Below are positions 1 through 64,000 of a stretch of 64,000 bases of DNA, one piece after another. The notes beneath the pieces were generated by a model, which was not told the origin of the DNA, did no database searches, and saw only the letters and a program-made list of their open reading frames with translations. Both the position numbers and the translations under genes were made by a program. Source of the stretch: a virus (lineage: Duplodnaviria; Caudoviricetes); IMG/VR virus record IMGVR_UViG_3300028832_000004, positions 32,001 to 96,000 of that record. One strand, 5' to 3'. How positions within the stretch are numbered: the first letter of the stretch is position 1; each line of letters begins with the position of its first letter.

Positions 1-257
1 TACGGAAGGTCATGGTTTCCGCAGAGTACACGGATCTCGCATGGCGCCTTTTCAAATTCCTGAAGGACGAGGTTAACCGCCTCGGTGGAGACGCGGCTTG
101 TGTCGAACAGGTCCCCGAGGATCCAAATAGATTCAACCTTCTTGGCGCGGGCAATTTCCCACACGGATTCAATATCGCGTCTTTGTGCCTCGATCCAATC
201 TTCATCGGCACGGCAAAGCGGGCGCGTTCCGCTTATATGCCAGTCGGCAGTGATTAA
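1..257 (+). CDS. Hypothetical protein, probably 5'-truncated by the window edge
   Basis: Frame is open from the window start to TGA at 255-257; no recognisable motif. Confidence 0.45.
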   Translation, partial: RKVMVSAEYTDLAWRLFKFLKDEVNRLGGDAACVEQVPEDPNRFNLLGAGNFPHGFNIASLCLDPIFIGTAKRARSAYMPVGSD

Positions 258-288
258 ACACCTCAATTTTGATCTCCTTTATTCAGCA

Positions 289-531
289 TTAAAGAATGTC
301 TTCGCCCTTATTTATGATATCCTCTATTAAATTGCTAACCGGATTGCTCAACGACTCATCGGGCCGGCATCTTGGCGCAAAAGCCGTGGAAAGGGCGATG
401 AGGCATGCGACCAAGTGGGCGGCGCCCCTAAGGATAGCATATACGAGTGTTGCGGGGATGGCGGAGATGGCCCATGCGAGGGCCCATGCCCGTCGAAGTT
501 TAGGTTTCTTTTTAATTTTGAATGCGGTCAT
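289..531 (-). CDS. Small membrane protein, probably leaderless
   Basis: Basic N-terminus followed by hydrophobic segments; CGTATATT box 5 nt upstream of the ATG. Confidence 0.5.
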   Translation of the reverse strand: MTAFKIKKKPKLRRAWALAWAISAIPATLVYAILRGAAHLVACLIALSTAFAPRCRPDESLSNPVSNLIEDIINKGEDIL

Positions 532-596
532 GCAATAATATACGGACAGGTTGCGCCAATCAAAGTTTTATATGCGAATAATGACTTCGCGCGTCA

Positions 597-1085
597 TTAT
601 TCGTATTCCGCCGCTTTTTTTCTACACTTCATTTCTGCTATTATTAAAAGGTTTTCCATAATGGATTGGCTCCTTTTTGTCCCTGGCCGGCGCCTGCGGT
701 ATAAATCAATCCTGAAGTTGTGGCAGTAGTTTGCTCTCGCAAGCCACAGGGCATGTTTCGTTTCACGGAGATTTTCCTCATACGTCCACACTGCTAATCC
801 TGCTTGGCCTTCGGTGACTTCGTCAATATAATGCAATTCATTTTTCAGCCTTTCGTTTTCGGCTTTCAGCTTTTCTACATAATTTGCAACATCAATGGTA
901 TTTTTGAATCCCATCTTAGAGAACCCGCAACCGTCCCAAAAGAAGTCTTTCTGTTGTATCCTATCTTTCAGCTCGGCGATGGCGGCGTCTACTTCGCCTT
1001 TTCCATACATTTGCAGCGTTATACTTGTACCCTGAGGTACTACTGTTTCGGCTTTCAGTCCGTCGCACTTCATAGTTTCCTCCAA
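597..1085 (-). CDS. Coiled-coil phage protein, MKCD-type paralog family
   Basis: MKCDGLKAE...YGKGEVDAAIAELK motif shared with 2223..2621. Confidence 0.7.
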   Translation of the reverse strand: MEETMKCDGLKAETVVPQGTSITLQMYGKGEVDAAIAELKDRIQQKDFFWDGCGFSKMGFKNTIDVANYVEKLKAENERLKNELHYIDEVTEGQAGLAVWTYEENLRETKHALWLARANYCHNFRIDLYRRRRPGTKRSQSIMENLLIIAEMKCRKKAAEYE

Positions 1086-1088
1086 ATC

Positions 1089-1394
1089 TTAGCGACCACC
1101 AATGCGGCCACACGCGTAGCCTTTTTTCCATGCATCAAATTCACCACTTTCAGGGCATCGTAAGGCAAAGAATTTAGTCGTTGCGTCATATTTTACGGAG
1201 GCCCATCCTTTTGCGCCGCTGAGGGCAGCATCGCTGACGTCGGCACCGCGGAGATTCGCACTAATGAGGTAGGCGTTGCTAAGGTCTGCATGGCGGAGAT
1301 TAGCTTTCAGGTTTTCCCAGCCCTCGCAATCTCTTAGCAGCCAATGTTTATGATTCTCGATAATCTTGTTTAATTCGTCTTGCGTGTATTGCAT
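1089..1394 (-). CDS. Pentapeptide-repeat protein, apparently C-terminally truncated
   Basis: ANLRH ADLSN AYLIS ANLRG ADVSD AALSG repeats, then CPESGEFDAWKK and an early stop. Confidence 0.7.
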   Translation of the reverse strand: MQYTQDELNKIIENHKHWLLRDCEGWENLKANLRHADLSNAYLISANLRGADVSDAALSGAKGWASVKYDATTKFFALRCPESGEFDAWKKGYACGRIGGR

Positions 1395-1398
1395 AGTG

Positions 1399-1557
1399 CT
1401 AGCCTCCGCAAATTATAGAAGTAACCATGTCCCCGACAATAACCAGCGCAACGGCGGCAATGGCAAGCAGGCGATCGCGGGCGGGATGGCCCTTGCGCTG
1501 CCGTTCCCAATATTCAGGGCATTTATATTCGTTGAAATAAGCGTGATTGCGCTTCAT
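1399..1557 (-). CDS. Small early membrane protein (MKRNHAY...)
   Basis: ATG follows the promoter cassette and AAGGAAAG RBS; C-terminal hydrophobic helix. Confidence 0.6.
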   Translation of the reverse strand: MKRNHAYFNEYKCPEYWERQRKGHPARDRLLAIAAVALVIVGDMVTSIICGG

Positions 1558-1634
1558 AAGATCTTTCCTTGATTTAGTGCTACCTGCACCGTTATGTCTA
1601 TAATATAACTTCGTTGTTTGAAAAAGACACCCCG
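1558..1634 (-). promoter_or_regulatory. Early promoter cassette, copy 1
   Basis: GTGTCTTTTTCA (1619-1630), N11, TATATT, hairpin GGTGC-AGGTA-GCACT, AAGGAAAG RBS. Confidence 0.85.
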
Positions 1635-1880
1635 TTTTGGGAAGATTCTCGCTTCTTCGTGGCGGCATCCTACCCGATGAGAATTTTCGCTAGCTTGTCG
1701 CCAAGCACCAGCAATACGCCAATGCCATAGGCCACGGGCAAGTTTTTGATGAGCCATAAGAAGGCGCGCCGATGGGCACGACGTGGGGTGGCTCCGGCCC
1801 TACGTTCCAAGAAATAGACTACGATGTATGCGATAACCGGCATAAACACCGTTATGAGCAAAATTACGTGACCTGTCATA

Positions 1881-2219
1881 TTACCCCCTAAATCTATCAG
1901 TGAGCGCCCGCCACTTACGGTCATGGTAGAAGCGAAGATCGTCAATTAAGTCATTGGGTTCGATGTGGCGCGGGCGGTTGCGTTCCAAGTCATTCGGCGT
2001 TGTCAACCTGCAGTTAATCAACCAGCATTCGTGCTGAAACTTGCTAATGAATATCGACTTGTATGGATTGTAAATAACTGGTGGCGGATTAGGATCGATA
2101 ATAGTCGCCGAAACAAAGTGCTCGTATTCGAAGAACTTGATGTCGGGAAAAAATGCCCTCAAAAGAATTTTAAACGTTTCAATATCCATTTTATATTCTG
2201 TTTCATTCAACATGGCCAT
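1881..2219 (-). CDS. Hypothetical protein
   Basis: RBS AGGGGG; C-terminus (W..LTDRFRG) resembles that of the adjacent gene. Confidence 0.6.
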   Translation of the reverse strand: MAMLNETEYKMDIETFKILLRAFFPDIKFFEYEHFVSATIIDPNPPPVIYNPYKSIFISKFQHECWLINCRLTTPNDLERNRPRHIEPNDLIDDLRFYHDRKWRALTDRFRG

Positions 2220-2222
2220 ATT

Positions 2223-2621
2223 TTACCCCCTAAATTTGTCTGCAAGTTCGGTCCATCTACTGGACCACTTTTTAGCCCAGCGTATCCATTTTAGCCAACC
2301 GTCCCCAAACCCTTCCTCGGCATCGTACTCTGCACGATAATGACCGGCCTTCTCGCTGGACATGTTAGCCATCGCGCGGCAACACTTGCGCTTATAATGG
2401 CGAATTTCCTGTTCAGCCTCGGCTTTGAGTCTTTTAATTTCTGCATTCAGCCTACCTATTTCGGCGCCGTTCTCGATTAGCAAGTCATCCTTAATTTTCA
2501 AGGCGGCTTTCATTTCGGAGATGGCGTCGTCAACATCGGCCTTATCGTATACCACGTGCTCTGTATAGCATCCGGGATACCCTTCATATATGGTTTTTGA
2601 TTCTAATTCGTCGCATTTCAT
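2223..2621 (-). CDS. Coiled-coil phage protein, MKCD-type paralog family
   Basis: MKCDELES...YDKADVDDAISEMK; AAGGAG RBS. Confidence 0.7.
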   Translation of the reverse strand: MKCDELESKTIYEGYPGCYTEHVVYDKADVDDAISEMKAALKIKDDLLIENGAEIGRLNAEIKRLKAEAEQEIRHYKRKCCRAMANMSSEKAGHYRAEYDAEEGFGDGWLKWIRWAKKWSSRWTELADKFRG

Positions 2622-3012
2622 ATTTTTACTCCTTGGTGTGTGTCCGATTAACCGGCACTCTTTTTCATATTCATGGGCGGATTCTCCGGTCGATAGATTA
2701 CCCGAAAATTAGGATTCGGCGCTCGCCTAAGTTCTTCAGGAATTTCATCATCAATCCAACGATGATTTTTACCAGTCCAGTACCAATAACCGTCATCGTT
2801 GTCGCGATAAAGCATTGGATTCTCGGTGAAAGTATGGAATCGCGGAGAATAAAGCGGCTCGTCCATAGCGACATAGCAGTGATGTTCATTCGCATAAGCC
2901 TGAAGCCATTTGACCAGGTCTTCAGCCGGTGCCCGCGGGCACCGGCTGCGGCTTTTTACGCAAAGGCTTAGAAAGAAATCCAAAGAACTTCATTTTGGTT
3001 ACCTCCGGTTGA

Positions 3013-3303
3013 TTATCCTTCAATAAATGGGGTAGCGCTGACGGAAAACTCGCCGATAAATTTGTCCCACCACGCGTCATTCCTGATCAGGAGCTTGGCA
3101 TTGGATATGTTGCATGTTTTTGCCAAGGCATTGCGGAACGCGGCTGCACCTTTGAGGATCAAGAAGTTTTTGAAGTCCTTGCCGTGGTCCATTCGCATGC
3201 GTTTAATAATGGCGTCTTTATTCGTAAAAGCCAGCCCTACATATCGGCACTCCGAATGAATGCAGAAAAAGACATTTTCCTTATTTTTGTTATTGACCTT
3301 CAT
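3013..3303 (-). CDS. Hypothetical early protein
   Basis: GAGG RBS; directly downstream of promoter copy 2. Confidence 0.6.
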   Translation of the reverse strand: MKVNNKNKENVFFCIHSECRYVGLAFTNKDAIIKRMRMDHGKDFKNFLILKGAAAFRNALAKTCNISNAKLLIRNDAWWDKFIGEFSVSATPFIEG

Positions 3304-3334
3304 GGTTGAAACCTCATTGGTTAATCACTTACAT

Positions 3335-3514
3335 TATAAATATACTTCCTCTTTTTGAAAAAGACACCCTATTTTTGAAAAAAATGGGGTGATTTTAGGT
3401 GAACAGCGCAGATTTAAAAAGCGGGAAATTTTCACAAAACGGGTGTCTTTTTCAAATAATGAAGTTATATTATAGACATAACGGCGCAGGTAGCGCCGAA
3501 TCAAGGAAAGAACT
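3335..3514. promoter_or_regulatory. Divergent pair of early promoters, copies 2 (-) and 3 (+)
   Basis: GTGTCTTTTTCA at 3356-3367 (-) and 3443-3454 (+), each N11-TATATT; + copy has hairpin GGCGC-AGGTA-GCGCC and RBS. Confidence 0.85.
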
Positions 3515-3916
3515 ATGGCTACGCTTTATGAAAAAGAATTCACGGCACAGGTCGCCCGCTTGATCGCGGCCGGATATACTATCGCGGTCCACCCTATGTG
3601 CGGCCATCAAGGCGAAATCGCCAAGGTCTGTTTCGAAAAGGATGGCAAGTATTACGCACTGTATTTGACCAACGAGTATAACCATGACATACCATCTCCG
3701 GAAAATCCCGGAGATGAAGTCCGCATAATTTTTGGATACGCTCCCGGGGATTACGGGGAGCCGTATTCTACAATGTGGCTGAAAAACGTATCTGAAATTG
3801 AACGCCGCACCTTTTACATCATCGGCGGCTATAACAAAAAGAACGCGTTTATCACGGAAGATAAAGACGCGGCTTGGAAGGCAGCGCAAGAACACGAGGT
3901 AGCGGCATGCCGGTAA
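3515..3916 (+). CDS. Hypothetical early protein
   Basis: AAGGAAAG RBS after the promoter cassette. Confidence 0.7.
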   Translation: MATLYEKEFTAQVARLIAAGYTIAVHPMCGHQGEIAKVCFEKDGKYYALYLTNEYNHDIPSPENPGDEVRIIFGYAPGDYGEPYSTMWLKNVSEIERRTFYIIGGYNKKNAFITEDKDAAWKAAQEHEVAACR

Positions 3917-4437
3917 AAACACTAGCGATGCGTAGGCTCAACGGCCAAAAACGCTCATTCTACTGCGATGATGGGTGCCATCACCGTAACATCGACTTCT
4001 ACCCCGCAGAGCTCGTCGAAAAGATTATTACAGATCTCGCCAACGAAGTGCTGGACGGCCGCAAGGCGTTGAATTCCGCCTTCGATCATTATCGTGCCAA
4101 GCGCAAGGAACTGCGGGACGAGCGCCACGCCGCCATCGCCGAACTCCACGCGCTTCAAAACAAAATGTGCGAGGATGTGTTCGAAGGCGTTTCGCCGCGC
4201 CATATCCAGTGCCCGCCTTTGAGATACGCCGCCTTCATCACCAACAAGACGCGCCGGAACTATTACCTTGCCCTGGCGCGTGCCGCCGAAACCGGTCGCC
4301 TCTTTTGGGCAAAAGAAGGCATCTTTGCTTTGCGCGAAGGACGCAAGAAAGATTCGGAAAAGGCTTACAAGCTGGAACTGCGCCGTAGCCGTCAGGTTCG
4401 CGTATTCACTGCGAAGGCTATGGAGGTTAAAATCTAA
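3874..4437 (+). CDS. Hypothetical protein (true start probably about 3907)
   Basis: Long ORF coupled to its neighbours; GAGG before the ATG at 3907. Confidence 0.6.
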   Translation: MEGSARTRGSGMPVKTLAMRRLNGQKRSFYCDDGCHHRNIDFYPAELVEKIITDLANEVLDGRKALNSAFDHYRAKRKELRDERHAAIAELHALQNKMCEDVFEGVSPRHIQCPPLRYAAFITNKTRRNYYLALARAAETGRLFWAKEGIFALREGRKKDSEKAYKLELRRSRQVRVFTAKAMEVKI

Positions 4438-4667
4438 TGACAGATGAAGAATTCCAAAAGGCGCCGGACTGGTCTTACTGGACCCCGAAACGCATCCTCA
4501 AGAAGAAGTGCGATTGCCCGGACTTCTGTGAACGGCGCGTTGTGGGTTGCGGCTATGATGGCAGCAAGCAGTATTTGTGCAAGAACTGCGGCCAAATTTA
4601 TGAGGTGAAAGGGCTCCGCCCGATTCGCATTCGAGGGACCAAAAAAGGAACACTGCGGAGGTTGTGA
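4437..4667 (+). CDS. Small Cys-rich zinc-ribbon protein
   Basis: CDCPDFC and CKNC motifs; GGAGG RBS. Confidence 0.6.
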   Translation: MTDEEFQKAPDWSYWTPKRILKKKCDCPDFCERRVVGCGYDGSKQYLCKNCGQIYEVKGLRPIRIRGTKKGTLRRL

Positions 4668-4867
4668 TGGCAGCTGTGGATTACTGTAAAAAAACGACCA
4701 TTGCCCGACGCGGTCAAGGAAGCACTCCTTGATTTAGTCGATCGATTGGATTATTACTATTACGATAAAGAAAGCAGCCAATACAAAGGCCTGCATAGTG
4801 TTGTCGCCGACAAGTTGAAATACGTACATCGAAAAATGGATGGAAAATAATTGGGAGAGGCAGCCAA

Positions 4868-5203
4868 ATGAGCAAGTATCCTAAACAAACAATTATGATT
4901 TGCACGAAATGCGGGTTGACCGAACCGCAAACCAAACAGAACGAAACCGGCTATTGCAGCCGCTGCGATACATTTCATATGGTCGCGAAGGCTGGAACGC
5001 GCGTCTATTTGACGGCGGATGAAGTCCAAGTCATCAAGAAGGCGCTGGACGCTTATTCCGACCACTGCGGCGAAGTCATTGGGGACTACAAAGAAAGTGA
5101 AACCTTGGGGATGCCGCATACGGACTTTGAAACGGAGAACTATAATGAAGCATTCCACGATCGGGATGTGATCCGGCTCTCGCTATCGGGCAAGCTCAAA
5201 TAA
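4868..5203 (+). CDS. Zinc-finger hypothetical protein
   Basis: CTKC...CSRC. Confidence 0.6.
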   Translation: MSKYPKQTIMICTKCGLTEPQTKQNETGYCSRCDTFHMVAKAGTRVYLTADEVQVIKKALDAYSDHCGEVIGDYKESETLGMPHTDFETENYNEAFHDRDVIRLSLSGKLK

Positions 5204-5341
5204 AGGTGCATAGACAGCGATTTAAGGCGATTAAAAATGGCAGGCATGTAAATGCCTGCCTTTAATATTTGAAGCGCTTATACGCGCCTTTACGTGCATT
5301 TAATCGCCCGTTTATTCGCCCCTTTAATGGCTCCGGCGAAT

Positions 5342-5818
5342 TTAAATATCGGCGCTCTTGGGGAGCAGCTTCTGCGTTTCTTCGCGGACCTGCTGGAGCA
5401 ATTTTTCATATTCGCGCAAAGTAAGGTGCTTGTGATCCGGTGTGATGTAGATGGGGATTCCAGTCGGGAGCGGCTTTCCGTTTTCCATCGGCCATACCTT
5501 GATGCCACGCGCAAGGTATACGTCAAAAAAGATGTCGGATATCTTGCGGCGGATCACATCATAGCCTTTACCTTTGAGATACTCAATCGCCTTGTCCGCA
5601 TCGTTCGGCTGGCTTTTGGGAATGGAAAAGTTAAAGGAGAAGGTGATCAAATCATCCGCAGATTTCACGAGGGAATCAAGGGTTGCAAGATCTTTGACAA
5701 ACATGCAATCGCCGATGCGGAAATCGCGGTATCCATCTTTAAACTTATACTGGACGAGATAGCCATCCGCATTTTCAAGGGTGGCGGCTTCGTTCTTGTG
5801 TATCATCTTGATATTCAT
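5342..5818 (-). CDS. Putative internal head protein with candidate capsid-targeting propeptide
   Basis: N-terminus MNIKMIHKNE|A matches the shared motif. Confidence 0.55.
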   Translation of the reverse strand: MNIKMIHKNEAATLENADGYLVQYKFKDGYRDFRIGDCMFVKDLATLDSLVKSADDLITFSFNFSIPKSQPNDADKAIEYLKGKGYDVIRRKISDIFFDVYLARGIKVWPMENGKPLPTGIPIYITPDHKHLTLREYEKLLQQVREETQKLLPKSADI

Positions 5819-5865
5819 ATGTTCTTCCTTATATTAAAATTCCTCTTAAATATACATTCCTTCGA

Positions 5866-6693
5866 CTAGACGACCCAATATGTAAAACGCGCCCCGCGTG
5901 GCGTATAAACCGCCTCCTTCGCAACAACCAAGCGCTTGTCGTCCGTCAATGCGGAAACCACCATGCTTCCAACCGGAATGTCCTGCCCGTCCGTCGTAAA
6001 TGTCTGCTTCTTGGACCATAGCGCCGCAAGATCATTGTAATTCTTCACAAGGCTCGCCATGACGCCCGCGGCATGCGTTATAGGGCGGCCGCCTTCAAGC
6101 ACCACATTCGGGGTTTCCTTGCCGCCATATAAGGTGGCGTTAGGCTCCGATAATGTGTATCCTACCGAAAGGGGGCGGCTGTACGTTCCTTGGAATCCAG
6201 CCAATACGTCAACCGGCTTCTGCTTATAAAGGCGACTCAGGAACGTAATCTTCTTGTTTTTAAAATCGACAAACGCGGGGGAACTTCCCATATTCGCCAA
6301 TGCCAAAACCATATCCGCGTCGGAGTGGCTCATATTCAAGATGGACATTTCAGCGGATAGCATTTCCGGCCCATCTATTTCAAACCCATAGTTGGCAATA
6401 ATATCCGAAATGGGAGTGTCCCTAAAGCTGACCGGATGCGCCTCGTCAAATACGGGGCATGCGGAATCCACGGCGCCTGCGTTGTAAAGCAAGGCGCCTG
6501 TCCCGTCTACCGACACATCCATGCCGGAGAGGGTTCCTTCATATTCCTTATCGCCTACGGTGAGCATCACCTTTTCCAGCCCGGTATAACTATCGACCTT
6601 GCAGGTGAACCGATAAAATGGATACTCCGACAAGGCTTCACGGATAATGATGTGTTCAGGCGGCTCCGATGCAACCGAAATGTTTATGTTCAT
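5866..6693 (-). CDS. Putative baseplate hub protein
   Basis: Position after tape-measure and tube-initiator genes; beta-rich sequence; inference from synteny. Confidence 0.45.
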   Translation of the reverse strand: MNINISVASEPPEHIIIREALSEYPFYRFTCKVDSYTGLEKVMLTVGDKEYEGTLSGMDVSVDGTGALLYNAGAVDSACPVFDEAHPVSFRDTPISDIIANYGFEIDGPEMLSAEMSILNMSHSDADMVLALANMGSSPAFVDFKNKKITFLSRLYKQKPVDVLAGFQGTYSRPLSVGYTLSEPNATLYGGKETPNVVLEGGRPITHAAGVMASLVKNYNDLAALWSKKQTFTTDGQDIPVGSMVVSALTDDKRLVVAKEAVYTPRGARFTYWVV

Positions 6694-6974
6694 ATGTGGA
6701 AGTCCTCGTCCATGTCGATCAGCTCACGATTCAGCGAAAGGTGGTCAGGGCGCGGATATGCACGGCCATGAACCAACATCCACGGCGAATCAATGCCCGC
6801 GGCGACCATGTCCAGCTTCATATACTCATTTGCGCCGAAAATCTTGTCCGGGCGGAATTCGGTATCCCGCCTAATTACCACCGGCTGCCCTGCCTGCACC
6901 TTCTTGATATGAAGATCGCTGTTCGTGGTGAGCAACATTTGAATGTTCTTGGATTCCAAATTTACGCCGGGCAT
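6690..6974 (-). CDS. Small baseplate wedge protein (gp53/LysM-like)
   Basis: EFRPDKI motif; size and synteny. Confidence 0.4.
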   Translation of the reverse strand: MPGVNLESKNIQMLLTTNSDLHIKKVQAGQPVVIRRDTEFRPDKIFGANEYMKLDMVAAGIDSPWMLVHGRAYPRPDHLSLNRELIDMDEDFHI

Positions 6975-6983
6975 ACTCGCCTC

Positions 6984-7943
6984 CTACCCCAATTCCTTTG
7001 CCTTGCTTAAATAGCGGGACGGCACGGTTTCAAGAGATGTGCTGCTGTCCTGTGCCTTGCCTTCCGTTTCATCCGTGAAGTTCGCAAGAAGGCCGCCAAG
7101 CGGGTTTTCCATCGAAATAGAAACGGTACATTTGGTCGGATAGAATCCGGTATTGTCCGTTACGAATGCGCCCGGGGTCACCGACATGCTTGTCGGCATG
7201 TATGATATGTTTGCATGCCATTGCGGGATGCCATCTACAATCAAGGTCGGCGCAGTTTCCGCGCCCATGCCCGCCCACTGGTTTTGTACCTCACGTGGGG
7301 TATTCGAATAATACTGGATAGCGGCGGTATTAAATACGCTTCCGCCTAAATAACGGTCGCGCGCCGCGAAATATGCCTTTTCCTCATTGGATCCTGCCTT
7401 CACCTTCTCGTTTGTGGTGGCAATGGTCAATGCATCGCCCACATCGGAAAAGGAATGCATTACCATCCCCTTGACGGCCGCTTGCACCGGATCCGAATTC
7501 ACGAATGAATTCTTGGCCGGATGGTATACCGCGCATGATGCAGCCGCCGACACCGATTGGCGCCAGCCGTATTCGGCCGCAATACTAGATACCTTTTCGT
7601 CAAATGCTGCACACTGGCGGGCATTTTCAAAGTACACATCCCCGGATAAGGACATGCTCATGGATGAGAGCTCGTCATAGGATACCCCGGGGACCGGCTT
7701 TGAATCGCTCATACGCAGGCCCTTGCGGATCTGCTCTATCTGCGTATTCATATTCACCAATGTGGAGAACAGCTGGGATACCGCCCCGTTAGGGCTTTGG
7801 GTCCTAAATGTCGGCAATGCCAATTTCTGCAGCTCGGGAATATTGGACACGTAAATGGGTATGCCCAAGTACATGATGCAATTCCGGCGGGCGGCTGCCC
7901 TGAACGTTCTCGATTCAATTGCCTCGGGCATGGTTACCTCCAC
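6984..7943 (-). CDS. Putative baseplate or tail-tube initiator protein
   Basis: C-terminal PTSMSVT...GFYPTKCTVSISM pattern typical of tube-fold initiators; synteny. Confidence 0.45.
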   Translation of the reverse strand: MEVTMPEAIESRTFRAAARRNCIMYLGIPIYVSNIPELQKLALPTFRTQSPNGAVSQLFSTLVNMNTQIEQIRKGLRMSDSKPVPGVSYDELSSMSMSLSGDVYFENARQCAAFDEKVSSIAAEYGWRQSVSAAASCAVYHPAKNSFVNSDPVQAAVKGMVMHSFSDVGDALTIATTNEKVKAGSNEEKAYFAARDRYLGGSVFNTAAIQYYSNTPREVQNQWAGMGAETAPTLIVDGIPQWHANISYMPTSMSVTPGAFVTDNTGFYPTKCTVSISMENPLGGLLANFTDETEGKAQDSSTSLETVPSRYLSKAKELG

Positions 7944-9892
7944 ATATCAACATTGCTATTGCTTGCGCCAACCGGGACAACCCCGACGGATTGTTCTCGC
8001 GGATAAGCAGGTGCGGGCGCCGGGGATTCAACGCGGCTGGACTTTGCGGCGGTACTGGTCGGCGCCTGATGCGTAATGCCGCCGGATGTTCCGGGGATGG
8101 TTTCCACGGAGAACGTGGCGGGCGCGTTTGCCCTCACGGGACTTCTAAGGGTGGCAACTGATCCGCGATCCGCCGAGCTTGCCAATGTTGTAGTCTTTGC
8201 ACGCTGCCTTTCTTCTTCAACGCGGGCGCCCTGATATTCGGAAAACCATTCGGCGCGGGTCTTGCCGGTGGCTTCGGCCACGCGGGTGTTTGATTCCTCA
8301 TAGCGTTCGCGAAGAGGATTGCTTGTCAGGCGGATGGCATCGGAAATTTGGGAGCCCATGAAAATGAGCTTGGCGGCCAATTCGTTCCCGAGGGTGATGC
8401 CGACAGCGGGGATGGCGGTTGCCATTTCAATCAAGGCGCCGCCGGTCTGTTCAAAGACCGGGAACATATCCTTGAACTTGTCCATAACCTTTCCAATGGC
8501 AATGACTGCAGGCGGGGCCACCGCCATATTCATCAGGTTGGAAAATCCAATATCCTTTTGCTGGGACGCGGTGACAAGCGAGCCTTCCTGTTTTTGGGCA
8601 AACGCCTCGCTTACCGTTTTTTCCTCCTCGCGTATGGCAGCGGCCTTGGATGCGGTTGCTTCGGCACGCGCCGCCTTATTCGCATCCTCCGCCGCAGTAA
8701 GGTCGGCTACGGCGCCCTTGCGTATCTCCGCCGCGTTATATGCCGCCCCAATGCCTTCCGAGTATGTAATGAGTCCGGAAGTTTCAACGGACGGCCTAGT
8801 CTTCCCTTCTGCGTCCGTTTTAGGGGTGACCAATTTTGCATAGGCATCGCCTGCCTTGGAAACAGCGGCATCCGCTTCCAAATTCTTGGAAGCAACTTCC
8901 GCCTCCACTTTAGCCATCTTTTCAGCCTGAACGGCGGCTTGGGTACCGGCATCAAGTATGAGCCCTGCGCTTGCTGCCGGGGCTTCGCGAATGGCGGATG
9001 CAATGTCGCCAATCGGGGAGATTACGGCGCCAAGGGCTGCCGTTATGGATTGGATCCCCGTGGCCCCGTTTAAACCTGCGGGGGTGGCGGTTTTGCGTGC
9101 TTCTTGTAGTTTGGCGGCACCGGCGGCGGCAACGGCATCCCGATTTTCTTTGGCAGTATCGAGTGCAGCCTTTGCGGTTTCTACCTGTGTGAGAGCCGCG
9201 TTGCCAACTTCAACCTTTTGGAGTGCACGCCCGCTCAGTTCTGCCGCTTTTTCCATGGAAGCGGCATATTTCTTTTGGGCGCGCGCAAGGGCGGCATCCG
9301 CATCATCCACGCCTTTATCAATCCCCGAAACGGTTTCTGCGCGTATATCGGAAGCCTCGCCTACCATGTTCTCATAACGCGCAGTGGATACCGCCGCTAT
9401 GTCCGTTTTGGTCTGTTCGCTAGCCTTGACAAAATTTTCAACAAGTCCTTGAAATCCTTTTCCGCCTATGGCGCCTATTAAGCCAAGCCAATTTTTTTGA
9501 AGTTCTCCGGATTGGCGTCCGGAAACCGCATTTAAATTTTCGGCACGTTTAGCTGCGGCGTCAGCACGGCGGCGCGCAGCCTCGCCGTCCTTCGCTTCCT
9601 TCTCCGCCAGCTTGAGTGAGCGGGCCTCTGTTTCATTTAACGCATTGAAGGCGCGGGCTGCTTCTTTAAGGTCCACCAAAAATTGGCGTTCAAGTCCCGC
9701 CATTTCATTTTTTCGGTTTTCGGCAGCATCGAGTTCTTTCTTATTGGTATTTGCCCTAATAAGATTGCTTTCATCTATGGCATCCACCAATTTCTTCAAG
9801 GAATCGGGCAAGGCGTTGCGCTCTTCCTTAGATAAGGAATCCTTGCCGCCGGTTATTTGTCTTGCAAGAAATGTAGTTATATCTGTCGCCAT
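7934..9892 (-). CDS. Tape-measure-like protein
   Basis: 652 aa, Ala/Glu/Lys-rich helical, located after the tube and chaperone genes. Confidence 0.6.
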   Translation of the reverse strand: MATDITTFLARQITGGKDSLSKEERNALPDSLKKLVDAIDESNLIRANTNKKELDAAENRKNEMAGLERQFLVDLKEAARAFNALNETEARSLKLAEKEAKDGEAARRRADAAAKRAENLNAVSGRQSGELQKNWLGLIGAIGGKGFQGLVENFVKASEQTKTDIAAVSTARYENMVGEASDIRAETVSGIDKGVDDADAALARAQKKYAASMEKAAELSGRALQKVEVGNAALTQVETAKAALDTAKENRDAVAAAGAAKLQEARKTATPAGLNGATGIQSITAALGAVISPIGDIASAIREAPAASAGLILDAGTQAAVQAEKMAKVEAEVASKNLEADAAVSKAGDAYAKLVTPKTDAEGKTRPSVETSGLITYSEGIGAAYNAAEIRKGAVADLTAAEDANKAARAEATASKAAAIREEEKTVSEAFAQKQEGSLVTASQQKDIGFSNLMNMAVAPPAVIAIGKVMDKFKDMFPVFEQTGGALIEMATAIPAVGITLGNELAAKLIFMGSQISDAIRLTSNPLRERYEESNTRVAEATGKTRAEWFSEYQGARVEEERQRAKTTTLASSADRGSVATLRSPVRANAPATFSVETIPGTSGGITHQAPTSTAAKSSRVESPAPAPAYPREQSVGVVPVGASNSNVDMWR

Positions 9893-10045
9893 GGCCGCAT
9901 CCTGAAACCTTAGAAGTATACTACAAAACTACATAATTTGACGGTTATTAACACCGCTGCCTATTTGCGTGCGGCATCCCTTTGACGGATCATTTCCTCG
10001 CGGGCATTTAGAAAATCCAGTATCTCCGCAAGGCATTGATCTTCA

Positions 10046-10777
10046 TCAAGGTTGTAGCCTAAAATTAGTTTTATATTGGCTAAGCGTTTCCGAGTCAAGA
10101 AATGGAACGTATTGAGTGACCTCCAAGGCACTCAACGGCACTCGATAAACCTTCTTGCACTTTTCACAAACGCATTCCTTATATGTGTCCGGGATTGCAA
10201 AGTATTGTACCACGGTCTTGAGCAGCAAGGTCACCAAAGAAAAGTCGGTTATATCCCCCAGCATTTCAAAAATCTTGTCCGGGTCGGTCTCTTCATCAAT
10301 CTTCGTTACATATTGCGCAATGCTTGCAATTATATTGGAATGCTGCGGATCCCGTTCTTCATATTTCTCCATCGATTCCACGGTTGCAAAGCCTAGTTCA
10401 TAAATATGAACCCCGTCGGAGATAGTTAACGGATACGGGGCGTCCTTATCGAGCACGCCAATCGGAGGAAAATCATTTCGCGTCAGCCCAATGGTGCGCT
10501 TATCCTTACAATAAGGGCAGGTTACATCTATGCGCCAAGAGCGATTCTTTTCAGTGTTGAAGGCAAGCACCGCGATTAGAAAACGAAGATCCTTTGGCAC
10601 AAGCAGCTTCGTGTCAATTTCGTCGGTCAATTCCCCCATCAAATCGCGGATATCCCTATCCGTGGGGCGCGAGCCTAATTTAAGCGCCTGATTGATGGTC
10701 ATTGCCTTGATTTTAAAGCTTTTAAATGGATATGGCTTGAATCCGGTAGGGAGTTCACGAATTGGTATGTAAATCAT
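10046..10777 (-). CDS. Baseplate hub assembly or tail chaperone (T4 gp26/gp51-like)
   Basis: ELPTGFKPY...IKAMT N-terminus and two CxxC motifs. Confidence 0.65.
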   Translation of the reverse strand: MIYIPIRELPTGFKPYPFKSFKIKAMTINQALKLGSRPTDRDIRDLMGELTDEIDTKLLVPKDLRFLIAVLAFNTEKNRSWRIDVTCPYCKDKRTIGLTRNDFPPIGVLDKDAPYPLTISDGVHIYELGFATVESMEKYEERDPQHSNIIASIAQYVTKIDEETDPDKIFEMLGDITDFSLVTLLLKTVVQYFAIPDTYKECVCEKCKKVYRVPLSALEVTQYVPFLDSETLSQYKTNFRLQP

Positions 10778-11241
10778 TAAATTAACCTCAATACCATAGA
10801 TACGGGTAGCAAGGTCGCGGCCGCAAATGTGACATTATTTGGCGGGGTATATGCCGCAAGGTAGAAGTCGTGGGAATCCAGTCCGGAATCGTTTAAAAGT
10901 CCGTCGGTATCGGATGCGGGGCGTGCAAAAGGCATTGCAGAAACATCGCCCCATTCAACCCTGATAGGATAGCGCTGGTCAATGTATCCGGGGCGGACCG
11001 TTGCCACATACAGATGGCGGAGCAATGAATCTTGCTGCTTGGTTACATGTGCCGTAATGGTAAGCTCCGGGGTATGCATTTGCCCATTTTCAATCAGGAA
11101 GGCATTTGCGCCATTTATGCTTTCAACCAATAAGGAATTAGGCCCCCCGTCATAGGGGGCCGGAAGCTTTACGAAAACATCATAGTTTCCGTTATCGAGA
11201 TACTGCGTCTCGATTACAGATTCTAAAATGTCCTTCGCCAT
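10777..11241 (-). CDS. Tail-associated protein (possible tube paralog)
   Basis: Synteny between tube and chaperone genes. Confidence 0.4.
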   Translation of the reverse strand: MAKDILESVIETQYLDNGNYDVFVKLPAPYDGGPNSLLVESINGANAFLIENGQMHTPELTITAHVTKQQDSLLRHLYVATVRPGYIDQRYPIRVEWGDVSAMPFARPASDTDGLLNDSGLDSHDFYLAAYTPPNNVTFAAATLLPVSMVLRLI

Positions 11242-11244
11242 TCA

Positions 11245-11832
11245 TTATGCCTCGAACGGCTTATGCCAGCCGTGACAGAACAAGGTGAATTGCGTGCCTA
11301 CAATCTCGGCATTGTTGCCGGAAGTGAAGGTGCCGGGCTGGACGCCCTTGATTTGGGCGCCATCAAGGATAATGATATTGTCCGGGTTGGCCTTGCCGTC
11401 ATTGCCGAGTTCAATGAGTGTGATGCCGGAGAACGTGTATACATTCTTTGCGGCAATGTCGCGCGATCCGAAATAGCCGGCGCCCTTATTCTGCGCCTTG
11501 ATAAGCGCATTTTCAACGGAACGGTCCATCGGTTCAAGCACGGTAATCTGCAAATTATCAATTACGCGGGTTTGCCATGCCGCCTGACTGATTGATATGC
11601 CCTTGATATTCTGCTGCGCATAGGTCGTTTCCGAATTGAAGGTATAATCGGTAGTGCATGCATAACTGAGATGCTGTGCAATGCCGACGTCACCGCCCAA
11701 TAATTCCACGAACTTCTTGCAGGTCGCAAAATCAATGCGCCAGTTTGAACTGACGGCGTAGTCCTTCTCGCTGAAGTCTGCGCCGAGCAATTCATTGAAA
11801 GTAACATTCGCCATATCTGCCATATTATGCAT
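11245..11832 (-). CDS. Tail tube protein (T4 gp19-like)
   Basis: Directly downstream of the sheath; ~190 aa; C-terminal LDGAQIKGVQPGTFTSG..AEIV..QFTL..W pattern. Confidence 0.7.
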   Translation of the reverse strand: MHNMADMANVTFNELLGADFSEKDYAVSSNWRIDFATCKKFVELLGGDVGIAQHLSYACTTDYTFNSETTYAQQNIKGISISQAAWQTRVIDNLQITVLEPMDRSVENALIKAQNKGAGYFGSRDIAAKNVYTFSGITLIELGNDGKANPDNIIILDGAQIKGVQPGTFTSGNNAEIVGTQFTLFCHGWHKPFEA

Positions 11833-14089
11833 CCTCCGCCAAGCTGATTTCGAGTGACTGTGTCTGCGGGTAGGCTGTCACGTAAACGTCCACAAAAAAG
11901 GCTACACCCTTGAAACGTACCGGGAAATCGAAGCGCATGACTGTGTCCCCGATAATATTCTTGTCGGCGTTCGGCTTGCCTTCCTCAATGTAGTTGCGGT
12001 CCGTGAAAGTCTTGTTCAGGCTCTTCAAAACGCGGAGACCTTCATTGATGGTAGGCACATCGTTGTATTCTGCCACGAACGGACGCATCGACTGATAAAT
12101 CATGTACTTCATCCAGCAGTATGAAAGAATAACATGAGTGTCGGAAAGTGCGGTATTCGTGATCTGCGAAGTGGCTTCTGCCCAAAGATAAACGCCGCCT
12201 TCAACGATTGCCGGGTTGATTTTATAGGTCTCTGCAAGAACCTTACGCTGCGGACCGGTGAATTCCTGCGACAATTCTTCGCACTGGAGCTGGCCGTAAG
12301 TCAAGCCCATCGGCGGGCGAGCCTCGTTGCGATTCTTATAGTTGGTGTTAAGGCAAAGGGTGACCAAGGCTGCAAACGTCATCCACATGCGGCGTCCGGC
12401 AACGGTCTTGCGCCCGTATTGCGAGAAGTCCGCGATGAAGCGGTTGCCATGGCGGCCGCCCATATTTTCGAATGCCGAGATAGATGCTGCCTTGCCGATA
12501 TTGGATATGCCGAGGGTTGTTTCGCCCGCGGCTTCAATGACGCCTAAGAAATCCGGGGCGTTCATTACATCCGCAAGGTTTGCCGTGACCACGCAACGAT
12601 ACTTGGTAAGGTTATCGCCTGCAATTTGACGAAGTGCCAAGGCGTATGCGTAGGACTTTTGCCCCGGGGCAATGGAATTGCTCTTCAGCTGGTCGTTGCC
12701 ATCAAAGTATTGCGGCTTCATGATGAAGAGACTCGGCTCTGTCGGGGAGGCCTTGTGAGCGAGGCTTGCAGCTTCAACATCGCTTGCAAAATCAATGGAA
12801 TACTCGCCAAATACTTCACTTGTGCGGCACACCAAATAATTTGATGCGGCAAGCACAGTATCCATTTGCATGGATACGCCGGAAGCGTCATAGTCATCGT
12901 AGTTGAAGCTGGCGATATATGTTTCCTTCACATAGGCGGAGTAACATGCGGCCCAAACCGCATTCTCTTCGCCCATATACATATAATCCTTGCGATTCTC
13001 GAGATAAAGGCCGGTTGCAATGGCAAATTCAACGGTTGCCATTTCTCCATCGGCATCCGGGGTCACCGTCACGGATCCGCATCCGTAATTGAGATATGCG
13101 GTACGTGCCTTGCCTTCATCCGGGACGCCGCGGGCAGTAGCCGAAATCGAAATCGAGATAGAAAGATTGAAGCAGTTAAATGCACCTGCCGGGACCGTAA
13201 ACGTGCCATTGTCATTCGCCGTGAATGCCGCGAGACCTGCCATATCGTCCCCGCCATTTTCGGCGGCATTACGTACGGCATTCTGTATGGCGATGTACAC
13301 AGATCCACCATTGTATTCAGCAGTGCCCTTAACGCCGTTTACAAATGCCGTGACGGTATTCGTTGCGCGGGCAGCGCCTTCATCACCGGAAGAGCCGGAA
13401 TCAAATACGAGGGTGTAGCCCTTAAGGGAAAGTCTATCCGAATCTTCATCGGAGCCATCCCCGCCAAGTACTGAATCTAGACTTGGGGTCAAGCCCAAGA
13501 TACCGGGCATGTCCGTATCAATATGGCGGGCACCGGCAAAATCAAACACCTGAAGCTGGAAAACGCGTTTCTTGTCTGCGTATGCGGACTGGGTGGCAGG
13601 CTCGCTAAAACGAAGAACGATATTGGAGTAATTGGCAGTGTCCTCGCCCTGGCCGATCACCTTGCCGCAATAATTGCCTTCGCCTTTGAAGAAAAGCAAG
13701 GCGGTATTATCGTCCGCCGGGGTCGCTATTGCATTTTGGTTTGCATCCGGATCAATGAATAGCTTCTTGGTATCCTTATTGATGCTAACGCGCATACAGC
13801 CGAAAACCGGATCGCCGGGCTCAATGCTCGGATCCTTGGCACGGGAGATAACAAGCGGCACATTGCGTTGTGCCAAGAAGTATGCTTCCATGTTTGCCTG
13901 ACCATACTTATCGTATGCAGGATTGCCAAACACTTTCACAAAATCATCGGAGCTTGTGATAAATACCGGCTTGTTGCAAAGGCCACGTTCCGCTTCTATC
14001 GCAACGGCAGCCTTGAAACCATCCGCGGGTGCGGGGCGCTGGGACTTGTCAACAAGAATTACGTCGGTTCCGGCGGAATCATTGACCAT
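11825..14089 (-). CDS. Contractile tail sheath protein (T4 gp18-like)
   Basis: AERGLCNKPVFITSSDDFVKVFGNP N-terminus; PPMG..YG and INP motifs; FVAEYND near the C-terminus. Confidence 0.9.
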   Translation of the reverse strand: MVNDSAGTDVILVDKSQRPAPADGFKAAVAIEAERGLCNKPVFITSSDDFVKVFGNPAYDKYGQANMEAYFLAQRNVPLVISRAKDPSIEPGDPVFGCMRVSINKDTKKLFIDPDANQNAIATPADDNTALLFFKGEGNYCGKVIGQGEDTANYSNIVLRFSEPATQSAYADKKRVFQLQVFDFAGARHIDTDMPGILGLTPSLDSVLGGDGSDEDSDRLSLKGYTLVFDSGSSGDEGAARATNTVTAFVNGVKGTAEYNGGSVYIAIQNAVRNAAENGGDDMAGLAAFTANDNGTFTVPAGAFNCFNLSISISISATARGVPDEGKARTAYLNYGCGSVTVTPDADGEMATVEFAIATGLYLENRKDYMYMGEENAVWAACYSAYVKETYIASFNYDDYDASGVSMQMDTVLAASNYLVCRTSEVFGEYSIDFASDVEAASLAHKASPTEPSLFIMKPQYFDGNDQLKSNSIAPGQKSYAYALALRQIAGDNLTKYRCVVTANLADVMNAPDFLGVIEAAGETTLGISNIGKAASISAFENMGGRHGNRFIADFSQYGRKTVAGRRMWMTFAALVTLCLNTNYKNRNEARPPMGLTYGQLQCEELSQEFTGPQRKVLAETYKINPAIVEGGVYLWAEATSQITNTALSDTHVILSYCWMKYMIYQSMRPFVAEYNDVPTINEGLRVLKSLNKTFTDRNYIEEGKPNADKNIIGDTVMRFDFPVRFKGVAFFVDVYVTAYPQTQSLEISLAEDA

Positions 14090-14144
14090 TTTCTTACCTC
14101 ACGGTTTTGAACGAACAGAGTTGAAAAGTTGGGGCAACGGCGAA

Positions 14145-15278
14145 TTACTTCGCCTTGATCGTTTGGCTGGAGATGATTGCACTCACGCCGGGGCTAGCAC
14201 GATGCGATCCAGTCATGCCACGATGCAAATTGTCCAAAAGCGACTCAAATGCGTCCGGGGAAGTTTCCTTCGCCGGATTCTGCTTCGGGGCGGGCGTGCC
14301 AAGCGCTTCAATCACGGCGCGTGCCTTGCGTGCACCGAAACGGAGAGTCATCAAGGCTTCAGCCTTATCGTTCCCGTAGGCATCTCGAACAGAGGCAACA
14401 GCCTGCGCAAACTTTTCATCGGACATTGCAAGGGCAAGGCCGTCTGCGCTCTTCATGAATGAAAGGCGGCGGGCCATATTGGCATCCGGAACAGCGTTTT
14501 CAATATCGTCTGCCCAAGAATCAACATCCTTCGGTTCCGGCGTATCAGCGTCATCAAGAACGCCAACCACTGCCTTATCGATAAATTCGAGCAATTCTTC
14601 CACGCCAAAAATTTCGGACGGGAGAACCACCACCACGCAGTCGCCATCATTGCAAGTTTCAATACCGGAGCCGTAATAGTCATCGCCTTCCGGAATGGCC
14701 TCGCACATTTTAGAAAGGGTGTTGCCCTTGGCGCCGCTGACACGGATGAGGCGATCTTCGCGCTTGATGGTGCAGCCTGTGCCGGTAAGCGCCGTCATTG
14801 CCTGTTCAATGCGTTCATCGATTAAGTCTTCGGCCTTGCGGAAATTCGATCCGGTGGTCTTGTTTAGGTTGGATACATACTTATCGGGGTCATCCACCTC
14901 GACAGCCTTTCCGTCCTTATTGACCATGTATTTCTTGCCATCCTTTTCGATGGAAGCCACGGCATTCTTGCCATCCGTATAAACAGATTCGTTTTTCGGC
15001 GCGTCTTCCATGGTCTTTGCGGCGGTAAAATCAATGGTGAATGCATAAGATTCATCTGCCCTGGAGGTGGACGATACCTTTACGCCGCAACCAATGGCTT
15101 CTTCCAAGCGGGCGCAAATGCCCATTGCATCGCGGGCACTGGTGGCATGTTCCGTTACGGACACACGACCGTGTACGTAATCTTGCTCATACAGCCAATT
15201 TTCGGGGTTTTGGGTGTGTCTGCCAAATACGGCGGAAATGCCTTCGCAAATTTTTTGACTTAATATATTACGGGTCAT
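14145..15278 (-). CDS. Hypothetical virion or head protein
   Basis: GGAG RBS; lies in the head module. Confidence 0.55.
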   Translation of the reverse strand: MTRNILSQKICEGISAVFGRHTQNPENWLYEQDYVHGRVSVTEHATSARDAMGICARLEEAIGCGVKVSSTSRADESYAFTIDFTAAKTMEDAPKNESVYTDGKNAVASIEKDGKKYMVNKDGKAVEVDDPDKYVSNLNKTTGSNFRKAEDLIDERIEQAMTALTGTGCTIKREDRLIRVSGAKGNTLSKMCEAIPEGDDYYGSGIETCNDGDCVVVVLPSEIFGVEELLEFIDKAVVGVLDDADTPEPKDVDSWADDIENAVPDANMARRLSFMKSADGLALAMSDEKFAQAVASVRDAYGNDKAEALMTLRFGARKARAVIEALGTPAPKQNPAKETSPDAFESLLDNLHRGMTGSHRASPGVSAIISSQTIKAK

Positions 15279-15309
15279 GGTGAACTCCTAATGTCTATTG
15301 GAAATATAA

Positions 15310-15345
15310 GAAAAAAACCCCAAGGAGAACACCTCGGGGTTTTTG
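15310..15345 (-). terminator. Rho-independent terminator
   Basis: AACCCCGAGG/CCTTGGGGTT stem followed by a T8 run on the minus strand. Confidence 0.8.
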
Positions 15346-15357
15346 TAAAAATGAGGC

Positions 15358-16065
15358 TTATGCTTCAGGCGAATTTTGGCCGCCATCGCCCGCCGGGTTA
15401 GGCAATGAATCCGGTGAAGTCGGCTCATCATTATAGATCGCGGAAACCTCTGAGCTCAACGAATCCGTCGGGGCGCCTGCATCCCTTTCGGAATCGCCTT
15501 CATCATCGCCACCGGCAATTTCCTTGATCGCATCGCCCAGCAAGGAAAGGGCCTTCATGGTATCCTCATTCTTATGATAGGACATTGCCTTGCCCATCAT
15601 AAGAAGTGAAACCGATGCCTTTTCTACGCATGATTGCATCCCGGCGATGGCGTTGTTGAGGGCAAGAATATCGCCGTCGCAATCTTCAACCATCACAGAA
15701 TTCGTGTCGTAAATTGCCTTTACGGCGGCACGGCACTTGGCTGCAAATGCCTCGACATGCTTTTTAAGGGAAAGCGGCGGCACCGGGGTAACGCCCAATG
15801 CGGATGCGCTTTCCTTTGAAGGTTTCCCTTCTTTTGGAAGACCCGGATTTTCCGGGGTACGCACTTCGATTGCGGAATAGAGATCCTTGTTTTCCTTGGC
15901 GGCGGCAACCAATTCGGCAGCCTCATCCTCGGAAATAAAGTTGTCGGAGACAAGGCTTGCGGCCCAATCGATAACATCATCGTGCTTCGGGTCCCCGGTT
16001 CTTCCGGCTATGGCAAACCAAGTCGGGAAGTCTGCAAAGTAGTGCCTAATTGCATTTTCGGTCAT
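15358..16065 (-). CDS. Hypothetical head-associated protein
   Basis: GGAGG RBS; acidic tail; head module. Confidence 0.55.
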   Translation of the reverse strand: MTENAIRHYFADFPTWFAIAGRTGDPKHDDVIDWAASLVSDNFISEDEAAELVAAAKENKDLYSAIEVRTPENPGLPKEGKPSKESASALGVTPVPPLSLKKHVEAFAAKCRAAVKAIYDTNSVMVEDCDGDILALNNAIAGMQSCVEKASVSLLMMGKAMSYHKNEDTMKALSLLGDAIKEIAGGDDEGDSERDAGAPTDSLSSEVSAIYNDEPTSPDSLPNPAGDGGQNSPEA

Positions 16066-16080
16066 TTTGGCGTTCCTCCA

Positions 16081-17022
16081 TTAATTTTCAGCCGTGGATG
16101 CATCGGCCGTATCAAGAACGGCCATAAGTGAATTGACTTCATCATCGGCTTCCTTTACGAGGCCGAGAATGCGATTGACAAAGCCGCGAATCTTGTCGGC
16201 GACTCCGGTGAACCAATCCGCAAGCCTTGAGAAGATGCCTTCCCTAATCTTCGATTCGCCAAGGGTATCCGGAAGCGGAATGGCCTTGAGATCTTCGGGG
16301 CTGGCTGCTGCGACGGTTGTCTTCACGGTCTGTTTGACAGTTTCCGCATCTGCCTGGGCCTGATCGAACATATCCTTCATTTCGAGGAGGATGGCGTTGA
16401 TGTCGGAAGCTACAATCGCGTCCGCCGCCTTGACGGCGTCAATTGCCTTTTCCAGCTGCGGACGCATCTTTACGATGAACTCCGCCACTGCCTTGCTTTT
16501 TTGTGAATTGGTGATGGTCGTTGCGGAATAGAGGCCGGTTGTAACGTCGTCACCGGTAAGGCCATACTTTTCCATTTCCGCTTTAGAAACTTCGATATTG
16601 TGAATGCCATCCTCAAGCACGCGCTTCGCATTGGTGGCATACTTGGAAGTAAGGGTATTCACCATGCCGTTGAGCTTATCATCATAAATCGCCTTGCGGA
16701 CGAGGAATACGGCGCTGCGTGCACCCTTAAAAATGCTTTCCTTTTCGGCGTCCGCCTGTGCAAGCGGGCCGTGGATGCGATTGAGGGAGGCTCGCATATC
16801 GGCAGGCTCAATCGCCATTTCCTTTTCAAGTGCTTCCTTTGCGGCCGCAATCTTATTTGCCAGATCCTCGGACACCTGTGCGGATGCCAAGGCTTCCTCG
16901 CAACGGGCAATAAAGGCCTTGTCATCGTCAAGGTAATATCCGAAGTTTGTCATCTTCGCAAGAGAGCCCTTGCGCTTGACGGTGCCGGTAGAACGGGCGC
17001 CTGCTTCGTTATGTGAATTCAT
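16081..17022 (-). CDS. Putative internal head protein (coiled coil)
   Basis: MNSHNE|A and IRE|GIFSRLADWF look like prohead-protease cleavage sites. Confidence 0.55.
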   Translation of the reverse strand: MNSHNEAGARSTGTVKRKGSLAKMTNFGYYLDDDKAFIARCEEALASAQVSEDLANKIAAAKEALEKEMAIEPADMRASLNRIHGPLAQADAEKESIFKGARSAVFLVRKAIYDDKLNGMVNTLTSKYATNAKRVLEDGIHNIEVSKAEMEKYGLTGDDVTTGLYSATTITNSQKSKAVAEFIVKMRPQLEKAIDAVKAADAIVASDINAILLEMKDMFDQAQADAETVKQTVKTTVAAASPEDLKAIPLPDTLGESKIREGIFSRLADWFTGVADKIRGFVNRILGLVKEADDEVNSLMAVLDTADASTAEN

Positions 17023-17185
17023 GATTTATCTCCTATAGGGTTTCTTCCATGAAAAATAACAACATTAAGTCGGGACGGGCACATCCCTTGCGCATAGGCG
17101 CGTGTTTTAGCGCATCAAATAAAAAAGCGCCTAAATATCCGCAAAGGAAATTTAAGCGCCGTAAACGCGCGATATGCGCATTTAT

Positions 17186-17392
17186 TTAGATGTCCCAAGG
17201 ACCATCGGAAATATCATCGGGATATGCTCGCACATATGCGCATGATGCCGGTTCAAGCCGTCCAAATACCGCAGGCAAGCTAGTTTCTCCTGCCTGAGTA
17301 ATGGCATCCGCAAGGCGATGAACCATTTCGGTAAATGCCATGCGTCCGGTTTTTTCCGAGTGGACCTTATCGATCAACTCTTTTTGTGTCAT
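17186..17392 (-). CDS. Hypothetical protein
   Basis: AAGGAG RBS; CGTATATT box upstream. Confidence 0.5.
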   Translation of the reverse strand: MTQKELIDKVHSEKTGRMAFTEMVHRLADAITQAGETSLPAVFGRLEPASCAYVRAYPDDISDGPWDI

Positions 17393-17434
17393 AATTTCTC
17401 CTTTTTAGAATATGACGATACAATATACGGGATA

Positions 17435-17466
17435 TAAAAAAGGCCCCCGCCGAAACGGGGAACCTT
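17435..17466 (-). terminator. Terminator after the major capsid gene
   Basis: GGTTCCCCG/CGGGGGCC stem followed by T6. Confidence 0.75.
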
Positions 17467-17489
17467 CTCCTCAAGGAAAGAAACCTCGA

Positions 17490-19187
17490 TTAACCCTGGG
17501 AGCCTGCGGAACTGCCGCCGCCCACCGCATTGGTGAGAGCCACAACGGCATCCGGGGTGACCGCCGGGGTGCGGGTCAGGACGATGCGGACCACATACTC
17601 GGGGACAACACTTTGGATTGCCTTCCAAGCGGCGATAGCACGCATGTTCTGGAACGGGTTGTTTGCAACCTTGAGAGTGTTCGTGAGGAACACCGGCATA
17701 TAGGTTGCGTCGACCACGGCAGCTTCATACGGGCTGTTCGGGTTAATGTAGCAGCCGATAATTTCGTTCGTTGCCACAATCGTGCTGGAACGAATCACCG
17801 TGATGCCTTCATTTTCAAGGGTACCGTACACATGCGGGCCAATGCCGTTGTGTGCGGGTGCCTGACGCCAGCCGTCCAAGGCCGCAAGGTATTCACAGGC
17901 GGCATAACCGGCAACAATCTTGTTGATGCGGCCACGTCCGGTGCGGACACCGATAAGGGAGCTGCCTGCATTGATCGTGAAGAGCAAGCTCTTACGATGC
18001 TGGGCTTCTGCAATGCCAACCGGGCAGGTGATATTCCAAGTAAGCGGCTTGCCATTTCCGTTGGCTGCCAACTTGAGGGCGCCGATAACCTTTTCGGATT
18101 CGGCCATGGCGAGATGGCCGGAAAGGTCTGCAACCATATCGTCTTCGGCGCTCTTGCCGAAGCGCTTTTGGAACTGGTAGGACTTGAAGTCGCCCTGGAC
18201 TTCCTTCACGCCGAAGATGTGGGCGGTCACGAAGGTGGAAGTCGTTGCGGATTCGATTGTCGGAACATCCGGAGCTTTTTCAAAGTCAACATCGTATGCG
18301 ACAGCGCCGCCAACGATGGCCTTGCCCTGAATCGTACCATCGAACACGAGAACGAGGTTATTGCCCTGCGGGACTACTTCAACGTTGACGCCGTTGCCGA
18401 AGAACTTCGGGAGCTGGCCCGGGCCATCGCAAATACCCTTCAGGTCGACAGTCGCGCCGTCTTCATTTACAAGGCGAACGTCCATCGGAACATTCCAACG
18501 GGTGTTGCCAATGACGTTTTCCAACGTAGCGGCGGAATCGACCACCTTCGCATACTGGCGTTCGCTCATGTATGCGGTCGGGGAGGACTGCCAGCCTTTC
18601 AAGGCGCTAAAGGTAATAGCGTCAAAGTTCTTTGCGGAAATGTCCTTGGACGGAAGCGTGCCTGCGGAAGAGGCGCCTTCGGAACCTGTAGGTGCGCCAC
18701 GGTGGTCATGCCATGTCTTCCACATGCCATTGAACTTGGAGCCCGGTTCATTGCCATCTGCATCCATCCAGCCATCATTCGGAAGTGCCGTTAGGCCTTC
18801 AGTTGCGGTGAACGGATAGCCATGGGTGAAGACCTTCTTGAAGTAGATGATGCCCTGGCATTCATCAATATTCTGCATCGATGCAAGCTGCGGGGCAACG
18901 GTGAGGCCATAGGAAGCGCTGATCAAATCGACGGCGACTGCCGGGAGCTTTCCGAGAGAAGATGCGGAAGAGCCTCCGGAAACGAGATCGGATTCATAGC
19001 GCTTGTAGGCGTCGAGGTTGGAGCCGAGAACAAAACGGGCGTTATCATCAAGTCCGCCCTTGTAGGAATTGGACTTGGCAAGAGCTTCGAACTGTTCGGC
19101 ATAACGACGGTCGTAAGACTCAAGCTGACGCGCGTGCTTGGCAACGAGAGCGTTTTCGTCCATTTTTTCGGTAGTAGGCTGTGCCAT
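17490..19187 (-). CDS. Major capsid protein (T4 gp23-like, HK97 fold)
   Basis: PAVAVDLISASYGLTVAPQLASMQNI..QGIIYF; GPHVYGTL and YMPV motifs; follows protease and scaffold; strong RBS. Confidence 0.9.
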   Translation of the reverse strand: MAQPTTEKMDENALVAKHARQLESYDRRYAEQFEALAKSNSYKGGLDDNARFVLGSNLDAYKRYESDLVSGGSSASSLGKLPAVAVDLISASYGLTVAPQLASMQNIDECQGIIYFKKVFTHGYPFTATEGLTALPNDGWMDADGNEPGSKFNGMWKTWHDHRGAPTGSEGASSAGTLPSKDISAKNFDAITFSALKGWQSSPTAYMSERQYAKVVDSAATLENVIGNTRWNVPMDVRLVNEDGATVDLKGICDGPGQLPKFFGNGVNVEVVPQGNNLVLVFDGTIQGKAIVGGAVAYDVDFEKAPDVPTIESATTSTFVTAHIFGVKEVQGDFKSYQFQKRFGKSAEDDMVADLSGHLAMAESEKVIGALKLAANGNGKPLTWNITCPVGIAEAQHRKSLLFTINAGSSLIGVRTGRGRINKIVAGYAACEYLAALDGWRQAPAHNGIGPHVYGTLENEGITVIRSSTIVATNEIIGCYINPNSPYEAAVVDATYMPVFLTNTLKVANNPFQNMRAIAAWKAIQSVVPEYVVRIVLTRTPAVTPDAVVALTNAVGGGSSAGSQG

Positions 19188-19215
19188 AAGAGGTGTCTCC
19201 TTATAGTAAAATTAA

Positions 19216-19665
19216 TTAGCGCTGAAGACGACCGCGGATTGCCTTGCGGGCTTCTTCAACCGCAGCGGCCTTCTTTGCTTCTTCAGTGGTTTCAGGTTCG
19301 TTGCCGCCTTCCGCAGCGGGGGCTTCGCCTTCGCCAACGGTCACCGACGTAAGGACTTCTTCTTCTTCGAGGTTATCGTGTTCGGCGGTTACAACGGCAA
19401 CGGTGATGCCGCCATCCGGATCTTCGCCCACGACGACCTGTACATTTGCGTCCTTGTCGGAATAGATAACAGATGCGGTATCGGCATCGATGTTGATGTC
19501 TTCAATCTGTTCGCCTTCGCCTTCGCGCATGGAAGCCTTCTTTGCGGCAACAAGTGCTTCGGCTGCCTTGCGTGCAGCACGGCGGGCGGATTCGCGTGCA
19601 ATCACAGATTCACCCTGCGTTGCCGTGCCGCTCTTTGCGCTGTACTTCTTGATAGTACGGATCAT
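19216..19665 (-). CDS. Prohead scaffolding or core protein
   Basis: Acidic, several xxE|S/G sites, between protease and capsid genes. Confidence 0.6.
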   Translation of the reverse strand: MIRTIKKYSAKSGTATQGESVIARESARRAARKAAEALVAAKKASMREGEGEQIEDINIDADTASVIYSDKDANVQVVVGEDPDGGITVAVVTAEHDNLEEEEVLTSVTVGEGEAPAAEGGNEPETTEEAKKAAAVEEARKAIRGRLQR

Positions 19666-19735
19666 AATTTTATCTCCTTAAAGAGGTGGTTAACAGTAAT
19701 ATAACTCATTTTAAGAACGTGGGCAACACCCCGTG

Positions 19736-20752
19736 TTATCCCAAGATCCTTTCAAGGCGGGACTTTGTCTTTTTGGGGGTATATGCATTGGATTCCATAA
19801 TACGGAATTCCGGCGTACGGACAATATGTTCCTTCGCAATCATGTCGAACGTGGCGCCCTCATCTAAGCGGGTACGGACATATGATTCATCCAAGCCATT
19901 CTCATTTGCAAAACGGGCAATTTTCAAATCGCGGGTCAATACCGAGTGATCCTCGCACTTTGCGGCCTTGATAATGGACTTTTCGAGCGACGGGATGACC
20001 TCCGCAAAATCCATAAATGAATAGGATTCGGAAAGATGCGTATCGACCATTTCCATCTTGGCGCCGGACTTGTCCAACGATTCGACCATATAATTGCGGC
20101 CATCAAGGAATAAAGGCGCCTTCAACGTTTGGGCGATACGGAGCAAGGATTCAACGGCAAGCAACTTTCCGTCGCTCTTGCCTAAGGATTCGGATACAAG
20201 GGACGGCTGGGCTTCAAGGAAACCCGGATCCTGAACGAAATCAAAGCGTTCAAGGCAATAAGTGTCAGGGTCCATAATATCATCGCCGCTTTCGGTCTTG
20301 CCCTTATAATCGCCGGTAGCACGGGAGCTGATGAAAAGAATTACGCCTGCTCTCAGGTACGTAAGCAGGTTGCGGCCCATCGGGGTATCCATGATAACGG
20401 ATTCGGCATCCCCGGTTTCCCAGTTGATATTTCGGGTGAAATGGGAGCACTTTCCTTCGGCGATGTCCTCGTCCGTAATTTCAGGTTCATGGCCTACGCG
20501 GCCGATTACGGCATTGCGCTTGAGGCGCGCCATAAAGTTTTCGTCCTTCTTCACGCCGGTCCAAAGTTCAGGTGGGTACCAACGATGGTTACGGGAGGTG
20601 CCGCCGGGACAGAAATGTTTGCCCTTGACGATGGCAAGAATGGCGCCGTGGCTATTGTTAACCTCATCCTTAAACGCCTCGGAAATTTTAGCGCGATCTT
20701 CGATAAGGGTGTAGCCTTCAAAAGCGATCTCGTCAACTATTTTGCGTTTCAT
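19736..20752 (-). CDS. Prohead protease (T4 gp21-like)
   Basis: SRNHRWY, GRVGH, CSH, DTPMG, ISSRATG and FDFVQDPGF motifs. Confidence 0.9.
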   Translation of the reverse strand: MKRKIVDEIAFEGYTLIEDRAKISEAFKDEVNNSHGAILAIVKGKHFCPGGTSRNHRWYPPELWTGVKKDENFMARLKRNAVIGRVGHEPEITDEDIAEGKCSHFTRNINWETGDAESVIMDTPMGRNLLTYLRAGVILFISSRATGDYKGKTESGDDIMDPDTYCLERFDFVQDPGFLEAQPSLVSESLGKSDGKLLAVESLLRIAQTLKAPLFLDGRNYMVESLDKSGAKMEMVDTHLSESYSFMDFAEVIPSLEKSIIKAAKCEDHSVLTRDLKIARFANENGLDESYVRTRLDEGATFDMIAKEHIVRTPEFRIMESNAYTPKKTKSRLERILG

Positions 20753-20833
20753 ATAAATGGATCCTCTTTTAATAGTGAATATATGAAAAAAGACGGGTCA
20801 CGACAACCCGTCCTCCAAACATTGCGGACAATT

Positions 20834-21550
20834 TTATTTGTTCGAGTTCTTGTCCATTAAGGCGAATGCCTCTGTGCGTGCCGCGTCATTCTCCGTGAAG
20901 ATGCCACGCACGCAACTGGTAGTCGTCTTGGAAGTCTGTTCGGAAGCGCCTCGCATCGAGACACAGGAATGGATCCCGCTAATGCGAACGGCAACGGCAA
21001 TGGCGCCGAGCTTTTCCATAATGGCGTCCGCGATGTTTGCCTGCCAGCCTTCCTGAAGATTCAGGCGGCGGCCATACATCTTGACCATACGGACAATCTT
21101 GGAGAGCCCGACCACCTTGTCTTTCGGGATGTAGGCAACATCCACGCGACAATGCATCGGGGCGAGATGATGGACGCAGTTGGACCACGCATCGGTCGAA
21201 ACAACTACAATGCCCTGCTCGTAAAGGGTCGGGGTGGTGTTTGCGTCAAAGTGGCGATTTTCCGCATCATCCGCCATATTCGGACTGTTCACGGGGAACA
21301 TCTTGTTCAAGAAGTCCGCAGGGTTCGTGCGATAACCTTCGGTCATTTCGGTCCACATCTTGCAAACGCGATGAGGAGTTTCTTTGAGATTATCATCCAG
21401 CTCCTCATCCTCGGAGATGCCAAGCATCTTGCGGATGAGATGTTCTACCATCTTTTCGTCTTCGGCACTAAAGATGTTTTTGGTGACGGACACCTGTTCG
21501 GTGATTTCATATTTGCGTTTCAAAGGGAGTCTCCTATTGTAAGTATACAA
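20834..21550 (-). CDS. folE: GTP cyclohydrolase I
   Basis: ETPHRVCKMW, SNCVHH, GLSKIVR, RRLNLQE and HSCVSMRG motifs. Confidence 0.92.
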   Translation of the reverse strand: MYTYNRRLPLKRKYEITEQVSVTKNIFSAEDEKMVEHLIRKMLGISEDEELDDNLKETPHRVCKMWTEMTEGYRTNPADFLNKMFPVNSPNMADDAENRHFDANTTPTLYEQGIVVVSTDAWSNCVHHLAPMHCRVDVAYIPKDKVVGLSKIVRMVKMYGRRLNLQEGWQANIADAIMEKLGAIAVAVRISGIHSCVSMRGASEQTSKTTTSCVRGIFTENDAARTEAFALMDKNSNK

Positions 21551-21643
21551 ATATACGAAAAGCGGCCCCTCCCGAAGGAGGAGCCGGCTCCGTTTGAGTG
21601 ATAGGAACTCTTACTTAGGCAACCGCAACCAATGGGGTATATC

Positions 21644-22381
21644 CTATTTAAATGGGATATTCTTAACCTGATCGTAGTTATAATATTTCGCGCCGGAAGT
21701 ATCAATGAACGTAAATTGCTTGCGCAAGTCATCTTTATAGCGCCCGCGCTTATATGAAGCTTCCATGTCAGCGGCACATACATCCTTATCATCATACCGC
21801 CAAATATACGAATCGACAAACTTGCTATGCCCCAAAATATCGACATATAGGCGCACGCTGTCGCCATTTACGCCACACCAAGGCTCGCTCGAATCGACCG
21901 CCTTGAAGAAATCGTCAGCGCTCTTGAATTTGCTGGCCGGTATCTCCACGCGATCATCCCCCCAGCCCCATGCTATCTTGACGATCTTTGGTCCGGTAGT
22001 CCCCTGCGCTTTTGGTTCGGCGGGGCTACCTGCAAGAGTATACGGGGCATCGGTTTTGGTATTGCGTTTTACGCCTTTGAGATCATAATAATACGGGCGG
22101 CCCAAATCTTTACATGCTGCGACGTAGTTGCCATGAAGTTCCGGGGAAATGCTGTAAATATAGTAAGGCTTGCCCGACACCTGATCCTTGCCAAGCCCAT
22201 CCGTATTATTGAGCACATTCGAAAGAGCCATATAGCCGGAATAGATACCTTGAAGATCCGTGGCGCGCGCATTATTACCCGTGGCGGCAATGCGGTCGAC
22301 CACCTGAAAAAGGCCGGTCGGCTTATTGCCACGAATAAAGGTAGACGCCTCATTGGTGTTGTAGACGAAATGAATCTTCAC
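21644..22381 (-). CDS. Putative internal head protein
   Basis: KIHFVYNTNE|A propeptide; N-domain paralogous to 23148..24002. Confidence 0.6.
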   Translation of the reverse strand: MKIHFVYNTNEASTFIRGNKPTGLFQVVDRIAATGNNARATDLQGIYSGYMALSNVLNNTDGLGKDQVSGKPYYIYSISPELHGNYVAACKDLGRPYYYDLKGVKRNTKTDAPYTLAGSPAEPKAQGTTGPKIVKIAWGWGDDRVEIPASKFKSADDFFKAVDSSEPWCGVNGDSVRLYVDILGHSKFVDSYIWRYDDKDVCAADMEASYKRGRYKDDLRKQFTFIDTSGAKYYNYDQVKNIPFK

Positions 22382-23145
22382 TAGTCTTCGCCAAGTTCGC
22401 GCAGAATATTTGCGGCAGCACTGTCGAAATCGCGCTCATATGAAAGCTTGTGGGTGGCAAGATCCACCTCGTAACGGACTTTCTTGGTGGAAGCGCCGTT
22501 ATCGTATGCCGGGGTCTTGAGGTCCTTTTGGATGTAGTAATCCATTGCCTTCAAGGCGGCGTTCTGCAGTGCGATGGAAATTTTCTCATTGGTAAACGGT
22601 GTCACCACGGTTATGCTGCCGGATGCGCCTACCGCATTGTCGGACAATTTCATAGAAACTTCCAACAAGATGGTTGCGTTTTTCAATTCATAGTAGGCAT
22701 CATACCCGCTATTGATTTCAAGGGAGCCGGAGTTCCCTTCATTCGCATGCGCGATAACGGCGCCGTCAGCAGCCTCGGAAGCATTTTCCTTTTTGGCAGG
22801 CTTGATTCGAATCACATAGCAGTCGCAGTGGTAGCCCGCCGAATAAACCTTTTCCATCGACAAAACATAAGCACCTTTGCCATACTTTTGAGTGATGTAG
22901 TCGTTGCCGGCCTTGACAATTTTCTCAAGGTCGTTTCTGTAGTAATAAGGAAACGGAAACAACAGCTTCTTGGTATCGCTATACCACTTGGGGAATGTAA
23001 TGGACGTAGGATTGCCAAATGCATTCGTTGCCGTTACCTTTTCGGGCTGGACACCCTTGAGATAATTCGCAATGTCCTTGACAGCAGCCGTATCTTCCGC
23101 GCTCAAGGCCTCATTCTTCACCAGTTTAATCTTTTTCATATACAC
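22381..23145 (-). CDS. Putative internal head polyprotein
   Basis: MKKIKLVKNE|A propeptide; internal SE|A and NE|G sites; C-domain paralogous to 24027..24467. Confidence 0.6.
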   Translation of the reverse strand: MYMKKIKLVKNEALSAEDTAAVKDIANYLKGVQPEKVTATNAFGNPTSITFPKWYSDTKKLLFPFPYYYRNDLEKIVKAGNDYITQKYGKGAYVLSMEKVYSAGYHCDCYVIRIKPAKKENASEAADGAVIAHANEGNSGSLEINSGYDAYYELKNATILLEVSMKLSDNAVGASGSITVVTPFTNEKISIALQNAALKAMDYYIQKDLKTPAYDNGASTKKVRYEVDLATHKLSYERDFDSAAANILRELGED

Positions 23146-23147
23146 TC

Positions 23148-24002
23148 CTATTTGTAATTCCAGTTGATGATACGCGGGTTGGCCGGATATGGTTCAACGA
23201 ACTGGACCTTTTCATCGGTTTCATACCCGTCCTTATTCACAATCGCGTATTCACCATCATGTTCGCCGGTTGGCTTGAGTTTCAAGCCATTAAAGTATGC
23301 CTTGAATTCGTCCATTGTGGCATCCTCTTTATTGTCCGGATCCCAACCAAGACGGCGAATATAATACTCCCTTGATACAACCGGGCGCCATCCCGCCCCC
23401 TGGCTAAGCTTGTGCGAGAAGGTGAGTTCAATTAGCTCGCAATCCGGGGAGGCATCCCGAGGCTTCAATCGATTGATATAATCCGATGCCTTATTCATAA
23501 CATCCTGGGCGGTCTCCCGGTAGCGCATATCATAGATAAAATTCATCAAGATGCCCTTAATACGATTGTAAAAATCCGCGTCCTTAGGGCCGACATCAAG
23601 CGCACGGCTCAGATCATCGAAATACGAGAAGGTCGCGCTGGTATCTGCGGTATTGGGAAACGGGGGCAAATCATATTTGTCGGCCCTTTTCTTCGGAGTC
23701 GGAGCTTCTCCAGCCGGGGTTCTGCCCAATTCCTTACACGCGGCAATATAATCCTTCTTCAAATCATCTGTAATCGTTAATGCGGGGAAGGACCCCGAAG
23801 TGTCCCGGATAATTCCGGAAGCATTGCGCAATGTCGAATAGAGGACTTGAGGGCGCGTAAAGAACTGATGAAGATCCTTCCCGCGGCATTTGCCGCCATT
23901 TTTCATGATATAGTCCACTATCTCGAAAAGCTTGGCCGGGCGCCCGCCGCGAACCAAGACAGATGCTTCATCCTTGCTGGTCACTAAATGAATTTTTGGC
24001 AT
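23148..24002 (-). CDS. Putative internal head protein
   Basis: MPKIHLVTSKDE|A propeptide. Confidence 0.6.
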   Translation of the reverse strand: MPKIHLVTSKDEASVLVRGGRPAKLFEIVDYIMKNGGKCRGKDLHQFFTRPQVLYSTLRNASGIIRDTSGSFPALTITDDLKKDYIAACKELGRTPAGEAPTPKKRADKYDLPPFPNTADTSATFSYFDDLSRALDVGPKDADFYNRIKGILMNFIYDMRYRETAQDVMNKASDYINRLKPRDASPDCELIELTFSHKLSQGAGWRPVVSREYYIRRLGWDPDNKEDATMDEFKAYFNGLKLKPTGEHDGEYAIVNKDGYETDEKVQFVEPYPANPRIINWNYK

Positions 24003-24026
24003 ATGATTCTCCGAGATGCCGCTGCC

Positions 24027-24467
24027 TTACGCTGAAGCGCCTTCGCCAAGTTTTTGAATAATTTTCGAGGCGGCGTCCTTGAAATCTCGAATATTGTTTG
24101 CCGCCACGATAGCATCGGCGGCGCCCTTTCCTACCTGCTTGGTGGATGCACCGCCGTCCTTTGCCGGAGATTTGAGGGTATTTCCCATATAAAAATAAAC
24201 TGCGCTTAATGCCGCATACTGCAATGCTGTAGCAATTCCATCAACCGTAAACGGCACATTCACTATAGCACTGCCGGAAGCGGGAGATACTCCCGGGGCA
24301 AGAATCAAATCGGCTTCAACAATAAGTTTATCGGAAGTTCTTTCATAATAGGCATTGTACGCGTGGTTGACTTCAACCACCCCGGATTTGCCCTCCACTA
24401 TCTTTCTTTCGGCAATAGGGGATCGCGGCATACCTGCTCGGGAGGATATCAGGTTGATTTTTGGCAT
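24027..24467 (-). CDS. Putative internal head protein
   Basis: MPKINLI...IVE|G propeptide. Confidence 0.6.
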   Translation of the reverse strand: MPKINLISSRAGMPRSPIAERKIVEGKSGVVEVNHAYNAYYERTSDKLIVEADLILAPGVSPASGSAIVNVPFTVDGIATALQYAALSAVYFYMGNTLKSPAKDGGASTKQVGKGAADAIVAANNIRDFKDAASKIIQKLGEGASA

Positions 24468-24515
24468 AAATACTCCGGATAAAAGTTTTCAATAATATAC
24501 CCTTTTTCCGGAAAC

Positions 24516-24929
24516 CTAGGCACCTGAAAGGTGCTCCAGCAATAGGCGCTTCAAGCGTTCCACTGCCTCCTCCAATGGCGGGTCACCCCAAAAGCCAAAC
24601 CCCTCCTTTGTATGAAGGGCGGCGGGATCCTTTATCGGATAGACAAAATCCTTGAATGGGCGCGTCGATGTAAATAGTGCATGAACATCCGTATCGGACA
24701 ATTTCTTGGGCGCCGGGAAGAAATCCAAGAATGGCCATAATAATCCCTTCACGCCGGAATGAGAAACAAGGTCGCCGGTGTCCGGGACCGCCATCCCTTT
24801 TCCCGGGGAATACATGTGCTGGCGATGTACAAGATCGGTGGTCTCCCCAACTATGATCGCCTTACGATAATACTTGGTGCCCAGTAAATTGTCGCCTGCA
24901 AAATAAATGTATTTTTGTTTATCCGCCAT
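24516..24929 (-). CDS. GIY-YIG/T5orf172-like protein
   Basis: YIYF...IVGETTDLVHR..Y pattern. Confidence 0.45.
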   Translation of the reverse strand: MADKQKYIYFAGDNLLGTKYYRKAIIVGETTDLVHRQHMYSPGKGMAVPDTGDLVSHSGVKGLLWPFLDFFPAPKKLSDTDVHALFTSTRPFKDFVYPIKDPAALHTKEGFGFWGDPPLEEAVERLKRLLLEHLSGA

Positions 24930-26017
24930 TAACTTTCTACGTGCATCGGGGTCACAACATACTCTTCGCCGATTGCCTGCTTTATGGCATTCGACACAGC
25001 AGCCATATCCGCATCATGATCGGCGCCTTCCGCATGGTTCAAGGACAAAGGCATGCGCACTACTATCATATACCGCGTGGAGTTCAACGATACCTCGCCA
25101 CCGATCGCCTTGATAGCAGATTCAATCAATACCCTCGCCTCATCCGAAATGTCATACGCACTCGGCATAACCGGTGGTTCCTGCCCTCTCGGGGTAGACC
25201 CATCATCATACGGGACAGAATACGGCAGTGTAATCGAGAATGGCGCATAATCGCGCGGATCTGCGCTTGTAAAAGCGACTAATGGTTCATCCGGCACATT
25301 AGGCACCTCCGTGCCATCCACAGCCGTATAGGTATGCGTTTGCGCTTTTCCGAATTGGTCCAGCGATGAGATCGGGAAACCCTTCGGGTCATAAAGATCA
25401 ATGACCAATTTCTCGACCGGATAAACACGGGACCACGCAAATTCGGATACATAGTTCATGTATATCGTGGCGGACCATCCATACGCAAAAAGGTTGCCCT
25501 CCTTGAAATTGACAAGATCAGCCTCGCCCATATTTTGTATGTACGTGAAATTAATGGTCTTATCCTTTACGTATTCCGAATTATAAATATATTCCAAGGA
25601 CAGCGGCATATTGTAGGTGTTTTGGAAGACGGCAGCAAATGCCTCTTCCAAATCCTCAACAGCCTCGGCCTTATTGGACACGAAGGCGCATGCTATCTTG
25701 AATGATGCGGAAACCGTCGATTTTCCTGCCGGGCCGCCCTCCGCATTCGTATCGAGCAGGCGATACCGCTGCCGTACAATCGGGGTAAGGGAAGTGCGAG
25801 TCCAAAACAGGCACATAAACGGACCCGATCGTACATCATCTCGCACGGTCATCTGCTTGCGGCGCATTTCCTTGTCCGCCAATTCATCGGAGAGCCAAGT
25901 GTCCGCCATTTCATTCTCGGAATCATAGACTACGCGCATGCTGTCGTCAAAGCCTTGTTCCTTAAATAAGGCGCGTATCCTTGTCAAATATGCCTGTACT
26001 GCAACGGAGGTGATCAT
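24929..26017 (-). CDS. Putative tail terminator or neck protein
   Basis: 362-aa ORF in the structural module; function inferred. Confidence 0.4.
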   Translation of the reverse strand: MITSVAVQAYLTRIRALFKEQGFDDSMRVVYDSENEMADTWLSDELADKEMRRKQMTVRDDVRSGPFMCLFWTRTSLTPIVRQRYRLLDTNAEGGPAGKSTVSASFKIACAFVSNKAEAVEDLEEAFAAVFQNTYNMPLSLEYIYNSEYVKDKTINFTYIQNMGEADLVNFKEGNLFAYGWSATIYMNYVSEFAWSRVYPVEKLVIDLYDPKGFPISSLDQFGKAQTHTYTAVDGTEVPNVPDEPLVAFTSADPRDYAPFSITLPYSVPYDDGSTPRGQEPPVMPSAYDISDEARVLIESAIKAIGGEVSLNSTRYMIVVRMPLSLNHAEGADHDADMAAVSNAIKQAIGEEYVVTPMHVES

Positions 26018-26286
26018 TTTTGGCCTCCGGATTCATTCAAGGAAGGGCGGCGAACTATGGTAATTTCAAAATGCTCGTGCAGTGCCTTATGCAATGCAAG
26101 CTTACGATAAAAGCGGCGGCCGGCCAAGGAATGGGTCCAATTCAACATGCCCTTCTTGCGCTTTACCCCGGTGATTGCCCAAGAACGGGAGGTGCGAGCC
26201 GCCTTAATGGGATTCGGCCGATGATATAAATCGTGCATAGCCTTCTTGACGCTATTCGGGTCATGATGCAAAAAATAATCGCTCAT
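26014..26286 (-). CDS. Small basic structural-module protein
   Basis: Coupled to the portal stop; HSLAGRRFYRKL motif. Confidence 0.5.
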   Translation of the reverse strand: MSDYFLHHDPNSVKKAMHDLYHRPNPIKAARTSRSWAITGVKRKKGMLNWTHSLAGRRFYRKLALHKALHEHFEITIVRRPSLNESGGQK

Positions 26287-27839
26287 TAGGACCTCTTCTG
26301 TTCCGCAGTTTCTTCATCAGGCACGTTTATAACCTGCGTTGCGCCGGAAATGCTATCAAGCAGCGATTCAATGTAGCGTGCCTTCTCCCGCTTGTTTACA
26401 TACGGGCGGACATCTTCATCATTGGTCAATGTCGTAATGGTATTGTAGATGTGTTCCATCACTGTCGTGGTAGCATCCACGTATTCCATTCGGTCAAGTT
26501 CGGCGACGTTGACGGCGCAATACTGGCTCACATGGATGTATTCGTCCGGAACGACCATGCCGTAGGACCGGAGAAGATCCTTTAATGTCTTAGTCAAGAA
26601 TCGGCGCAGACCGTTTTGCATCATTTTCACGGTACGCGCATAACGCACATACTGGCGCATGGCAAGTCCGGCGGGCTGTGCGGTGCGGCCTTCAGGACTG
26701 AATAGGAATGAATACGGCACGCCCTTAATATCTGTAATAAGATTACGGAGCGCATTGATTTGATCCGGAAGGGTTGCATCATTCGTCTGTGCGGATCCAA
26801 GGGCAACGCCAATGGCGCCACGTTGCGATTGTTCGGGGACCACTCGAAGCTTTGCTGCGGCGGCGGCAAACATGCGAATTGCGCCAATATCCTGCGTATT
26901 CAAAGATGTCAGGTCGGCGCTGTCGTTATTATTAAGAATATTTTCATAATATGCGGTGAATGAGCGCAGCTGCGTAAGATCAAGTCCATCCGGCGCCTTC
27001 ACGCCAACAATGGTATTGCGTTGAATTGCGGCGGCAATGCTTGCAAGATACATCTGCTCCAACAGCTCAAGCGAAAACACCTTATCATATATTTCAACAC
27101 AGAATGGGCGCCCGACCGTGGATGTCTGCGCAATAATGGAGTCCCTGCCTTGAATCATAATGGGATTCGTGGACAATGCAAATCGCATTCTATCGGACTG
27201 CATGGACAGGCATACTATATCATCGTTGTCTAGCGTGGAGATGCGGGTGGAATCGCCCGGAGTCACCTTATAGTAAAGCGGCTTTGCGCTCAGCCCTTCA
27301 AGGCCGACCGTAAATACGGATCCCGGCTGATAACTGTCCTGAAGGCCCACTATGTGGTTTTCCTGATCGCGCAGATATTCAATCCAATATTGCCCATAGA
27401 AAATGGCATCGCATACAATCTTATTCAGGAACGTGTCCAATGAGATATTATAGCGAAAATCGTCGACAATTCGCTGCGCCTTGCGGGATGCCGGATACTT
27501 GGTATCGATTGTCAAGTCGATTGATTTTTCGGTCTGCGGATCGATGGCCAGCACATCGTATGCGTAGGCATTAATCATTGCGGAGACCAAATATTGACCT
27601 TTCAAAGGTTCATACTTATTTAGGTCGTTTCTATAGGTGACAAAATGCTCATAAAGCTGCATCCACAATCCCATTTGGGACGCGGGGGCATTGGCGATTT
27701 GGCGTAACCGTTCGCGGTCAGCATCGGACGTGGCAATAGCATATTCAACATCGGTCATGCGGGACGCGATGTTCTGCATTATGGTTTGATCTGCAAATAC
27801 CTGCTGAAATGTCCGGGCCGCACGTGTAAAAATGTTCAA
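26286..27839 (-). CDS. Portal protein (T4 gp20-like)
   Basis: 517 aa; AMINAYAYD, LELLEQ, GVPYSFL and YARTVKMMQ segments fit the gp20 pattern; TTG start with AGGAGG. Confidence 0.8.
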   Translation of the reverse strand: MNIFTRAARTFQQVFADQTIMQNIASRMTDVEYAIATSDADRERLRQIANAPASQMGLWMQLYEHFVTYRNDLNKYEPLKGQYLVSAMINAYAYDVLAIDPQTEKSIDLTIDTKYPASRKAQRIVDDFRYNISLDTFLNKIVCDAIFYGQYWIEYLRDQENHIVGLQDSYQPGSVFTVGLEGLSAKPLYYKVTPGDSTRISTLDNDDIVCLSMQSDRMRFALSTNPIMIQGRDSIIAQTSTVGRPFCVEIYDKVFSLELLEQMYLASIAAAIQRNTIVGVKAPDGLDLTQLRSFTAYYENILNNNDSADLTSLNTQDIGAIRMFAAAAAKLRVVPEQSQRGAIGVALGSAQTNDATLPDQINALRNLITDIKGVPYSFLFSPEGRTAQPAGLAMRQYVRYARTVKMMQNGLRRFLTKTLKDLLRSYGMVVPDEYIHVSQYCAVNVAELDRMEYVDATTTVMEHIYNTITTLTNDEDVRPYVNKREKARYIESLLDSISGATQVINVPDEETAEQKRS

Positions 27840-27857
27840 AGTATATGCCTCCTATAA

Positions 27858-28244
27858 CTACGCAAAATGAAGAACTCTCCACATTTTACGGCTATGAGAA
27901 CCACTAAAGACTGCATTACGGACGCAGTCCGTTAGCAGAAACCGGTATTTGCATTTGTATTCGGCCTTAGTTATCTTCCCTTTTAAATAACGCATCAAAT
28001 TAAAGCGCCCGCCAAAAACAACGCGCTTGGTTCCAAAGGAAGAATAAATGCCATGCGCATATCTTACGGCGGACTGCATAAGCCAGCTGTTCACGTGAAA
28101 ATACTGCTTGACATGCCGCCGAACCCCCGTTTCATCTAGACCATCTAAATAACGATTATATGCCATGCGGACAATGCTACTGAAAGCACGCATGTGGCCC
28201 AACAGGGAGGAACCATTCGTTATTTGAAGTTTAAGGGTTTTCAT
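27858..28244 (-). pseudogene. Internally deleted IS200/IS605 TnpB-like gene
   Basis: SSIVRMAYNR, SWLMQSA and VVFGG..KGKITK N-terminal motifs joined directly to a C-terminal tail; no RuvC motifs. Confidence 0.6.
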
Positions 28245-28338
28245 ACACTAAATATACGATTTTCGAGGAAATTTCCGCACCGGATAATAAAAGGCGGCCT
28301 AATCAACCGCCTTAAAATACCGCAAATGAAGGCACCGA

Positions 28339-28701
28339 CTATCCAACGGAATAACCTTTTTCTTTAAGGGCATTCATAATGGCGTCGATCACCGCATTGA
28401 CCTCTGGGCGCTCGTCCATCCAGGCATTGTAAGTTTCTTCCTCTTCCCCCTTTGGAAGGCCAATATGGGCAATAATCCATTCCTCCAAATAGAGCCCGGA
28501 ATCGGACAACGTATCCATCAAATCTTCGATCTCATAACCGTCTTTGGGGTCGATTTTGCGGCGCTTGAGACTTTTAAGATAAAGATCAGCAGCACTCCGC
28601 ACAAAATCATCTTTAGTCATTGCACCATAATTATAACGGCGAGCCTCGGATGCAGGGGTAGCCCTCACAGCCTTCTTTTTGATCAATTTAATTCTAGGCA
28701 T
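28339..28701 (-). CDS. Putative internal head protein
   Basis: MPRIKLIKK...SE|A propeptide; AAGGAG RBS. Confidence 0.55.
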   Translation of the reverse strand: MPRIKLIKKKAVRATPASEARRYNYGAMTKDDFVRSAADLYLKSLKRRKIDPKDGYEIEDLMDTLSDSGLYLEEWIIAHIGLPKGEEEETYNAWMDERPEVNAVIDAIMNALKEKGYSVG

Positions 28702-28759
28702 AAAAGCTCCTTATGAAAGTTCTTTCCATAAAAATAACATTTTTAAGGCAAAAGGCAAC

Positions 28760-29497
28760 CTACGGCAGGCGGACGTGCTTCTTCACTTCGACCCAATACT
28801 TGAATCGCCCCCACGCCGGGGACTCCGGGCAAACGAATCCATCGGGAACCCAGCCGCCTTCATTTTGGTAGCCTTCCACCGCAATGAACAAGGAGGACGC
28901 CTTTCCGAGCAGCAACTTCTTCGCGTCGTTGTCCATAAAGGTTTCCGGAATGGCCTGCCAATAGTGGAGCAGGTTGACGGCGCCCTGCCAAAAATATGCC
29001 GGCGCCTTCATTTGCGCCTTCACGCCCATTCCCTCAACCATATCACAAATTCGTCCCTTCAATTCCGCCTTCGCCTCCGCAATCCTAGCGGCTTCGGACT
29101 TTTGAAAGAAGAAATGAAGGAAAGGACTAAACACGCCTTGTCCCTTTGTGACCGGGGCTATAAGAAAATGTGCCACCGGAACTTTCATGCGGACGCCGTT
29201 CTGCAGCGGCGGATACCAGCATCCCTCCTTTTGACGCTCGCTGATTGTCTGCAAGGCGGTTGTGATTGCATTTACGGCGGAATCGGTCCCATTAAAGACT
29301 AGCGGATAACGCGGCTTGCAGTGATCCGCCCAATCGCGGACAAATCGATTGGTTGCAATTTCATCAATGAGGGCGAGGCCTTCGCGATGCGTCTTGGTGA
29401 ACGCATTTTGCGAAGCCCTTAAAATGTTCGGAAAACGGCGCTCAAGGACAAATACCGGATCATCCTCGACGCCCTGCGGTCTAAGATTGAATGCCAT
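28760..29497 (-). CDS. Hypothetical protein, probably leaderless
   Basis: 245-aa ORF; CGTATAAT box 5 nt upstream. Confidence 0.6.
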   Translation of the reverse strand: MAFNLRPQGVEDDPVFVLERRFPNILRASQNAFTKTHREGLALIDEIATNRFVRDWADHCKPRYPLVFNGTDSAVNAITTALQTISERQKEGCWYPPLQNGVRMKVPVAHFLIAPVTKGQGVFSPFLHFFFQKSEAARIAEAKAELKGRICDMVEGMGVKAQMKAPAYFWQGAVNLLHYWQAIPETFMDNDAKKLLLGKASSLFIAVEGYQNEGGWVPDGFVCPESPAWGRFKYWVEVKKHVRLP

Positions 29498-29503
29498 GTC
29501 AAA

Positions 29504-29809
29504 TTATACGGAAGGGTTTTGCCGTTTAGCCACTGCGCTACGGACAGCAGGGCTAAATCTAAGGACCGGAACCAAACGCCGTGGCACCGGGGCTTTGGCC
29601 CCGGTACGCGGATTTCTTGCGGGGCGAGCCTTGCGGCGCTGTACGAAGAATGTGCCGAAGCCACGTATCTCGATGGTCTCGCCCTTTATAAGATGCGCCG
29701 CCATGCTGGACAATAGGCATTCCACCGCCGACTTGACCTGCCCGGCCGGAATATCCGTACGGTAGACAATCGCATCCACTATATCTTTTTTCGTGATGTT
29801 CAGGGTCAT
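29504..29809 (-). CDS. hup: HU/IHF-family DNA-binding protein
   Basis: ITKKDIV...GETIEIRGFGTF..RKARPARNPRTG signature. Confidence 0.92.
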   Translation of the reverse strand: MTLNITKKDIVDAIVYRTDIPAGQVKSAVECLLSSMAAHLIKGETIEIRGFGTFFVQRRKARPARNPRTGAKAPVPRRLVPVLRFSPAVRSAVAKRQNPSV

Positions 29810-29820
29810 AGGTACCTCAT

Positions 29821-30372
29821 TTATCCGATTGAGATGGTAGGCACCGTCGAGACGTGTACGCCCTGAAGCGGGCACGCAGTGCACGCATTAAGAGCCGGGG
29901 CGACGGCGCTGCCCACATTAATTACATCCCCGGTAACGGTTACAAGTCCCTTTGCATCAATCTTGGTGCCCATGGCATCATGTACAATCTTCAGGTTGCC
30001 ATCCCCGGTTTCCATCGAAATCATCGAGCCATCCTTCTTGCCGGAAATAATATTCTTCCCGAAACGCATATAGAAATCGGTTGTAAGATCAACCCCATTC
30101 AATTCCTCGGCAAGTCCCAATATATAGGTCTGCATGAAGGTGTCAACCGAAACCACCACCTTATCCCCGATCTCATATGAAAATGACATAGGGGCCAGCT
30201 GGCGGGCGGTGGTGACAAGCTGGCGTTCATTCCCTTCGGAATCCGCATACGTAATTTCGATTGCGTAGTTTGGCCCATCCTCCGTAATCCTGCCAATATA
30301 GCAGGCGCGGCGAGGATCTAAAAACTTATGCAAGGCCCTGAGTCCGAGATCAAACTGCATACATGCCTCCAT
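29821..30372 (-). CDS. Baseplate spike protein (gpV/gp5-like)
   Basis: OB-like GDKVVV..YILG, beta-repeats and a C-terminal CPLQGVH metal-binding tip. Confidence 0.6.
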   Translation of the reverse strand: MEACMQFDLGLRALHKFLDPRRACYIGRITEDGPNYAIEITYADSEGNERQLVTTARQLAPMSFSYEIGDKVVVSVDTFMQTYILGLAEELNGVDLTTDFYMRFGKNIISGKKDGSMISMETGDGNLKIVHDAMGTKIDAKGLVTVTGDVINVGSAVAPALNACTACPLQGVHVSTVPTISIG

Positions 30373-30535
30373 TTGCGCAAAAACGCATGTTTACGGCGAG
30401 TTCTATATCGTGCATACCCTTTTATACGCCTATACATAAAACAGGCGTAAACTCCCATTAAAATATAAAAAGCGTTCCCGATAATCAATACCGGGAACGC
30501 TTGGGTGAGTATGTTTGGGGGTGTTTCATTATTGT

Positions 30536-30937
30536 TTATTGTTTCGGGGGGCTGGCCAATTCCCAAGGGAATTCAAACCATGCCTCCCGATCTTTGTGTA
30601 GCTCCGAAACGAGCAGACCACAGAGATCCGGTTGCGCCTTTGCTCCAGCCTTGGCAACGTCCGTATAAAAAATCGGATTGTATTTCTTATACGCGAGCAA
30701 GGTATTGCCGGTATCGCAAATGTCATCCACGATAAGGCAGCCCGGGCGCGGTTCGGTCAGGTATTCGACCTTCAAAAGATGGGAGAAGAGGACGGCAAGG
30801 CAGACGCCGCCGCGAGGGATTCCATATACACCATTTATGAAGCGATTGGACTTCACAAATTCCTTCGCGGCGGTACCTGCGGAGAGGATCACGTCCTCCC
30901 ATGTTCTATGCACAATTCTAGGCTGATTATTTTTCAT
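30536..30937 (-). CDS. Type I purine phosphoribosyltransferase (Gpt-like)
   Basis: GIPRGG, LIVDDICDTGNTL (PRPP loop) and W.EFPWE motifs; overlaps the queC stop. Confidence 0.88.
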   Translation of the reverse strand: MKNNQPRIVHRTWEDVILSAGTAAKEFVKSNRFINGVYGIPRGGVCLAVLFSHLLKVEYLTEPRPGCLIVDDICDTGNTLLAYKKYNPIFYTDVAKAGAKAQPDLCGLLVSELHKDREAWFEFPWELASPPKQ

Positions 30938-31628
30938 AAGGAACCGGATACTCCACACCGTTGGCCTTGAATGCTGCAATGGCGTCGACGCAAGTGCCGC
31001 ACTTCCCGCATGCCTTTTCGCCTCCGCGATAGCATGACCACGTAAGTTCATACGGTACCTTTAGGCGCAGGCCCTCTTTTACGACGCCTGCCTTATTTAG
31101 CTTAATAAGCGGACGCCAAACGTGAATGTTTCCATATGTGCCGATTGAGATGGCCTTATCCATGGCCTCGGCGAATGGTTCCGAACAATCGGCATACGCT
31201 TGCCCGGCGGCATCGTCCGCATGTGCGCCATAAACAACCACGGCCTTCTGTTTTGGGAACAGCGAGTCCGCATACGCCGTGGCGATGGCCAAAAGCAAGC
31301 CGTTGCGGAACGGAACGTAAGTGCCAACGCGGCCTTCGCCATTTTCGGCAATCTGTTCGGCGTACGACTTATCCGGAATTTCAAGCTTGGAATCCTTCAT
31401 TAGCGAGCACACGTCGCCAGCATACTTCATCACGCACGAGATGTCTTCCTCGATGTGGCGGACGCCGTAATGCTCGGCGACCTTCTTGGCGCACAGCAAT
31501 TCCTTGTCGTGGCGCTGCCCGTAGTAGAGCGTGGCGGTGACAACATTTTCCTTGCCATACTTTTCAATGGCGAGGGCAACGCAGGTGGTGGAATCGACCC
31601 CACCGGAATTCAAAACCAATGCCTTCAT
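30927..31628 (-). CDS. queC: 7-cyano-7-deazaguanine synthase
   Basis: SGGVDST, YGQRH, YVPFRN, YADC and TWSCY..CGKCGTC motifs. Confidence 0.95.
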   Translation of the reverse strand: MKALVLNSGGVDSTTCVALAIEKYGKENVVTATLYYGQRHDKELLCAKKVAEHYGVRHIEEDISCVMKYAGDVCSLMKDSKLEIPDKSYAEQIAENGEGRVGTYVPFRNGLLLAIATAYADSLFPKQKAVVVYGAHADDAAGQAYADCSEPFAEAMDKAISIGTYGNIHVWRPLIKLNKAGVVKEGLRLKVPYELTWSCYRGGEKACGKCGTCVDAIAAFKANGVEYPVPYEK

Positions 31629-31744
31629 ATTTGTCCTTTGATTAAATGATGCGGCCCGGCGTTATTGGGAGCGCAAAATCTCTTAGGGGCCGCCGCCACC
31701 TAATATACGAAATCGCTACAAAAAGGGGAATTTTTACAAAACCA

Positions 31745-31821
31745 GGGTGTCTTTTTCAGTAGATTAATGTATATTTATATCATAAGGGTCCGGGTAGGGT
31801 CCAAATCAAAGGAAGAACATC
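31745..31821 (+). promoter_or_regulatory. Early promoter cassette, copy 4
   Basis: GTGTCTTTTTCA (31747-31758), N11, TATATT; hairpin GGGTCC-GGGTA-GGGTCC with G-U pairs. Confidence 0.85.
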
Positions 31822-32385
31822 ATGGCTGAAATTACATACGAAAACGTCGAATCTTTCTACGGCACGGCCTTTTACGGCAAATCCTCCGGGGATACCATTA
31901 ATATCATCGGCAAGGCAAAAACATCGAATGGCGAGGAGGTTATCCTGCTTGACAATCGCCGCTTTGTCACGGTCAAGGGCTTCAACATGCAGTATATGCC
32001 CAAATCCGAGAAAGAAACCGGGGTCAACATATACCACGCCGTGAAGGCAAAATATGTGGCCGAAATCAAAAAGATCGGGACGATTCTTGATGGGAAGGAC
32101 CTCTTCTCCGGCATTACATTCAAGGCCGGAAAGAAGTATTTTCGCGTGGATACCTTCGGAGGCGCGGTCGATTTTGAAATTCGCGTTACGCCGCTGACCT
32201 ACACGAAAAACGTGGAATGTGATTATAAAAAAGGCATCGTGCGCCATCTCAAGGCAGAATACGACCAAAGAAAAACAAAAAAGCTCCACCGCAAGAATTT
32301 CGAAAAGACGATCGGCGCCTTCAAAAATGAAAAGGATTTCGCGACCAAGTTCTTTGCCAAGTTTGGCTTCTTGGGCCTCGTTTAG
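31822..32385 (+). CDS. Hypothetical early protein
   Basis: Follows the cassette RBS. Confidence 0.7.
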   Translation: MAEITYENVESFYGTAFYGKSSGDTINIIGKAKTSNGEEVILLDNRRFVTVKGFNMQYMPKSEKETGVNIYHAVKAKYVAEIKKIGTILDGKDLFSGITFKAGKKYFRVDTFGGAVDFEIRVTPLTYTKNVECDYKKGIVRHLKAEYDQRKTKKLHRKNFEKTIGAFKNEKDFATKFFAKFGFLGLV

Positions 32386-32433
32386 CACCCGCTATAATTG
32401 ATTATATTTGAAAAAGATTCATTGGAGCAATAT

Positions 32434-32922
32434 ATGCCTAAATTGAAACTTATTGATAGGCGCACGCCGATGGAAAACGCCTTCATCGAAATGATGTCCA
32501 ATAACCTCGGCGATACAGGGCTCCACCCGAAAGTCGGAATCTTCTGGTATTCGCCCGCACATGGATGCTTCGGGGTGGACTACTCATATTACGATGAGGC
32601 GCCGTTCATGCCTAATAGCTTCTTCAGCCAAAAGGCGAATATGAGCAGACGCGTCCATCAAAATTATTGGAAAATCCTAAAACAGCGTAATAAATTGCCT
32701 AAGGAATATGCGGCAATTTCCGACTATACACAGATACCGAGGGGGCGCGTATTCGGGCTTGAGGACGGCACGTTCAGGGTTATGCACGGCAAATGGCTTG
32801 ACCAATACCCCGATGCAAAACAGGATATCTTGGATGAGTTTGAGCTTCCGCCGGAAAAAACAATCTTTGTATACTCCGATCATTGGGATATAGGGCACGG
32901 ATGGGGCGAGGAACTCGCATAA
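32434..32922 (+). CDS. Conserved phage protein with candidate capsid-targeting propeptide
   Basis: MPKLKLI...ME|N N-terminus; VGIFWY and IPRGRV motifs. Confidence 0.6.
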   Translation: MPKLKLIDRRTPMENAFIEMMSNNLGDTGLHPKVGIFWYSPAHGCFGVDYSYYDEAPFMPNSFFSQKANMSRRVHQNYWKILKQRNKLPKEYAAISDYTQIPRGRVFGLEDGTFRVMHGKWLDQYPDAKQDILDEFELPPEKTIFVYSDHWDIGHGWGEELA

Positions 32923-33008
32923 CGCGCAGATATCGCATTCCAATTCAAAAGGCGGGCATTTGCCCGCCTTCTTTGTTTTATGCCTTTATAGCGCTGTTTA
33001 TGCGCAAA

Positions 33009-33773
33009 TTAGAAGGTATCCCAAATGAGCTGGTTGAGCTTGGCGACCGCACAACTAATCATATGCCCGCGGTTGTATCCATAAGCACGGATGAACTCCG
33101 GAACGGATGTAACCGGCTTGATGTAAGTGAAGGAGTCCACCGAATCAAAGTCAATGTAGCGGGCAAGCTTGGAAGTGATCCCGAGGCCGTGAATATGCAC
33201 ATCGCGGGCGCGGGCGTACCAAACGAGCTCGCGCATCAGGCGGGCAACATCATGGCAGTTCGTCAAGCCCGATCCGGCAACGCCACCGATGGCGAAGAAG
33301 CCGCCGGGGCCGACCTGCTGGCAATAATCCGCGAACTTTTGAATCGGGTCAAAGATATGCCAAACGAGGGTAGGTTCCTCTCCGACAAGCTGGATGAGCT
33401 TGTCGCGGAGACGCGCATATTCCTTTTCGCCAACCACGGACTGAATATCCAATTCGAAGAAGTGGGTGAAATACTTGCGATACTTCTTGATGAAAGCCGC
33501 GTAGTCTTCCACATACTTGTCAAGGCTGAATTCGCCCTTGAGCTTCCCCTTCTTGGCTGCCATCATCATAGAGAAGGCGCCGGAGTCAAGCAAGATTTCT
33601 TGTCCCGGTTCGGGACCTGAGTAAAGCTCCAGCGCCTCCTCGACGCGTTCGGGAGATGCCTTGGACAAGTAATAGAACGACACAAGGCAATATTTAAATT
33701 TGTATTTACGGAATGCTTCTTTCGATACGGACGCATGAAGCTTTCCGATGTCAAGACCGGCGTAATACTTCAA
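33009..33773 (-). CDS. dpdA: DpdA-like DNA deazaguanine transglycosylase (TGT fold)
   Basis: LLDSGAFS, ELDI, VWH, AIGG, HIHGLG and DSVDS motifs; folE, queC and queD in the same genome segment. Confidence 0.75.
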   Translation of the reverse strand: MKYYAGLDIGKLHASVSKEAFRKYKFKYCLVSFYYLSKASPERVEEALELYSGPEPGQEILLDSGAFSMMMAAKKGKLKGEFSLDKYVEDYAAFIKKYRKYFTHFFELDIQSVVGEKEYARLRDKLIQLVGEEPTLVWHIFDPIQKFADYCQQVGPGGFFAIGGVAGSGLTNCHDVARLMRELVWYARARDVHIHGLGITSKLARYIDFDSVDSFTYIKPVTSVPEFIRAYGYNRGHMISCAVAKLNQLIWDTF

Positions 33774-33784
33774 AGCGGACCTCC

Positions 33785-34399
33785 TTACACCTTGTCCCAG
33801 CCGATAATATCAAAGTTTCCTTCGTCTTCGGAATTATCGTTAACCGGACCTTCGGATCCATCAACATCCACCGGACATTCCGGTTCGGCGACTGCATTGG
33901 ATTCGCCAACGATTTCGGAAGCGATACCTGCTTCTTGCGGGAGCATGTTACGCTTCTTGAGAATCTTAGGATCGAGCGGGCGGATGTTCTTGATGTCCGT
34001 AATGATGTTCTTCATTTCGGTGAGATACTTGGAGTGAACGCGGCCGCCCATAATTTCCTTCGCAACGGAAGCAAAGTCCAGCTTGCCGAGGGACTGCGTC
34101 ACGTTGTCGATGATGCGGAGTTCGTCTTCAGCCTCCTTGTCAAGGTCGGAAATGATGCACGGAATTTCGGACAAGCCTAGTTTCTGTGCAGCCATGAGGC
34201 GGCCGTGACCGGTAATGACAACATGTTCGGCGTTCACCACAATCGGAATTTGGAAGCCGAAGCATTCAATGGAGTTCGCGATGGAATCCACGTTATCGGC
34301 GTGGGTCTTGTTGTTGTTCTTGTAGGGGTAAATGCACTTTACCGGGAGGTATACGATTTCGAGTTTGTGTTCCATTGTATTCCTTTTGAAAAGATACAT
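33785..34399 (-). CDS. ParB N-terminal-domain protein
   Basis: PYKNN, SIECFGFQIPIVV, ITGHGRLMAAQKLG and RIIDN motifs. Confidence 0.88.
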   Translation of the reverse strand: MYLFKRNTMEHKLEIVYLPVKCIYPYKNNNKTHADNVDSIANSIECFGFQIPIVVNAEHVVITGHGRLMAAQKLGLSEIPCIISDLDKEAEDELRIIDNVTQSLGKLDFASVAKEIMGGRVHSKYLTEMKNIITDIKNIRPLDPKILKKRNMLPQEAGIASEIVGESNAVAEPECPVDVDGSEGPVNDNSEDEGNFDIIGWDKV

Positions 34400-34408
34400 A
34401 AATATACG

Positions 34409-34440
34409 AAAGGAGGCGCCTAGATTTTAGGCGCCTCCTA
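34409..34440 (-). terminator. Terminator ending the ncRNA island
   Basis: AGGAGGCGCCTA/TAGGCGCCTCCT inverted repeat followed by TT and a CGTATATT box. Confidence 0.7.
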
Positions 34441-34658
34441 CACCAGGAAAGAAAATTAGTCCGGATACGACGCGCTGAATTTCACAGACTCAAAGGCTAT
34501 ACAAGACCATATCCGGTCCGCGCAGAATAATTGTGCCCCCTACTAATGACTTGTTTCCAGCCCTCGCGGCCACCGGAGTTCGGATTTCCACCGTATTGAA
34601 CAGGGCTATCTCCAGTCAGGTGGCGGCTGCCCTCATGAGGTATGACTAAATATACGAT

Positions 34659-34771
34659 GCCAGTGACTCGGGGAAGGATCGAACTTCCGAGGATTGCGGC
34701 CCATCACAGTCGCGGCGCCTCTGCTTCCGCGACTCACGGCTTGCCAACCACCGCTCACGCAAACCACTGAC
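34659..34771 (-). ncRNA. tRNA-like RNA with ~12-bp acceptor stem and enlarged anticodon arm
   Basis: T-arm GGAAG-TTCGATC-CTTCC; D-like arm GCGGT-GGTTGGCAA-GCCGT; GTCGCGG/CCGCGAC arm. Confidence 0.6.
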
Positions 34772-34772
34772 A

Positions 34773-35105
34773 TCAAAAAGCGTGTTCGCCCCAATCGGCA
34801 TGCGGATGCTTATGCCTGAATGCTTTGTGCCACGCCTTTCCAAACTTTGATACGTGGAACATTACATTGGTGCCGGGACCCGGCGCTTCCCTGCTTGTCA
34901 TAAGCCCTTTTGCGACCAATGATTCACAAGCGAGAAAGTTATTGTCTTTGATATTGCGGTTGCATCCAAAGAAGTTTCTATAGCCACCGGATCCCCAGCC
35001 ATTATAGATCGGGTAGGAGTCGAAACCCAGGGAGTGTGTCATTACCTTAACTTCTTCGACAGAGCAGGTCACTCCATAAAAACCAAGTCGCAATCCTTTT
35101 GACAT
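34773..35105 (-). CDS. Conserved phage hypothetical protein (wHTH-like)
   Basis: HSLG..YRNFF..LVAKGLM..FHVSKFG pattern. Confidence 0.6.
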   Translation of the reverse strand: MSKGLRLGFYGVTCSVEEVKVMTHSLGFDSYPIYNGWGSGGYRNFFGCNRNIKDNNFLACESLVAKGLMTSREAPGPGTNVMFHVSKFGKAWHKAFRHKHPHADWGEHAF

Positions 35106-35553
35106 TTTGAACCCTCTTAAATGGTATGCGGCAGTTCCGCTCTTACCTGCCCGGTTTCCGCTTTGGGGCGGGCGCCGTTAAGCCTCGGAGTAGAACTGCC
35201 GCTAGGCATTGGCCACTGCTGTTAGCCACCAACTATTATGCGGTAGTTAAGTCCCGTCAGGTGTATCGGACCCTGCGTCGCCCCCATTGCCAAGCGGGGA
35301 ATCTTTCTCGGCCTGTTCATCGCCATGCTTTACTGAACAGGCAACTTCTTGTAGCGACCGGTTGTATGTCTCTTTGCAAGGAGTGAAGGAAACCGGAAAA
35401 CAAAGCTCTCCTCTTTCAAAATGAAAGGTGCTGACAAGGGATTCTAGCTTTATGCCACGCGCGGCTCTTCACCGTCTCAGGGGATTGCTCCCGCACCTCT
35501 TTCAAAAGCGTCGCCTCGAAGATGCATTCCCCGAGACTTCTGCCGTATCCCTA

Positions 35554-35627
35554 AACGCGTTACCGGACTCGAACCAGTGGCTTACCGGGTGTATCCGCCC
35601 GAGCTCTACCAACTGAGCTAAACGTGT
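35554..35627 (-). ncRNA. Aberrant tRNA with 8-nt anticodon loop CGGATACA
   Basis: TAGCTCAGTTGGTAGAGC D-arm and GGTTCGAGTCC T-loop; loop does not fit a 7-nt anticodon. Confidence 0.7.
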
Positions 35628-35742
35628 AGGGGTTTCGACAGCATTTCAAACTTGCGGTGCGCTCTAGCCCGGTGGAGCGATGCGTTCCTCGTAAGGACTG
35701 AGCATCCGGGCGTCACCAAACATAATATACGCCGCAATAAAC

Positions 35743-35967
35743 CTAATGATTCGGATCTACAAGGCGGACAAGATCGCCCACGGTCTTTATACGATCCAGT
35801 TCTGAATCGGAAATGTTGGCGCCGAACTCATCTTCCAAATCTAGTGAAATCATAAGACGCTCATAGTCATCCTCCGAAAAGACAGTTTCAAGATTGGTAT
35901 CCTCGGTGATGTCCGAAATGGCGAGGCGGTCTTCGAGAATGGTCTTAACACGATCAAATGCGGTCAT
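35743..35967 (-). CDS. Acyl-carrier-protein homologue lacking the phosphopantetheine Ser
   Basis: DRVKTIL, LEDEFG.NISD and IKTVGD fit ACP; DSLD is replaced by DDYE. Confidence 0.8.
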   Translation of the reverse strand: MTAFDRVKTILEDRLAISDITEDTNLETVFSEDDYERLMISLDLEDEFGANISDSELDRIKTVGDLVRLVDPNH

Positions 35968-36043
35968 ATACTATTCCTTAAAATAAATCGTTTGCGCGTG
36001 ATGCCCAAGCCTAAGATGAGGCATCACGCCTTCTTTTATGTAG

Positions 36044-36116
36044 GGGCAGGAGCCGGACTCGGACCGGCAACCTAGGAATTAGTATATTCCCTGCTCTACC
36101 ATTGAGCTATCCCGCC
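36044..36116 (-). ncRNA. Aberrant tRNA with 8-nt anticodon loop TATACTAA
   Basis: Acceptor GGCGGGA/TCCTGCC; D-arm GCTC-AATGGTA-GAGC; T-loop GGTCCGAGT. Confidence 0.7.
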
Positions 36117-36119
36117 ATA

Positions 36120-36428
36120 GTCCTTGTGGTTGATAGTCACTTTTCGTTCGGGAGTAGCCGAACGAGCCCTGAAGGATGCCGGGCGCTCCGTCTTCCCACC
36201 CTATTGACGGAACAGAGGGAAACTACTCCACACGGGTAATCAGCCCGTACTACGTAGCCGGTCCTGATGCAGTTTGGCCCTCCACCGAGCACTGCTTAGT
36301 CGGTAGCCGTAGCATCCGACCTACATCAGTCAGTTTTCCGATTTCCTTCAGCCTAATGCGGTCTCCAGCGCTTTGCCTCGGTCCGCTTCGCTTATCACGG
36401 TCACCTTGGCAAAACCTCATCGGGAGGT
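36120..36428 (-). ncRNA. Unassigned ~310-nt structured RNA
   Basis: Nested helices CTGAAGGA/TCCTTCAG, CTGATGTAG/CTGCATCAG, TCCGTC/GACGGA, CGTTCGG/CCGAACG; TATATT box just upstream. Confidence 0.55.
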
Positions 36429-36538
36429 GATTAAATATACATACCAAATGCTCTACACGTTGGCAGGTGCTTCGCCCCGTCTGTGACCTCGGCGTGCAAC
36501 TTGCGTATCGGTATCCCTGTCGAAACCAAGGCACCCCC
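36422..36538 (-). ncRNA. tmRNA-derived fragment without tag ORF or T-arm
   Basis: GGGGGTGCCTTGGTTTCGACAGGG...TGCACGCCGAGG 5' signature; P2 partners CGTGTAG and TTGGTAT. Confidence 0.65.
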
Positions 36539-36544
36539 GATAGT

Positions 36545-36733
36545 TTAAACCTGAACCGGAGCCTGAGCTTCAGCCTTCGGAGCCTTGGCGGCCTTTTCAG
36601 CGGCCCGTTCAGCCTTGCGCTGCTCACGGAGCGGGGTCAATTCGGCGAGAACCTGCGATGTATCTTTTCCACCCTTCTTAAGGGTCGACAGCTTATGTGT
36701 GAGCTTGCGAATCTTCAACTGCAATTCGGTCAT
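36545..36733 (-). CDS. Small basic protein
   Basis: AAGGAG RBS; MTELQLKIRK... Confidence 0.6.
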   Translation of the reverse strand: MTELQLKIRKLTHKLSTLKKGGKDTSQVLAELTPLREQRKAERAAEKAAKAPKAEAQAPVQV

Positions 36734-36885
36734 TTGAAACTCCTTGGTTGATATGCCAATTAAATGTCTTCTGTAATATACGGACAGCTGGACCATTTCG
36801 TCCAGCCGTGAGGTATAAGAAAATTTAAGGACTATACGGTTTCCGCTGCCCTAAATGAAATCCGCCCTCTTTTTTTCGATAAAAC

Positions 36886-36960
36886 GGGGTGTCTTTTTCA
36901 AATAATGGAGCTATATTATATTCATAGCCTGCAGGTAGCGGGCGAAATAAGGAAAGAAAT
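36886..36960 (+). promoter_or_regulatory. Early promoter cassette, copy 5
   Basis: GTGTCTTTTTCA (36889-36900), N11, TATATT; hairpin GCCTGC-AGGTA-GCGGGC. Confidence 0.85.
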
Positions 36961-39124
36961 ATGATCAAGAATTTCAAAAAAGAATTGTACGGCTGGTGCG
37001 CAACCTACGTTGCCACAGTAAAACGCCACTTCGTCTATAGGCTCAAGCATACAGAGGCAAAAGCCTTCAAGGTATTTGTCGAATATAAAGGGCAGACGTT
37101 TGCCAAAACATTCAAGAAAAATGCCATCTGTTGCGTCAAAGGGCATTACCATGTGAACGGCATTATCCTTTGGGCAAAAACCATTATGCCGCGTAATCCG
37201 GGCGATGTTTGGGTGTTCGTCTCGAAAATTCAGGTCAAGTACTAATATGAAAATGCCCCGCCTCAAAACTAGTATGGAACGCCTGCTCTTCGCGATCAAT
37301 CGCTACCACACATTTGATGAGGGAGGTAGCTACCATTGGGCGCAATCAAACCGGGCACGCTCGCTTGACAAGACCAAATGGCATCGCGACCAAGGCATCC
37401 TCATGAAAGTGAAGGCAAACTTTTGGGATAAGGTCGTCAAATACTACGCGGCGAAGATCGAAGGCGCCGATTATCTCATCACACGCTATTTATAAAAGGA
37501 GTCCATCATGAAAAAAGCAACCGAAACTAAATTCAACCCGGATGAAAACGCATTAATTCGGGATCTAATGACGAAACTCTATGACCATGCGGAATGTGCC
37601 GCTTTCAATAAGTCCTCAAGTCGAGTTGTCCTAGGGATTGGTGGTTTCAATAAAAAATTCAAAAAAATCGAAATCATTAAAAATTCGGATGCAGTATTTG
37701 CTGTCGAGGTTGTTACGGGGCACTTTGTAACGTGCTCCATGACATGGAAGGACTCCTTCAAAAATTTGCTTCGCCGTATGGAACTTGAACTGGTTCACCC
37801 CGAATTTCAGGAGGACTAACAATGAAGTCCGTATCTTATGAAACCCTCCGCCGCATTATGGCGGGCCGCATTGCGCAGCGCTACCACGATGCCGCCATCA
37901 AGGCTGTACGCGAACGCTACGTGACACATTAAACAAGGCGGGGAAGGAGACAGTATGATCGCTATACGCCATATTAGAAAAGAACGGAAAGGCCGGAAAA
38001 CCGTAGAAAAGCCCTACGGCGATCCCATCAAATTTTTAGATTTACAGTCGGAAGCAAGCACCTTTGTGCAGAGCTGGAATAGCGGATCGATGCTGTCGAG
38101 AATCACGGCGGAGAATTGGTCCATAGGACAGTTCGCCGAGTGGGTCCGCGAACAACTTGAAAACATCAATAACCGATTGGATAACCATAATTTATAGGAG
38201 GTCCCATGTATTTACTCAGGCGCATCATCGAAAATACCAGCGTCGCCAAGCAAAGCGCCACTATACATGTTACGCAGGTAATCCATCCCGACCTAAACCA
38301 TTTAATTGAATGTGCGACCCGTATCGGGACATGTACAATTCAAGGCGGAATACATAGGGATGTGATTACAAAGACGCCGAATCAGTCAACATATCAAGGC
38401 TGCGTCTTCATGATCAATTCATCGGACCGCTACCATGACGGCGATTCAGGGTCATATGCCCGGCGTATGCGCATTGCCATTTATAATATCGATAAGGGTT
38501 ATAGCCCCGGAATTGAACGGGCCGAGATGTGCAAATATATTATATGCGGAGACCCATGGGACGTAGCCCGCGTATTCAATACAATCAAATAACCGCAAAA
38601 ATGAAATACGGAATTATTCTATCGCAAGAATATGACGAAATGCATGAAAAGGCGGCATCCATGGCCATTATCCAGTTTACGGGGGTCATGGCCATTGCCG
38701 TCATATTCGGCATTATTATAGCAATAATAGCGCTTAAATCCGGCGATTCGGGGAATGGCGCCTCTTACTATAGGCAGGCAGAAAAACCGGCGCAAATGCG
38801 CGTTTACGGCGAAAGAAACCATTTAGATGAAACGGACTATTATCGCGCATTGTGGCTCACAAATACATTTATAGGCGACTAATGGGAAATGAGAAATACA
38901 TAATCGGACCATATGAAAAAGGCAAAATCTACGAATGCTCTTGGTTTGACAGCGGCATGAACGGCTGTACCGGCCGTTTCAAGGCAGTCATGCGCAAAGG
39001 CCGCATTGTATTCAAGGAGTTGGACGCATCCGGGGTACATTCCCCGGATGCGTTTTATTGCATCGGAAAGGCGGAAGATCAATGGCCGCACGAACGCATA
39101 CGCTTCCAACAAATTGAAGACTAG
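36961..39124 (+). other. Operon of about 7-8 small hypothetical early genes
   Basis: Tightly packed + strand ORFs with RBSs (36961, ~37247, 37508, 37955, 38206, ~38601, ~38882). Confidence 0.6.
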
Positions 39125-39151
39125 TGTATATTTGGAAAACAGGAGACTTCT

Positions 39152-39688
39152 ATGGAAAAATTCACCAAAGCACAAATCGAAAAAATCACGCAATACGCCA
39201 AGGAGCATTTCACTGTCGAAAAGGACGCGAAATGGGCGGATTCGTGGGATGTCCTGATGGATGGCTGCTTCATCACGCTTGCCCATAAGGAATTTGAAAA
39301 CGAGGGCTGCGCCTACAACATCCCGGTCGGGGATCCGAAACTGGAACTCGCATTCGAACTGGATGGGGAAGTTCTCCTCCTTGTAGAAAAGGAGATTTCG
39401 AAGGTGGAAGCCTATCGCGACTTTGACAAAACAAGCGACAGCCGCGTTGCCTGCATCGGATTCTCGGAAAAGAATCAGGTGTGGACTGGCTGGTCTCATC
39501 GCGCCTACTGCAGTTTCAAGATCGGGGACGAAATCAAGAAGGGCGACCTTGCCGCGGATTCCGGTTGGAACTCCGAATACGAAAAGGAACACCCCGAAAG
39601 ATGCTTCAATCTCAAGCCCGGTTTCAAATGCGAAACCCTCGATGATTGTCGCAAGGCAGCTATCGCCTACGCGATGGCAGTGGCTTAA
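39152..39688 (+). CDS. Conserved phage hypothetical protein
   Basis: AGGAGA RBS; IGFSEK.Q.W.GWSHRA..F.IGD motif. Confidence 0.65.
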   Translation: MEKFTKAQIEKITQYAKEHFTVEKDAKWADSWDVLMDGCFITLAHKEFENEGCAYNIPVGDPKLELAFELDGEVLLLVEKEISKVEAYRDFDKTSDSRVACIGFSEKNQVWTGWSHRAYCSFKIGDEIKKGDLAADSGWNSEYEKEHPERCFNLKPGFKCETLDDCRKAAIAYAMAVA

Positions 39689-39758
39689 CAATTAAATCCC
39701 TCTATAAGGAAAGCCCCGGAATTGCTTCCGGAGCTTCTTTTATTGAAGGGAGATACGT

Positions 39759-40139
39759 TTATTCTTCAATAATAATTGCACCAGCGGGCTCGAGATATTC
39801 ATGGGCGGCGCGATTCTCCATCTTACAGCCGCGGTACTGGTCCCAACCCTTGACAAAATATACAATATCCGCAGTGGACAGAAGTTCGAAAGCCTTGCCA
39901 AGGAACCACAGCGGCTTGGCATTATGCGGGGCATCCTTGAAGAAGGAGTCGATAACTTCGATCTTGCGTTCGCCTTCGGGGACGCCAAGCTGGGCGTTGA
40001 CGTAATTCTGTGCGGCTTCGATCGCACGCTTACGTTCGGCTTCGATCTGTTCGTTGGACTTGTCAACCATGGGTTGGGAAATGAAAAGTCTATGGATAGA
40101 CATTTTGGATTCTCCTTTATGGATTAAGTGAATATTCAT
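39759..40139 (-). CDS. DUF4406 / nucleoside-deoxyribosyltransferase-like protein
   Basis: LFISQPM, ELLSTADIVYF..GW...RGCKME motifs; alternative start at 40103. Confidence 0.7.
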   Translation of the reverse strand: MNIHLIHKGESKMSIHRLFISQPMVDKSNEQIEAERKRAIEAAQNYVNAQLGVPEGERKIEVIDSFFKDAPHNAKPLWFLGKAFELLSTADIVYFVKGWDQYRGCKMENRAAHEYLEPAGAIIIEE

Positions 40140-40645
40140 AATGCGCTCCGGCGTGCCCATTCTGCAATGAGAAGTGCGTCCGCGTCCTTATGCTTGGTAA
40201 TCAGCTCCGACTGGGTTGGAAACAGGCGGCATCCAATATCCATCGATGCCTTCTTCAATTCCGGCGAGCCTTTGATGCCATGCGGGAGTAGCTTGCTTTG
40301 CCAATCTCTACTATCGCAATACATGTGCGGGAGGCCAAGATCCTCTATGACGCATAGGGTCGCCTCCAACGCGCGTGCGGCGGAGATGGATGTTTTGAAA
40401 CGGAGTGGATTGATGCACGGACGTTCTAGAACGACCAATACATCGCTTGGCGGGGTTTCCGCAATTAGACCGGTTAAAAGTTTTTTAAGTGCGACATGGT
40501 CTATGCGAGAAATGAGCTGTTTCGCCTTCGTGTAGGATTGTTCTTTAAACATAGGGGTGAGAACATACCCCGGGGCAATATCGGTGCCAACCCACCCGAT
40601 GGACCCAGAAGTCCCATTGTCAATTGCAATTACTAACTTATGCAT
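40136..40645 (-). CDS. RuvC-like Holliday junction resolvase
   Basis: IAIDNGTSGSIG, VVLERP, WQ and DADALLIAEW motifs. Confidence 0.85.
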   Translation of the reverse strand: MHKLVIAIDNGTSGSIGWVGTDIAPGYVLTPMFKEQSYTKAKQLISRIDHVALKKLLTGLIAETPPSDVLVVLERPCINPLRFKTSISAARALEATLCVIEDLGLPHMYCDSRDWQSKLLPHGIKGSPELKKASMDIGCRLFPTQSELITKHKDADALLIAEWARRSAL

Positions 40646-40868
40646 GTTTTCCTTCTTGCTTTAGCTTTTGATATAATTCAGGAGTACGCTCTACCTTAGG
40701 TAGTTTACGAAAATCTAAGGCGATCGCCGTTGGAAGCCATCCGCGCTTCCCATTGCAGATAGGCGCCCCTTTAGTCCAATGGGAAGTGCTAGGCCACCGC
40801 CCTTTCACAAATACAGACCCATCGGAGCGAACGCGCATTCCAAGTGTAGGATGCATGCATTCTTCCAT
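40638..40868 (-). pseudogene. Internally deleted HNH homing-endonuclease-like remnant
   Basis: HPTLGMRVRSDGSV..HWTKG N-terminus with no HNH core. Confidence 0.4.
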
Positions 40869-40871
40869 GAA

Positions 40872-41747
40872 CTAGTCCTTTATTTTCCAACTGTTAATGG
40901 CAAGGGAGCGCAACCACTTTTCCTGATTCGGGAGGGCGACTGCAATTTCTTCTAGGGAATGCGGGATGCCGACATGTTCAAGGCACTTGCTGTAGGTGCC
41001 CAAGAAATGCGGAACGGTGGCATTCGCCCTAATGATGTTTGCCGCGGAATCGCACTCCGGGCCACATTCGATATTGCACAAATACAGGGCTTCTCGCGCA
41101 GCGGCATTCATGGCGGTTTCGCGAATGGCATTTTCGAACTCATCGCGCGTTACCAGCTCCTCGCGAATTACCGGCGGAGGTTCGACCTTCGGCGATTCAG
41201 CGGGCGCAGTTTCAGGTTCGCCTTCAGGTTTCTTATGGGCTTCTGCCTGCTTGACTTTTTCAAGTTCATCCGGTTCCTGCCAATCGCTCACATTCTCCGG
41301 GGTGCACCAATCATCCGTCGGCGGTTCGGCAGGCGCTGCGGCTTCTACCGTAACGGGAACGTTTACCGCATGAACATCATTGCCGCGTGCCGCATCAAGG
41401 TGGGCAACCACGTCCGGCTCGGCGGCGGTAAGCGCAACTGCAATCGCATCTTCAATGTCGGAAGGTTTCTTGGGTTCGGGGAGTGTTGCCACCTGAATAG
41501 GATCGAGGCCATCGCATGCCTCAATGCAGGCGAGGAGAACATCAAAAGTAATGCCATCCAAATTGACGGAGCCGCCATCAAAGGTGAGGTATTTGAGTTC
41601 ACCACCGTTTTCGAGGTATTTGAATCTTCCGATTTCGCGGATCTTGCCTTCGGGCGTTCCCGTATATTTTCGGGTACACGGCTGATTGTAATCGACAACG
41701 CCGCACATATAGCGTAATTGCTTAGATTGTGATTTCGTAATATTCAT
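40872..41747 (-). CDS. Hypothetical protein with Pro/Glu-rich linker
   Basis: 291-aa ORF; CGTATAAT box 5 nt upstream. Confidence 0.65.
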   Translation of the reverse strand: MNITKSQSKQLRYMCGVVDYNQPCTRKYTGTPEGKIREIGRFKYLENGGELKYLTFDGGSVNLDGITFDVLLACIEACDGLDPIQVATLPEPKKPSDIEDAIAVALTAAEPDVVAHLDAARGNDVHAVNVPVTVEAAAPAEPPTDDWCTPENVSDWQEPDELEKVKQAEAHKKPEGEPETAPAESPKVEPPPVIREELVTRDEFENAIRETAMNAAAREALYLCNIECGPECDSAANIIRANATVPHFLGTYSKCLEHVGIPHSLEEIAVALPNQEKWLRSLAINSWKIKD

Positions 41748-42026
41748 ATGTAATTATACGAGGTATGCGATGCCAACGGACAAAAAAGAATATAATCAGG
41801 ACTACTATAGAAAGCATCCTGATATTTGGAAGAAAAATTATGAGAAGAACGCCCCTGCCCGAAGGGCGCGTGCGCGTTCTTATGCGGAAAATAAATGGAA
41901 CAATGACCCGGAATATAAAAAGAAGCATATCGAAAATACCATCAGGCGCACGCGCACCCGGCGCATAGCTGGCGCCATAATCAAAAGCACCGCCAAGGTG
42001 ATTTCTGTGCTAGAAAAGCTTTTATA

Positions 42027-42060
42027 GGGTGTCTTTTTCAAACGAGGGATGTATATTTAA
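42027..42060 (+). promoter_or_regulatory. Early promoter, copy 6
   Basis: GTGTCTTTTTCA (42029-42040), N11, TATATT. Confidence 0.8.
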
Positions 42061-42530
42061 GGTAGGCGGCGATGTTGCCTGCCTTTTAATTAAACCGAAT
42101 GAAGGGCTTATGACTGAGAAAATCCAAATCAACGACAGTAATTGGCATTGGTCAAAACCATCCTCTTCGTACAACCATAACTACTACTTTGACACGACCG
42201 CCAAAGGATCCGGTTGGTTCTTGGAAGAATGCGATGACGACGTGGGCGACTGCCTCTACTATGAATGCAACACTAAACTTGAAAAAATCAAATATCTCGG
42301 CTACACCAACCGTGAAGGTTCCCATCTTCATCATACTGGCGAATGCCTTGAGCTTGATCCGGATATGCCCCGAACAAGAGCCTATGGAGTTCACGGCTAT
42401 CCCAATTTCCGATGGCATCAAGGGAATGTATAAATTCGGGGATTCTACCGATGCCGTCCACTTGAAACGGCTTACTAAACTCGCAAACGTATAAAAGCGA
42501 TTATTACACTAGCATCCCAAAAAAATTAAA

Positions 42531-42926
42531 ATGCAAGACTCTTCCGAAATACCATCTTGGGAAGCCCTTATCGCCACCCGCATGCGCCCATGTGCTACCA
42601 TGCCCAAGGAGGTAGACCCCTCAAAGCGGGCCAAGAAAATAAGTGACGCCCGTTTTGGCAAGACGCAAAAGAAACGGGATTCATATAAGGCATGGGCGCA
42701 AACCCCGGCGGGAAAAGAATCCATCAAAAAATCCCATCGCAAGTATGATGCCTCCCCGAAAGGTAAGGCAAACTCGCAGCGTAAACGGGACAAATATTAC
42801 GCAACGCATAAGGATGACCCCGAATTCAAGGCCCGAAAAAATGCGCGTAACCGTGCCTACCGGGCCCGTAAGAAAGCAAAGGAATCCGGTATATTAGAAA
42901 ACACAATAAAGGATGCTGGCATATGA
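42531..42926 (+). CDS. Highly basic hypothetical protein
   Basis: Repeated (T/S)P(A/K)GK motifs; Lys/Arg-rich. Confidence 0.55.
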   Translation: MQDSSEIPSWEALIATRMRPCATMPKEVDPSKRAKKISDARFGKTQKKRDSYKAWAQTPAGKESIKKSHRKYDASPKGKANSQRKRDKYYATHKDDPEFKARKNARNRAYRARKKAKESGILENTIKDAGI

Positions 42927-43068
42927 AATGGATATGGCTCATTATCGGATGCTTCTTTTGGATAATCGGATGGATTATCCAGCTAATATGTATTTGGACC
43001 CATTCGTTGCTCAATTGAATTGAAGAATGGCTCGACTACTGCGAATATCACATTAACAGGTGTGGCCG

Positions 43069-43197
43069 ATGAAAATCTTCCGCTGCGGCAAATGCCATAA
43101 ACATTTCCTCGCCGAATACGAGGTGAATAAATGGACGATCGGATGGTGTCCGGAATGCAAGGCCATCCGCCGAATTTACTTCGAGCGCGAGGATTAA
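43069..43197 (+). CDS. 42-aa zinc-ribbon protein (below the ORF-track cutoff)
   Basis: MKIFRCGKC...WCPECK. Confidence 0.55.
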   Translation: MKIFRCGKCHKHFLAEYEVNKWTIGWCPECKAIRRIYFERED

Positions 43198-43247
43198 CGT
43201 GCCATTGTGAATTGATGTTCGTATATTATTCAACAAAGGAAAATCAC

Positions 43248-43331
43248 ATGAAGCAGTATTACGCAAATAATTTCAATTTTGAAGCAGCGGCCAGTTCCGA
43301 GGCTTCGATCTTGCATATACCGCAGCGGTGA
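43248..43331 (+). CDS. Leader peptide of the tRNA operon (MKQYYANNFNFEAAASSEASILHIPQR)
   Basis: TTCGTATATT box at 43218-43227; AAAGGA RBS; double stop TGA-TAA. Confidence 0.7.
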   Translation: MKQYYANNFNFEAAASSEASILHIPQR

Positions 43332-43356
43332 TAAACTCCAAAAGAAGTGTAAATGG

Positions 43357-43390
43357 AATCCGCTGCATAAACAGCGGATTTTTTATTTAT
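43357..43390 (+). terminator. Attenuator-type terminator directly before the first tRNA
   Basis: AATCCGCTG/CAGCGGATT stem followed by TTTTATTT. Confidence 0.8.
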
Positions 43391-43392
43391 AT

Positions 43393-43464
43393 GGCGCCAT
43401 AGGCAAGCGGTTACGCCTCCGGAATTTCACTCCGGCAACTGCGGTTCGACTCCGCATGGCGCTA
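43393..43464 (+). tRNA. tRNA-Glu(UUC)
   Basis: Anticodon arm CCGGA-ATTTCAC-TCCGG; T-loop GGTTCGACTCC. Confidence 0.85.
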
Positions 43465-43475
43465 CTAATTATTAC

Positions 43476-43560
43476 GGGCAGTTATGCAAGCGGCTTTAAA
43501 GCACGGTGACTGTAAATCATCTCCCTAACGGGTTCGGGGGTTCGAATCCCTCACGGCCCA
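43476..43560 (+). tRNA. tRNA-Tyr(GUA)
   Basis: GGTGA-CTGTAAA-TCATC; long variable arm; GGTTCGAATCC. Confidence 0.9.
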
Positions 43561-43566
43561 TTATAT

Positions 43567-43639
43567 TGGATTGTAGCTCAATTGGTAGAGCGCTTGGCCG
43601 TTAACCAAGATGTTGCAGGTTCGAGTCCTGCCTTTCCAG
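43567..43639 (+). tRNA. tRNA-Asn(GUU)
   Basis: CTTGG-CCGTTAA-CCAAG; canonical D and T arms; C33. Confidence 0.85.
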
Positions 43640-43645
43640 CTAAAC

Positions 43646-43727
43646 GGAAGCGTCCCACAACTGGTGGTGGAGCGGTCTTGAAAACCGCCGGCCATAAGGT
43701 TTGGGGGTTCGAATCCCTCCGCTTCCG
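43646..43727 (+). tRNA. tRNA-Ser(UGA)
   Basis: GCGGT-CTTGAAA-ACCGC; long variable arm. Confidence 0.9.
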
Positions 43728-43731
43728 CTAT

Positions 43732-43818
43732 AGAGGCGTGGGTGAGTGGTCTAAACCGCCTCCCTGCTAAGGAGGTACTCTGAGATACGAGTCGCTGGTC
43801 CGAATCCAGCCGCCTCTA
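43732..43818 (+). tRNA. tRNA-Ser(GCU)
   Basis: CCTCC-CTGCTAA-GGAGG; long variable arm; T-loop GGTCCGAAT. Confidence 0.85.
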
Positions 43819-43962
43819 CGAATTTGCCTAATCTGTTTCAACTTGCCGATCGGCCCTTTCGTATATTTAGATGTACCTGATCCTATCAAGCCCCGGACGC
43901 CTCTTCCATTGCATCCGGGGCTTTCGTGTAGAATGGCGCAAAACAAAGGTATATTTTCAGGT

Positions 43963-44481
43963 ATGGCACATAGTTATAATGTAATCACCAAGCACGCGGA
44001 TTTTAAGGAGTATATCGCGCTCAAACACCTAGTCCAAATACAGGGCTATGTTACGGACGTTTATCTCCCGATAAAAGGTGAGTATGATCCTAAAACGCGT
44101 ACCGGATCCATCTACAACTCGAAGGACCATGAATATCGATATGCCGACAATCCGGACTTCCAAGCCCGCGTAGCATACACAGACCCGCAGACGGATATGT
44201 TCGATCGGGGGCGCGTAATGGAAGTGAACTACACAAATATCGCATATACGCTCAAGCGCCTGCCTCCGGATATCCCTCCCGCAGGCCCCGGGCAATATCG
44301 GCCCAAATATGCGGATAAATACTGCCCCGGCGATATTGTCCAGTTCTCAAAGCTATACGTGCATTACGGATCTATGGACCTTAGCTACTTCGTGCGCCAA
44401 ATCACAGTTATCCGCAACCCCAACGCCAAGAGCGTGGATGACGAGGCACTGATCCGTCTTGAACTGGTAATCCACATCTAA
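43963..44481 (+). CDS. Possible head-closure or neck protein (gp14-like)
   Basis: VQIQGYVTDVYLP..SIY pattern; weak similarity judged by eye. Confidence 0.4.
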   Translation: MAHSYNVITKHADFKEYIALKHLVQIQGYVTDVYLPIKGEYDPKTRTGSIYNSKDHEYRYADNPDFQARVAYTDPQTDMFDRGRVMEVNYTNIAYTLKRLPPDIPPAGPGQYRPKYADKYCPGDIVQFSKLYVHYGSMDLSYFVRQITVIRNPNAKSVDDEALIRLELVIHI

Positions 44482-44495
44482 CAAAAGGACACAAT

Positions 44496-44816
44496 ATGCA
44501 TAGAATACGACTTATCAAACACGAGGCATTGGAGAAGATCAATGCCACCAATGCCACAGAACCGGTAGCGGATATAACATCCCCGAAGGATATGGACGTG
44601 CTGAAGGTGGCGGCGAGTCTTGCAAATGGATACCCCACCACGTGGCGCATCGCAAATGAGCTACGCTTATCCACGCAGACAACCCAAAAGCGGTTGAATG
44701 ACCTTATGGCAGCCGGTCTCTTGGAAGTTTCTAAGCGAGGCAACTTCAATTATTATTATCTCACGCCGACTGGCAAGAAGGCTTTAGCGCGTAGCATGAA
44801 GTTTAATTCGCCATAA
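44496..44816 (+). CDS. Winged-helix DNA-binding protein with candidate capsid-targeting propeptide
   Basis: MHRIRLIKHE|A; TWRIANELRLSTQTTQKRLNDL..GLL...YYLTPTG. Confidence 0.75.
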   Translation: MHRIRLIKHEALEKINATNATEPVADITSPKDMDVLKVAASLANGYPTTWRIANELRLSTQTTQKRLNDLMAAGLLEVSKRGNFNYYYLTPTGKKALARSMKFNSP

Positions 44817-44899
44817 ACGCGCATATAAGCCCGGAAAATAATAAAGGCGCCCAAATACATGGGTGCCTTCTTTTATCGCCTTAAAAACGCCGTATTGCG

Positions 44900-45406
44900 C
44901 TAGTCGCCATAATCCGCCGGAACGATGGACGCGAAATAAATAGATTCCAGCTCCATTTGATTGCCGGGCATCATTTGCCCAATGCCCGACAGCCCATACG
45001 CCATCTTCCCGGCGCCCTTGAGGATCAATTCCTGTGCGGCACGCCCTTCCGGGGTATTGTGCAAGGCAATGTCGATACAATCGCCTTGACTACCGCAAAC
45101 GCGTACCACATGCCCCGCCACCCCGACCTTGCGGCTGGCGAAGGCTTCTGCCGTGACATCCCGCTGTATCACCTCACGCGAGACGGATTCCCCGGGGAAG
45201 CCAAGGGTCACGCAACGCTGATTTTCGGGGCGCTTCATGAATTCATCAAACGCGCCCGGCGCAATTTCAATATGGCGGTTATTGACCGGACCGAGAGAAA
45301 TCTCAACGCGAACGCGCCTCGGATTGCGCGTGAAGAGTCCGGCAAGCCATTTGAAAAATCTCATATTGCCTCCTTTGTTAATTTTTGGCGAATAGTATGC
45401 AACCAC
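44900..45406 (-). CDS. Degenerate prohead-protease paralog
   Basis: VAGHVV and HNTPEG match gp21; the SSR motif is replaced by GLS. Confidence 0.55.
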   Translation of the reverse strand: MVAYYSPKINKGGNMRFFKWLAGLFTRNPRRVRVEISLGPVNNRHIEIAPGAFDEFMKRPENQRCVTLGFPGESVSREVIQRDVTAEAFASRKVGVAGHVVRVCGSQGDCIDIALHNTPEGRAAQELILKGAGKMAYGLSGIGQMMPGNQMELESIYFASIVPADYGD

Positions 45407-45412
45407 TTCGCA

Positions 45413-46351
45413 TTACACATCTCGTTTTCCGGAATACGCATATTTCAAGGTAGGGAAGCGCAAGCTGTATTTTCCATCCTGAGCAACCGTTTCTTCGAAA
45501 TACTTAACACAAATGTCCGAACCAATAATTTTAGACGGGTCATTATACCATTCAATACGCTGCTCTCGGGTAAGGCCTGCGCCAACGTTCACGGTATTCC
45601 CCTTATAGTTAATGACTAGGGAACGTACACCTGTAAAAGTTTCGTTGCCTTTACCGGGGATTGCCGTTGTCATTTCACCAACAACTACATCCAAAACGGT
45701 AGCCTCCAAGTCCGAAAATTTCTTGACCTTCAAAAGATCCTTAGTGCGCCCGGATTGATAAAATGTGTTCTTGCGGAGCATAAAGCCTTCCCAGTTGCCT
45801 TCGGACACGTATCCGGACCAACGGTCGAAGTCGTCCTGGCTGCGGAGAAGTTCCTGCTTGAGCAGCTTGACATAACAACGGTCATGCGGAAGGGAGGAGT
45901 ACTCGAATGCCAAGTCAGCAAGGCGCTTGAAGCGAACAGCCAAAATTTCTTTGGACTTGCCTTCGCAGAATTCATCGTAGGTGAGTATGTCGAACACCTG
46001 ATAGCAGCAATCTTCAATCATGTAGTCCTTGCGGCGAATTTCCTTCATCATCGACTGGAAGTCTTCATCGCCGTTAGCGTCTACCTTGCAAAGTTCGCCG
46101 TCGAGAACCCACTTGCCGGTAAGCGGTGCGCAGAAGCGGCTTACGCCGGGCTTGAGATTTTCGAGAGTGGTGAATTCCTTGTTTTGGCGGGAGCGGAATT
46201 CAACAGTGCCTTCATCCACGTCCACGATCGCCACGCACCGGCAATTATGCTTTAAAATTCCATTGCAAAAAAAACAATGGGTACCTTCCACAGTCAACTC
46301 ATACGTATCTTGCGGAGGTATTTTAGTAATTCTATTTATGGTCGCAAACAT
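45413..46351 (-). CDS. Split-intein C-half (36 aa) plus ATP-dependent DNA ligase C-terminal part
   Basis: TYELTVEGTHCFFCNGILKHN|C; then VLDGEL, VFD, EGFML, LLKVK and SLRFP ligase motifs. Confidence 0.9.
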   Translation of the reverse strand: MFATINRITKIPPQDTYELTVEGTHCFFCNGILKHNCRCVAIVDVDEGTVEFRSRQNKEFTTLENLKPGVSRFCAPLTGKWVLDGELCKVDANGDEDFQSMMKEIRRKDYMIEDCCYQVFDILTYDEFCEGKSKEILAVRFKRLADLAFEYSSLPHDRCYVKLLKQELLRSQDDFDRWSGYVSEGNWEGFMLRKNTFYQSGRTKDLLKVKKFSDLEATVLDVVVGEMTTAIPGKGNETFTGVRSLVINYKGNTVNVGAGLTREQRIEWYNDPSKIIGSDICVKYFEETVAQDGKYSLRFPTLKYAYSGKRDV

Positions 46352-46576
46352 GAGCGCCCTCCATTCTAATATGATTCTTTAAAATAAAATCAACAATGTT
46401 TTTATACGAACCATCTTTTACCTGAGATTCCCATATGACATATACGGTATATCCAAAAGATTCAAGATGGCGCTTGCGAATTGCATCCTGGCGCCATATA
46501 GCGGCAGCGCAATAGCGGCAGCGCAATAGAGTGTTACGCGTTCGGGAGCTACCCTAGCCGCACATAAAACATACAT
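46332..46576 (-). pseudogene. Vsr/DUF559-like homing endonuclease remnant
   Basis: IW..D..R...L...GY.V.VIWES C-terminal motif; frameshifted by a 14-bp duplication. Confidence 0.7.
46499..46526. repeat. 14-bp tandem direct repeat
   Basis: TAGCGGCAGCGCAA twice. Confidence 0.95.
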
Positions 46577-46578
46577 AA

Positions 46579-47397
46579 TTATATGCTATCTATCGCCAAC
46601 TCATCTCCGGGAGCGAGGGCGTCTACGCGAACCCAGCCCTTGCCTTTCACATATAAAGAATCATTCCCAGTTATTTTCAAGGAGCGACCATCTTTCAGCT
46701 CAAGCAAAAACCATTCTTTTTGACCCGGGTCGGCATCCGGCACATTATGCATCCAATCGGTTATATCGGAATACACAACGCGGCCGGTCGCAACATCATA
46801 TGATTTGATTTTTCCTTGCAATTTTTTATCAACGACCTCCGATATAGGCAAAACACCGTGACCTTCAATCTCAACCAAGGTGTCCCCCGAGACACAGCCA
46901 TCGCACTTGCGACTTGCGTAGTAGGTGCCGTTGACCGGATTCACGCCCTTGACCTTTTCGAGATGCTGGGCGAGCGCCACCTCGAACTTTTCGGAGATGC
47001 CCAAAACTTCGGCACGCCATGTCTTCCAGCTAATGCCCATCTTGAGGTCGCGGTCAAGAACCTGCTTCAACAGTTCACGCGTTTCATCATCACGAATAAA
47101 CGAGAGGATGCTACGAATAGCCTCGACAGCAGCATTTCCTGTAATTTCGCGCTTCGCAAACTTGGCGAGGAGCGCGTGGAAATCTCGGTAGTAGTCCGGG
47201 ATTTCTTTGATGCCGCTGCAGGTAACTTCTCCAACGTCCTTCGAGGTCACGCCATAAGTGATGCTCGGGTCCATTGCATCGGCAACGATTTGGTCGATGA
47301 GTTGGTTATGGTGTTCTTTTGCGTAGGCGACCTTTGCGGTGGTGCCCGGGATGGAGCGGATTGTTTCAAAGAATTCGCTAATAAGCATGTTATGCAC
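46579..47397 (-). CDS. ATP-dependent DNA ligase N-terminal part plus split-intein N-half (105 aa)
   Basis: ITGNAA, DRDLKMG and KCDG (motif I), then CVSGDTLV (block A) and LKITGND (block B). Confidence 0.9.
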   Translation of the reverse strand: MHNMLISEFFETIRSIPGTTAKVAYAKEHHNQLIDQIVADAMDPSITYGVTSKDVGEVTCSGIKEIPDYYRDFHALLAKFAKREITGNAAVEAIRSILSFIRDDETRELLKQVLDRDLKMGISWKTWRAEVLGISEKFEVALAQHLEKVKGVNPVNGTYYASRKCDGCVSGDTLVEIEGHGVLPISEVVDKKLQGKIKSYDVATGRVVYSDITDWMHNVPDADPGQKEWFLLELKDGRSLKITGNDSLYVKGKGWVRVDALAPGDELAIDSI

Positions 47398-48064
47398 TCC
47401 TTTTGATTACGGCGTATACCTTGAAATCCTTGCCCTTGCGCCAAGCATCGGCGGCGGCCTTGATACCGCAAAGGGCACTTTCATAACGTTCCTTGCAGGT
47501 CCACGGAAGGACTCGTGCCAAAAATAGGCCGCGAGGCGTGATCGGGCGCTTGGAGCCTGCGTTGCTCTTGCGGTCATACCAGCCCGAAATGCAAGCGTCG
47601 TATAATGCGGTGGCATCACTACCGGCCTTGACCACGTATTCGCGCAATGTATCTCGTTCATCCGGCCTGCCAATAAGCGTCAGCAAGTCCACAGTGCCTT
47701 CGCCATCGGAGGAGGCGCCCTTGGTCACATTATTCTTGTGCTTGGATTCGACGCGAATGTCCGTGCCGGTAAGGCGGCGAAGCTGCGTTGCCACGTAAGT
47801 AGGCAATGAAGCATCACCATTCGGATCCCAACGGAGGCAGGCGATGCAGAAAATCAAGTTGGCACGTGCCTCAAGTTCCTTTGGGTCCATCGGGGTGCGC
47901 GAGCTGTGATAGTATACCGCATAGTCGATGACATTCTTGCACTGGGCATAATACTTATCCTTGTTAAGTTCCCAGCGCTGCCACGTTTCAGGGGAAATCT
48001 CGGAGAGGTGTGCTTGATAATCGTCCCGGTAAAGACCGGTACTTGGGCGTAATTCTAATTCCAT
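47390..48064 (-). CDS. Sigma-70 region-2-like phage transcription factor
   Basis: DPKELEARANLIFCIACLRWDPNGDASLPTYV resembles sigma regions 2.2-2.3. Confidence 0.6.
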   Translation of the reverse strand: MELELRPSTGLYRDDYQAHLSEISPETWQRWELNKDKYYAQCKNVIDYAVYYHSSRTPMDPKELEARANLIFCIACLRWDPNGDASLPTYVATQLRRLTGTDIRVESKHKNNVTKGASSDGEGTVDLLTLIGRPDERDTLREYVVKAGSDATALYDACISGWYDRKSNAGSKRPITPRGLFLARVLPWTCKERYESALCGIKAAADAWRKGKDFKVYAVIKRSA

Positions 48065-48140
48065 TGCTTCTTTCCTTGTTGATGGGCGTTATTGCCCCGA
48101 ATGATTATAATATAGATTCATTTATTGAAAAAGACACTCC
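48065..48140 (-). promoter_or_regulatory. Early promoter cassette, copy 7
   Basis: GTGTCTTTTTCA (48126-48137), N11, TATATT; AAGGAAAG RBS. Confidence 0.85.
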
Positions 48141-48224
48141 TATTAGGTAATTTTTCTGAAAAATTTTATAGGGACAAAGAAAAAGGCAGGAATCTTCCTG
48201 CCTTAAAATCTGAAGACTTGCGGT

Positions 48225-48815
48225 TTAATTTGATGCTCCGGAAGAGTATGCGGCAGCGAACTTTTCGGCAAGGTTCCATGCATCGGAGTCCGGGCGCCAA
48301 AAATCATAACGCAGGCCAAGATTCGAAGGAACGGATACCTTGCGCTCGTCAAACAACGATTCCCAAAATTCCGTTATGAATTCGGGGAACTCATCACACT
48401 GATTCGTCCAAGAATAATCCTCGCACTCCTTGAGCGGCTCATATGTGCGTATGAATGTTTCCATCTCGCATCCGGGAAATAGCCAAAGGACCGTGATGCC
48501 GCGGTGCACAATCACCACGCCGTCGCCGGAGCAATCAAAAGGTACTCCGCGTTCCATCGTTGCGGATTGCTCGAGGAGATACTGGCGGTAATACGGGTCT
48601 TCGCCAATGTTAAGGTTGTCGAAAGCATGCGACCCGCGTTTCTTTTTAAGGATTTCTTCCGTGTAGCGAATAGCGTGCCTTGCAGAATCCGGGGTAATGC
48701 GCCCTTTCAAAAACTTCAAATAGTCCGCTCGCATTGTGTTTAGGAACGGCATTAATTTTTCAATGGGCGCAATGGTGTCCGGCACCTTGTAGCAGTTATA
48801 ACATCTAGTGCTCAT
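48225..48815 (-). CDS. Hypothetical protein
   Basis: 196-aa ORF in the minus-strand early block. Confidence 0.6.
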   Translation of the reverse strand: MSTRCYNCYKVPDTIAPIEKLMPFLNTMRADYLKFLKGRITPDSARHAIRYTEEILKKKRGSHAFDNLNIGEDPYYRQYLLEQSATMERGVPFDCSGDGVVIVHRGITVLWLFPGCEMETFIRTYEPLKECEDYSWTNQCDEFPEFITEFWESLFDERKVSVPSNLGLRYDFWRPDSDAWNLAEKFAAAYSSGASN

Positions 48816-50255
48816 AATCTGCCGCTACCAGTAAACGACGACCTGAATCCCATCGTTGCTGGGCTGGACGGTAGTAACGTCGCCGGTGCCCCACCCCAAA
48901 CATTTAAGTTCATGCAGGACCTTCGTGGTGCATGTCGACAACGGCACGTCATTCGTGCAGGCAAACTCAACGGTGCAGGAGCGTGCCCCGGTGGCGCGGG
49001 CGGCATCCGGGATGGTTTCGTTCAGGCGCGTTTGCACATAGCCACGCCAATCAAAGCCTTCACGGGAAAGTTCAAGCGCCTTCTGCGGCGTAATATCGTT
49101 AACGGTTGTTTTATCCATGGGATTATTTCTCCGGTACAGTATTGGTTTGGTTATGGGACAATTCTTCCAGCTTTGCCCCGAATTTTAAATGTCCGGCAAA
49201 TTCAAAAAGGCATTCCGCAATCTTCGATTCAAGATTGACCTTGCCTAAATACTTCATGAACGGGCTAGTCCCTTCGCGGGCAGCACGCAAATCGCCGGTG
49301 TAGTAAGATGCCTGAAAATCGGTGTGCCAATCAACCTCGCCAACCTTGCGCCAAATTCCAATTCCGTGCGAGATCGGGCCGGCACAAGAAATCTTGACAA
49401 ATATGCGCTTGATTGACGGGGAAGATGAATTCTCATACATTTCGTTTTTCATTTCGCAACCTCATATTTTTGCCGCCTCTATAATATGGCGGGCCCGCTC
49501 AAAAAAGCGATTGACTATGTCAATATCCTTGAAATGATACATTATGCTGTCGCTCATGGTAGGGAATCGGGTAACTCTCACGCCGGAGTCCGAATCGCGC
49601 GGACCGGATTTGCGATCCGCCACGGCAGCTAACGCTACTACCATCATTGCGTAATGTGAAAGCTTGGCACTGCAAAGCTTTTGCCCGGAAGGCCCTTCCG
49701 GTACCATCGCATCGCAAATCTCATGCCATATGCCAATTCCTCTATCTTCCATGTGACACCTCGAACTATTTATACAAAATTCAATCGCGGCGGCATTGAT
49801 CCTTTTTGAATCGCCCGTAATTGAAATCGGTGTAGGCAAAGAAAAAGCCTAGAATGTGAAAGTTGAGATCGAGGCAGTTGTCTTTCCCTTTGATGGCGCC
49901 ATTTGAATGACACCAAAAGTGGAATATGTGGTGGGGAACCCACTGGCAACTTACAACCAGCCCCCGGTTTTATCCACCACTCAATCAGCATAAGGCTCCA
50001 CCCGATCGGATGGAGGAGCGTGAGCCTGCCCTTAAACAAATTCTTCATAACACTACCATTTAAATTTTTCGGCATATTTACGGCGCATGGTTATTTCCTC
50101 TTTGCAGGCGCCTTCACAAAGGCAACCTTAAGTTGCCCGTTAGCCCCGGCGATCAGCATCGGAGCGCTGTATGTTGTTTCCTTCTTCATCTTGTTCCCTT
50201 TCATATTTGAGTTGGACGGTTCGGTGTCCGGGCATTGTTCTGTTCTTCCTTCACC

Positions 50256-50756
50256 TTAGCCTACCTTCGCGACGTTCTTGAGGAGCCAATGAATCTGCTT
50301 TGCCTTGTTCTTGCCCTGAGCCATATTGATGATCCAAGTAGCCTGTTTGTTCTCGTTGAGCGCGATCTCTGCTACCTTGAGCGCCTTTTCGACGAGTTCA
50401 CGGTATTCCTTCGGAATGACGAGGTCGCCGCGTTCGTTTACTTTAGCGATCTTGGCAGCCTTTGCAGCCTTTGCCTTTGCCTTAGCGAGCTCTTTCGATC
50501 GAGACGGGCGGCGTTCTATCGTAACATCATTTCCATAGAGTTCTCGGCATTCCAAGATTCGGCCGTTCGGGAATTCAAGAGTCATGATAGCACCGCCATC
50601 CGTGAGGTAGCCCTTGAGACCGTTGTTGTTGATCCAATCGGTGCGGAATTCCTGTTCGACCTTCTTGCCATTTTCCATGAGATTGTAGAAAATTTTTTTG
50701 AATTCTTCCGGTTCCATCTCGGCGAGTTCCGGTTCGGTTTTGATTTTTGCTTCCAT
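50256..50756 (-). CDS. Hypothetical early protein
   Basis: Follows cassette copy 8. Confidence 0.7.
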   Translation of the reverse strand: MEAKIKTEPELAEMEPEEFKKIFYNLMENGKKVEQEFRTDWINNNGLKGYLTDGGAIMTLEFPNGRILECRELYGNDVTIERRPSRSKELAKAKAKAAKAAKIAKVNERGDLVIPKEYRELVEKALKVAEIALNENKQATWIINMAQGKNKAKQIHWLLKNVAKVG

Positions 50757-50832
50757 ATTATCTTTCCTTGGTTAGGCGCATACCTAGCGCCGTATATCCT
50801 AAATATACACCTATATACTGAAAAAGACACCT
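50757..50832 (-). promoter_or_regulatory. Early promoter cassette, copy 8
   Basis: GTGTCTTTTTCA (50819-50830), N11, TATATT; hairpin GGCGC-TAGGTAT-GCGCC. Confidence 0.85.
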
Positions 50833-51903
50833 ATTTCTTGTGCATTTTCCGTTTGAGGGCATTTTTGAGATGGTTATGTCGATGGCCGCCTTTCATATGG
50901 GGCTTGCAACGCTGCCAGCCGCCGTCGTGGCGCGTAACAAAGGTTCCGGCCTTTACGTGGATGTAACTGCCGAATCCGTGGCGATCTACCTCAAGCGGAA
51001 TAAAACGGTCCACCGCATATTGATACACGGTGGATAGATCGGTGAGCTTGGCCGGGATGGTATACCAGCTGAACTTGCGCATTACAAATGAATAGCGGAT
51101 AGATCCGCAACGTAATAGTCCGCCTTGCATTCCTGGCAGCGATAGTGGCGGCAGACCACGCCTCGAAGTCGGACCGGTTCATCATACACTAGAAAGCGCG
51201 TGGACCCGCAAATGCCTGCCTTGATGGGGCGCGTACATTTGTCAGGAACCTCAACACGGATTCGATGCGGCTTGTGGTTGAGTTTGGTGCTTTCAATCAT
51301 TTGATAGTGGCCTGCTGTTGTTTCTTTGCAAGAACTTCCTTGAAGACTTCCTTGAAGCACTTTTCGCACAGGTCAAAGCGCTGGCCCTTGCTCCGAGGCT
51401 TATCGTAAAGCATATCCTTGACTGTGATTTCACGGCGGGGATTCTTTTTGCAAATATCGCAAACAATCATTTTGATGCTCCTTTGTTAAAAAGAAAAGGC
51501 TGGCGGCTCGTCTAGCAATGGTTATTGAAACGCTGCAGTGCACATCGGCGCTATCAATGCCATTACATCATAAACCAACCGCCTGCCCTGCCAACACATC
51601 TCCTCCGAATACCCTAGGTCGGCAACGGGAGCTACCACATTACAGACTATTAGGACTTACGGTGTCGATTATCCGGACGCGAATCCGGCAGTCAGCTTTC
51701 TAAACTTATCGGCAAAACGACCACCGCTTTTCATAGCAGGTCATACACATATGCCCATCCTGCATTGTTCCGAGCGTGACCGGCTTGCCACATTCTATAC
51801 ATACGTTTTTAGGAACTGAAAGAGACACGCGTTTAGTTTTCTTTCGCAAAGTCATACTACCCCCTACACTGCTTGACCCTTTCAAGACCCTTGTGCTCCA
51901 CAT

Positions 51904-52698
51904 TCAGCCACTTCTGCGCTTCTTCATAGCAGCCCCGTCCTTTGCGAGGCACTTGCTTTCCAAGCGGTCCGCCTTGGTTTGCATTTCCAAATAATTCTCT
52001 TTTCGGTCATGCGCAATCTTGCGAAGGGTGCTTCTTTCGTCGGTGACGTCCTTAATAATTTTGTCACGGGACGCTACCTGCTCGTCCAAGAATTTAACCT
52101 TCTTTTCATAGGCGGCATTTTCGGCATTGAGTTCATCGATCACGGTTTGGTTGTCATCGCGTTCGGCGCAGACATTGACGGCACAGTCTTCATACTCCGC
52201 CAGCTTCTTTTTCAGGTCCTCAATTTCCTTGTCCTTCGCCTCGCACGAGGCAGCCTTCGCTTTCAGCTCCTCAATTTCTTTTTGACAATTCTCCAAGGAA
52301 TCCAGGGGAAAGCCGCAAATTTTGACAAATTCATCAAATGACACGGGGTTCTCCCTATTAAAAAGGGCCCCATTTTCAAATTCTTCCAATCTTTTGCGCT
52401 GGTCCTCAATTTCTTTATTCTTTTCCGCAATGACCTTATCAACGTCTTCGAAATCACACACCCACTGTTCACCGGTCTCCGGGCTGCCAATCATCCAGGG
52501 CTTCAGCGCCATAGTCTTCGGGCGGGGAAGGTAGTTGTCCTCGTAATCGCGGATTGTGCGGTCCTTCACGTCAAGCAGGTCGCGCACTTCCTGAATATGA
52601 ACCCACACGCCCATCGGATCTTCCGGCATGAAGGCAATAGCCTTCCCTGCGCCTAGCACCTTAATATCGGGTCTATGTCTTTTCAAATTCTCGTTCAT
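51904..52698 (-). CDS. Coiled-coil hypothetical protein
   Basis: Repeated DVDKVIAEK/KDKEIEELK-type heptads. Confidence 0.65.
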   Translation of the reverse strand: MNENLKRHRPDIKVLGAGKAIAFMPEDPMGVWVHIQEVRDLLDVKDRTIRDYEDNYLPRPKTMALKPWMIGSPETGEQWVCDFEDVDKVIAEKNKEIEDQRKRLEEFENGALFNRENPVSFDEFVKICGFPLDSLENCQKEIEELKAKAASCEAKDKEIEDLKKKLAEYEDCAVNVCAERDDNQTVIDELNAENAAYEKKVKFLDEQVASRDKIIKDVTDERSTLRKIAHDRKENYLEMQTKADRLESKCLAKDGAAMKKRRSG

Positions 52699-53442
52699 TT
52701 GGTTGCCTCCTCATCATCATACGCTTCTTTTTCGCGCGCAATAACTTTTTTTCTGCCGTCCCGGATCACCCAATAATCTCCTTCTTTTTGGTAATTGCAA
52801 TTAAGCGCCGTGCACATTCCATCCAAGAATCCTCTTAGGTATTTAAGCTGGACGTTTTCAAACCCAATGACATCATTGTCGCCTCGCTTTTGCTTGTCGT
52901 TGAGAATTTCGCCAACGAAATCCTCTAATTTGTTTTGCAAGAGTTCAACGAATTCGGTTCGCATTTAGCAGCCTCCGAGGTTTCCTCAAATTTACGGTTA
53001 TTGGCGTGGGCGTTCTTGAGATATACCCTAGCTTCTTTGCCCTCCTGCAAGGCCATAAAGTATGCGGTTTCGGACTTCAAGTGCAGCTTATCTTCCATTT
53101 CAGCCTCCTACGCACGCAAAGTCAAGCGCAAGCACTTATCGGAGCCCACCGAGAAGAAAGCATTCATCTTCTCGGAAGCGATATGGTGGTAGGCATAAAT
53201 ATGATGGGGCGCGCTTGGGCTAACCGAGGAGTCATCTCGGAGATACGCCTGCCCGCAATAAACACGATCCGGATGAAGTTTGAGCAACGCATTATACATC
53301 ACTTCAGCCCTCCTGTAGGCTGTGGCGAAATCGTAGCTGCTCACCGTGACGTCGGCATCTTCATTGGCGTAGCAATCTTCGGCACCATCAAAGAGGCCGG
53401 AGAATTTAATTTCCCAATAAAGGTTTCCGTGTTCCTGCATGA

Positions 53443-53727
53443 TTAAGCCTCCTTCTTGGTTTCGCGGTAAAGGATCGTGTAGGTCAATATGACCGTATCG
53501 TGGCGGCCGTTGTTATGGCGGTCGACTGTATAAGGCGTAACCTTGATGTCAACCACATCGGCCTGCTCCTTTTTGATCCACGTGTTGATCTTCTTGTCGA
53601 TTTCACATTCAGTCAACGGAGTGCCGTTCTTGTTGACACGCGCGATGAAGGCGAGATCGTCGTCGTGATGGACATCGTTGCCTGCCGCGTTAGAGATGAG
53701 GAACTGGAATGTCTTTGTCTTAATCAT
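53443..53727 (-). CDS. Hypothetical early protein
   Basis: Follows cassette copy 9. Confidence 0.65.
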   Translation of the reverse strand: MIKTKTFQFLISNAAGNDVHHDDDLAFIARVNKNGTPLTECEIDKKINTWIKKEQADVVDIKVTPYTVDRHNNGRHDTVILTYTILYRETKKEA

Positions 53728-53800
53728 ATTCTTTCCTTGATTCGGCACTACCTGTGTCCTTATGACTATAATATAACTTCGTTATTTGAAAAAGACACTG
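53728..53800 (-). promoter_or_regulatory. Early promoter cassette, copy 9
   Basis: GTGTCTTTTTCA (53787-53798), N11, TATATT; hairpin GGACAC-AGGTA-GTGCC. Confidence 0.85.
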
Positions 53801-53854
53801 GTTTTTGAAAAAATTAGGCATATTTATAAAAGACCATAAAAACCAGGAGATTCC

Positions 53855-53929
53855 ATGCATATCAAAAACGTTTACCGCAACGAGGCGACACAAAAGTATC
53901 TAATCGCCAGCGACGGCAAGACCACCTAG
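53855..53929 (+). pseudogene. 24-aa ORF made mostly of the propeptide motif
   Basis: AGGAGA RBS; MHIKNVYRNE|ATQKYLIASDGKTT then TAG. Confidence 0.5.
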
Positions 53930-54142
53930 GTAGGCCCAAATATGGAAGCGGCAGCATCAAGAAAATTCCAGCCTAATTTTCGCACTAGTCAAAATCATCA
54001 AAGAGCGCCACGAAAAGGGCGGGAAGCAATGCGCCGCCCGCCCTAATCAGTTTCATTCTTTTACCGCTACCCGCGAACGGACGGAGAAATGCTCACGCCA
54101 AGCAGAAACTGTAACAATAACCGCGTGTGAAGATGTTCGCAA

Positions 54143-54246
54143 TATTTGATGGGCGATTCGAACCTCCCACCTCCACCTTGATCCGGTGGCGCTCTTCCGT
54201 GGCGTGTTCACCTTTCGACGGATGAACACGTCTAAGCTAATCAAAT
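54143..54246 (-). ncRNA. tRNA-like RNA with a hairpin inserted in the D-loop
   Basis: Acceptor ATTTGAT/ATCAAAT; D-stem GCTT/GAGC enclosing CGTGTTCATC/GGTGAACACG; CCACC-GGATCAA-GGTGG; GGTTCGAATC. Confidence 0.7.
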
Positions 54247-54305
54247 ATCACTTGATGGAAGTGCCAAGTTTACGAGATCGCTTGGCACTTCCGCCCGAAT
54301 TTTAG

Positions 54306-54665
54306 TGGGCGCCGAAGGATTCGAACCTTCACAGTCTTACGACATGCAGGGAATCCATGGGAGCTTATCCCCATTTTATCCACTGCATCGCCTCGCCAGC
54401 TCCATCGTTCCAATACCGCACATTTACTTCAGCAACGATATTAGCTACATATCGTTAACCTTTCTGTTATTGGCATCTTCAGTCGTTTCAGCGATTCCCG
54501 ATCCGATCTACTCCAGCTTAGAGCGATTCCTTCACGGATCTACCTACTCCTTTATATGGCACTTTCATTAGGAATGACCAAGATCGCAGCTACAAAGAGC
54601 AACCAATGTAACCCACTTTCGGAGTCGTCAATCTTTCTCTTACTAGTGAATGGCGGAGAACGCCC
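54306..54665 (-). ncRNA. 360-nt RNA with a tRNA-like frame and large internal insert
   Basis: Acceptor GGGCGTT/GGCGCCC; T-arm GAAGG-TTCGAAT-CCTTC; variable hairpin GTC-GTAA-GAC; CGCCA/TGGCG closes the insert. Confidence 0.6.
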
Positions 54666-54688
54666 GTATTTAATGCACAAGTGCATAG

Positions 54689-54765
54689 TGGCAGTTTTGG
54701 GAATCGAACCCATCATCGTACTAGCTTTCGAAAGCTAGGTGCTCTCCCGACTGAGCTATACTGCC
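54689..54765 (-). ncRNA. Aberrant tRNA (Arg-UCG-like) with palindromic anticodon arm
   Basis: D-arm GCTC-AGTCGGGA-GAGC; CTAGC-TTTCGAAA-GCTAG; GGGTTCGATTCCC. Confidence 0.7.
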
Positions 54766-54819
54766 ATAAAAGGTGACCTGACTCAGCGCGGTGCACTCTT
54801 GTCTAATCGCCTTATGTTA

Positions 54820-54852
54820 ATAATATACGTCTTTATTTTGAAGAAGACACCG
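54820..54852 (-). promoter_or_regulatory. Early promoter, copy 10 (drives the tRNA-like island)
   Basis: GTGTCTTCTTCA (54839-54850), N11, TATATT. Confidence 0.8.
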
Positions 54853-55552
54853 GGTAATTCAAAAAAAATCAAATTTTTTTATAAGAGCCCGGTCGAGACG
54901 CCTAATTTCTTGGTCAAGCATTCCTTAATGGCTTCTTCAAGCGCAAGACGATCGCCAAGATTAAAATCCGCCTTATAATGGCGGAGGATGGCGGACGACG
55001 CGTCGGCGACATCAAGAGGGCCAGTCTCCGAATTATCATCCGGTTCAAATTCATATCCACATGCGGGGCATTCAGTCATTGGGTGCCTCCCTATAGCCGT
55101 TTAATCGCATATACGGCGCTTTTTAGCCTTGTTTTCGCCGTCGCCTTCGTTCATATCGCCGGATGCAATTTTATCAAGCACATCGGCGCTTTTGCGCAAA
55201 TTCTTGGCGGCATCCGCAAGCGCCGCAGCAGTTTTCTTATCCATCATTTGAGTCTCCTCGATAGGGGTGTAGCGTTGTATTCGGCACGCACCGCATGGCT
55301 TGCTTCAGTGCTCGCCAATGCCGAACGTATGCCTAGGTTTTGAATAGCCGAAAGATATTCCTCGGATGTCAATGGATGGGCACGTAATACCTGCGGTATG
55401 GTTATCACAAGCTTCCATGCCTCAACCTCATCCGGGGTCATCCCGGTAAAATCATATACGATGAATCCCGAAGGATTCTTTTTCATACGCGGGACAATTA
55501 CATATCCGGTGTCCGAGTTCGCAATAAATGCCTCAAGCAGCATGGACACTCC

Positions 55553-56521
55553 TTAGGAAGGGACTCGGCTAACGGAAATAAGGGCCGCACCGGCCGGATG
55601 CTTCTCATCTATGGCAGCCTGTAACGTACGGACCAAGGCAACCCCTCGCATGGCGGTCGCAAACACACCGGAGATCGGCTGAGGATAGCCGACCGGCCAG
55701 TAGGAAACGAGATAGGCGATTTCGTCAGGGAAAAGTTTGTCTTCCGGCTTGCATTCAATCGGAACTTCGATGTGGTTGATTACCATCTTCGGCTTTTCTT
55801 TTAACTGGCATTCTCCAGCATCCGCCAGGCGACAGCCCAATACACCGCGCCTGCGAAGATATTCAATCTTCTTACGGGCATGCGCAACATCCCAATTACA
55901 GTCCGCAAGGACAGTTCTACAAGTGGTGGCATCAGCGCCGGTCTCAGCGGACAACGCCTGAGCCATTTCATAGCGGGCACGCACGTCTGCCGTAACGGGA
56001 GCGCCGACGTCGGCCGAAATATTAATATCCAAGCGTTTGGGCGGTTCTATCTGTTCCGTCGGGGAAACTTGCGGTGTCCAAGTCACGGTATTCTTTGCGG
56101 TCTCGCTTGCAGTCAAGCGCGTCAGCGAAATGCCAAGATGCTGGGTATCGAATGCGGTCTGCAAATCTTTTGCCCAAGTCTCGACCATCCATTCGAGGGT
56201 CGGGTTGGCTTCAACGATGTGAAGGCGGGCGGTTTCATAGTCCGACATCAAGGCGGGGGCGAGCGGATCCGCCGCATTGAAGCAGGCGCCATGATCCCAC
56301 ACGTCATCAAGGACGCGCTTGACAATTTCCTTCAACTTCTTGAAGTCAACAATCATACCATCCTTGTTAAGGCTTCCATGTTTGGAAGCCACCGTAATTT
56401 CGACCTCGTAGCGATGGCCGTGCAAATGGCGGCAGCGTTGAGCATATGATGTCAAAAGACGATGCGCTATCTCCAGCTCGGTGTAAGTAGTCAACTCAAG
56501 CATTCTTATTCCTTTGGGCAT
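55553..56521 (-). CDS. queD: 6-carboxytetrahydropterin synthase with C-terminal extension
   Basis: AHRL..Y..RCRHLHGHRY, GMIVDF, WDH, NPTLE and SETAKN motifs. Confidence 0.9.
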   Translation of the reverse strand: MPKGIRMLELTTYTELEIAHRLLTSYAQRCRHLHGHRYEVEITVASKHGSLNKDGMIVDFKKLKEIVKRVLDDVWDHGACFNAADPLAPALMSDYETARLHIVEANPTLEWMVETWAKDLQTAFDTQHLGISLTRLTASETAKNTVTWTPQVSPTEQIEPPKRLDINISADVGAPVTADVRARYEMAQALSAETGADATTCRTVLADCNWDVAHARKKIEYLRRRGVLGCRLADAGECQLKEKPKMVINHIEVPIECKPEDKLFPDEIAYLVSYWPVGYPQPISGVFATAMRGVALVRTLQAAIDEKHPAGAALISVSRVPS

Positions 56522-56551
56522 GGCGCCCGATTATTGCATTCTTTTTCAAAA

Positions 56552-56962
56552 TTATACGTCCGGGCATTTTCCGGCGTTCTCGGTCCCCGGGGACCCTTTG
56601 CCTTCTGCCTCGGCGATTAATGCGGCAATGGCGACGCCGGTATTTTCGGAAACGGAAGGCGGCGCTGTTATATCTGCTTCCCTTAGCTTGCAGGCGCGAT
56701 TCAAGGTATCCACTACATAATCATGGAGTTCATGCAATGCCTCCGGGGTATTTGCCTGAGCCACGGTAAAGGATACCAACGCGGATACCAAATCGGTAAT
56801 ACGCGCATTGACAATTGCCGGGGCGAAATATTCGTCCTTGCCCTTGACAAAAAGAAACCCGCCGTGGTGAAGGGCGGTCATGGTTGCCTTTTGTAAAGTC
56901 TTCTTGGAAGTTTCAAGCGTGTTCGCCTGCTTAATCTTATGTTTACGTTCTTTTTTCTTCAT
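56552..56962 (-). CDS. Hypothetical protein, probably leaderless
   Basis: CGTATAAT box 6 nt upstream. Confidence 0.6.
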   Translation of the reverse strand: MKKKERKHKIKQANTLETSKKTLQKATMTALHHGGFLFVKGKDEYFAPAIVNARITDLVSALVSFTVAQANTPEALHELHDYVVDTLNRACKLREADITAPPSVSENTGVAIAALIAEAEGKGSPGTENAGKCPDV

Positions 56963-57291
56963 GTCTTAATTATACGAAAAGCGCCTCTCCCCGGTGAAAA
57001 CAAAAATCGGTCCAGCCGGACCATGCCGGTTGCTACTTAAAACGGGGAGAGGCGCAGGTTCTCAGTCGTCCAACTTCTTTGAGAGCCGGACAACCCAAAC
57101 GGTGTTATGTATCGCCGAGCCTATACACAGCGGCATCACTATCATGAATGACAATGTCTGCGACACGGTCGGCGCCATAATCTTGTCCAAATAGCATACA
57201 GCAAAAAACCCGGTGAGGAACCAAAACCAAGCAGCCTTCGCCACCCGATAAAAATAGTCCCTTCGGATTTGTTCTTTGCCCGGGCAGCCCA

Positions 57292-57954
57292 TTAGTCCGC
57301 CTCGCGTTCAATATCTATCGGCGGATCCTCGGGACATTCAACACCTGCCGTGCGGCAAATCTCGCCCCAACTGAATCCGGTTTCATCCCGGACAATCGAG
57401 CGGAATGTTTCGCGGCCGCTTCTTATGTCAAGGGAATGATTCGTGCGCTCCTTGCCATCAAGAAAGTCCAAGGCGCCCTGACCCATCTTGTCAAGCCTTT
57501 CACGGATCTTTTCGGCGGCCGCTTCCATCTCCAGCTTGCGCCGTTTCTCAATATATTCGGTCACATATTTCTTCGGGTCATCCTTCGCAATGTCAAACTT
57601 CGAATCAATCATCGGCAACTCCTTATACTCGATCGTTACCGAATCCCTTGTCCGGATTCCGAAGGACACTTGAGCAACGCCACGCCCGTAAAGGTCAAGC
57701 GCACCCTTTCTGAACCTGACGCGGTCCACCGTAATGAGGAAAAAATCCTTACAATGGTCGATACCCATAAGCGTCTTGCCAATATAACCCTCGACCTTTT
57801 CAACAATGGCCGGATTGATCAGCGCAAGAATTTCTCGCATTGCTTCCGAAACCACTTGCGTCTGCTTGCCCCAAATCTCATGGGACTGGCGGCGCAAATC
57901 AACAACCGTTTCAAGGTTCTTACGGATCTTTTCAACACTTTCTTTCTTGTCCAT
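57292..57954 (-). CDS. Hypothetical protein
   Basis: GAGG RBS; 220 aa. Confidence 0.65.
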   Translation of the reverse strand: MDKKESVEKIRKNLETVVDLRRQSHEIWGKQTQVVSEAMREILALINPAIVEKVEGYIGKTLMGIDHCKDFFLITVDRVRFRKGALDLYGRGVAQVSFGIRTRDSVTIEYKELPMIDSKFDIAKDDPKKYVTEYIEKRRKLEMEAAAEKIRERLDKMGQGALDFLDGKERTNHSLDIRSGRETFRSIVRDETGFSWGEICRTAGVECPEDPPIDIEREAD

Positions 57955-58080
57955 AAATTATTTCCTCTTAAATTTTTCAGTGAATACGAAAAAACATATA
58001 TATATATCACGGGGGCAGCCCGTTTCCTTGTGTCTTTTTCACTATATACGACAACCGCATTCCGCGTCGCATATTCATGA

Positions 58081-58347
58081 TTACGGGGCGTGTTGAATTA
58101 GCGGGTAAAGCGTATCATCCCCGGGCGGAATTGCGCCTAGCGCATTATACTCAAAGTACTCCTCCGCAACCTCGCGCGTCATCCCATCACGCGTCATAAG
58201 TATACCAATGCACTTCTCATAATCGTAGACTACCCGAAATGCCTTGCCTACATCCTTATATCCGGATATGGCGGCGTCATATCCGTCCAATACTAGCGGA
58301 TGGCAATTACGGCGATCCGCCAATTCATCAATTTCTTCACGGGTCAT
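58081..58347 (-). CDS. Conserved phage hypothetical protein
   Basis: DGYDAAISG..VVYD..KCI..L..DGMT.E.A.EYFEYN motif. Confidence 0.65.
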   Translation of the reverse strand: MTREEIDELADRRNCHPLVLDGYDAAISGYKDVGKAFRVVYDYEKCIGILMTRDGMTREVAEEYFEYNALGAIPPGDDTLYPLIQHAP

Positions 58348-58982
58348 TTCGTATGCCCCCTTATTTCCTTGAGAAGTTTCGCCCTCATCGCACGCCATCT
58401 ATCCGCCGCGTGCAGCAACCGGGCACATCGCCCTACATCGCATGAGGTGCCTGCCAACGATTCCAAGCGGTAAATGATTCCGTGGATCGCCAAGCTACGA
58501 AGGGCCAAATTCTGTTTCTTTAAATCCATGTTTTCTTTGCGCAGGGCCGCGTTGACGGATTCCATCGCAATATGCTCGGAAGCGGAATGCGCGTCGACCG
58601 GATAATGCCTATGTGTCCTAGGTGGCAAACGTCGCGGCATATCGATTACCTCTCGCCCGGATCGATGCTATAGGCGCGTTGTTGCCCGTGTGCATCGACC
58701 ACCACGCATTTGTAAGGCGCATCGTCCGGTTCAGATGCCGGAACATCATTTCCCGATCCGTGCTTGGATTCCAGCCCGGGCGGAATTGGCTTCCCCGCCG
58801 CCATCAGGCGCTTTCTTAAATGCGACTTCTGTTGCGGGGTCATCTTCGCGAAGTCCTGCTTTATTGCGTCTTCCAATTTCATCTACTTGCCCTCATGTGT
58901 TTCTTTCATTATACGGGATGCGTGGACAAGTCCGTATGTCGTATATGTTCGGAGACTATTTCATCCTACAGGATTTTTAGAA

Positions 58983-60155
58983 ATGAAACTTGAAGTATTC
59001 CCATATCGCTTTCGCGGCAAGGCGAAGGCGGCGGCACTTTATAGGCGCGGAGGCGGCTGTATAGAGGTCCACCACGCCAAGGACCTATTCGACCTCTACA
59101 ACGCAGGCGTTTCCTTCCGCCCCATGCCCGGTACCATATTCGAGGCGGTAGTCTTCGACCTTGATGACGTTACGCCGGAATATGCAACTAAATTGGACAA
59201 TCTATCAAGGCCCGATATCTTTGTCGCAAAAAGCCCATCCGCAATACTCGGCGTCGACGGCAAAATTTATCGAAGGAAAGTATTCTACCAACTTCCTGAG
59301 CCAGCCAAGTTCGGGTCATATGGCGAGGCATATATGGCGGCCTTCGCAAGATTCATATTGGTCGCCGGGCTACCTCTGCTGCCGTGCGACCAATGCATGC
59401 AATCGCCTAGACAGATGACTTTCGGGAGGCCCTTCCCCGAAATGGGCTCGTCCATAGAAAAGGTCAAAATCGATGGACTATCGGATATACGCGCCCCGCT
59501 GCCGCTATCCCGATATATGGCGAAGGCGATATTCGGGATAGACGATGACATTCCATTGCCGCCGATCGAGTTCTATGCAAGGGGTCCGGTCCCCGAAGGC
59601 GAGCGGCACTCCTACATTTGGCAGCGCATCGTCCCGGCCGCATTCTCATGGTTCCGCTATTTCGAGAAAACTTCCGAAACGCGATGGGGACTGAATCAGG
59701 CAGGATACCGGTTCAAGGACTGCGAGGCGGCTATACGGACTGCGATGCTCCGTATCGGGGTCAGCATTGACGAGACGGAGGCGGTTATCCGGGGGGCGCT
59801 ATACGAGGCATACACAAAATTCAAGACGCCTGCCCTTACATGCTATCGTCCGCGTGTCACGGTGACCAAGAAGGAGGTGTCAAGGTGGGAGAGGAAAACG
59901 CCCGCCGCAAGGAAACGGGCATATGAACGGAAGAAGGAAAAGCGCCGCAGTCTTTACGTTACCCGCCCCAGTAGGCCGAGAAAGCCTCCTATAAGTCCGG
60001 GCAGGCCACGCAAGGTTGGGGTGGACAATTTGGGCGCGTTGGAGGCGCTGTGGACCGAGGGAAAAATCTCGAAGCCTTACTACTATCGGCTGAGAAAGCA
60101 GCTGGGCGGGGCGCCTCGGAAAAGGGGTCGCCCGCCGAGGACAGAGAGAAAGTGA
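58983..60155 (+). CDS. AEP-superfamily primase or replication-initiator-like protein with AT-hook tail
   Basis: VVFDLDD, SPS..RRKVF, D...SPRQMTFG and PEGERH motifs; PGRPRK and RKRGRPPR AT-hooks. Confidence 0.55.
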   Translation: MKLEVFPYRFRGKAKAAALYRRGGGCIEVHHAKDLFDLYNAGVSFRPMPGTIFEAVVFDLDDVTPEYATKLDNLSRPDIFVAKSPSAILGVDGKIYRRKVFYQLPEPAKFGSYGEAYMAAFARFILVAGLPLLPCDQCMQSPRQMTFGRPFPEMGSSIEKVKIDGLSDIRAPLPLSRYMAKAIFGIDDDIPLPPIEFYARGPVPEGERHSYIWQRIVPAAFSWFRYFEKTSETRWGLNQAGYRFKDCEAAIRTAMLRIGVSIDETEAVIRGALYEAYTKFKTPALTCYRPRVTVTKKEVSRWERKTPAARKRAYERKKEKRRSLYVTRPSRPRKPPISPGRPRKVGVDNLGALEALWTEGKISKPYYYRLRKQLGGAPRKRGRPPRTERK

Positions 60156-60179
60156 GTAGTATACCCAACAAAAAGTCTC

Positions 60180-60480
60180 TGAAATGGACAAGTAGAGGTT
60201 GTCCATCATGTCCGTCGGGACGTTTCGGCGATTTTGATATCAATTTCCGCATTTTTCTTGGACGAACATTCTGAAGATGGACAACTTGTCCCTTAAACCC
60301 TTAATCCTTACCCCATTAACACTTTTGGGACGACTTGTCCATATCGGAGACGAATGAGCAAACGGACCGGTCCTTTTTGTTACGTTGTAGTCGAATGGAC
60401 TCGTACTTTGTGATGAAGATGTCCGGTGGCATGCGGACAGGTCCGAGTTGTGATTGGGTTGTCCGATGGGACAGCTTGAA
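60180..60480. repeat. GGAC/GTCC iteron-like cluster, putative replication origin
   Basis: About 15 GGAC/GTCC cores in 300 bp, several as inverted pairs. Confidence 0.55.
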
Positions 60481-60494
60481 CGTATATTATCTGC

Positions 60495-60881
60495 ATGTCC
60501 AATTCTACAGAAATGACATTGCATACGCAGGACGACCTGGATGACATCAAGCGCCGCGTCAATACGACGATGGTGGACATGGTGGACCGTTCCGTCAAGG
60601 CAATGGACAAGTTATCGAGACGGCTGGATCAGGTGGACGATGCGATGGACAAACTGGTGGACGTCTCGAAGATGAGCATGAATGAGCTGGTGGCATATCA
60701 GGCGTTCATGCGTGAATCGTTCAAGATGCGTGCGGACTTTTTACGCACATTGAGCGGGTATGACATTAACGTATCGAAGGTCCCGATAAAGGCGGACGAT
60801 CACTCGCTTATGGATGAGGAGGCGGCGTGCGCATTGAGGGACGAGGTAATGCGCCGCGATGGCACAGGAACGGGCATATAG
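60495..60881 (+). CDS. Helical hypothetical protein, probably leaderless
   Basis: CGTATATT box 6 nt upstream. Confidence 0.65.
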   Translation: MSNSTEMTLHTQDDLDDIKRRVNTTMVDMVDRSVKAMDKLSRRLDQVDDAMDKLVDVSKMSMNELVAYQAFMRESFKMRADFLRTLSGYDINVSKVPIKADDHSLMDEEAACALRDEVMRRDGTGTGI

Positions 60882-61566
60882 GGCGAAGGTCAATGCGGAA
60901 TTTCAGCGGGCACATTTGGTAGCCCGCTGTGTTCATATGCGCCGTCCTCCGGACGAGCCGGTCGGGTTTGCTACCGACGATCCTGAAATGAAGGCGGTGA
61001 TAGCGATGCGTGAGCGTCTAGCGGCGATAGGGCGATCGAAGGGGATGCTAACGCAGGGGTGGATGCGCTCCGCGTTATTTTTGCGAATGGTCTATCTCCT
61101 GAAGGGGTCCGAGGGCTTTGACGTTCTGCATGATGCGATATGGGCATACACGGCGGCATTGGTTGACAACCTCGAGAAGGTTTGCGGCGACATGAACATC
61201 TTGGCGGACGTTCCTGCGCATCAGCGCTATGGTGCATGGCGCGAGATAATGCTCACGCTGAAGCGGGGGCTGGCGGAACAGGTCAAGCTTTTGAATGAGG
61301 TCAAGTCGCGGAAGATAGAATTTGAGTCGGGGGCGGATGCGCTTGAATATGGCCGCAGGTTGCTGCGGACCGTTCATTTTCCGAGGTATGATGGCGAGGA
61401 CTTTATTGCGCTTGCAGATGCCATTGCGAAATTCGGTCCGGGCGGGTTGCCGGACATTAATGACGGCGAATGGACTCAGGCTGTTGCATTATCCAAGGCG
61501 ATTTTGAAATTTGAGGAAGGCAGGCAGGCGGAGGCGCCGATTGCTGCGCCGGAAACGGCGCAATAA
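60859..61566 (+). CDS. Hypothetical protein
   Basis: 235-aa ORF coupled to the upstream gene. Confidence 0.6.
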   Translation: MAQERAYRAKVNAEFQRAHLVARCVHMRRPPDEPVGFATDDPEMKAVIAMRERLAAIGRSKGMLTQGWMRSALFLRMVYLLKGSEGFDVLHDAIWAYTAALVDNLEKVCGDMNILADVPAHQRYGAWREIMLTLKRGLAEQVKLLNEVKSRKIEFESGADALEYGRRLLRTVHFPRYDGEDFIALADAIAKFGPGGLPDINDGEWTQAVALSKAILKFEEGRQAEAPIAAPETAQ

Positions 61567-61764
61567 GGCTGTTAAATCAAAAAACAATGTAAATGTATAG
61601 GCAAGAAATTTTGCGCCTTAAAAGCGCAGGAAACGCGGGGTTTGAAAATGCAAGGAAATAGCGGCGAGGGCTGGAGTTTCAGTAGGCGAAAGTCAGTAGT
61701 CTAAAAAAAATGAAGGAAATGTGCTCTCCCCCTAAAGGGGGAGAGGCGGCAACAGGAGGCATAC

Positions 61765-63531
61765 GTGATACGCATAATCGACCATCTCAAAGAAAAGGAA
61801 GCGGTCCTCCAGCTGAATCTGCAGAAGGTGCAGGCGGCATTACGGCGAGGGGAGGCGGTAACGATATATCATCCGGTCGGGCACATACATGGCAGGCTTG
61901 CGAACATACCGGGGGTTGAATATGTGGAGGGTCGCTGGCTCGGGTCCGGCACATCCGGAAATGACATGGCATTGCTAGGGCGGCTGGTCGCCCCGAATGG
62001 CTATCGCATGCCGTATTATGGGGAGCCGCGAGGCGAGCTCTACATTCATTGGTTTTATCGGGAACGCTCCGAGGATAGGCTAGGCAGGTGCGAAATGTTC
62101 CACCTGAATATGCTCCGCTACTTCAATGTAATGGACAGGGTTGATGTTATACATATCCGCTGCGCATGGAATGGCAGGATGACGCATGCGATGGAATCGG
62201 CCATAGCGATTTTGGAATGCGGGCATGCGACGGTTGACTTCCGGATAGTGAAGCAGGCGGACAGCTGGGAACATGATACCATCAAGGAAGCGGCTGAATA
62301 CGCGGTGGCGACTGGGAAATTTGTATACTACACGCATTTCAAGGGTGTTACGCGAGTGGCTGACCCGTTATTTGGAGGCAGCACCCGCCGGGGATATGAG
62401 GTGCTGGACATATTCTATTGGGTGTGGCTATTGTATCGCGGCCTATTTATGGCGCCGGAGAGTGCGACGGCGATAGGCCCGATGCTCCGCGATGGAATCA
62501 ATAAAACCTATAAGGATGGCAGGTGCGACATTTCATGGAGCGCATTAGGAATCAGCCGCCATCATTATGCGGGAAGTTTTCAAGGCTTTGATGGAAAGGC
62601 GCTGCGGCATAGGCTGGACCTGCTGGGACTGTCGTCCGAATCGGCACGCCTCCGGAAATTATGGATTAAGGACCGTTATACTGTCGAAATGTTTTTATCG
62701 CTGGTATTCCCGAAATCCGAGGTATTCTCCGCCTGCATATTAGGTTCCTTGAAGGACTATAATCTGTATGCGGGGGGTCGCCTGCCTTATCATAAGGAGA
62801 TGTTCCGGCGCATGTACACGTCCGAGCCATCCGGGCATACCCCGGACCGGATTGAATGCGATAAGGCTGTCATCACATGCCTATATGGGGAGCACAGCAT
62901 TTTGAGGGAGCCGCTTGTTGTGGACAGCGGGGTATCCTACATTTGCGTAACGGACAATAAGGCGCTGAAGCCTTCGGACGGCAGCGTATGGAAAATCGTA
63001 TACGACCCTTGGCCGGAATTTGGCGGGCGCTTCCGGCACATGAATGCCAAGTTCCGCCCCTTCCGTTATACCACCGCACGGCGCGTTGTTTACATGGACT
63101 CGTCCATTCAAATAACGGGAAGTCTTCTTCCGCTGTTTGAGCTGGAAAATAAGGGGGTGCTGTTGAAGCGGCATCCGATTGCAAGGACGATCGGGGAGGA
63201 ATTGCCTCGTTGGCCCAGGCTGCGCAAGATGCCGGTGCCGGATATGCGGAGATTCATGCTACAGCTACCGTTGGTAGGCGCAACATTGGATTCGCCCATT
63301 TATGAGGGGGACATTGCGGTATGGGCTAATACCGGGCGTGCCGCCCAGTTTGGCGAGGAGGTGCTTGCGCTTGTCGAGGGGTCCGGGGAAGGATACCCAT
63401 TCATGTCAAATCAGCTATGCATGTCGGCATTGGCGGCGGGCATGTTTGCGGACATTGTCGGCGTATTGCCGAAAGGGCTGCCCATACAGAAATATCGACA
63501 TAATACGTGGGAAAAGAATACGGGGGCGTGA
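61765..63531 (+). CDS. Two-domain glycosyltransferase-like protein (C-terminal DUF616-like GT-A)
   Basis: YYTHFKG and HYAGSF motifs; AVITCLYG, YICVTDN, YMDSSIQI and HP...I.EE motifs. Confidence 0.7.
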   Translation: MIRIIDHLKEKEAVLQLNLQKVQAALRRGEAVTIYHPVGHIHGRLANIPGVEYVEGRWLGSGTSGNDMALLGRLVAPNGYRMPYYGEPRGELYIHWFYRERSEDRLGRCEMFHLNMLRYFNVMDRVDVIHIRCAWNGRMTHAMESAIAILECGHATVDFRIVKQADSWEHDTIKEAAEYAVATGKFVYYTHFKGVTRVADPLFGGSTRRGYEVLDIFYWVWLLYRGLFMAPESATAIGPMLRDGINKTYKDGRCDISWSALGISRHHYAGSFQGFDGKALRHRLDLLGLSSESARLRKLWIKDRYTVEMFLSLVFPKSEVFSACILGSLKDYNLYAGGRLPYHKEMFRRMYTSEPSGHTPDRIECDKAVITCLYGEHSILREPLVVDSGVSYICVTDNKALKPSDGSVWKIVYDPWPEFGGRFRHMNAKFRPFRYTTARRVVYMDSSIQITGSLLPLFELENKGVLLKRHPIARTIGEELPRWPRLRKMPVPDMRRFMLQLPLVGATLDSPIYEGDIAVWANTGRAAQFGEEVLALVEGSGEGYPFMSNQLCMSALAAGMFADIVGVLPKGLPIQKYRHNTWEKNTGA

Positions 63532-63538
63532 GCAGGGT

Positions 63539-64000
63539 ATGGGAAGCCAAATACATGTGGTCGCCAGCTTCACATCATATCCGCCGCGTATCGGGAATTG
63601 TGCGGCTGTAATTGATTCACTCGCCGCGTCGCGTATTCCGATATCAATTGAATTGAATTTGTCCCTGGCGGAATTTCCGGGCGCCGAGGCGGATTTGCCG
63701 GGCGCATTGCAGGATCGCATTTGCAGGGGGATTGTAACGGTGAATTGGGTTCCGGACAACCCCGGGGTATTCAAGAAAATCATACCCGTTCTTAAAAAGC
63801 GCCAGGGCGAGGATTATATACTACTCTCCGTGGATGACGACCGGCTATATGGTCCGTTATATGCGGAATATATGGTTTCGCGGCTGGCGGATTATGATGC
63901 GTATTGTTGCGATCGCGGTATTGTGGGGAATCGCGCCGTGTATCGCGCAAAAATTTTTCGTCCGGCATTTTGGGAAAATTTATCGGCGGGAATGATTGAA
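63539..64000 (+). CDS. GT-A glycosyltransferase, runs off the window
   Basis: VVASFTSYPPRI, FKKIIP and SVDDDRLY (DxD) motifs; not in the ORF track. Confidence 0.75.
   Translation, partial: MGSQIHVVASFTSYPPRIGNCAAVIDSLAASRIPISIELNLSLAEFPGAEADLPGALQDRICRGIVTVNWVPDNPGVFKKIIPVLKKRQGEDYILLSVDDDRLYGPLYAEYMVSRLADYDAYCCDRGIVGNRAVYRAKIFRPAFWENLSAGMIE

Follow-up and report, generated by a model that had tools for sequence, protein, structure and literature searches.

Introduction

Phosphopantetheinyl transferases (PPTases) modify acyl carrier proteins (ACPs) at a serine which is located at the N-terminus of helix II, inside a D-S-L motif. In phages, ACP genes also occur as stand-alone genes without a pathway, and these have been described as auxiliary genes whose function was stated to be unclear (PMC5463345). 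Such orphan phage ACPs (PHROG 5934; e.g., ORF32 of Erythrobacter phage vB_EliS-R6L, the ACP of Brevundimonas phage Bajun and gp163 of Pectobacterium phage CBB) resemble the protein described here, P0001, in being stand-alone. Unlike P0001, the ACPs of Bajun and CBB keep the D-S-L motif.

A second group of phage proteins is closer to P0001 with regard to the cofactor site. The "acyl carrier protein" family of the Ackermannviridae comprises 271 phage records and has been listed only (PMC10892097). The member of phage Vi01 (FQ312032, 80643-81050, minus strand) reads "GGDDLD" at this site, and among the four further members, from phage 38, UPM 2146, PP35 and CRW-SP2, the readings are "GGDDLD", "GGDELD" (twice) and "QCDDLD". 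Asp or Glu is therefore present in 5/5 members read, which stem from different genera and share 43-65% identity. P0001 has in common with this family that a phage-encoded PP-binding domain features an acidic residue at the serine position. Nevertheless, the Vi01 family carries an N-terminal extension of roughly 45 aa, whereas P0001 is a bare domain of 74 aa, and the Vi01 family, which is conserved across genera, adjoins a vWA-domain or "magnesium chelatase" gene, a neighbour which the P0001 gene does not share. With only 24-25% identity to the Vi01-family ACPs, P0001 groups with its Ser-bearing relatives P0002 and P0003 on the tree; furthermore, in contrast to the Ackermannviridae, members of its own family do not share the acidic residue, and the gene is specific to the strain.

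Outside of phages, the mitochondrial ACP of Plasmodium falciparum, in which the serine is replaced by Phe, acts as an essential binding subunit (PMC8547962). Thus, ACPs lacking the serine can be functional. Like P0001, this protein combines the ACP fold with the loss of the serine, but it is eukaryotic, its replacement is hydrophobic and its partner is Isd11-Nfs1 (an LYR protein). In the literature searched, no paper was found which recognizes a class of phage ACPs with Ser exchanged for Asp or Glu.

The locus was studied in a window of 64,000 nucleotides, which comprises positions 32,001 to 96,000 of the IMG/VR record IMGVR_UViG_3300028832_000004 and belongs to a complete phage genome of 127,987 bp with direct terminal repeats, the standard code and 50% G+C. 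The phage is one of the cattle gut. An initial annotation of the window had pointed to the P0001 gene as encoding an ACP mimic; the features of the locus are compiled in Table 1.

Table 1. Features at and around the P0001 gene; positions refer to the 64,000-nt window.
Feature	Position	Strand	Evidence or remark
tRNA-like gene with irregular, 8-nt anticodon loop, downstream neighbour of the P0001 gene	35554..35627	-	ARAGORN/Rfam
255-bp presence/absence cassette (gene, ribosome-binding site, 12-nt tail)	35731..35985	-	sister phage L083, runs X10/X11
P0001, 74-aa ORF with ACP fold	35743..35967	-	profile, structure and composition evidence
GAC codon of Asp34 at the phosphopantetheine Ser position (E. 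coli Ser36), first residue of predicted helix II	35866..35868	-	alignment and model
Short 5' leader of the P0001 gene with AAGGA, within the cassette	35968..35985	-	sequence
G+C-rich hairpin separating the cassette from the upstream tRNA-like gene, conserved in L083	35990..36035	-	sequence comparison
tRNA-like gene with 8-nt anticodon loop UAUACUAA, upstream neighbour of the P0001 gene	36044..36116	-	ARAGORN/Rfam
tmRNA-like piece, 117 nt	36422..36538	-	two ends of the tmRNA model only, 30.8 bits, gathering score 47

Fold and Composition of P0001

That P0001 is a true ACP homologue by fold and sequence was borne out by profile searches as well as by structure prediction. The Pfam PP-binding model matches over the whole domain with 23.7 bits (cut-off 20.8), PHROG 5934 "acyl carrier protein" matches with an E-value of 1.4e-6, and the best solved structure in HMMER searches is the S. 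aureus ACP 4dxe_H (E 7.6e-10). Eleven NCBIfam ACP models match at about 14-38 bits, with cut-offs of 65-146. The AlphaFold2 model, calculated with 70 homologues (mean pLDDT 86.2, pTM 0.71), predicts a four-helix bundle with helices at residues 3-15, 34-48, 54-59 and 63-70. All top Foldseek matches of this model are ACPs (TM 0.77-0.87), and the ESM Atlas returned ACP clusters only.

In comparison to AcpP (PF00550; 4dxe, E. coli 1acp), P0001 shares the four-helix fold (TM 0.8-0.87), 25-38% identity, the size and the acidity, and it retains the Asp preceding the attachment site, the TVGD motif and, at the end of helix II, E-[DE]-E-F. The acids of the docking helix are largely kept as well, with D33, E36 and E45-D46-E47 corresponding to D35, D38 and E47-E49 of E. 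coli. P0001 differs from AcpP in having Asp instead of Ser and, in the docking helix, Met at the equivalent of E. coli E41, in being phage-borne and stand-alone, and in scoring below every NCBIfam ACP cut-off.

With a pI of 4.05 and 20 acidic versus 7 basic residues among its 74 amino acids, the product of this small accessory phage gene could also be imagined as a generic acidic mimic, for instance an Ocr-like anti-restriction protein or a DNA mimic, or as having another role unrelated to ACP partners. Still, all ACPs are equally acidic, the fold and the helix II pattern of P0001 are specifically ACP-like, and no similarity to known DNA mimics was found in Pfam, PHROGs or PDB, which renders such a role improbable.

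Asp34 at the Cofactor Site

The position of Asp34 was confirmed: in every HMMER alignment, "seDDy" of P0001 is placed on "gaDSL", the residue falls into the serine column of the MAFFT alignment, and it marks the start of predicted helix II. In this column, Ser is present in 111/129 short homologues and Asp in 12/129, with the latter tally being a biased and overstated rate, as the Asp of the query itself contributes about 3 bits to such matches and thereby favours Asp-bearing sequences. The preceding Asp (D33, corresponding to D35 of E. coli) occurs in 126/129 homologues. A sequencing or assembly artefact was considered and ruled out. The stretch was found exactly in runs from three bovine-gut samples, between 97 and 100% of the 31-mers sampled from it are present in six runs, and 6 contigs from three sources (JGI, ENA, Logan) encode the identical protein; accordingly, Asp34 is not a read error. 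The small 31-mer shares in the runs X7-X23 are no evidence of habitat.

According to the genetic code, the conversion of any Ser codon to an Asp or Glu codon requires at least two nucleotide changes. Asp, like Ser, is a preferred helix N-cap, so that the ACP fold is likely kept with Asp34, and the exchange of Ser for Asp is at the same time the classical phosphomimic. As Asp34 replaces the phosphopantetheine serine, the earlier statement that the protein cannot carry the cofactor at the canonical site stands. It is conceivable that P0001 remains a carrier by being modified on Ser31, which is located three residues upstream in the loop before helix II, or on Ser41, or by a load on Asp itself. 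However, Ser31 is also present in a Ser34-bearing relative and is therefore not a compensating change. Moreover, PPTases act on the N-terminal serine of helix II in D-S-L and the phage encodes no such enzyme, which leaves a carrier function of this kind highly improbable.

Searches of the complete 128-kb genome gave no match for phosphopantetheinyl transferases (PF01648), adenylating enzymes (PF00501), ketosynthases (PF00109) or acyltransferases (PF01553), while control genomes were positive for each of these models. The genome contains one PP-binding gene only, and the ten ORFs nearest to it have no Pfam match apart from a ParB_N protein. Since the phage features neither a PPTase nor an ACP-using enzyme, P0001 could act only through host proteins.

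Genomic Setting of the P0001 Gene

The cassette which contains the P0001 gene differs between closely related phages. In contigs of the bovine-gut runs X10 and X11, the flanks are 90-95% identical to those of the window and positions 35731-35985 are replaced by 73-74 unrelated nt. The same junctions, with about 74 unrelated nt in place of the cassette, occur in the IMG/VR sister phage L083 (131.7 kb, 100% complete), whose neighbour gene is 98% identical in protein to that of the window and whose flanking RNA genes are 85-89% identical. No PP-binding match was obtained in the complete L083 genome. As the P0001 gene is absent from this genome and from the two other bovine-gut contigs, it is dispensable and represents strain-specific accessory cargo between two tRNA-like genes, not a core function. 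A third relative, L084, is devoid of most of the RNA island. The third-position G+C content (GC3) of the P0001 gene is 0.49, about 1.5 SD below that of the long ORFs of the genome (0.57 +/- 0.05).

Regarding its expression, the gene is preceded by a ribosome-binding site of the sequence AAGGA, with 7 nt between it and the ATG. The G+C-rich hairpin between the cassette and the upstream tRNA-like gene is not followed by a T-run on the minus strand, and the ACP mRNA may thus arise by read-through of an island transcript. The RNA run X24 covers positions 36122-36300 only and originates from a 90-95% identical relative; it is therefore silent on the P0001 gene. Both versions of the variable segment, the cassette as well as its counterpart in L083, finish in GTATATT, a -10-like element before the next RNA gene. 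The 74-nt replacement in L083 (6045-6118), perhaps a terminator or a small structured RNA, contains a hairpin which is rich in G+C and has a GAAA loop (GGCGGCCGAAAGGGCTGG), and ends in GTATATT.

The RNA genes of the window show peculiarities of their own. A third tRNA-like gene with an irregular anticodon loop was found at positions 54688-54765 (minus strand), and for all three such genes ARAGORN assigned "anticodons" of four or two bases, with Rfam tRNA scores of 37-54 bits. At the place matching the tmRNA-like piece of the window, L083 features a 354-nt tmRNA (3677-4030, ARAGORN) with the tag AAPVAQAA*. Just beyond the RNA island, the window encodes a protein of 204 aa whose N-terminal domain is of the ParB type (35.6 bits; 33785-34399, minus strand), and the adjacent gene for a 254-aa protein (33009-33773), which has no Pfam match, shows 94-98% conservation in two sister phages.

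The initial annotation described the P0001 gene as embedded among tRNA and tmRNA mimics, which is true for its location; nevertheless, L083 and the contigs of X10 and X11 demonstrate that the gene is not a conserved part of the island. P0001 might be a functional component of this island, e.g., a binder of island RNAs or of translation factors, as its gene is flanked on both sides by tRNA-like genes of the same strand, probably within one transcript, and as another ACP-like gene of the Asp-Asp type (in L178, see below) also adjoins a tRNA gene. However, L083 keeps the flanking RNA genes without an ACP gene in 131.7 kb, the X10 and X11 contigs show the same gap, and the strongly acidic P0001 revealed no RNA-binding feature. 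A role within the island is hence hardly to be expected, and since L083 retains the island without the ACP gene, the tie between both is probably incidental. In phages, cargo genes are commonly accommodated in tRNA regions. Even if added up, the island role, the modification of another serine and the generic acidic mimicry have a low probability.

Near Relatives and Age of the Exchange

When all 1.84 billion representatives were scanned with HMMER, only two near relatives of P0001 were recovered, P0002 and P0003, and the family is accordingly tiny with three sequences below E 1e-10. P0002 is 84% identical, is encoded on an ENA contig of 1383 bp and reads "SNDSY", and P0003 is 53% identical, is encoded on a contig of 962 bp and reads "VDSL"; both keep the serine. 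In a tree calculated with the serine site masked, P0001 and P0002 are paired with a support of 0.999, P0003 joins them at 0.84, and the next neighbours of these three proteins are also Ser-bearing. Searches of viral contigs with P0001 or with the three-member alignment detected no close relative, and those of metagenome contigs yielded ACPs of 30-38% identity only, which are mostly cellular. A megablast comparison of the 6-kb neighbourhood of P0001 to GenBank phages gave no match.

P0001 and P0002 differ at 12 positions, of which two are found in the attachment loop, namely N32 in P0002 versus E32 in P0001, and S34 versus D34. Both of these differences run toward acid, and the exchange between Asn and Glu at residue 32 also needs two nucleotide changes. 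As the nearest relatives and the tree neighbours bear Ser, the serine is ancestral and the Asp recent in this phage lineage. On the basis of these alignments and the masked tree, Asp34 is young in the P0001 lineage and has no conservation record. The initial annotation had proposed to check whether Asp is conserved in phage homologues; in the immediate family this is not the case, as both P0002 (84%) and P0003 (53%) retain Ser.

These findings keep alive the main rival explanation that P0001 is an orphan, host-activated phage ACP which has just lost its serine by neutral drift in dispensable cargo and which is itself drifting toward loss. Besides the ancestral serine retained in the 84% and 53% identical relatives, the absence of the cassette from sister phages and the tiny size of the family fit this explanation, and a codon change in two steps is probably not improbable by chance at roughly 16% protein divergence. 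On the other hand, the ORF is intact, has a good ribosome-binding site and encodes a confidently predicted fold, Asp belongs to the acidic type which is conserved in other phage families and requires two nucleotide changes, and the change of N32 to E32, two residues away, likewise leads to an acid in two steps. Inactivation by drift is thus possible, with the odds being against it.

Recurrence of Serine-Less Phage ACP-Like Proteins

The frequency of serine loss was determined with a search of IMG/VR for the back-translated C-terminal motif E-x-I-x-T-V-G-D-x-V, which is blind to the serine site. Among the 13 true viral ACP-like proteins found in this way, nine have Ser, two Asp (L178, L118), one Glu (L095) and one Thr (L134). 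In ACPs of metagenome contigs recovered with equally site-blind motifs, the position is occupied by Ser in 80/80 cases; three apparent Asp residues among them turned out to be gap artefacts, as the sequences read DSL. The difference between 4/13 serine-less viral and 0/80 serine-less metagenome proteins is significant (Fisher p = 2.4e-4), with small numbers and non-independent rows. The pattern IKTVGD comprised only 4 true ACPs among 63 matches. On a tree with the site masked, about 22 changes are required to account for 26 serine-less tips, so that serine loss is recurrent, with the tree being weak for sequences of such length.

Further families support a repeated occurrence of the acidic exchange. 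L002, a viral contig of 48 kb, encodes a PP-binding protein of 84 aa. The eight sequences of its family, some of them Caulobacter-named, share 61-99% identity and keep "GVCDL", whose Asp falls on the Ser position when helix II is aligned without gaps; one member reads "GASDV". The protein of the 250-kb viral contig L178 is 39% identical to P0001 (E 5e-13) and shares "FS.DD" with it; the search for its family recovered L178 alone. If Ser codons decayed at random, most of the resulting residues would be those accessible by one step (N, T, G, R, A, P or L, among others). As the change from Ser to Asp or Glu needs two nucleotide changes, the dominance of these two residues argues for selection and not for random decay. 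The serine-less phage forms, with Asp or Glu conserved throughout entire families, hence point to selection for an acidic residue which is not modifiable.

Several of the contigs involved feature additional genes of interest. In L178 (4035-6804), the ACP-like gene of the Asp-Asp type, whose product has a C-terminal tail of roughly 55 aa, is followed by genes for tRNA-Val, a PnuC-type transporter of nicotinamide mononucleotide and a NadR-like protein (cytidylyltransferase plus AAA_28), with the latter two forming a NAD salvage pair. The 199-kb viral contig L095 encodes a tRNA with the anticodon CTA (836-909, minus strand; amber-reading, tRNA-Pyl according to ARAGORN) 4 kb from the ACP-like gene of the Glu type. 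In IMGVR_UViG_3300029305_003320 (84 kb; L256, L258), two ACP-like genes with D-S-L and D-T-L, respectively, are located about 20 kb apart.

Putative Function and Host Targets

Considering all lines of evidence, P0001 is best read as a non-carrier ACP look-alike which acts by binding host ACP partners and is carried as dispensable cargo, an interpretation to which we assign a probability of about 0.5. According to it, Asp34 would block the cofactor site, and P0001 would carry no acyl groups and work by protein binding instead. The protein would have to be made, bind ACP partners of the host and thereby help the phage. Most likely, it would mimic the apo- or the phospho-form of the host ACP, with the carboxylate of Asp34 plausibly imitating the phosphate of the phosphopantetheine arm. 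In this manner, P0001 may occupy the docking sites of AcpS, of PlsB/PlsX-type acyltransferases or of enzymes of fatty acid synthesis; alternatively, it might bridge host ACP partners as an adaptor.

A titration of ACP-binding host proteins by P0001, as put forward in the initial annotation, is plausible by analogy, and a decoy or adaptor role is favoured by acidic exchanges which recur and are conserved in other phage families. [quoted passage not shown] In the same review, SpoT is reported not to bind apo-ACP (PMC3896788). This weakens the earlier suggestion of SpoT as a target of the decoy, and SpoT is therefore an unlikely target unless the Asp mimics the phosphate.

Implications

Beyond the single locus, it may tentatively be proposed that phages have repeatedly and independently made ACPs into non-carrier look-alikes by using Asp or Glu as a phosphate mimic in order to jam or redirect the ACP-dependent machinery of the host, although this is doubtful at present. 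If true, the machinery concerned would include, e.g., lipid synthesis, AcpS, or stress or defence factors which bind ACP, and the P0001 locus would represent such a conversion caught in the act, with the Ser-bearing sister at 16% divergence providing a natural matched pair. Few bacterial proteins are as highly connected as ACP, and a copy of its docking surface which cannot be loaded would be a simple means of interfering with lipid synthesis or other ACP-dependent steps. Taken alone, the P0001 locus is a dispensable, strain-specific gene whose Asp is without a conservation record. The class with Ser exchanged for Asp or Glu is, nevertheless, present in hundreds of cultured Ackermannviridae genomes. 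All such genes of phages appear in databases under the name "acyl carrier protein", which is wrong for the serine-less ones, and are listed in papers as auxiliary metabolic genes. To this class P0001 adds a convergent case, and its 84% identical, Ser-bearing sister makes a clean swap experiment possible.

Follow-up and report, generated by a model that had tools for sequence, protein, structure and literature searches.

A probable leader-peptide attenuator upstream of a tRNA operon in a rumen-type phage

A rumen-type phage probably makes the tRNAs of an array only when ribosomes read the matching codons of a short upstream leader slowly. The array lies in the window, i.e. the whole 64,000-nucleotide stretch of Caudoviricetes DNA that was analysed (IMG/VR record IMGVR_UViG_3300028832_000004, positions 32,001 to 96,000). 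There is a strong likelihood, judged from the sequences of the window and of related phages, that the element is a ribosome-mediated, multivalent transcription attenuator of the trp/his type, which controls the phage tRNA operon. An attenuator had already been suggested in a preliminary description of this DNA, and the suggestion gains support from the relatives, where codon tracking, a compensatory antiterminator, and a conserved reading frame all held. We infer that the leader is translated and in which direction the switch works; the trigger may be a shortage of tRNAs or the action of anticodon nucleases.

Organization of the locus

The preliminary description named a promoter box at 43218-43227, a ribosome-binding site, a 27-codon ORF, a terminator, and five tRNAs for Glu, Tyr, Asn, Ser(UGA), and Ser(GCU). 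The box is present there as the phage motif TTCGTATATT, which contains the -10 sequence TATATT and is enriched in the window, and the ribosome-binding site was found as the Shine-Dalgarno sequence AAGGAAAA. The terminator and the five tRNAs were confirmed by a terminator scan and ARAGORN, respectively. The ORF does have 27 codons, but the coordinates first given for it were one base off. The features are as follows.

43199-43227, plus strand: promoter, with a weak -35-like GTGCCA (43199-43204), a 17-nt spacer, and the -10 TATATT (9 of 12 positions match the consensus)
43236-43250, plus strand: region 1, formed by the Shine-Dalgarno AAGGAAAA (43236-43243), spacer, and AUG; predicted to pair with region 2 when free of ribosomes
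43248-43331, plus strand: leader ORF of 27 codons and TGA, peptide MKQYYANNFNFEAAASSEASILHIPQR; ATG 43248-43250, TGA 43329-43331
43257-43307, plus strand: putative regulatory codons 4-20 (Tyr 2, Ala 5, Asn 3, Phe 2, Glu 2, Ser 3)
43322-43340, plus strand: region 2, GCAGCGG, TGA, and UCCA (43337-43340); 5' strand of the predicted antiterminator and 3' strand of helix 1:2
43354-43366, plus strand: region 3, UGGA (43354-43357) and CCGCUGC (43360-43366); terminator 5' arm and predicted antiterminator partner of region 2
43355-43389, plus strand: intrinsic terminator, with 5' arm 43355-43365, loop 43366-43371, 3' arm 43372-43382, and T-run
43393-43465, plus strand: tRNA-Glu(UUC)
43476-43560, plus strand: tRNA-Tyr(GUA)
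43567-43640, plus strand: tRNA-Asn(GUU)
43646-43728, plus strand: tRNA-Ser(UGA)
43732-43819, plus strand: tRNA-Ser(GCU)

All five tRNAs were called by ARAGORN and score above the Rfam tRNA threshold. Transcription is expected to start at about 43234. Exact copies of TTCGTATATT occur 7 times in the window, compared with about 0.1 expected from sequence length; with at most one mismatch there are 17 copies, compared with 4.9 in shuffled sequences, and none of 100 shuffles reaches 17. The copies lie on the same strand as the genes downstream of each. The phage has other layouts of promoter, hairpin, and gene, one of them at 43858-43918. Comparison of the neighbouring proteins with PHROGs and Pfam gave no informative family.

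The unit of promoter, Shine-Dalgarno, 27-codon ORF, intrinsic terminator, and tRNA array was found in 15 distinct variants, which come from few lineages, so that counts over them are not independent. They belong to two phage clades, one of about 130 kb and one of 185-215 kb, and the relatives carrying the unit share 41-95% identity in a neighbouring protein. The -10 TATATT is invariant in the 15 variants, and a perfect TTGACA-17-TATATT promoter is present in L030, L034, L040, L041, and L042. The arrangement of promoter, leader, terminator, and tRNAs is far beyond chance.

Conservation of the leader reading frame

The length, start column, and stop column of the leader are identical in 14 of the 15 variants, and the fifteenth has an in-frame insertion of one codon. 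While the AGG, the ATG, and the stop column are invariant in all 15, the spacer and the terminator contain many indels and substitutions. The prediction that frame, start, and stop would stay while the flanks diverge therefore held in the relatives. Variable sites in the leader are distributed 13/15/14 over the three codon positions, without a third-position bias; therefore it is the amino-acid set, and not the peptide sequence, that is conserved. The leaders of L005 and L025 differ by four synonymous and no non-synonymous codons. A frameshift between the clades near the 3' end of the ORF was considered and dropped, since the alignment needs no gap there.

Alternative RNA helices

The window terminator has 11 pairs, the loop CATAAA, and a folding energy of -14.2 kcal/mol, and its T-run ends 3 nt before tRNA-Glu. 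A terminator is found at this place in every one of the 15 variants, 2-20 nt from the first tRNA, with energies from -14 to -24 kcal/mol and covariation at 7 pairs. The complementarity noted earlier between GCAGCGG (43322-43328, with a further copy at 43284-43290) and CCGCTGC (43360-43366) was seen again at all three sites. In the window, the duplex between the 3' end of the leader and the 5' arm of the terminator has an energy of -14.8 kcal/mol, compared with -6.1 +/- 2.2 for shuffled sequences, none of 1000 being as good. The terminator sequences differ between variants, yet the last codons and the stop always pair with the 5' arm of the terminator, as was predicted for an antiterminator that is maintained by compensatory changes when the terminator is replaced. 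In a single register of alignment A3 (columns 125-136 with 179-190), 79.7% of the cells are paired, compared with 31-58% in slid registers; 6 of the 12 pairs covary, with 15 cells changed on both sides, and none of 500 shuffles was as good.

Compared with 109 control terminator arms of the same genome, the cognate duplex is better than 82-100%. When leaders are paired with non-cognate terminators, the energies are not clearly poorer than those of the cognate pairs; the matrix of duplex energies, which is not dominated by its diagonal because the GC-rich arms share motifs, was set aside as a test of covariation and the column-wise covariation was used instead. The predicted antiterminator is bipartite: one part joins the last codons and the stop to the distal portion of the 5' arm, and the other joins UUUCC(A), which follows the stop, to UGGRA at the base of that arm. 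In five variants, shuffles taken individually give the outer helix P values of only 0.04-0.12. In the nearest relative, L001, the copy of GCAGCGG at 43284-43290 has no conserved counterpart; it therefore probably lies outside the switch and was discarded as a candidate second strand of the antiterminator.

Region 2 can also pair upstream. Helix 1:2 in the window consists of GGA 43238-43240 with UCC 43337-43339 and AUCAC 43243-43247 with GUGAU 43328-43332. Over 11 variants 97% of its cells are paired, with one covarying pair; covariation is seen in L037, L043, L030, and L034, and RNAalifold predicts the same helix. The window has a weak form of this helix (-7.7 kcal/mol); in relatives it is strong (-14 to -20 kcal/mol). 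Helix 1:2 is taken to be an anti-antiterminator.

Constrained folds, in which the size of the ribosome footprint was taken from general knowledge, were made for different ribosome positions. In the absence of a ribosome, both helix 1:2 and the terminator are formed. When a ribosome occupies codon 5, 12, or 20 of a transcript that ends before the 3' arm, helix 2:3 forms in each of the variants covered, namely the window, L001, L005, L025, L020, and L037-L043. A ribosome placed on the stop codon leaves region 3 free. This codon (43329-43331) directly follows 43322-43328, and region 2 begins 15 nt downstream of the last regulatory codon (43305-43307). The masked folds thus agree with the geometry first proposed, in which a ribosome on the stop codon would mask the antiterminator and one on the regulatory codons would leave 43322-43328 free. 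For most variants, the full-length transcript thermodynamically favours the terminator over the antiterminator, and therefore the switch must be kinetic. If host RNA polymerase outruns the ribosomes, a pause would be needed.

Leader codons and tRNA content

Cognate to the phage's own array are 10 of the 27 codons of the window leader (Tyr 2, Asn 3, Glu 2, Ser 3), the same count as in the preliminary description. Within codons 4-22, 10 of 19 are cognate to its own tRNAs (P=0.03) and 17 of 19 fall in the amino-acid set of the family. Five Ala and two Phe codons have no phage tRNA here because the Ala and Phe tRNAs to which they are cognate are found only in relatives. The window copy is a reduced form of the element.

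Across codons 4-22 of 14 leaders, 260 of 267 residues belong to the set Phe, Glu, Ala, Asn, Tyr, and Ser (background 34%), the amino acids of the tRNAs of the leader family. All 19 codons of this zone are cognate to the own array in L031, L040, and L041, with binomial P down to 6e-9. It had been proposed that leader codon content be compared with tRNA content in related phages, and the one does track the other, including in L043, whose array is changed: it includes tRNAs for Lys(UUU), Ala, Asn, and Gly(GCC) but none for Tyr or Glu, and the leader of L043 has AAG, AAA, GGC, and GGT and lacks Tyr and Glu codons. In the regulatory zone, TCN codons for Ser are confined to leaders whose array includes tRNA-Ser(UGA). 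At codon 16, all leaders with Ser(GCU) detected in their array use AGT, which is rare (8% of Ser), and those whose arrays lack Ser tRNAs use AAT or TAT, the exception being L043, which retains AGT although a Ser tRNA was not found.

The match between codons and tRNAs across variants is imperfect. L032 has five Phe codons and no tRNA-Phe, L020 and L042 have some leader codons without a matching tRNA in the array, and about six leader codons of L043 are non-cognate to its own tRNAs. No enrichment of Phe, Glu, Ala, Asn, Tyr, and Ser was seen in structural proteins that would give a rationale for the tRNA set. Where these phages have single tRNA genes at other places, the genes are preceded by plain promoters and lack a leader.

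These mismatches would fit a general switch of translation capacity or timing, in which any slowing of ribosomes (by global shut-off, ribosome shortage, or early infection), or a phage or host factor on the leader RNA, opens the terminator and the codon bias is secondary. The three-helix architecture would answer to the position of the ribosome whatever the cause of its delay, and the promoter motif also precedes structural genes (protease and sheath-proximal genes), as would fit a temporal programme. However, such a switch has no need for a leader limited to the amino acids of the downstream tRNAs, nor for a set that changes with the array down to the rare AGT and to GGC and GGT, which match anticodon GCC. 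A general switch is thus an unlikely explanation.

The ORF could instead encode a functional small peptide, with an ordinary leaky terminator and tRNAs made by unregulated read-through. Its conserved length and good Shine-Dalgarno, the purely synonymous differences between L005 and L025, and the promoter-hairpin-gene layouts elsewhere in the phage can all be read in this way. However, even variation over codon positions and free interchange within Phe, Glu, Ala, Asn, Tyr, and Ser are unlike a folded or binding peptide, and the five C-terminal residues vary in step with the RNA pairing. A small-protein gene leaves unexplained why the composition equals the downstream tRNA set and shifts with it in L043, as well as the way in which each new terminator and the 3' end of the leader compensate for one another's changes, and it is regarded as quite improbable. 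It is very improbable that the tRNAs have a promoter of their own and that leader and terminator belong to the transcription unit of the upstream Zn-ribbon gene: AT-rich -10-like strings do overlap the T-run (TATTTATAT at 43384-43392 in the window, TTCGTATATG in L043), but such a box is not conserved among the variants, the leader is served by a conserved promoter of its own and stays with the array despite changes of the upstream gene and the first tRNA, and the 2-20 nt between T-run and first tRNA leave too little room, since a start 7 nt past such a box would fall inside the tRNA.

Proposed mechanism

A codon-specific attenuator could work as follows. From the phage promoter with its -10 TATATT, a transcript would be made that opens with the 84-nt, 27-codon leader ORF and its good Shine-Dalgarno, and all transcripts bound for the tRNA genes would have to cross the intrinsic terminator 3 nt before the first tRNA. 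Region 3 may alternatively pair with region 2 (the last codons, the stop, and UUUCC(A)) to form the antiterminator, and region 2 may alternatively pair with region 1 (Shine-Dalgarno and AUG). When the leader is read fast, the ribosome would sit on the stop, or would be gone with helix 1:2 closed; region 2 would be blocked, the terminator would form, and no tRNA would be made. A ribosome dwelling at codons 4-22 would cover region 1 and leave region 2 free, so that helix 2:3 could form before the 3' arm of the terminator is transcribed and RNA polymerase would enter the tRNA array. The new tRNAs would then speed up decoding of the leader and turn the operon off again, in a closed feedback loop on tRNA supply.

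A more tentative proposal, which may well prove wrong, is that the operon is an inducible counter-defence. The replacement tRNAs would be kept silent until immunity (anticodon nucleases or similar effectors) or phage-induced shut-off of the host depletes exactly those tRNAs, and across unrelated phages, whose arrays range from 4 tRNAs to the 29 of L003, the codon repertoire of the leader would evolve together with that of the tRNAs.

Comparison with known systems

Several enterobacterial leaders are multivalent, such as those of thr (Thr, Ile) and of ilvGMEDA and ilvBN (Ile, Val, Leu); further attenuators are those of trp, his, leu, and pheA. The phage element resembles them in its short leader with regulatory codons, predicted to be translated, in the intrinsic terminator before the regulated genes, and in the several amino acids that would be sensed, as well as in an antiterminator over the 5' arm of the terminator, an upstream 1:2 blocker, and a stop placed to mask region 2. 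It differs in that it is encoded by a phage and would govern tRNAs, not biosynthetic enzymes; since the regulated genes are tRNAs, their product would act directly on the sensor. Furthermore, region 1 of the phage is the Shine-Dalgarno and AUG, not coding sequence, and no similarity to Rfam leader families was found.

The pheST attenuator of E. coli (pheM leader) is a host element which controls a synthetase and senses one amino acid. The phage element shares with it the leader-peptide attenuation of a component of the translation apparatus through decoding of cognate codons, but would control tRNA genes and sense four to six amino acids. A T-box binds uncharged tRNA directly through its specifier codon and T-box bulge, and the ribosome is not needed. 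Both would couple the state of specific tRNAs to the choice between terminator and antiterminator before translation-related genes; unlike the T-box, the phage element would sense through a translated ORF, and it has no T-box match.

The reason why phages carry particular tRNAs has been debated for decades, with codon compensation and evasion of tRNA-cleaving defences as explanations. To our knowledge, regulation of phage tRNA genes is largely unexplored. If the attenuator is real, the phage would gauge the decoding of exactly the codons of its array and adjust tRNA supply by feedback, and classical attenuation would extend to RNA genes. For annotation, the codon list of the leader may predict which tRNAs are important to the phage, including ones since lost from the array. 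The element is modular and short, at about 150 nt, and could find use in sensing how available specific tRNAs are.

According to the available portions of three papers, the tRNA-Tyr of T5 counters a retron effector (PMC11555353), a phage tRNA-Lys counters PARIS (PMC11464382), and phage tRNAs have anticodon-loop variants (PMC10264068). The small array studied here, which includes Tyr, Asn, Glu, and Ser, could likewise replace host tRNAs; those portions concern tRNA function, not regulated transcription of tRNA genes by a leader peptide. A literature search found no description of leader-peptide attenuation controlling tRNA genes, and PMC8860593 proved unrelated.

Search for further members

Rfam covariance models run on 43100-43950 (E<=1) gave only tRNA matches above threshold, and no leader family or T-box; for a structured-looking region upstream of the L037 leader, no Rfam family was found at E<=0.1. 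In a blastn comparison with the isolated phages of INPHARED, the tRNAs alone were matched. A pattern search with GCAAATAA...TTTCCAAGTGC returned known members and chance matches only, and a match in a genome contig (L035) was likewise dismissed as due to chance. Relatives of the first tRNA-like gene of L003 (L082 and L083) have no leader. A match of covariance model R1 at 15252-15348 of the window is probably spurious, as it overlaps a bidirectional terminator and the start of a minus-strand gene. In each large phage record, R1 detects a single element of this kind. One further element is likely a distant member of the leader-attenuator family. In L003, an array of 29 tRNAs is accompanied by a leader of 37 codons, which contains all 20 amino acids.

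Organization of the locus

The phage genome, a single contig of 127,987 bp with 50% G+C of which bases 32001-96000 form the window, encodes a tail sheath, a major-head-like protein, a prohead protease, and QueD. The promoter, ribosome-binding site, short ORF, terminator, and five tRNA genes named in the preliminary description are all in place, and only its ORF coordinates were wrong, by one base. The features, all on the + strand, are listed with their sources.

43218-43227, +, promoter motif TTCGTATATT (sequence read)
43236-43243, +, Shine-Dalgarno AAGGAAAA (sequence read)
ATG 43248 to TGA 43329-43331, +, leader ORF of 27 codons (sequence read, ORF list)
Stem 43355-43382, T-run to 43389, +, terminator, a strong hairpin followed by a T-run (terminator scan)
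43393-43819, +, tRNA array Glu (from 43393), Tyr, Asn, Ser(UGA), and Ser(GCU) (ARAGORN)

All five array tRNAs passed the Rfam tRNA threshold, and the leader matched no Rfam family. The promoter motif is a genuine phage signal, in which TATATT is the -10 element: the 64-kb window holds seven exact copies, and 17 with one mismatch as against 4.9 expected. The copies share a strand with the genes downstream, usually with 25-40 nt between motif and Shine-Dalgarno and start codon, and structural genes are among those preceded. TTGACA-17-TATATT occupies the corresponding position in relatives.

A 42-aa CxxC...CxxC zinc-ribbon protein (43069-43197) adjoins the upstream side of the leader promoter. 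It has weak, below-threshold matches to PHROG 'translational regulator' (E 8e-4) and Pfam Zn_ribbon_8, and is kept together with the module in L001 (L numbers denote relatives' sequence records).

Distribution of the unit

Relatives were sought through homologues of a 172-aa neighbour protein, with leader-derived DNA patterns, and by scanning whole viral records for tRNAs; they came from IMG/VR, JGI, ENA, Logan, and one GTDB MAG (buffalo caecum, binned as Clostridia). Several carry ENA sample names resembling those of what we take to be rumen studies, and no close isolated phage was found. Fifteen distinct variants of the leader-terminator-tRNA unit were obtained, eleven from phages of ~130 kb with 69-95% identity in the 172-aa protein, and four from phages of 185-215 kb with 41-48% identity. 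In the latter the unit is tens of kilobases from the 172-aa gene, yet directly upstream of the main tRNA array. It lies upstream of that gene in the window and L001, and downstream and inverted in L005, L020, L031, L032, and L037. The first tRNA after the terminator varies (two unrelated tRNA-Glu genes, or tRNA-Phe), and the order of promoter, Shine-Dalgarno, leader, spacer, terminator, and first tRNA is invariant. The leader is gone along with most of the tRNA array in L077 and L078, and where a tRNA gene stands alone elsewhere in these phages, it follows a plain promoter without any leader. L022, a close relative (95% identity in the neighbour protein), lacks the entire module (L022 2550-2900 compared with window 43069-43850): its zinc-ribbon gene is cut after ~19 nt, and a 93-aa gene with its own promoter takes the place of the leader and its five tRNAs. 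The module thus acts like a cassette that can be exchanged.

Within several arrays, ORFs or long gaps stand where relatives have tRNA-Ala and/or tRNA-Asn (L020 2684-3367 (-), L043 ~790-2025, and gaps in L034, L040, and L042). The L020 ORF encodes 227 aa with no Pfam family above threshold, and the 1.2-kb stretch of L043 apparently carries an ORF on the opposite strand. Mobile insertions are a possible explanation; in T4, segB is described as a homing endonuclease within a tRNA cluster (PMC2330249).

Leader codons and tRNA content

The leader has 27 codons in 14 of the 15 variants, L040 having one additional in-frame codon. No variant departs from the Shine-Dalgarno AGG, the ATG, or the stop column (TGA in 14, TAG in L043), while the spacer and terminator show numerous indels and substitutions. 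The leaders of L005 and L025 differ at four synonymous and no non-synonymous codons, compared with 37 of 60 bases downstream of the stop. Variable sites fall equally on the three codon positions (13/15/14), and residues interchange inside a small set: Phe, Glu, Ala, Asn, Tyr, or Ser make up 260 of the 267 residues at codons 4-22 of 14 leaders (background 34%). Since positions vary evenly and residues swap within this set, it is the amino-acid set that is conserved and not the order; the reading frame is constrained and the peptide sequence is not.

The amino acids of the leader set are the ones carried by the tRNAs encoded past the terminator. Arrays at their fullest comprise Phe-Glu-Ala-Asn-Tyr, some with Ser in addition, and codons 4-22 are cognate to the leader's own array at 19/19 positions in L031, L040, and L041 and at 18/19 in L034 and L037 (binomial P as low as 6e-9). 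The window leader gives a modest 10/19 (P=0.03); the codon-tRNA case draws its strength from the family, not from the window by itself.

Leader codon content does track tRNA content in related phages, a comparison suggested earlier, at three array changes. First, the array of L043 consists of a weak tRNA-Phe-like gene, Lys(UUU), Ala, Asn, and Gly(GCC), and lacks Tyr and Glu tRNAs; its leader, MLKTNANKNFFRATASFVGGSANIQRW, has no Tyr or Glu codon, as against 2-5 Tyr and 2-3 Glu codons in every other leader, and gains AAG, AAA, GGC, and GGT, precisely the codons for the Lys(UUU) and Gly(GCC) anticodons. Second, TCN Ser codons in the regulatory zone are restricted to the window and L001, the sole arrays with tRNA-Ser(UGA). 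Third, AGT, which is rare in the window's phage (8% of Ser), stands at codon 16 wherever tRNA-Ser(GCU) was detected, and AAT or TAT stands there in all arrays without a Ser tRNA except L043 (AGT, no Ser tRNA found). There are further exceptions: the window has five Ala and two Phe codons, yet no Ala or Phe tRNA; L032 lacks a tRNA-Phe for its five Phe codons; in L020 and L042 an extra ORF or long gap occupies their relatives' tRNA sites; and L043 retains ~6 non-cognate codons. These mismatches may reflect recent tRNA loss, with the leader lagging behind.

The tRNA-Phe-like gene of L043 (533-605, anticodon GAA), the first past the terminator, does not reach the Rfam tRNA cut-off (27.5 bits) and was not called by ARAGORN.

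Alternative helices

A terminator is present in all fifteen variants (-14 to -24 kcal/mol), in at least eight sequence types. The complementarity noticed in the window between the last leader codons and the terminator 5' arm proved to be a conserved pairing with compensatory changes.

Antiterminator pairing between the end of the leader and the terminator 5' arm
Window: GCAGCGG with CCGCUGC
L030: GCAGUGG with CCACUGC
L025: UGUGCGG with CCGCACA
L031: AUGCGGUG with CACCGCAU
L005: CGGUGUUG with CGGCACCG
L037: GGCGUUG with CGGCGCC
L034: nine-pair version
L043: CCAGCGG with CCGCUGG (by eye)

The last codons and stop pair with the arm in a single register (columns 125-136 with 179-190 of a MAFFT alignment of 11 variants), with 79.7% of cells paired, as against 31-58% when the register is slid by 1-3 columns. 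Both sides change at 6 of 12 pairs (15 cells), and none of 500 shuffles was as good. The four later variants also fit by eye, L040 with 11 pairs and one bulge. Cognate duplexes beat 82-100% of 109 terminator-like arms from the same genome, and the window antiterminator is the most significant of all (0/1000 shuffles as good). Farther in, UUUCC(A), conserved just past the stop, forms an inner helix with a UGGRA that is likewise conserved at the base of the terminator arm (85% paired), and the complete hairpin reaches about -15 to -25 kcal/mol.

In a second helix (1:2; 97% paired), also predicted independently by RNAalifold, the Shine-Dalgarno/AUG region pairs with the stop codon and UUUCC. It covaries (UCAC/GUGA compared with CAACA/UGUUG), gains CCCC with GGGG in L037, and becomes CUCUA with UAGAG in L043, alongside the TAG stop; in the window it is weak (-7.7 kcal/mol). 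Since both helices use UUUCC, the true Shine-Dalgarno and its look-alike in the foot of the terminator compete for this element.

Proposed mechanism and alternatives

Folding with ribosome footprints masked gave the classical attenuator picture. Without a ribosome, helix 1:2 and the terminator are predicted to form. When the ribosome is placed at codon 5, 12, or 20 and the transcript ends before the terminator 3' arm, the antiterminator pairs in every variant among the folds listed (the window, L001, L005, L020, L025, and L037-L043); on the stop codon, the ribosome covers the leader-end strand, leaving the 5' arm available to the terminator. The spacing in the window agrees with the geometry first proposed: the last regulatory codon (43305-43307) is 15 nt upstream of the leader-end strand, beyond a normal ribosome footprint, and the stop codon abuts it. 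From the folds and this geometry, slow decoding of the listed codons would let RNA polymerase enter the tRNA genes, and fast decoding would cause termination 3 nt short of tRNA-Glu; the tRNA product would feed back on the leader sensor. In most variants the fully transcribed terminator is thermodynamically stronger than the antiterminator, therefore the choice of helix must be kinetic, as in known attenuators.

The codon-tRNA match, the tracking, and the compensatory pairing across variants support the original interpretation, and the unit is quite probably an attenuator of the tRNA genes. In nature the ribosome may be slowed by a host tRNA supply that does not match the codon demand of the phage, by host-tRNA decay after host shut-off, or by cleavage by tRNA-targeting defences; a specific answer to anticodon-nuclease defences is possible but less likely than not. 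A general translation-capacity switch would be compatible with the architecture, but is at odds with the restricted, co-varying codon list. A functional small peptide followed by a leaky terminator would leave the tRNA-set match, the tracking, and the compensatory changes unexplained. A separate promoter past the terminator is excluded, there being only 2-20 nt of space and no conserved box.

Functionally, an attenuator of the phage tRNAs would resemble the trp/his type in its multivalent form (thr, ilv), all of whose computationally testable defining features the unit shows. By sequence it belongs to none of the leader families in Rfam and is not a T-box; pheST is the nearest case of attenuation acting on the translation apparatus. 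The mechanism would be classical, the regulated gene class (tRNA) and the direct feedback logic new. The full texts searched, which take in few subscription journals and not the 1980s work on the T4/T5 tRNA regions, yielded no description of tRNA genes, whether of phages or of other origin, under leader-peptide attenuation, so an older account is possible.

A distant candidate and other elements

L003, an unrelated-looking phage whose 135-kb contig carries 29 tRNA genes, has in common with the window a 30-nt stretch of tRNA-Ser(UGA). Upstream of its array (~6455-6150 (-)) are a sigma-70-like promoter, an ORF with UGAUUUCC at its end, then UGGGAA and a strong terminator, UGAUUUCC and UGGGAA being two motifs in common with the fifteen-variant family. 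In the predicted fold the 37-codon ORF is closed by a 1:2-type helix, and a covariance model built from the 15 variants matches the unit at E ~0.002, its top match in that record. The 37 codons hold all 20 amino acids (simulated probability 0.0034). L003 is likely a distant member and agrees with the tracking rule; it is counted as a lead because it is a single instance for which no relatives were found. A weak match of the same model at window 15252-15348 (E ~7e-4) lies on a bidirectional terminator, which extends into the beginning of a minus-strand gene (14145-15278), and is probably spurious.

In L005-type phages, ~190 nt just upstream of the leader promoter are conserved (L005 ~4150-4350 (-), L020 ~3800-4000 (-), and L037 ~6080-6270 (-)), with their own CGTATATA-type promoter and a terminator. 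No convincing ORF was found in them, nor any Rfam match at E<=0.1 (L037), and they may be a non-coding RNA. Right after the tRNA array of the window (43858-43918), a second TTCGTATATT promoter and then a GC-rich hairpin (GCCCCGGA...TCCGGGGC and TTTCGTG) precede the gene 43963-44481. The layout of promoter, hairpin, and gene is kept in L022 (2898-2955) and L005 (2893-2960), with a different hairpin sequence and no intervening ORF, and the hairpin may be another 5'-UTR control or stability element. Elsewhere in the window, ARAGORN called tRNA-like genes at 35554-35627 (-), 36043-36116 (-), and 54688-54765 (-) with abnormal anticodon loops (4-base gata and tcga, and 2-base ac).

What the first reader, a model, noticed from the sequence alone, without database searches (positions are those of the whole stretch)
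54306..54665. 360-nt RNA built as a tRNA scaffold carrying a ~250-nt structured cargo
Seen: the 3' end is a class-II tRNA half (variable hairpin, perfect T-arm, GGCGCCC-A) whose only good acceptor partner, GGGCGTT, lies 350 nt upstream. CGCCA/TGGCG closes a large insert at the D-arm position, with helices AAGATTG/CGATCTT, GATCCG/CGGATC, CCAATA/TATTGG and AACGATAT/ATATCGTT. The anticodon arm ATGCAG/CTGCAT is itself extended by a further hairpin. GAAAGTGCCA...TGAAACG in the insert weakly recalls the RNase P S-domain. Inference: a natural tRNA-scaffolded ncRNA that uses tRNA processing to mature and stabilise its cargo.
Basis: partly seen in the sequence, partly recalled or inferred. Interest (0 to 1): 0.75.

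Follow-up and report, generated by a model that had tools for sequence, protein, structure and literature searches.

The report
Giant tRNA-shaped phage RNA gene
A cattle-rumen phage carries a gene for a 360-base RNA that has the ends and elbow of a tRNA but a conserved ~260-base folded domain in its D-loop; it cannot read codons, matches no catalogued RNA family, and sits where sister phages keep their tmRNA.

Summary
Window 54665..54306 (minus strand) encodes a 360-nt RNA closed by a 7-bp acceptor stem, with a canonical T-arm, a variable hairpin, an over-long anticodon arm and a ~260-nt domain inside the D-stem.

I found six further distinct versions in rumen phage contigs. Five lie inside large tRNA arrays, on the tRNA strand, 6-13 nt from their neighbours. 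Covariation supports the fold: 91% of cells pair against 35-50% when partners are slid, and 28 pairs change on both sides.

No Rfam family matches, including tmRNA, RNase P, group I introns, GOLLD and ROOL. No reading frame is conserved.

In this phage the gene has its own promoter copy and terminator. Two complete sister genomes carry an intact tmRNA and lack this RNA. This genome has this RNA and only an ~85-nt tmRNA fragment. It is not a tmRNA: pair 3:70 is G-C in all seven versions.

Best reading: a new family of non-decoding, tRNA-framed stable phage RNAs, matured like a tRNA, whose conserved cargo acts on a still unknown partner. Expression, processing and function are not shown. The scan had already noted this family in another genome (L049 version).

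The parts
54821..54850 (-). Copy of a repeated phage promoter-like 30-mer (GUGUCUU.UUCAAA....GA...UAUAUUA), 55 nt upstream of the first RNA of the array
   Evidence: 8 copies in the window against 0 expected in shuffles. Another copy lies before the next gene at 53769-53798.
54689..54765 (-). First RNA of the unit: an odd tRNA with a palindromic anticodon arm and an 8-nt loop
   Evidence: ARAGORN and Rfam tRNA, 36.7 bits. 100% identical in L015.
54306..54665 (-). The 360-nt tRNA-framed RNA (the finding)
   Evidence: Seven distinct homologues. Curated structure has 77 pairs, 91% of cells paired and 28 pairs with double changes.
54659..54665 (-). Acceptor 5' strand GGGCGUU (RNA nt 1-7), pairing with 54307-54313
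   Evidence: G1-G3:C70-C72 are invariant. Pairs 4-7 covary: CG/GC, GC/AU, UG/UA/CG.
54652..54656 (-). D-stem 5' strand CCGCC (nt 10-14), pairing with GGCGA at 54388-54392
   Evidence: Invariant in 7 of 7 sequences. The partner is GGCGG in six of them.
54572..54633 (-). Cargo arm I: a long irregular hairpin capped by the invariant 12-nt loop UUGGUUGCUCUU (54595-54606)
   Evidence: Helices at columns 33-42/89-97 and 49-62/75-87 carry 6 pairs changed on both sides. The loop is invariant in 7 of 7.
54542..54571 (-). Nearly invariant joining strand CUAAUGAAAGUgCCAUAUAAAGGAGUAGGU
   Evidence: Alignments A5 and A6. Only 2 variable sites in six versions. L045 loses the AAAGGAG motif.
54498..54537 (-). 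Cargo arm II, a hairpin with loop AAGCU
   Evidence: Columns 133-172. The loop reads AAGCU, UAGCU, CAGCU or UGGCU in six versions; L045's arm II is divergent and could not be read.
54483..54494 (-). Small hairpin UCG-CUGAAA-CGA, identical in six of seven versions (diverged in L045)
   Evidence: There is no covariation, so it is structurally untested.
54412..54477 (-). Cargo arm IV: outer helix GAUGCC/GGUAUU and inner hairpin AACGAUAU-GUAGCUA-AUAUCGUU, with conserved GCUGAAGU (diverged in L045)
   Evidence: Helices 9 and 10 have 7 pairs changed on both sides.
54345..54387 (-). Over-long 'anticodon' arm: stem UGCAG/CUGCA, internal loops, then distal hairpin AUGGGG-AUAAGC-UCCCAU. There is no 7-nt anticodon loop at tRNA distance.
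   Evidence: Helices 11 and 12 have 7 pairs changed on both sides. Folds.
54334..54343 (-). Variable-arm hairpin GUC-GUAA-GAC
   Evidence: Helix 13 is 100% paired, with 2 pairs changed on both sides. The arm is longer in L034, L035 and L045.
54306..54330 (-). T-arm GAAGG-UUCGAAU-CCUUC, acceptor 3' strand GGCGCCC and discriminator A; no encoded CCA (the trailer is CUA)
   Evidence: The trailer CUA follows in all seven versions.
54143..54292 (-). Third RNA of the unit: a 12-bp hairpin (54257-54292) plus a tRNA-like RNA with a hairpin in the D-loop region (54143-54246)
   Evidence: z = -4.3. Absent from L015 as a 173-nt indel. A homologue lies in L045:8438-8546.
54013..54043 (-). Intrinsic-terminator-like hairpin GGGCGGG-12 nt-CCCGCCC followed by UUUU, which ends the RNA-only unit
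   Evidence: It is conserved in sister phages with tmRNA, with this RNA, or with nothing in the slot.

Best explanation
This is a real gene for a non-coding, non-decoding, tRNA-framed RNA. It belongs to a family of 360-374-nt RNAs in large cattle and sheep rumen phages that I found in no catalogue.

Shown:
- The conserved, covarying fold and the family itself.
- Residence in tRNA arrays.
- The promoter copy and terminator around the gene in this phage.
- The reciprocal pattern with tmRNA among sister genomes.

Inferred mechanism:
1. The RNA is transcribed with neighbouring tRNA-like RNAs. Here that is a dedicated unit: promoter copy, odd tRNA, this RNA, a third tRNA-like RNA, terminator.
2. 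The acceptor/T-arm stack is recognised by host RNase P at the 5' end. A 3' tRNA-processing nuclease cuts after discriminator A, and the CCA-adding enzyme finishes the end. The phage encodes no CCA-adding enzyme of its own, so host enzymes are assumed.
3. The RNA is thereby cut out precisely and given tRNA-like stability.
4. The business end is the ~260-nt D-loop domain: three arms, one mini-hairpin and nearly invariant joining strands. It is more conserved in sequence than the frame.
5. I think this domain most likely binds a partner in the host translation or tRNA-handling apparatus. The reason is that in this phage clade the gene occupies the slot where sisters carry tmRNA, and this genome's own tmRNA is reduced to a fragment.

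The partner and the effect are unknown. The confidence of 0.6 is for the whole statement: about 0.9 that this is a selected, structured, non-decoding RNA gene family, about 0.7 that it is matured through the tRNA pathway, and about 0.3 that its target lies in translation or tRNA handling.
For: - Fold: 7 distinct versions and 77 curated pairs. 91.0% of cells pair against 35-50% with slid partners. 28 pairs change on both sides against 3-9 in slid controls. No shuffle out of 500 reaches the observed values (alignments).
- Acceptor stem: GGGCGUU/GGCGCCC here, GGGGACC/GGUCCCC in L034 and L037.
- tRNA-array context, same strand: L034 starts 10 nt after tRNA-Thr. L037 lies between tRNA-Lys and tRNA-Val with 11- and 6-nt spacers. 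L049 lies between tRNA-Ala and tRNA-Asn. L045 lies between tRNA-Lys and tRNA-Thr.
- One copy per genome.
- Non-coding: the longest open frames differ in strand and frame between versions.
- Not a known family: nothing at the gathering score in the window and nothing at E<=10 in three members. ARAGORN finds no tmRNA or intron-tRNA.
- Transcription unit: promoter-like 30-mer at 54850..54821, one of 8 copies against 0 expected. Terminator at 54043..54013.
- Slot swap: the site upstream of the o53443/o53108 genes holds this array here and in L015/L016. It holds a canonical tmRNA in L004, L005, L017, L018 and L019, and nothing in L002 and L020-27.
- Reciprocity in complete genomes: G004 and G005 have an intact tmRNA (143.8 and 156.1 bits) and lack this RNA. 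G000 has this RNA and only the first ~85 nt of a tmRNA at window 36538..36422.
- G000 encodes no SmpB, CCA-adding enzyme, RtcB or Ro60.
Against: - No direct evidence of transcription, processing, CCA addition or stability. No RNA-seq run holds the sequence.
- The single-sequence fold is barely better than shuffles (z = -1.57).
- The seven versions come from one habitat and a few phage lineages, so some covariation counts are inherited rather than independent events.
- L037 and L045 carry a 5-nt bulge in the T-stem, and L049 has a U-U mismatch in the acceptor stem. The frame is therefore not a perfect tRNA mimic.
- The tmRNA link rests on three complete genomes plus fragments. It could simply reflect a recombination hot spot for RNA genes.
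- The partner and function of the cargo are pure inference.
Confidence: 0.6

Rival explanations
1. It is a divergent tmRNA: charged, brought to stalled ribosomes, and carrying a tag reading frame.
For: - Same size as tmRNA (356-360 nt).
- Same genomic slot as the sisters' tmRNA.
- Acceptor GGG...CCC-A resembles tmRNA and tRNA-Ala.
- The genome otherwise has only a tmRNA fragment.
- A 12-codon frame GCU...UAA exists in five versions.
Against: - Pair 3:70 is G-C in all seven versions, not the G-U that alanyl-tRNA synthetase needs (established knowledge of AlaRS identity).
- No hit to any tmRNA model at E<=10, and ARAGORN finds no tmRNA.
- There is no sequence similarity to the sisters' tmRNA.
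- The topology differs: it has a D-stem, an anticodon-type arm and a variable arm, and the insert lies in the D-loop.
- The candidate tag frame stops at codon 4 in L045 and loses its stop in L049 (read from alignment A6).
- The genome encodes no SmpB.
Confidence: 0.05
2. It is a decoy or antidote RNA against a host defence that recognises or cuts tRNAs or other RNAs. The tRNA frame and the displayed loops would act as pseudo-substrates or inhibitors, in the manner of phage pseudo-ToxI RNA or nuclease-resistant phage tRNAs.
For: - The same phage carries at least four other non-decoding tRNA look-alikes.
- Three hairpin loops of this RNA show (A/G)GCU in six of seven versions.
- AGCU occurs 5 times in 360 nt against 1 per 405 nt in the window.
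- It lies in tRNA arrays, which are thought to buffer phages against tRNA-targeting defences (general knowledge).
Against: - There is no anticodon loop, so it cannot mimic the usual target of anticodon nucleases.
- No defence system or nuclease is linked to it.
- The AGCU enrichment was noticed after the fact.
Confidence: 0.15
3. It is a self-assembling RNA in the manner of ROOL and GOLLD, which are also found near phage tRNAs. Its arms would end in self-complementary AGCU loops that kiss between copies.
For: - AGCU is palindromic and sits in the loops of arm II, arm IV and the anticodon-type arm.
- L015's UGGCU can still pair with AGCU through a G-U pair.
- ROOL and GOLLD form homo-oligomers and lie by tRNA arrays (PMC12286853, abstract seen).
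Against: - There is no hit to the ROOL or GOLLD models.
- The loops are invariant, so they cannot show covariation.
- Four-base kissing contacts are weak.
- The loops could equally pair within one molecule.
Confidence: 0.1
4. It is a broken or intron-bearing tRNA gene, either a pseudogene or a tRNA with an 'enigmatic intron' like those reported in Lak megaphages.
For: - It has a tRNA-like frame with class-II features.
- Oversized tRNA genes with unexplained inserts are reported in gut megaphages (PMC6784885).
Against: - The insert is conserved across at least four phage lineages, more strongly than the frame, and it has covarying helices.
- It lies in the D-loop, not the anticodon loop.
- There is no group I or group II intron hit.
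- Removing the D-loop insert would not give a decoding tRNA, because the anticodon arm is about 45 nt long and has no 7-nt loop at tRNA distance.
Confidence: 0.05
5. It encodes a micro-protein starting MKVPYK (AUG at RNA nt 98).
For: In the nearly invariant block, the only two variable sites in six versions (GUN and UAY) are third codon positions of this frame and are synonymous.
Against: - After 6-8 codons the frame is shifted by indels in L015 and L037.
- The predicted peptides differ in length (14-35 aa) and in sequence.
- There is no ribosome-binding site upstream.
- The region is embedded in a covarying RNA fold.
Confidence: 0.03

Closest known systems
tmRNA (SsrA; Rfam RF00023)
   Same: - Similar length.
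- tRNA-like acceptor stem and T-arm formed by the two ends, with a large structured insert between them.
- Acceptor GGG/CCC plus A73.
- Encoded by phages; in sister phages it occupies exactly this slot.
   Different: - Pair 3:70 is G-C, not G-U.
- It has a D-stem, an anticodon-type arm and a variable arm.
- The insert lies in the D-loop.
- No tag frame is conserved.
- There is no model match and no sequence similarity.
Phage T4 RNAC and RNAD (species 1 and 2 RNAs of the T4 tRNA region) and similar 'tRNA-like stable RNAs' of T5
   Same: - Non-decoding stable RNAs encoded among phage tRNA genes.
- Thought to be matured by the tRNA-processing enzymes.
- Their roles are still unknown (PMC3014915).
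   Different: - They are about 120-140 nt, whereas this RNA is 360-374 nt.
- This RNA carries a conserved three-armed domain in the D-loop.
- Homology could not be tested here, because those sequences were not held.
Class-II (long variable arm) bacterial tRNAs: Leu, Tyr, Ser
   Same: - 7-bp acceptor stem and 5-bp T-stem with the UUCGAAU loop.
- Variable-arm hairpin.
- Discriminator A, as in tRNA-Leu and tRNA-Tyr.
   Different: - No anticodon loop.
- The D-loop is replaced by ~260 nt.
- Positions 8-9 are CU rather than U8.
- Not recognised by the tRNA covariance model or by ARAGORN.
ROOL and GOLLD large ornate RNAs
   Same: - Large structured RNAs of phages and prophages, often beside tRNA genes.
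- ROOL comes from rumen metagenomes.
- Function unknown.
   Different: - No match to either Rfam model.
- This RNA is smaller.
- It is itself framed as a tRNA.
Engineered 'tRNA scaffold' for recombinant RNA expression (PMC3753655 lineage)
   Same: The same logic: a tRNA frame gives the cargo processing and stability.
   Different: - This one is natural.
- The cargo sits in the D-loop rather than in the anticodon arm.

Membership tests
tmRNA | G3:U70 wobble pair in the acceptor stem (alanine identity) | tested here: not met
   Column pair 3:384 is G-C in 7 of 7 sequences.
tmRNA | Match to the tmRNA covariance models or to the ARAGORN tmRNA search | tested here: not met
   No hit at E<=10 in three members. 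ARAGORN finds none, even at a relaxed threshold. The same tools find the sisters' tmRNA at 142-156 bits.
tmRNA | Conserved tag reading frame with a resume codon and a stop | tested here: not met
   The frame GCU..UAA has a stop at codon 4 in L045 and loses its stop in L049 (alignment A6).
tmRNA | Aminoacylation and SmpB-dependent ribosome entry | not testable with these tools
   This needs biochemistry. The phage encodes no SmpB.
Canonical decoding tRNA (Rfam RF00005) | Cloverleaf with a 7-nt anticodon loop on a 5-bp stem and a normal D-arm | tested here: not met
   No tRNA-model hit over 54306-54665 at E<=10. The anticodon-type arm is about 45 nt long and the D-loop about 260 nt.
Canonical decoding tRNA (Rfam RF00005) | 7-bp acceptor stem stacked on a 5-bp T-stem with the T-loop UUCRANY, plus a discriminator base | tested here: met
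   Helices 1, 14 and 15. L037 and L045 carry a 5-nt bulge in the T-stem.
RNase P RNA | Conserved P4 core and match to the RNase P models | tested here: not met
   No RNase P family hit at E<=10 in three members.
Group I intron in a tRNA gene | Match to the group I core, insertion in the anticodon loop, and exons that make a working tRNA | tested here: not met
   No Intron_gpI hit. The insert lies in the D-loop, and what remains has no anticodon loop.
ROOL / GOLLD | Match to Rfam RF03087 or RF01998 | tested here: not met
   No hit at the gathering score or at E<=10.
YrlA-type Y RNA | Rfam YrlA match and a neighbouring Ro60/Rsr gene | tested here: not met
   No Rfam hit. There is no TROVE-domain gene in the genome.
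tRNA-framed stable RNAs of phage tRNA clusters (T4 RNAC/RNAD type) | Non-decoding RNA gene lying among phage tRNA genes on the same strand, with tRNA-like termini | tested here: met
tRNA-framed stable RNAs of phage tRNA clusters (T4 RNAC/RNAD type) | Accumulates as a discrete stable RNA cut out by RNase P | not testable with these tools
   No RNA run holds the sequence.

The most novel reading that the evidence does not exclude
The RNA is a functional substitute for, or antagonist of, tmRNA. It would be a tRNA-shaped RNA not charged with alanine that phages swap in at the tmRNA slot to take over or block ribosome rescue or tRNA surveillance in the host, using an all-RNA D-loop domain in place of the tmRNA body.
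Probability: 0.1. Interest if true: 0.9.

Novelty: new variant of a known kind. Interest (0 to 1): 0.7.

Why it matters
Large, well-conserved structured RNAs without a known job are rare. Past examples such as tmRNA, RNase P, OLE, ROOL and GOLLD each opened a field.

This family adds a natural case of the design that engineers use on purpose, a tRNA frame carrying a cargo. The cargo here is more conserved than the frame.

The family is small enough, at 360 nt, for structure determination and genetics.

The reciprocal pattern with tmRNA among sister phages gives a concrete, testable lead on what phage tRNA look-alikes do. That question has been open since T4 RNAC and RNAD were described.

Tried and rejected
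- INPHARED phages, blastn 'distant', with the 701-nt region: no match.
- Exact 27-mer of the 3' end in viral contigs: nothing.
- A 23-mer from hairpin III in metagenome contigs: nothing.
- Genome-contig scan with GAAAGUNCCAUAUAAAGGAG: three Bacteroidota hits, all chance matches inside coding sequence.
- Five of the eight hits of the gapped pattern in viral contigs were chance.
- The search for related loci with the o53108 protein alone found nothing. With an alignment it found only contigs already known.
- ARAGORN with introns allowed, or at lowered thresholds, gave only forced low-scoring calls.
- Sequencing runs: no RNA holder is listed, so expression could not be examined.
- DNA contigs of four further runs gave extra variants. 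Most listed changes at paired sites keep the pair (9 of 13), but the list was truncated, so I do not count it as evidence.
- The alifold alternative that pairs UCUUGGUCAUUCC with the invariant GGAAGGAUGGA was rejected. L037 and L045 change columns 92 and 95 without compensation there, and with compensation in arm I.
- Search for a shared partner protein near the RNA in other lineages: only spurious translations of the RNA genes themselves.
- The records behind L015, L017 and L037 could not be searched whole.
- The ACP-like neighbour protein was of no use for tracing the tmRNA locus in other contigs.
- Acceptor sequences do not track each phage's own tRNA-Tyr.

Full report
**What is there.** The window is bases 32001-96000 of a complete 127,987-bp phage genome with direct terminal repeats. 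On the minus strand, three RNA genes stand in tandem between two small protein genes.
- (a) An odd tRNA at 54765..54689. It has a palindromic anticodon arm and an 8-nt loop.
- (b) The 360-nt finding at 54665..54306.
- (c) A hairpin plus a further tRNA-like RNA at 54292..54143.

A copy of a repeated phage promoter-like 30-mer lies 55 nt upstream of (a). The window holds 8 copies against 0 expected. A GC-rich hairpin followed by UUUU lies about 100 nt downstream of (c). The three RNAs therefore look like a dedicated RNA-only transcription unit.

**Check of the observation.**
- variable hairpin GUC-GUAA-GAC;
- T-arm GAAGG-UUCGAAU-CCUUC;
- acceptor 3' strand GGCGCCC;
- discriminator A, with no encoded CCA.

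The minimum-energy fold closes the molecule with GGGCGUU, but it is only weakly better than shuffles (z = -1.57). A complementary 7-mer within 350 nt is not rare by chance (my estimate is about 0.17). The single sequence therefore proves little, and comparative data were needed.

**Relatives.**
- Neighbour-gene searches found a sister phage contig (L015/L016) with a 92%-identical copy in the same slot.
- Conserved-motif scans found copies in unrelated large phage contigs: L034 (identical to L038 and L039; 184.7 kb), L035 (identical to L036), L037 (47 kb), L049 (139 kb) and L045.
- That gives seven distinct versions of 360-374 nt, with one copy per record.
- All come from cattle or sheep rumen or gut samples.
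- Outside the sister group, every copy lies inside a big tRNA array on the tRNA strand, 6-13 nt from the flanking tRNAs.

**Structure.** On the seven-sequence alignment A6, a curated structure of 77 pairs was scored.

| Measure | Observed | Slid-partner controls |
|---|---|---|
| Cells that pair | 91.0% | 35-50% |
| Pairs changed on both sides | 28 | 3-9 |
| Shuffles (of 500) reaching the observed paired %, double-change counts or covariation score | 0 | n/a |

- The acceptor stem is the clearest case: GGGCGUU/GGCGCCC here against GGGGACC/GGUCCCC elsewhere. G1-G3:C70-C72 and A73 are invariant.
- The D-stem is the invariant CCGCC/GGCGG (GGCGA here).
- Inside the D-stem lies a ~260-nt domain with these parts:
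  - Arm I, a long irregular hairpin with the invariant 12-nt loop UUGGUUGCUCUU.
  - A ~30-nt nearly invariant joining strand.
  - Arm II.
  - A mini-hairpin, UCG-CUGAAA-CGA.
  - Arm IV, with an outer helix and an inner hairpin.
  - The invariant strand UGGAAGGAUGG.
- After the D-stem come a ~45-nt 'anticodon' arm without a 7-nt anticodon loop at tRNA distance, a variable-arm hairpin, and the T-arm.
- The cargo is more conserved in sequence than the frame.
- The loops of arm II, arm IV and the anticodon-type arm all show (A/G)GCU in six of the seven versions.
- In L037 the tip of the anticodon-type arm carries a second copy of the UUGGUUGCUCU loop.

**What it is not.**
- No Rfam family reaches its threshold, and nothing relevant appears at E<=10 in three members. 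That covers tmRNA, RNase P, group I and II introns, ROOL, GOLLD, YrlA and tRNA.
- ARAGORN finds neither a tmRNA nor an intron-bearing tRNA.
- No open frame is conserved.
- A tmRNA-like tag frame (GCU...UAA) is broken in L045 and L049.
- An AUG frame (MKVPYK...) is conserved for only 6-8 codons before indels shift it.

**The tmRNA connection (new here).**
- In the sister phages, the slot just upstream of the o53443/o53108 genes is variable.
  - It holds this array in G000 and in L015/L016.
  - It holds a canonical 356-nt tmRNA in L004, L005, L017, L018 and L019.
  - It holds nothing in L002 and L020-27.
- Among three complete genomes the pattern is reciprocal.
  - G004 and G005 have an intact tmRNA and no copy of this RNA.
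  - G000 has this RNA and only the first ~85 nt of a tmRNA at window 36538..36422. That fragment is nearly identical to the 5' part of G005's gene and lacks the T-arm.
- The second (b)-bearing phage has no tmRNA at either locus in the parts I could read.
- This is suggestive but thin. The genomes are few and related, and the slot may simply be a hot spot for RNA genes.
- The RNA is not itself a tmRNA, because pair 3:70 is G-C in all versions, the topology differs and there is no sequence similarity.
- The phage encodes no SmpB, CCA-adding enzyme, RtcB or Ro60. Any processing or partner must therefore be host-encoded or unrecognised.

**How it most likely works.**
- Shown: a conserved, covarying, non-coding tRNA-framed fold; placement as if it were a tRNA gene; a promoter copy and a terminator here.
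- Inferred from established knowledge:
  - RNase P recognises the acceptor/T-arm stack.
  - tRNAs without an encoded CCA are trimmed after the discriminator and then receive CCA.
  - The RNA would thus be cut out of its precursor and stabilised like a tRNA, and the conserved D-loop domain would be the working part.
- It cannot decode, since it has no anticodon loop.
- Its charging status is unknown. A73 plus a variable arm recall tRNA-Leu and tRNA-Tyr, but the other determinants are missing.
- My preferred guess is that the domain binds a component of the host translation or tRNA-handling machinery. The rivals are listed separately: a decoy against RNA-targeting defence, a self-assembling RNA through AGCU loops, an odd tmRNA, an intron or pseudogene, and a micro-protein.

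**Comparison with what is known.**
- The closest in logic are T4 RNAC and RNAD, stable RNAs from the T4 tRNA region whose roles remain unknown (PMC3014915).
- tmRNA is the closest by size, tRNA-like ends and genomic slot.
- Oversized tRNA genes with 'enigmatic introns' were reported in Lak megaphages (PMC6784885). Those inserts are described as introns of otherwise typable tRNAs.
- I found no description of this family in three literature searches. This is a limited search, not proof of absence.

**Earlier notes of this scan.** The same family was already noted and followed up on another genome, as the 362-nt version between tRNA-Ala and tRNA-Asn, which is my L049. That report reached the same basic reading, and I confirm it independently. 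I add four things: the sister-phage slot swap with tmRNA, the truncated tmRNA in this genome, the dedicated promoter-terminator unit, and corrected helices.

**Verdict.** This is a real, conserved, structured RNA gene. It belongs to a new family within the known but unexplained kind 'tRNA-framed stable RNAs of phage tRNA clusters'. Its function is open.

Noticed in passing
window 36422-36538 (-): Truncated tmRNA gene. The first ~85 nt (acceptor 5' strand, D-loop analogue, start of P2/PK1) are nearly identical to the intact tmRNA of sister genome G005. The sequence then diverges, the T-arm is missing, and CACCUCC follows. It scores 30.8 bits against a cut-off of 47.
   Followed up: yes
window 35554-35627 (-) and 36043-36116 (-): Two more tRNA genes with abnormal anticodon loops: ARAGORN reads an 8-nt loop ('gata') and a 6-nt loop ('ac'). 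They flank a 74-aa acyl-carrier-protein-like ORF (35743-35967, PF00550 in a homologue).
   Followed up: partly
window 54689-54765 (-): Odd tRNA whose anticodon arm is an 18-nt perfect palindrome, CUAGCUUUCGAAAGCUAG. It is 100% identical over 81 nt in L015, although the neighbouring 360-nt RNA differs by 8%.
   Followed up: partly
window 54143-54292 (-); L045:8438-8546; run X7: The third RNA of the unit is an independent module. It is absent from L015 and from two other contigs as a clean 173-nt indel. It is present at 82% identity upstream of the family member in L045, with the GUCGAAAG loop kept and its stem changed. It also occurs with unrelated flanks in another rumen sample.
   Followed up: partly
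window 1601, 3338, 3443, 36889, 42029, 48108, 53769, 54821: Eight copies of a 30-nt promoter-like element, GUGUCUUuUUCAAA....GA...UAUAUUA, against 0 expected by chance. It also stands before the o53443 homologue in all sister phages.
   Followed up: partly
L015:2213-2422: The sister phage has an extra ~200 nt between the odd tRNA and the 360-nt RNA that this genome lacks. Its content was not examined.
   Followed up: no
L037:6587-6956 (-) and L045:7963-8326 (-): Both versions carry a 5-nt bulge, AGAAU, inside the 5' strand of the T-stem. In L037 the anticodon-type arm ends in a second copy of the arm-I loop UUGGUUGCUCU.
   Followed up: partly
L034:8361-9056 (+): A 231-aa ORF with a Cys/His-rich N-terminus, which looks like a homing endonuclease by eye. 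It sits inside the tRNA array just after the family member and accounts for the longer gap there.
   Followed up: no
window 55553-56521 (-): The QueD/PTPS domain covers only residues ~10-150 of a 322-aa protein. The C-terminal ~170 residues have no family match. Homologues in the sisters vary in length (261-401 aa).
   Followed up: no
window 54044-54142 (-): About 100 nt between the third RNA and the terminator are almost identical in L015 and fold into a long hairpin. This may be a further small RNA or a processing signal.
   Followed up: no
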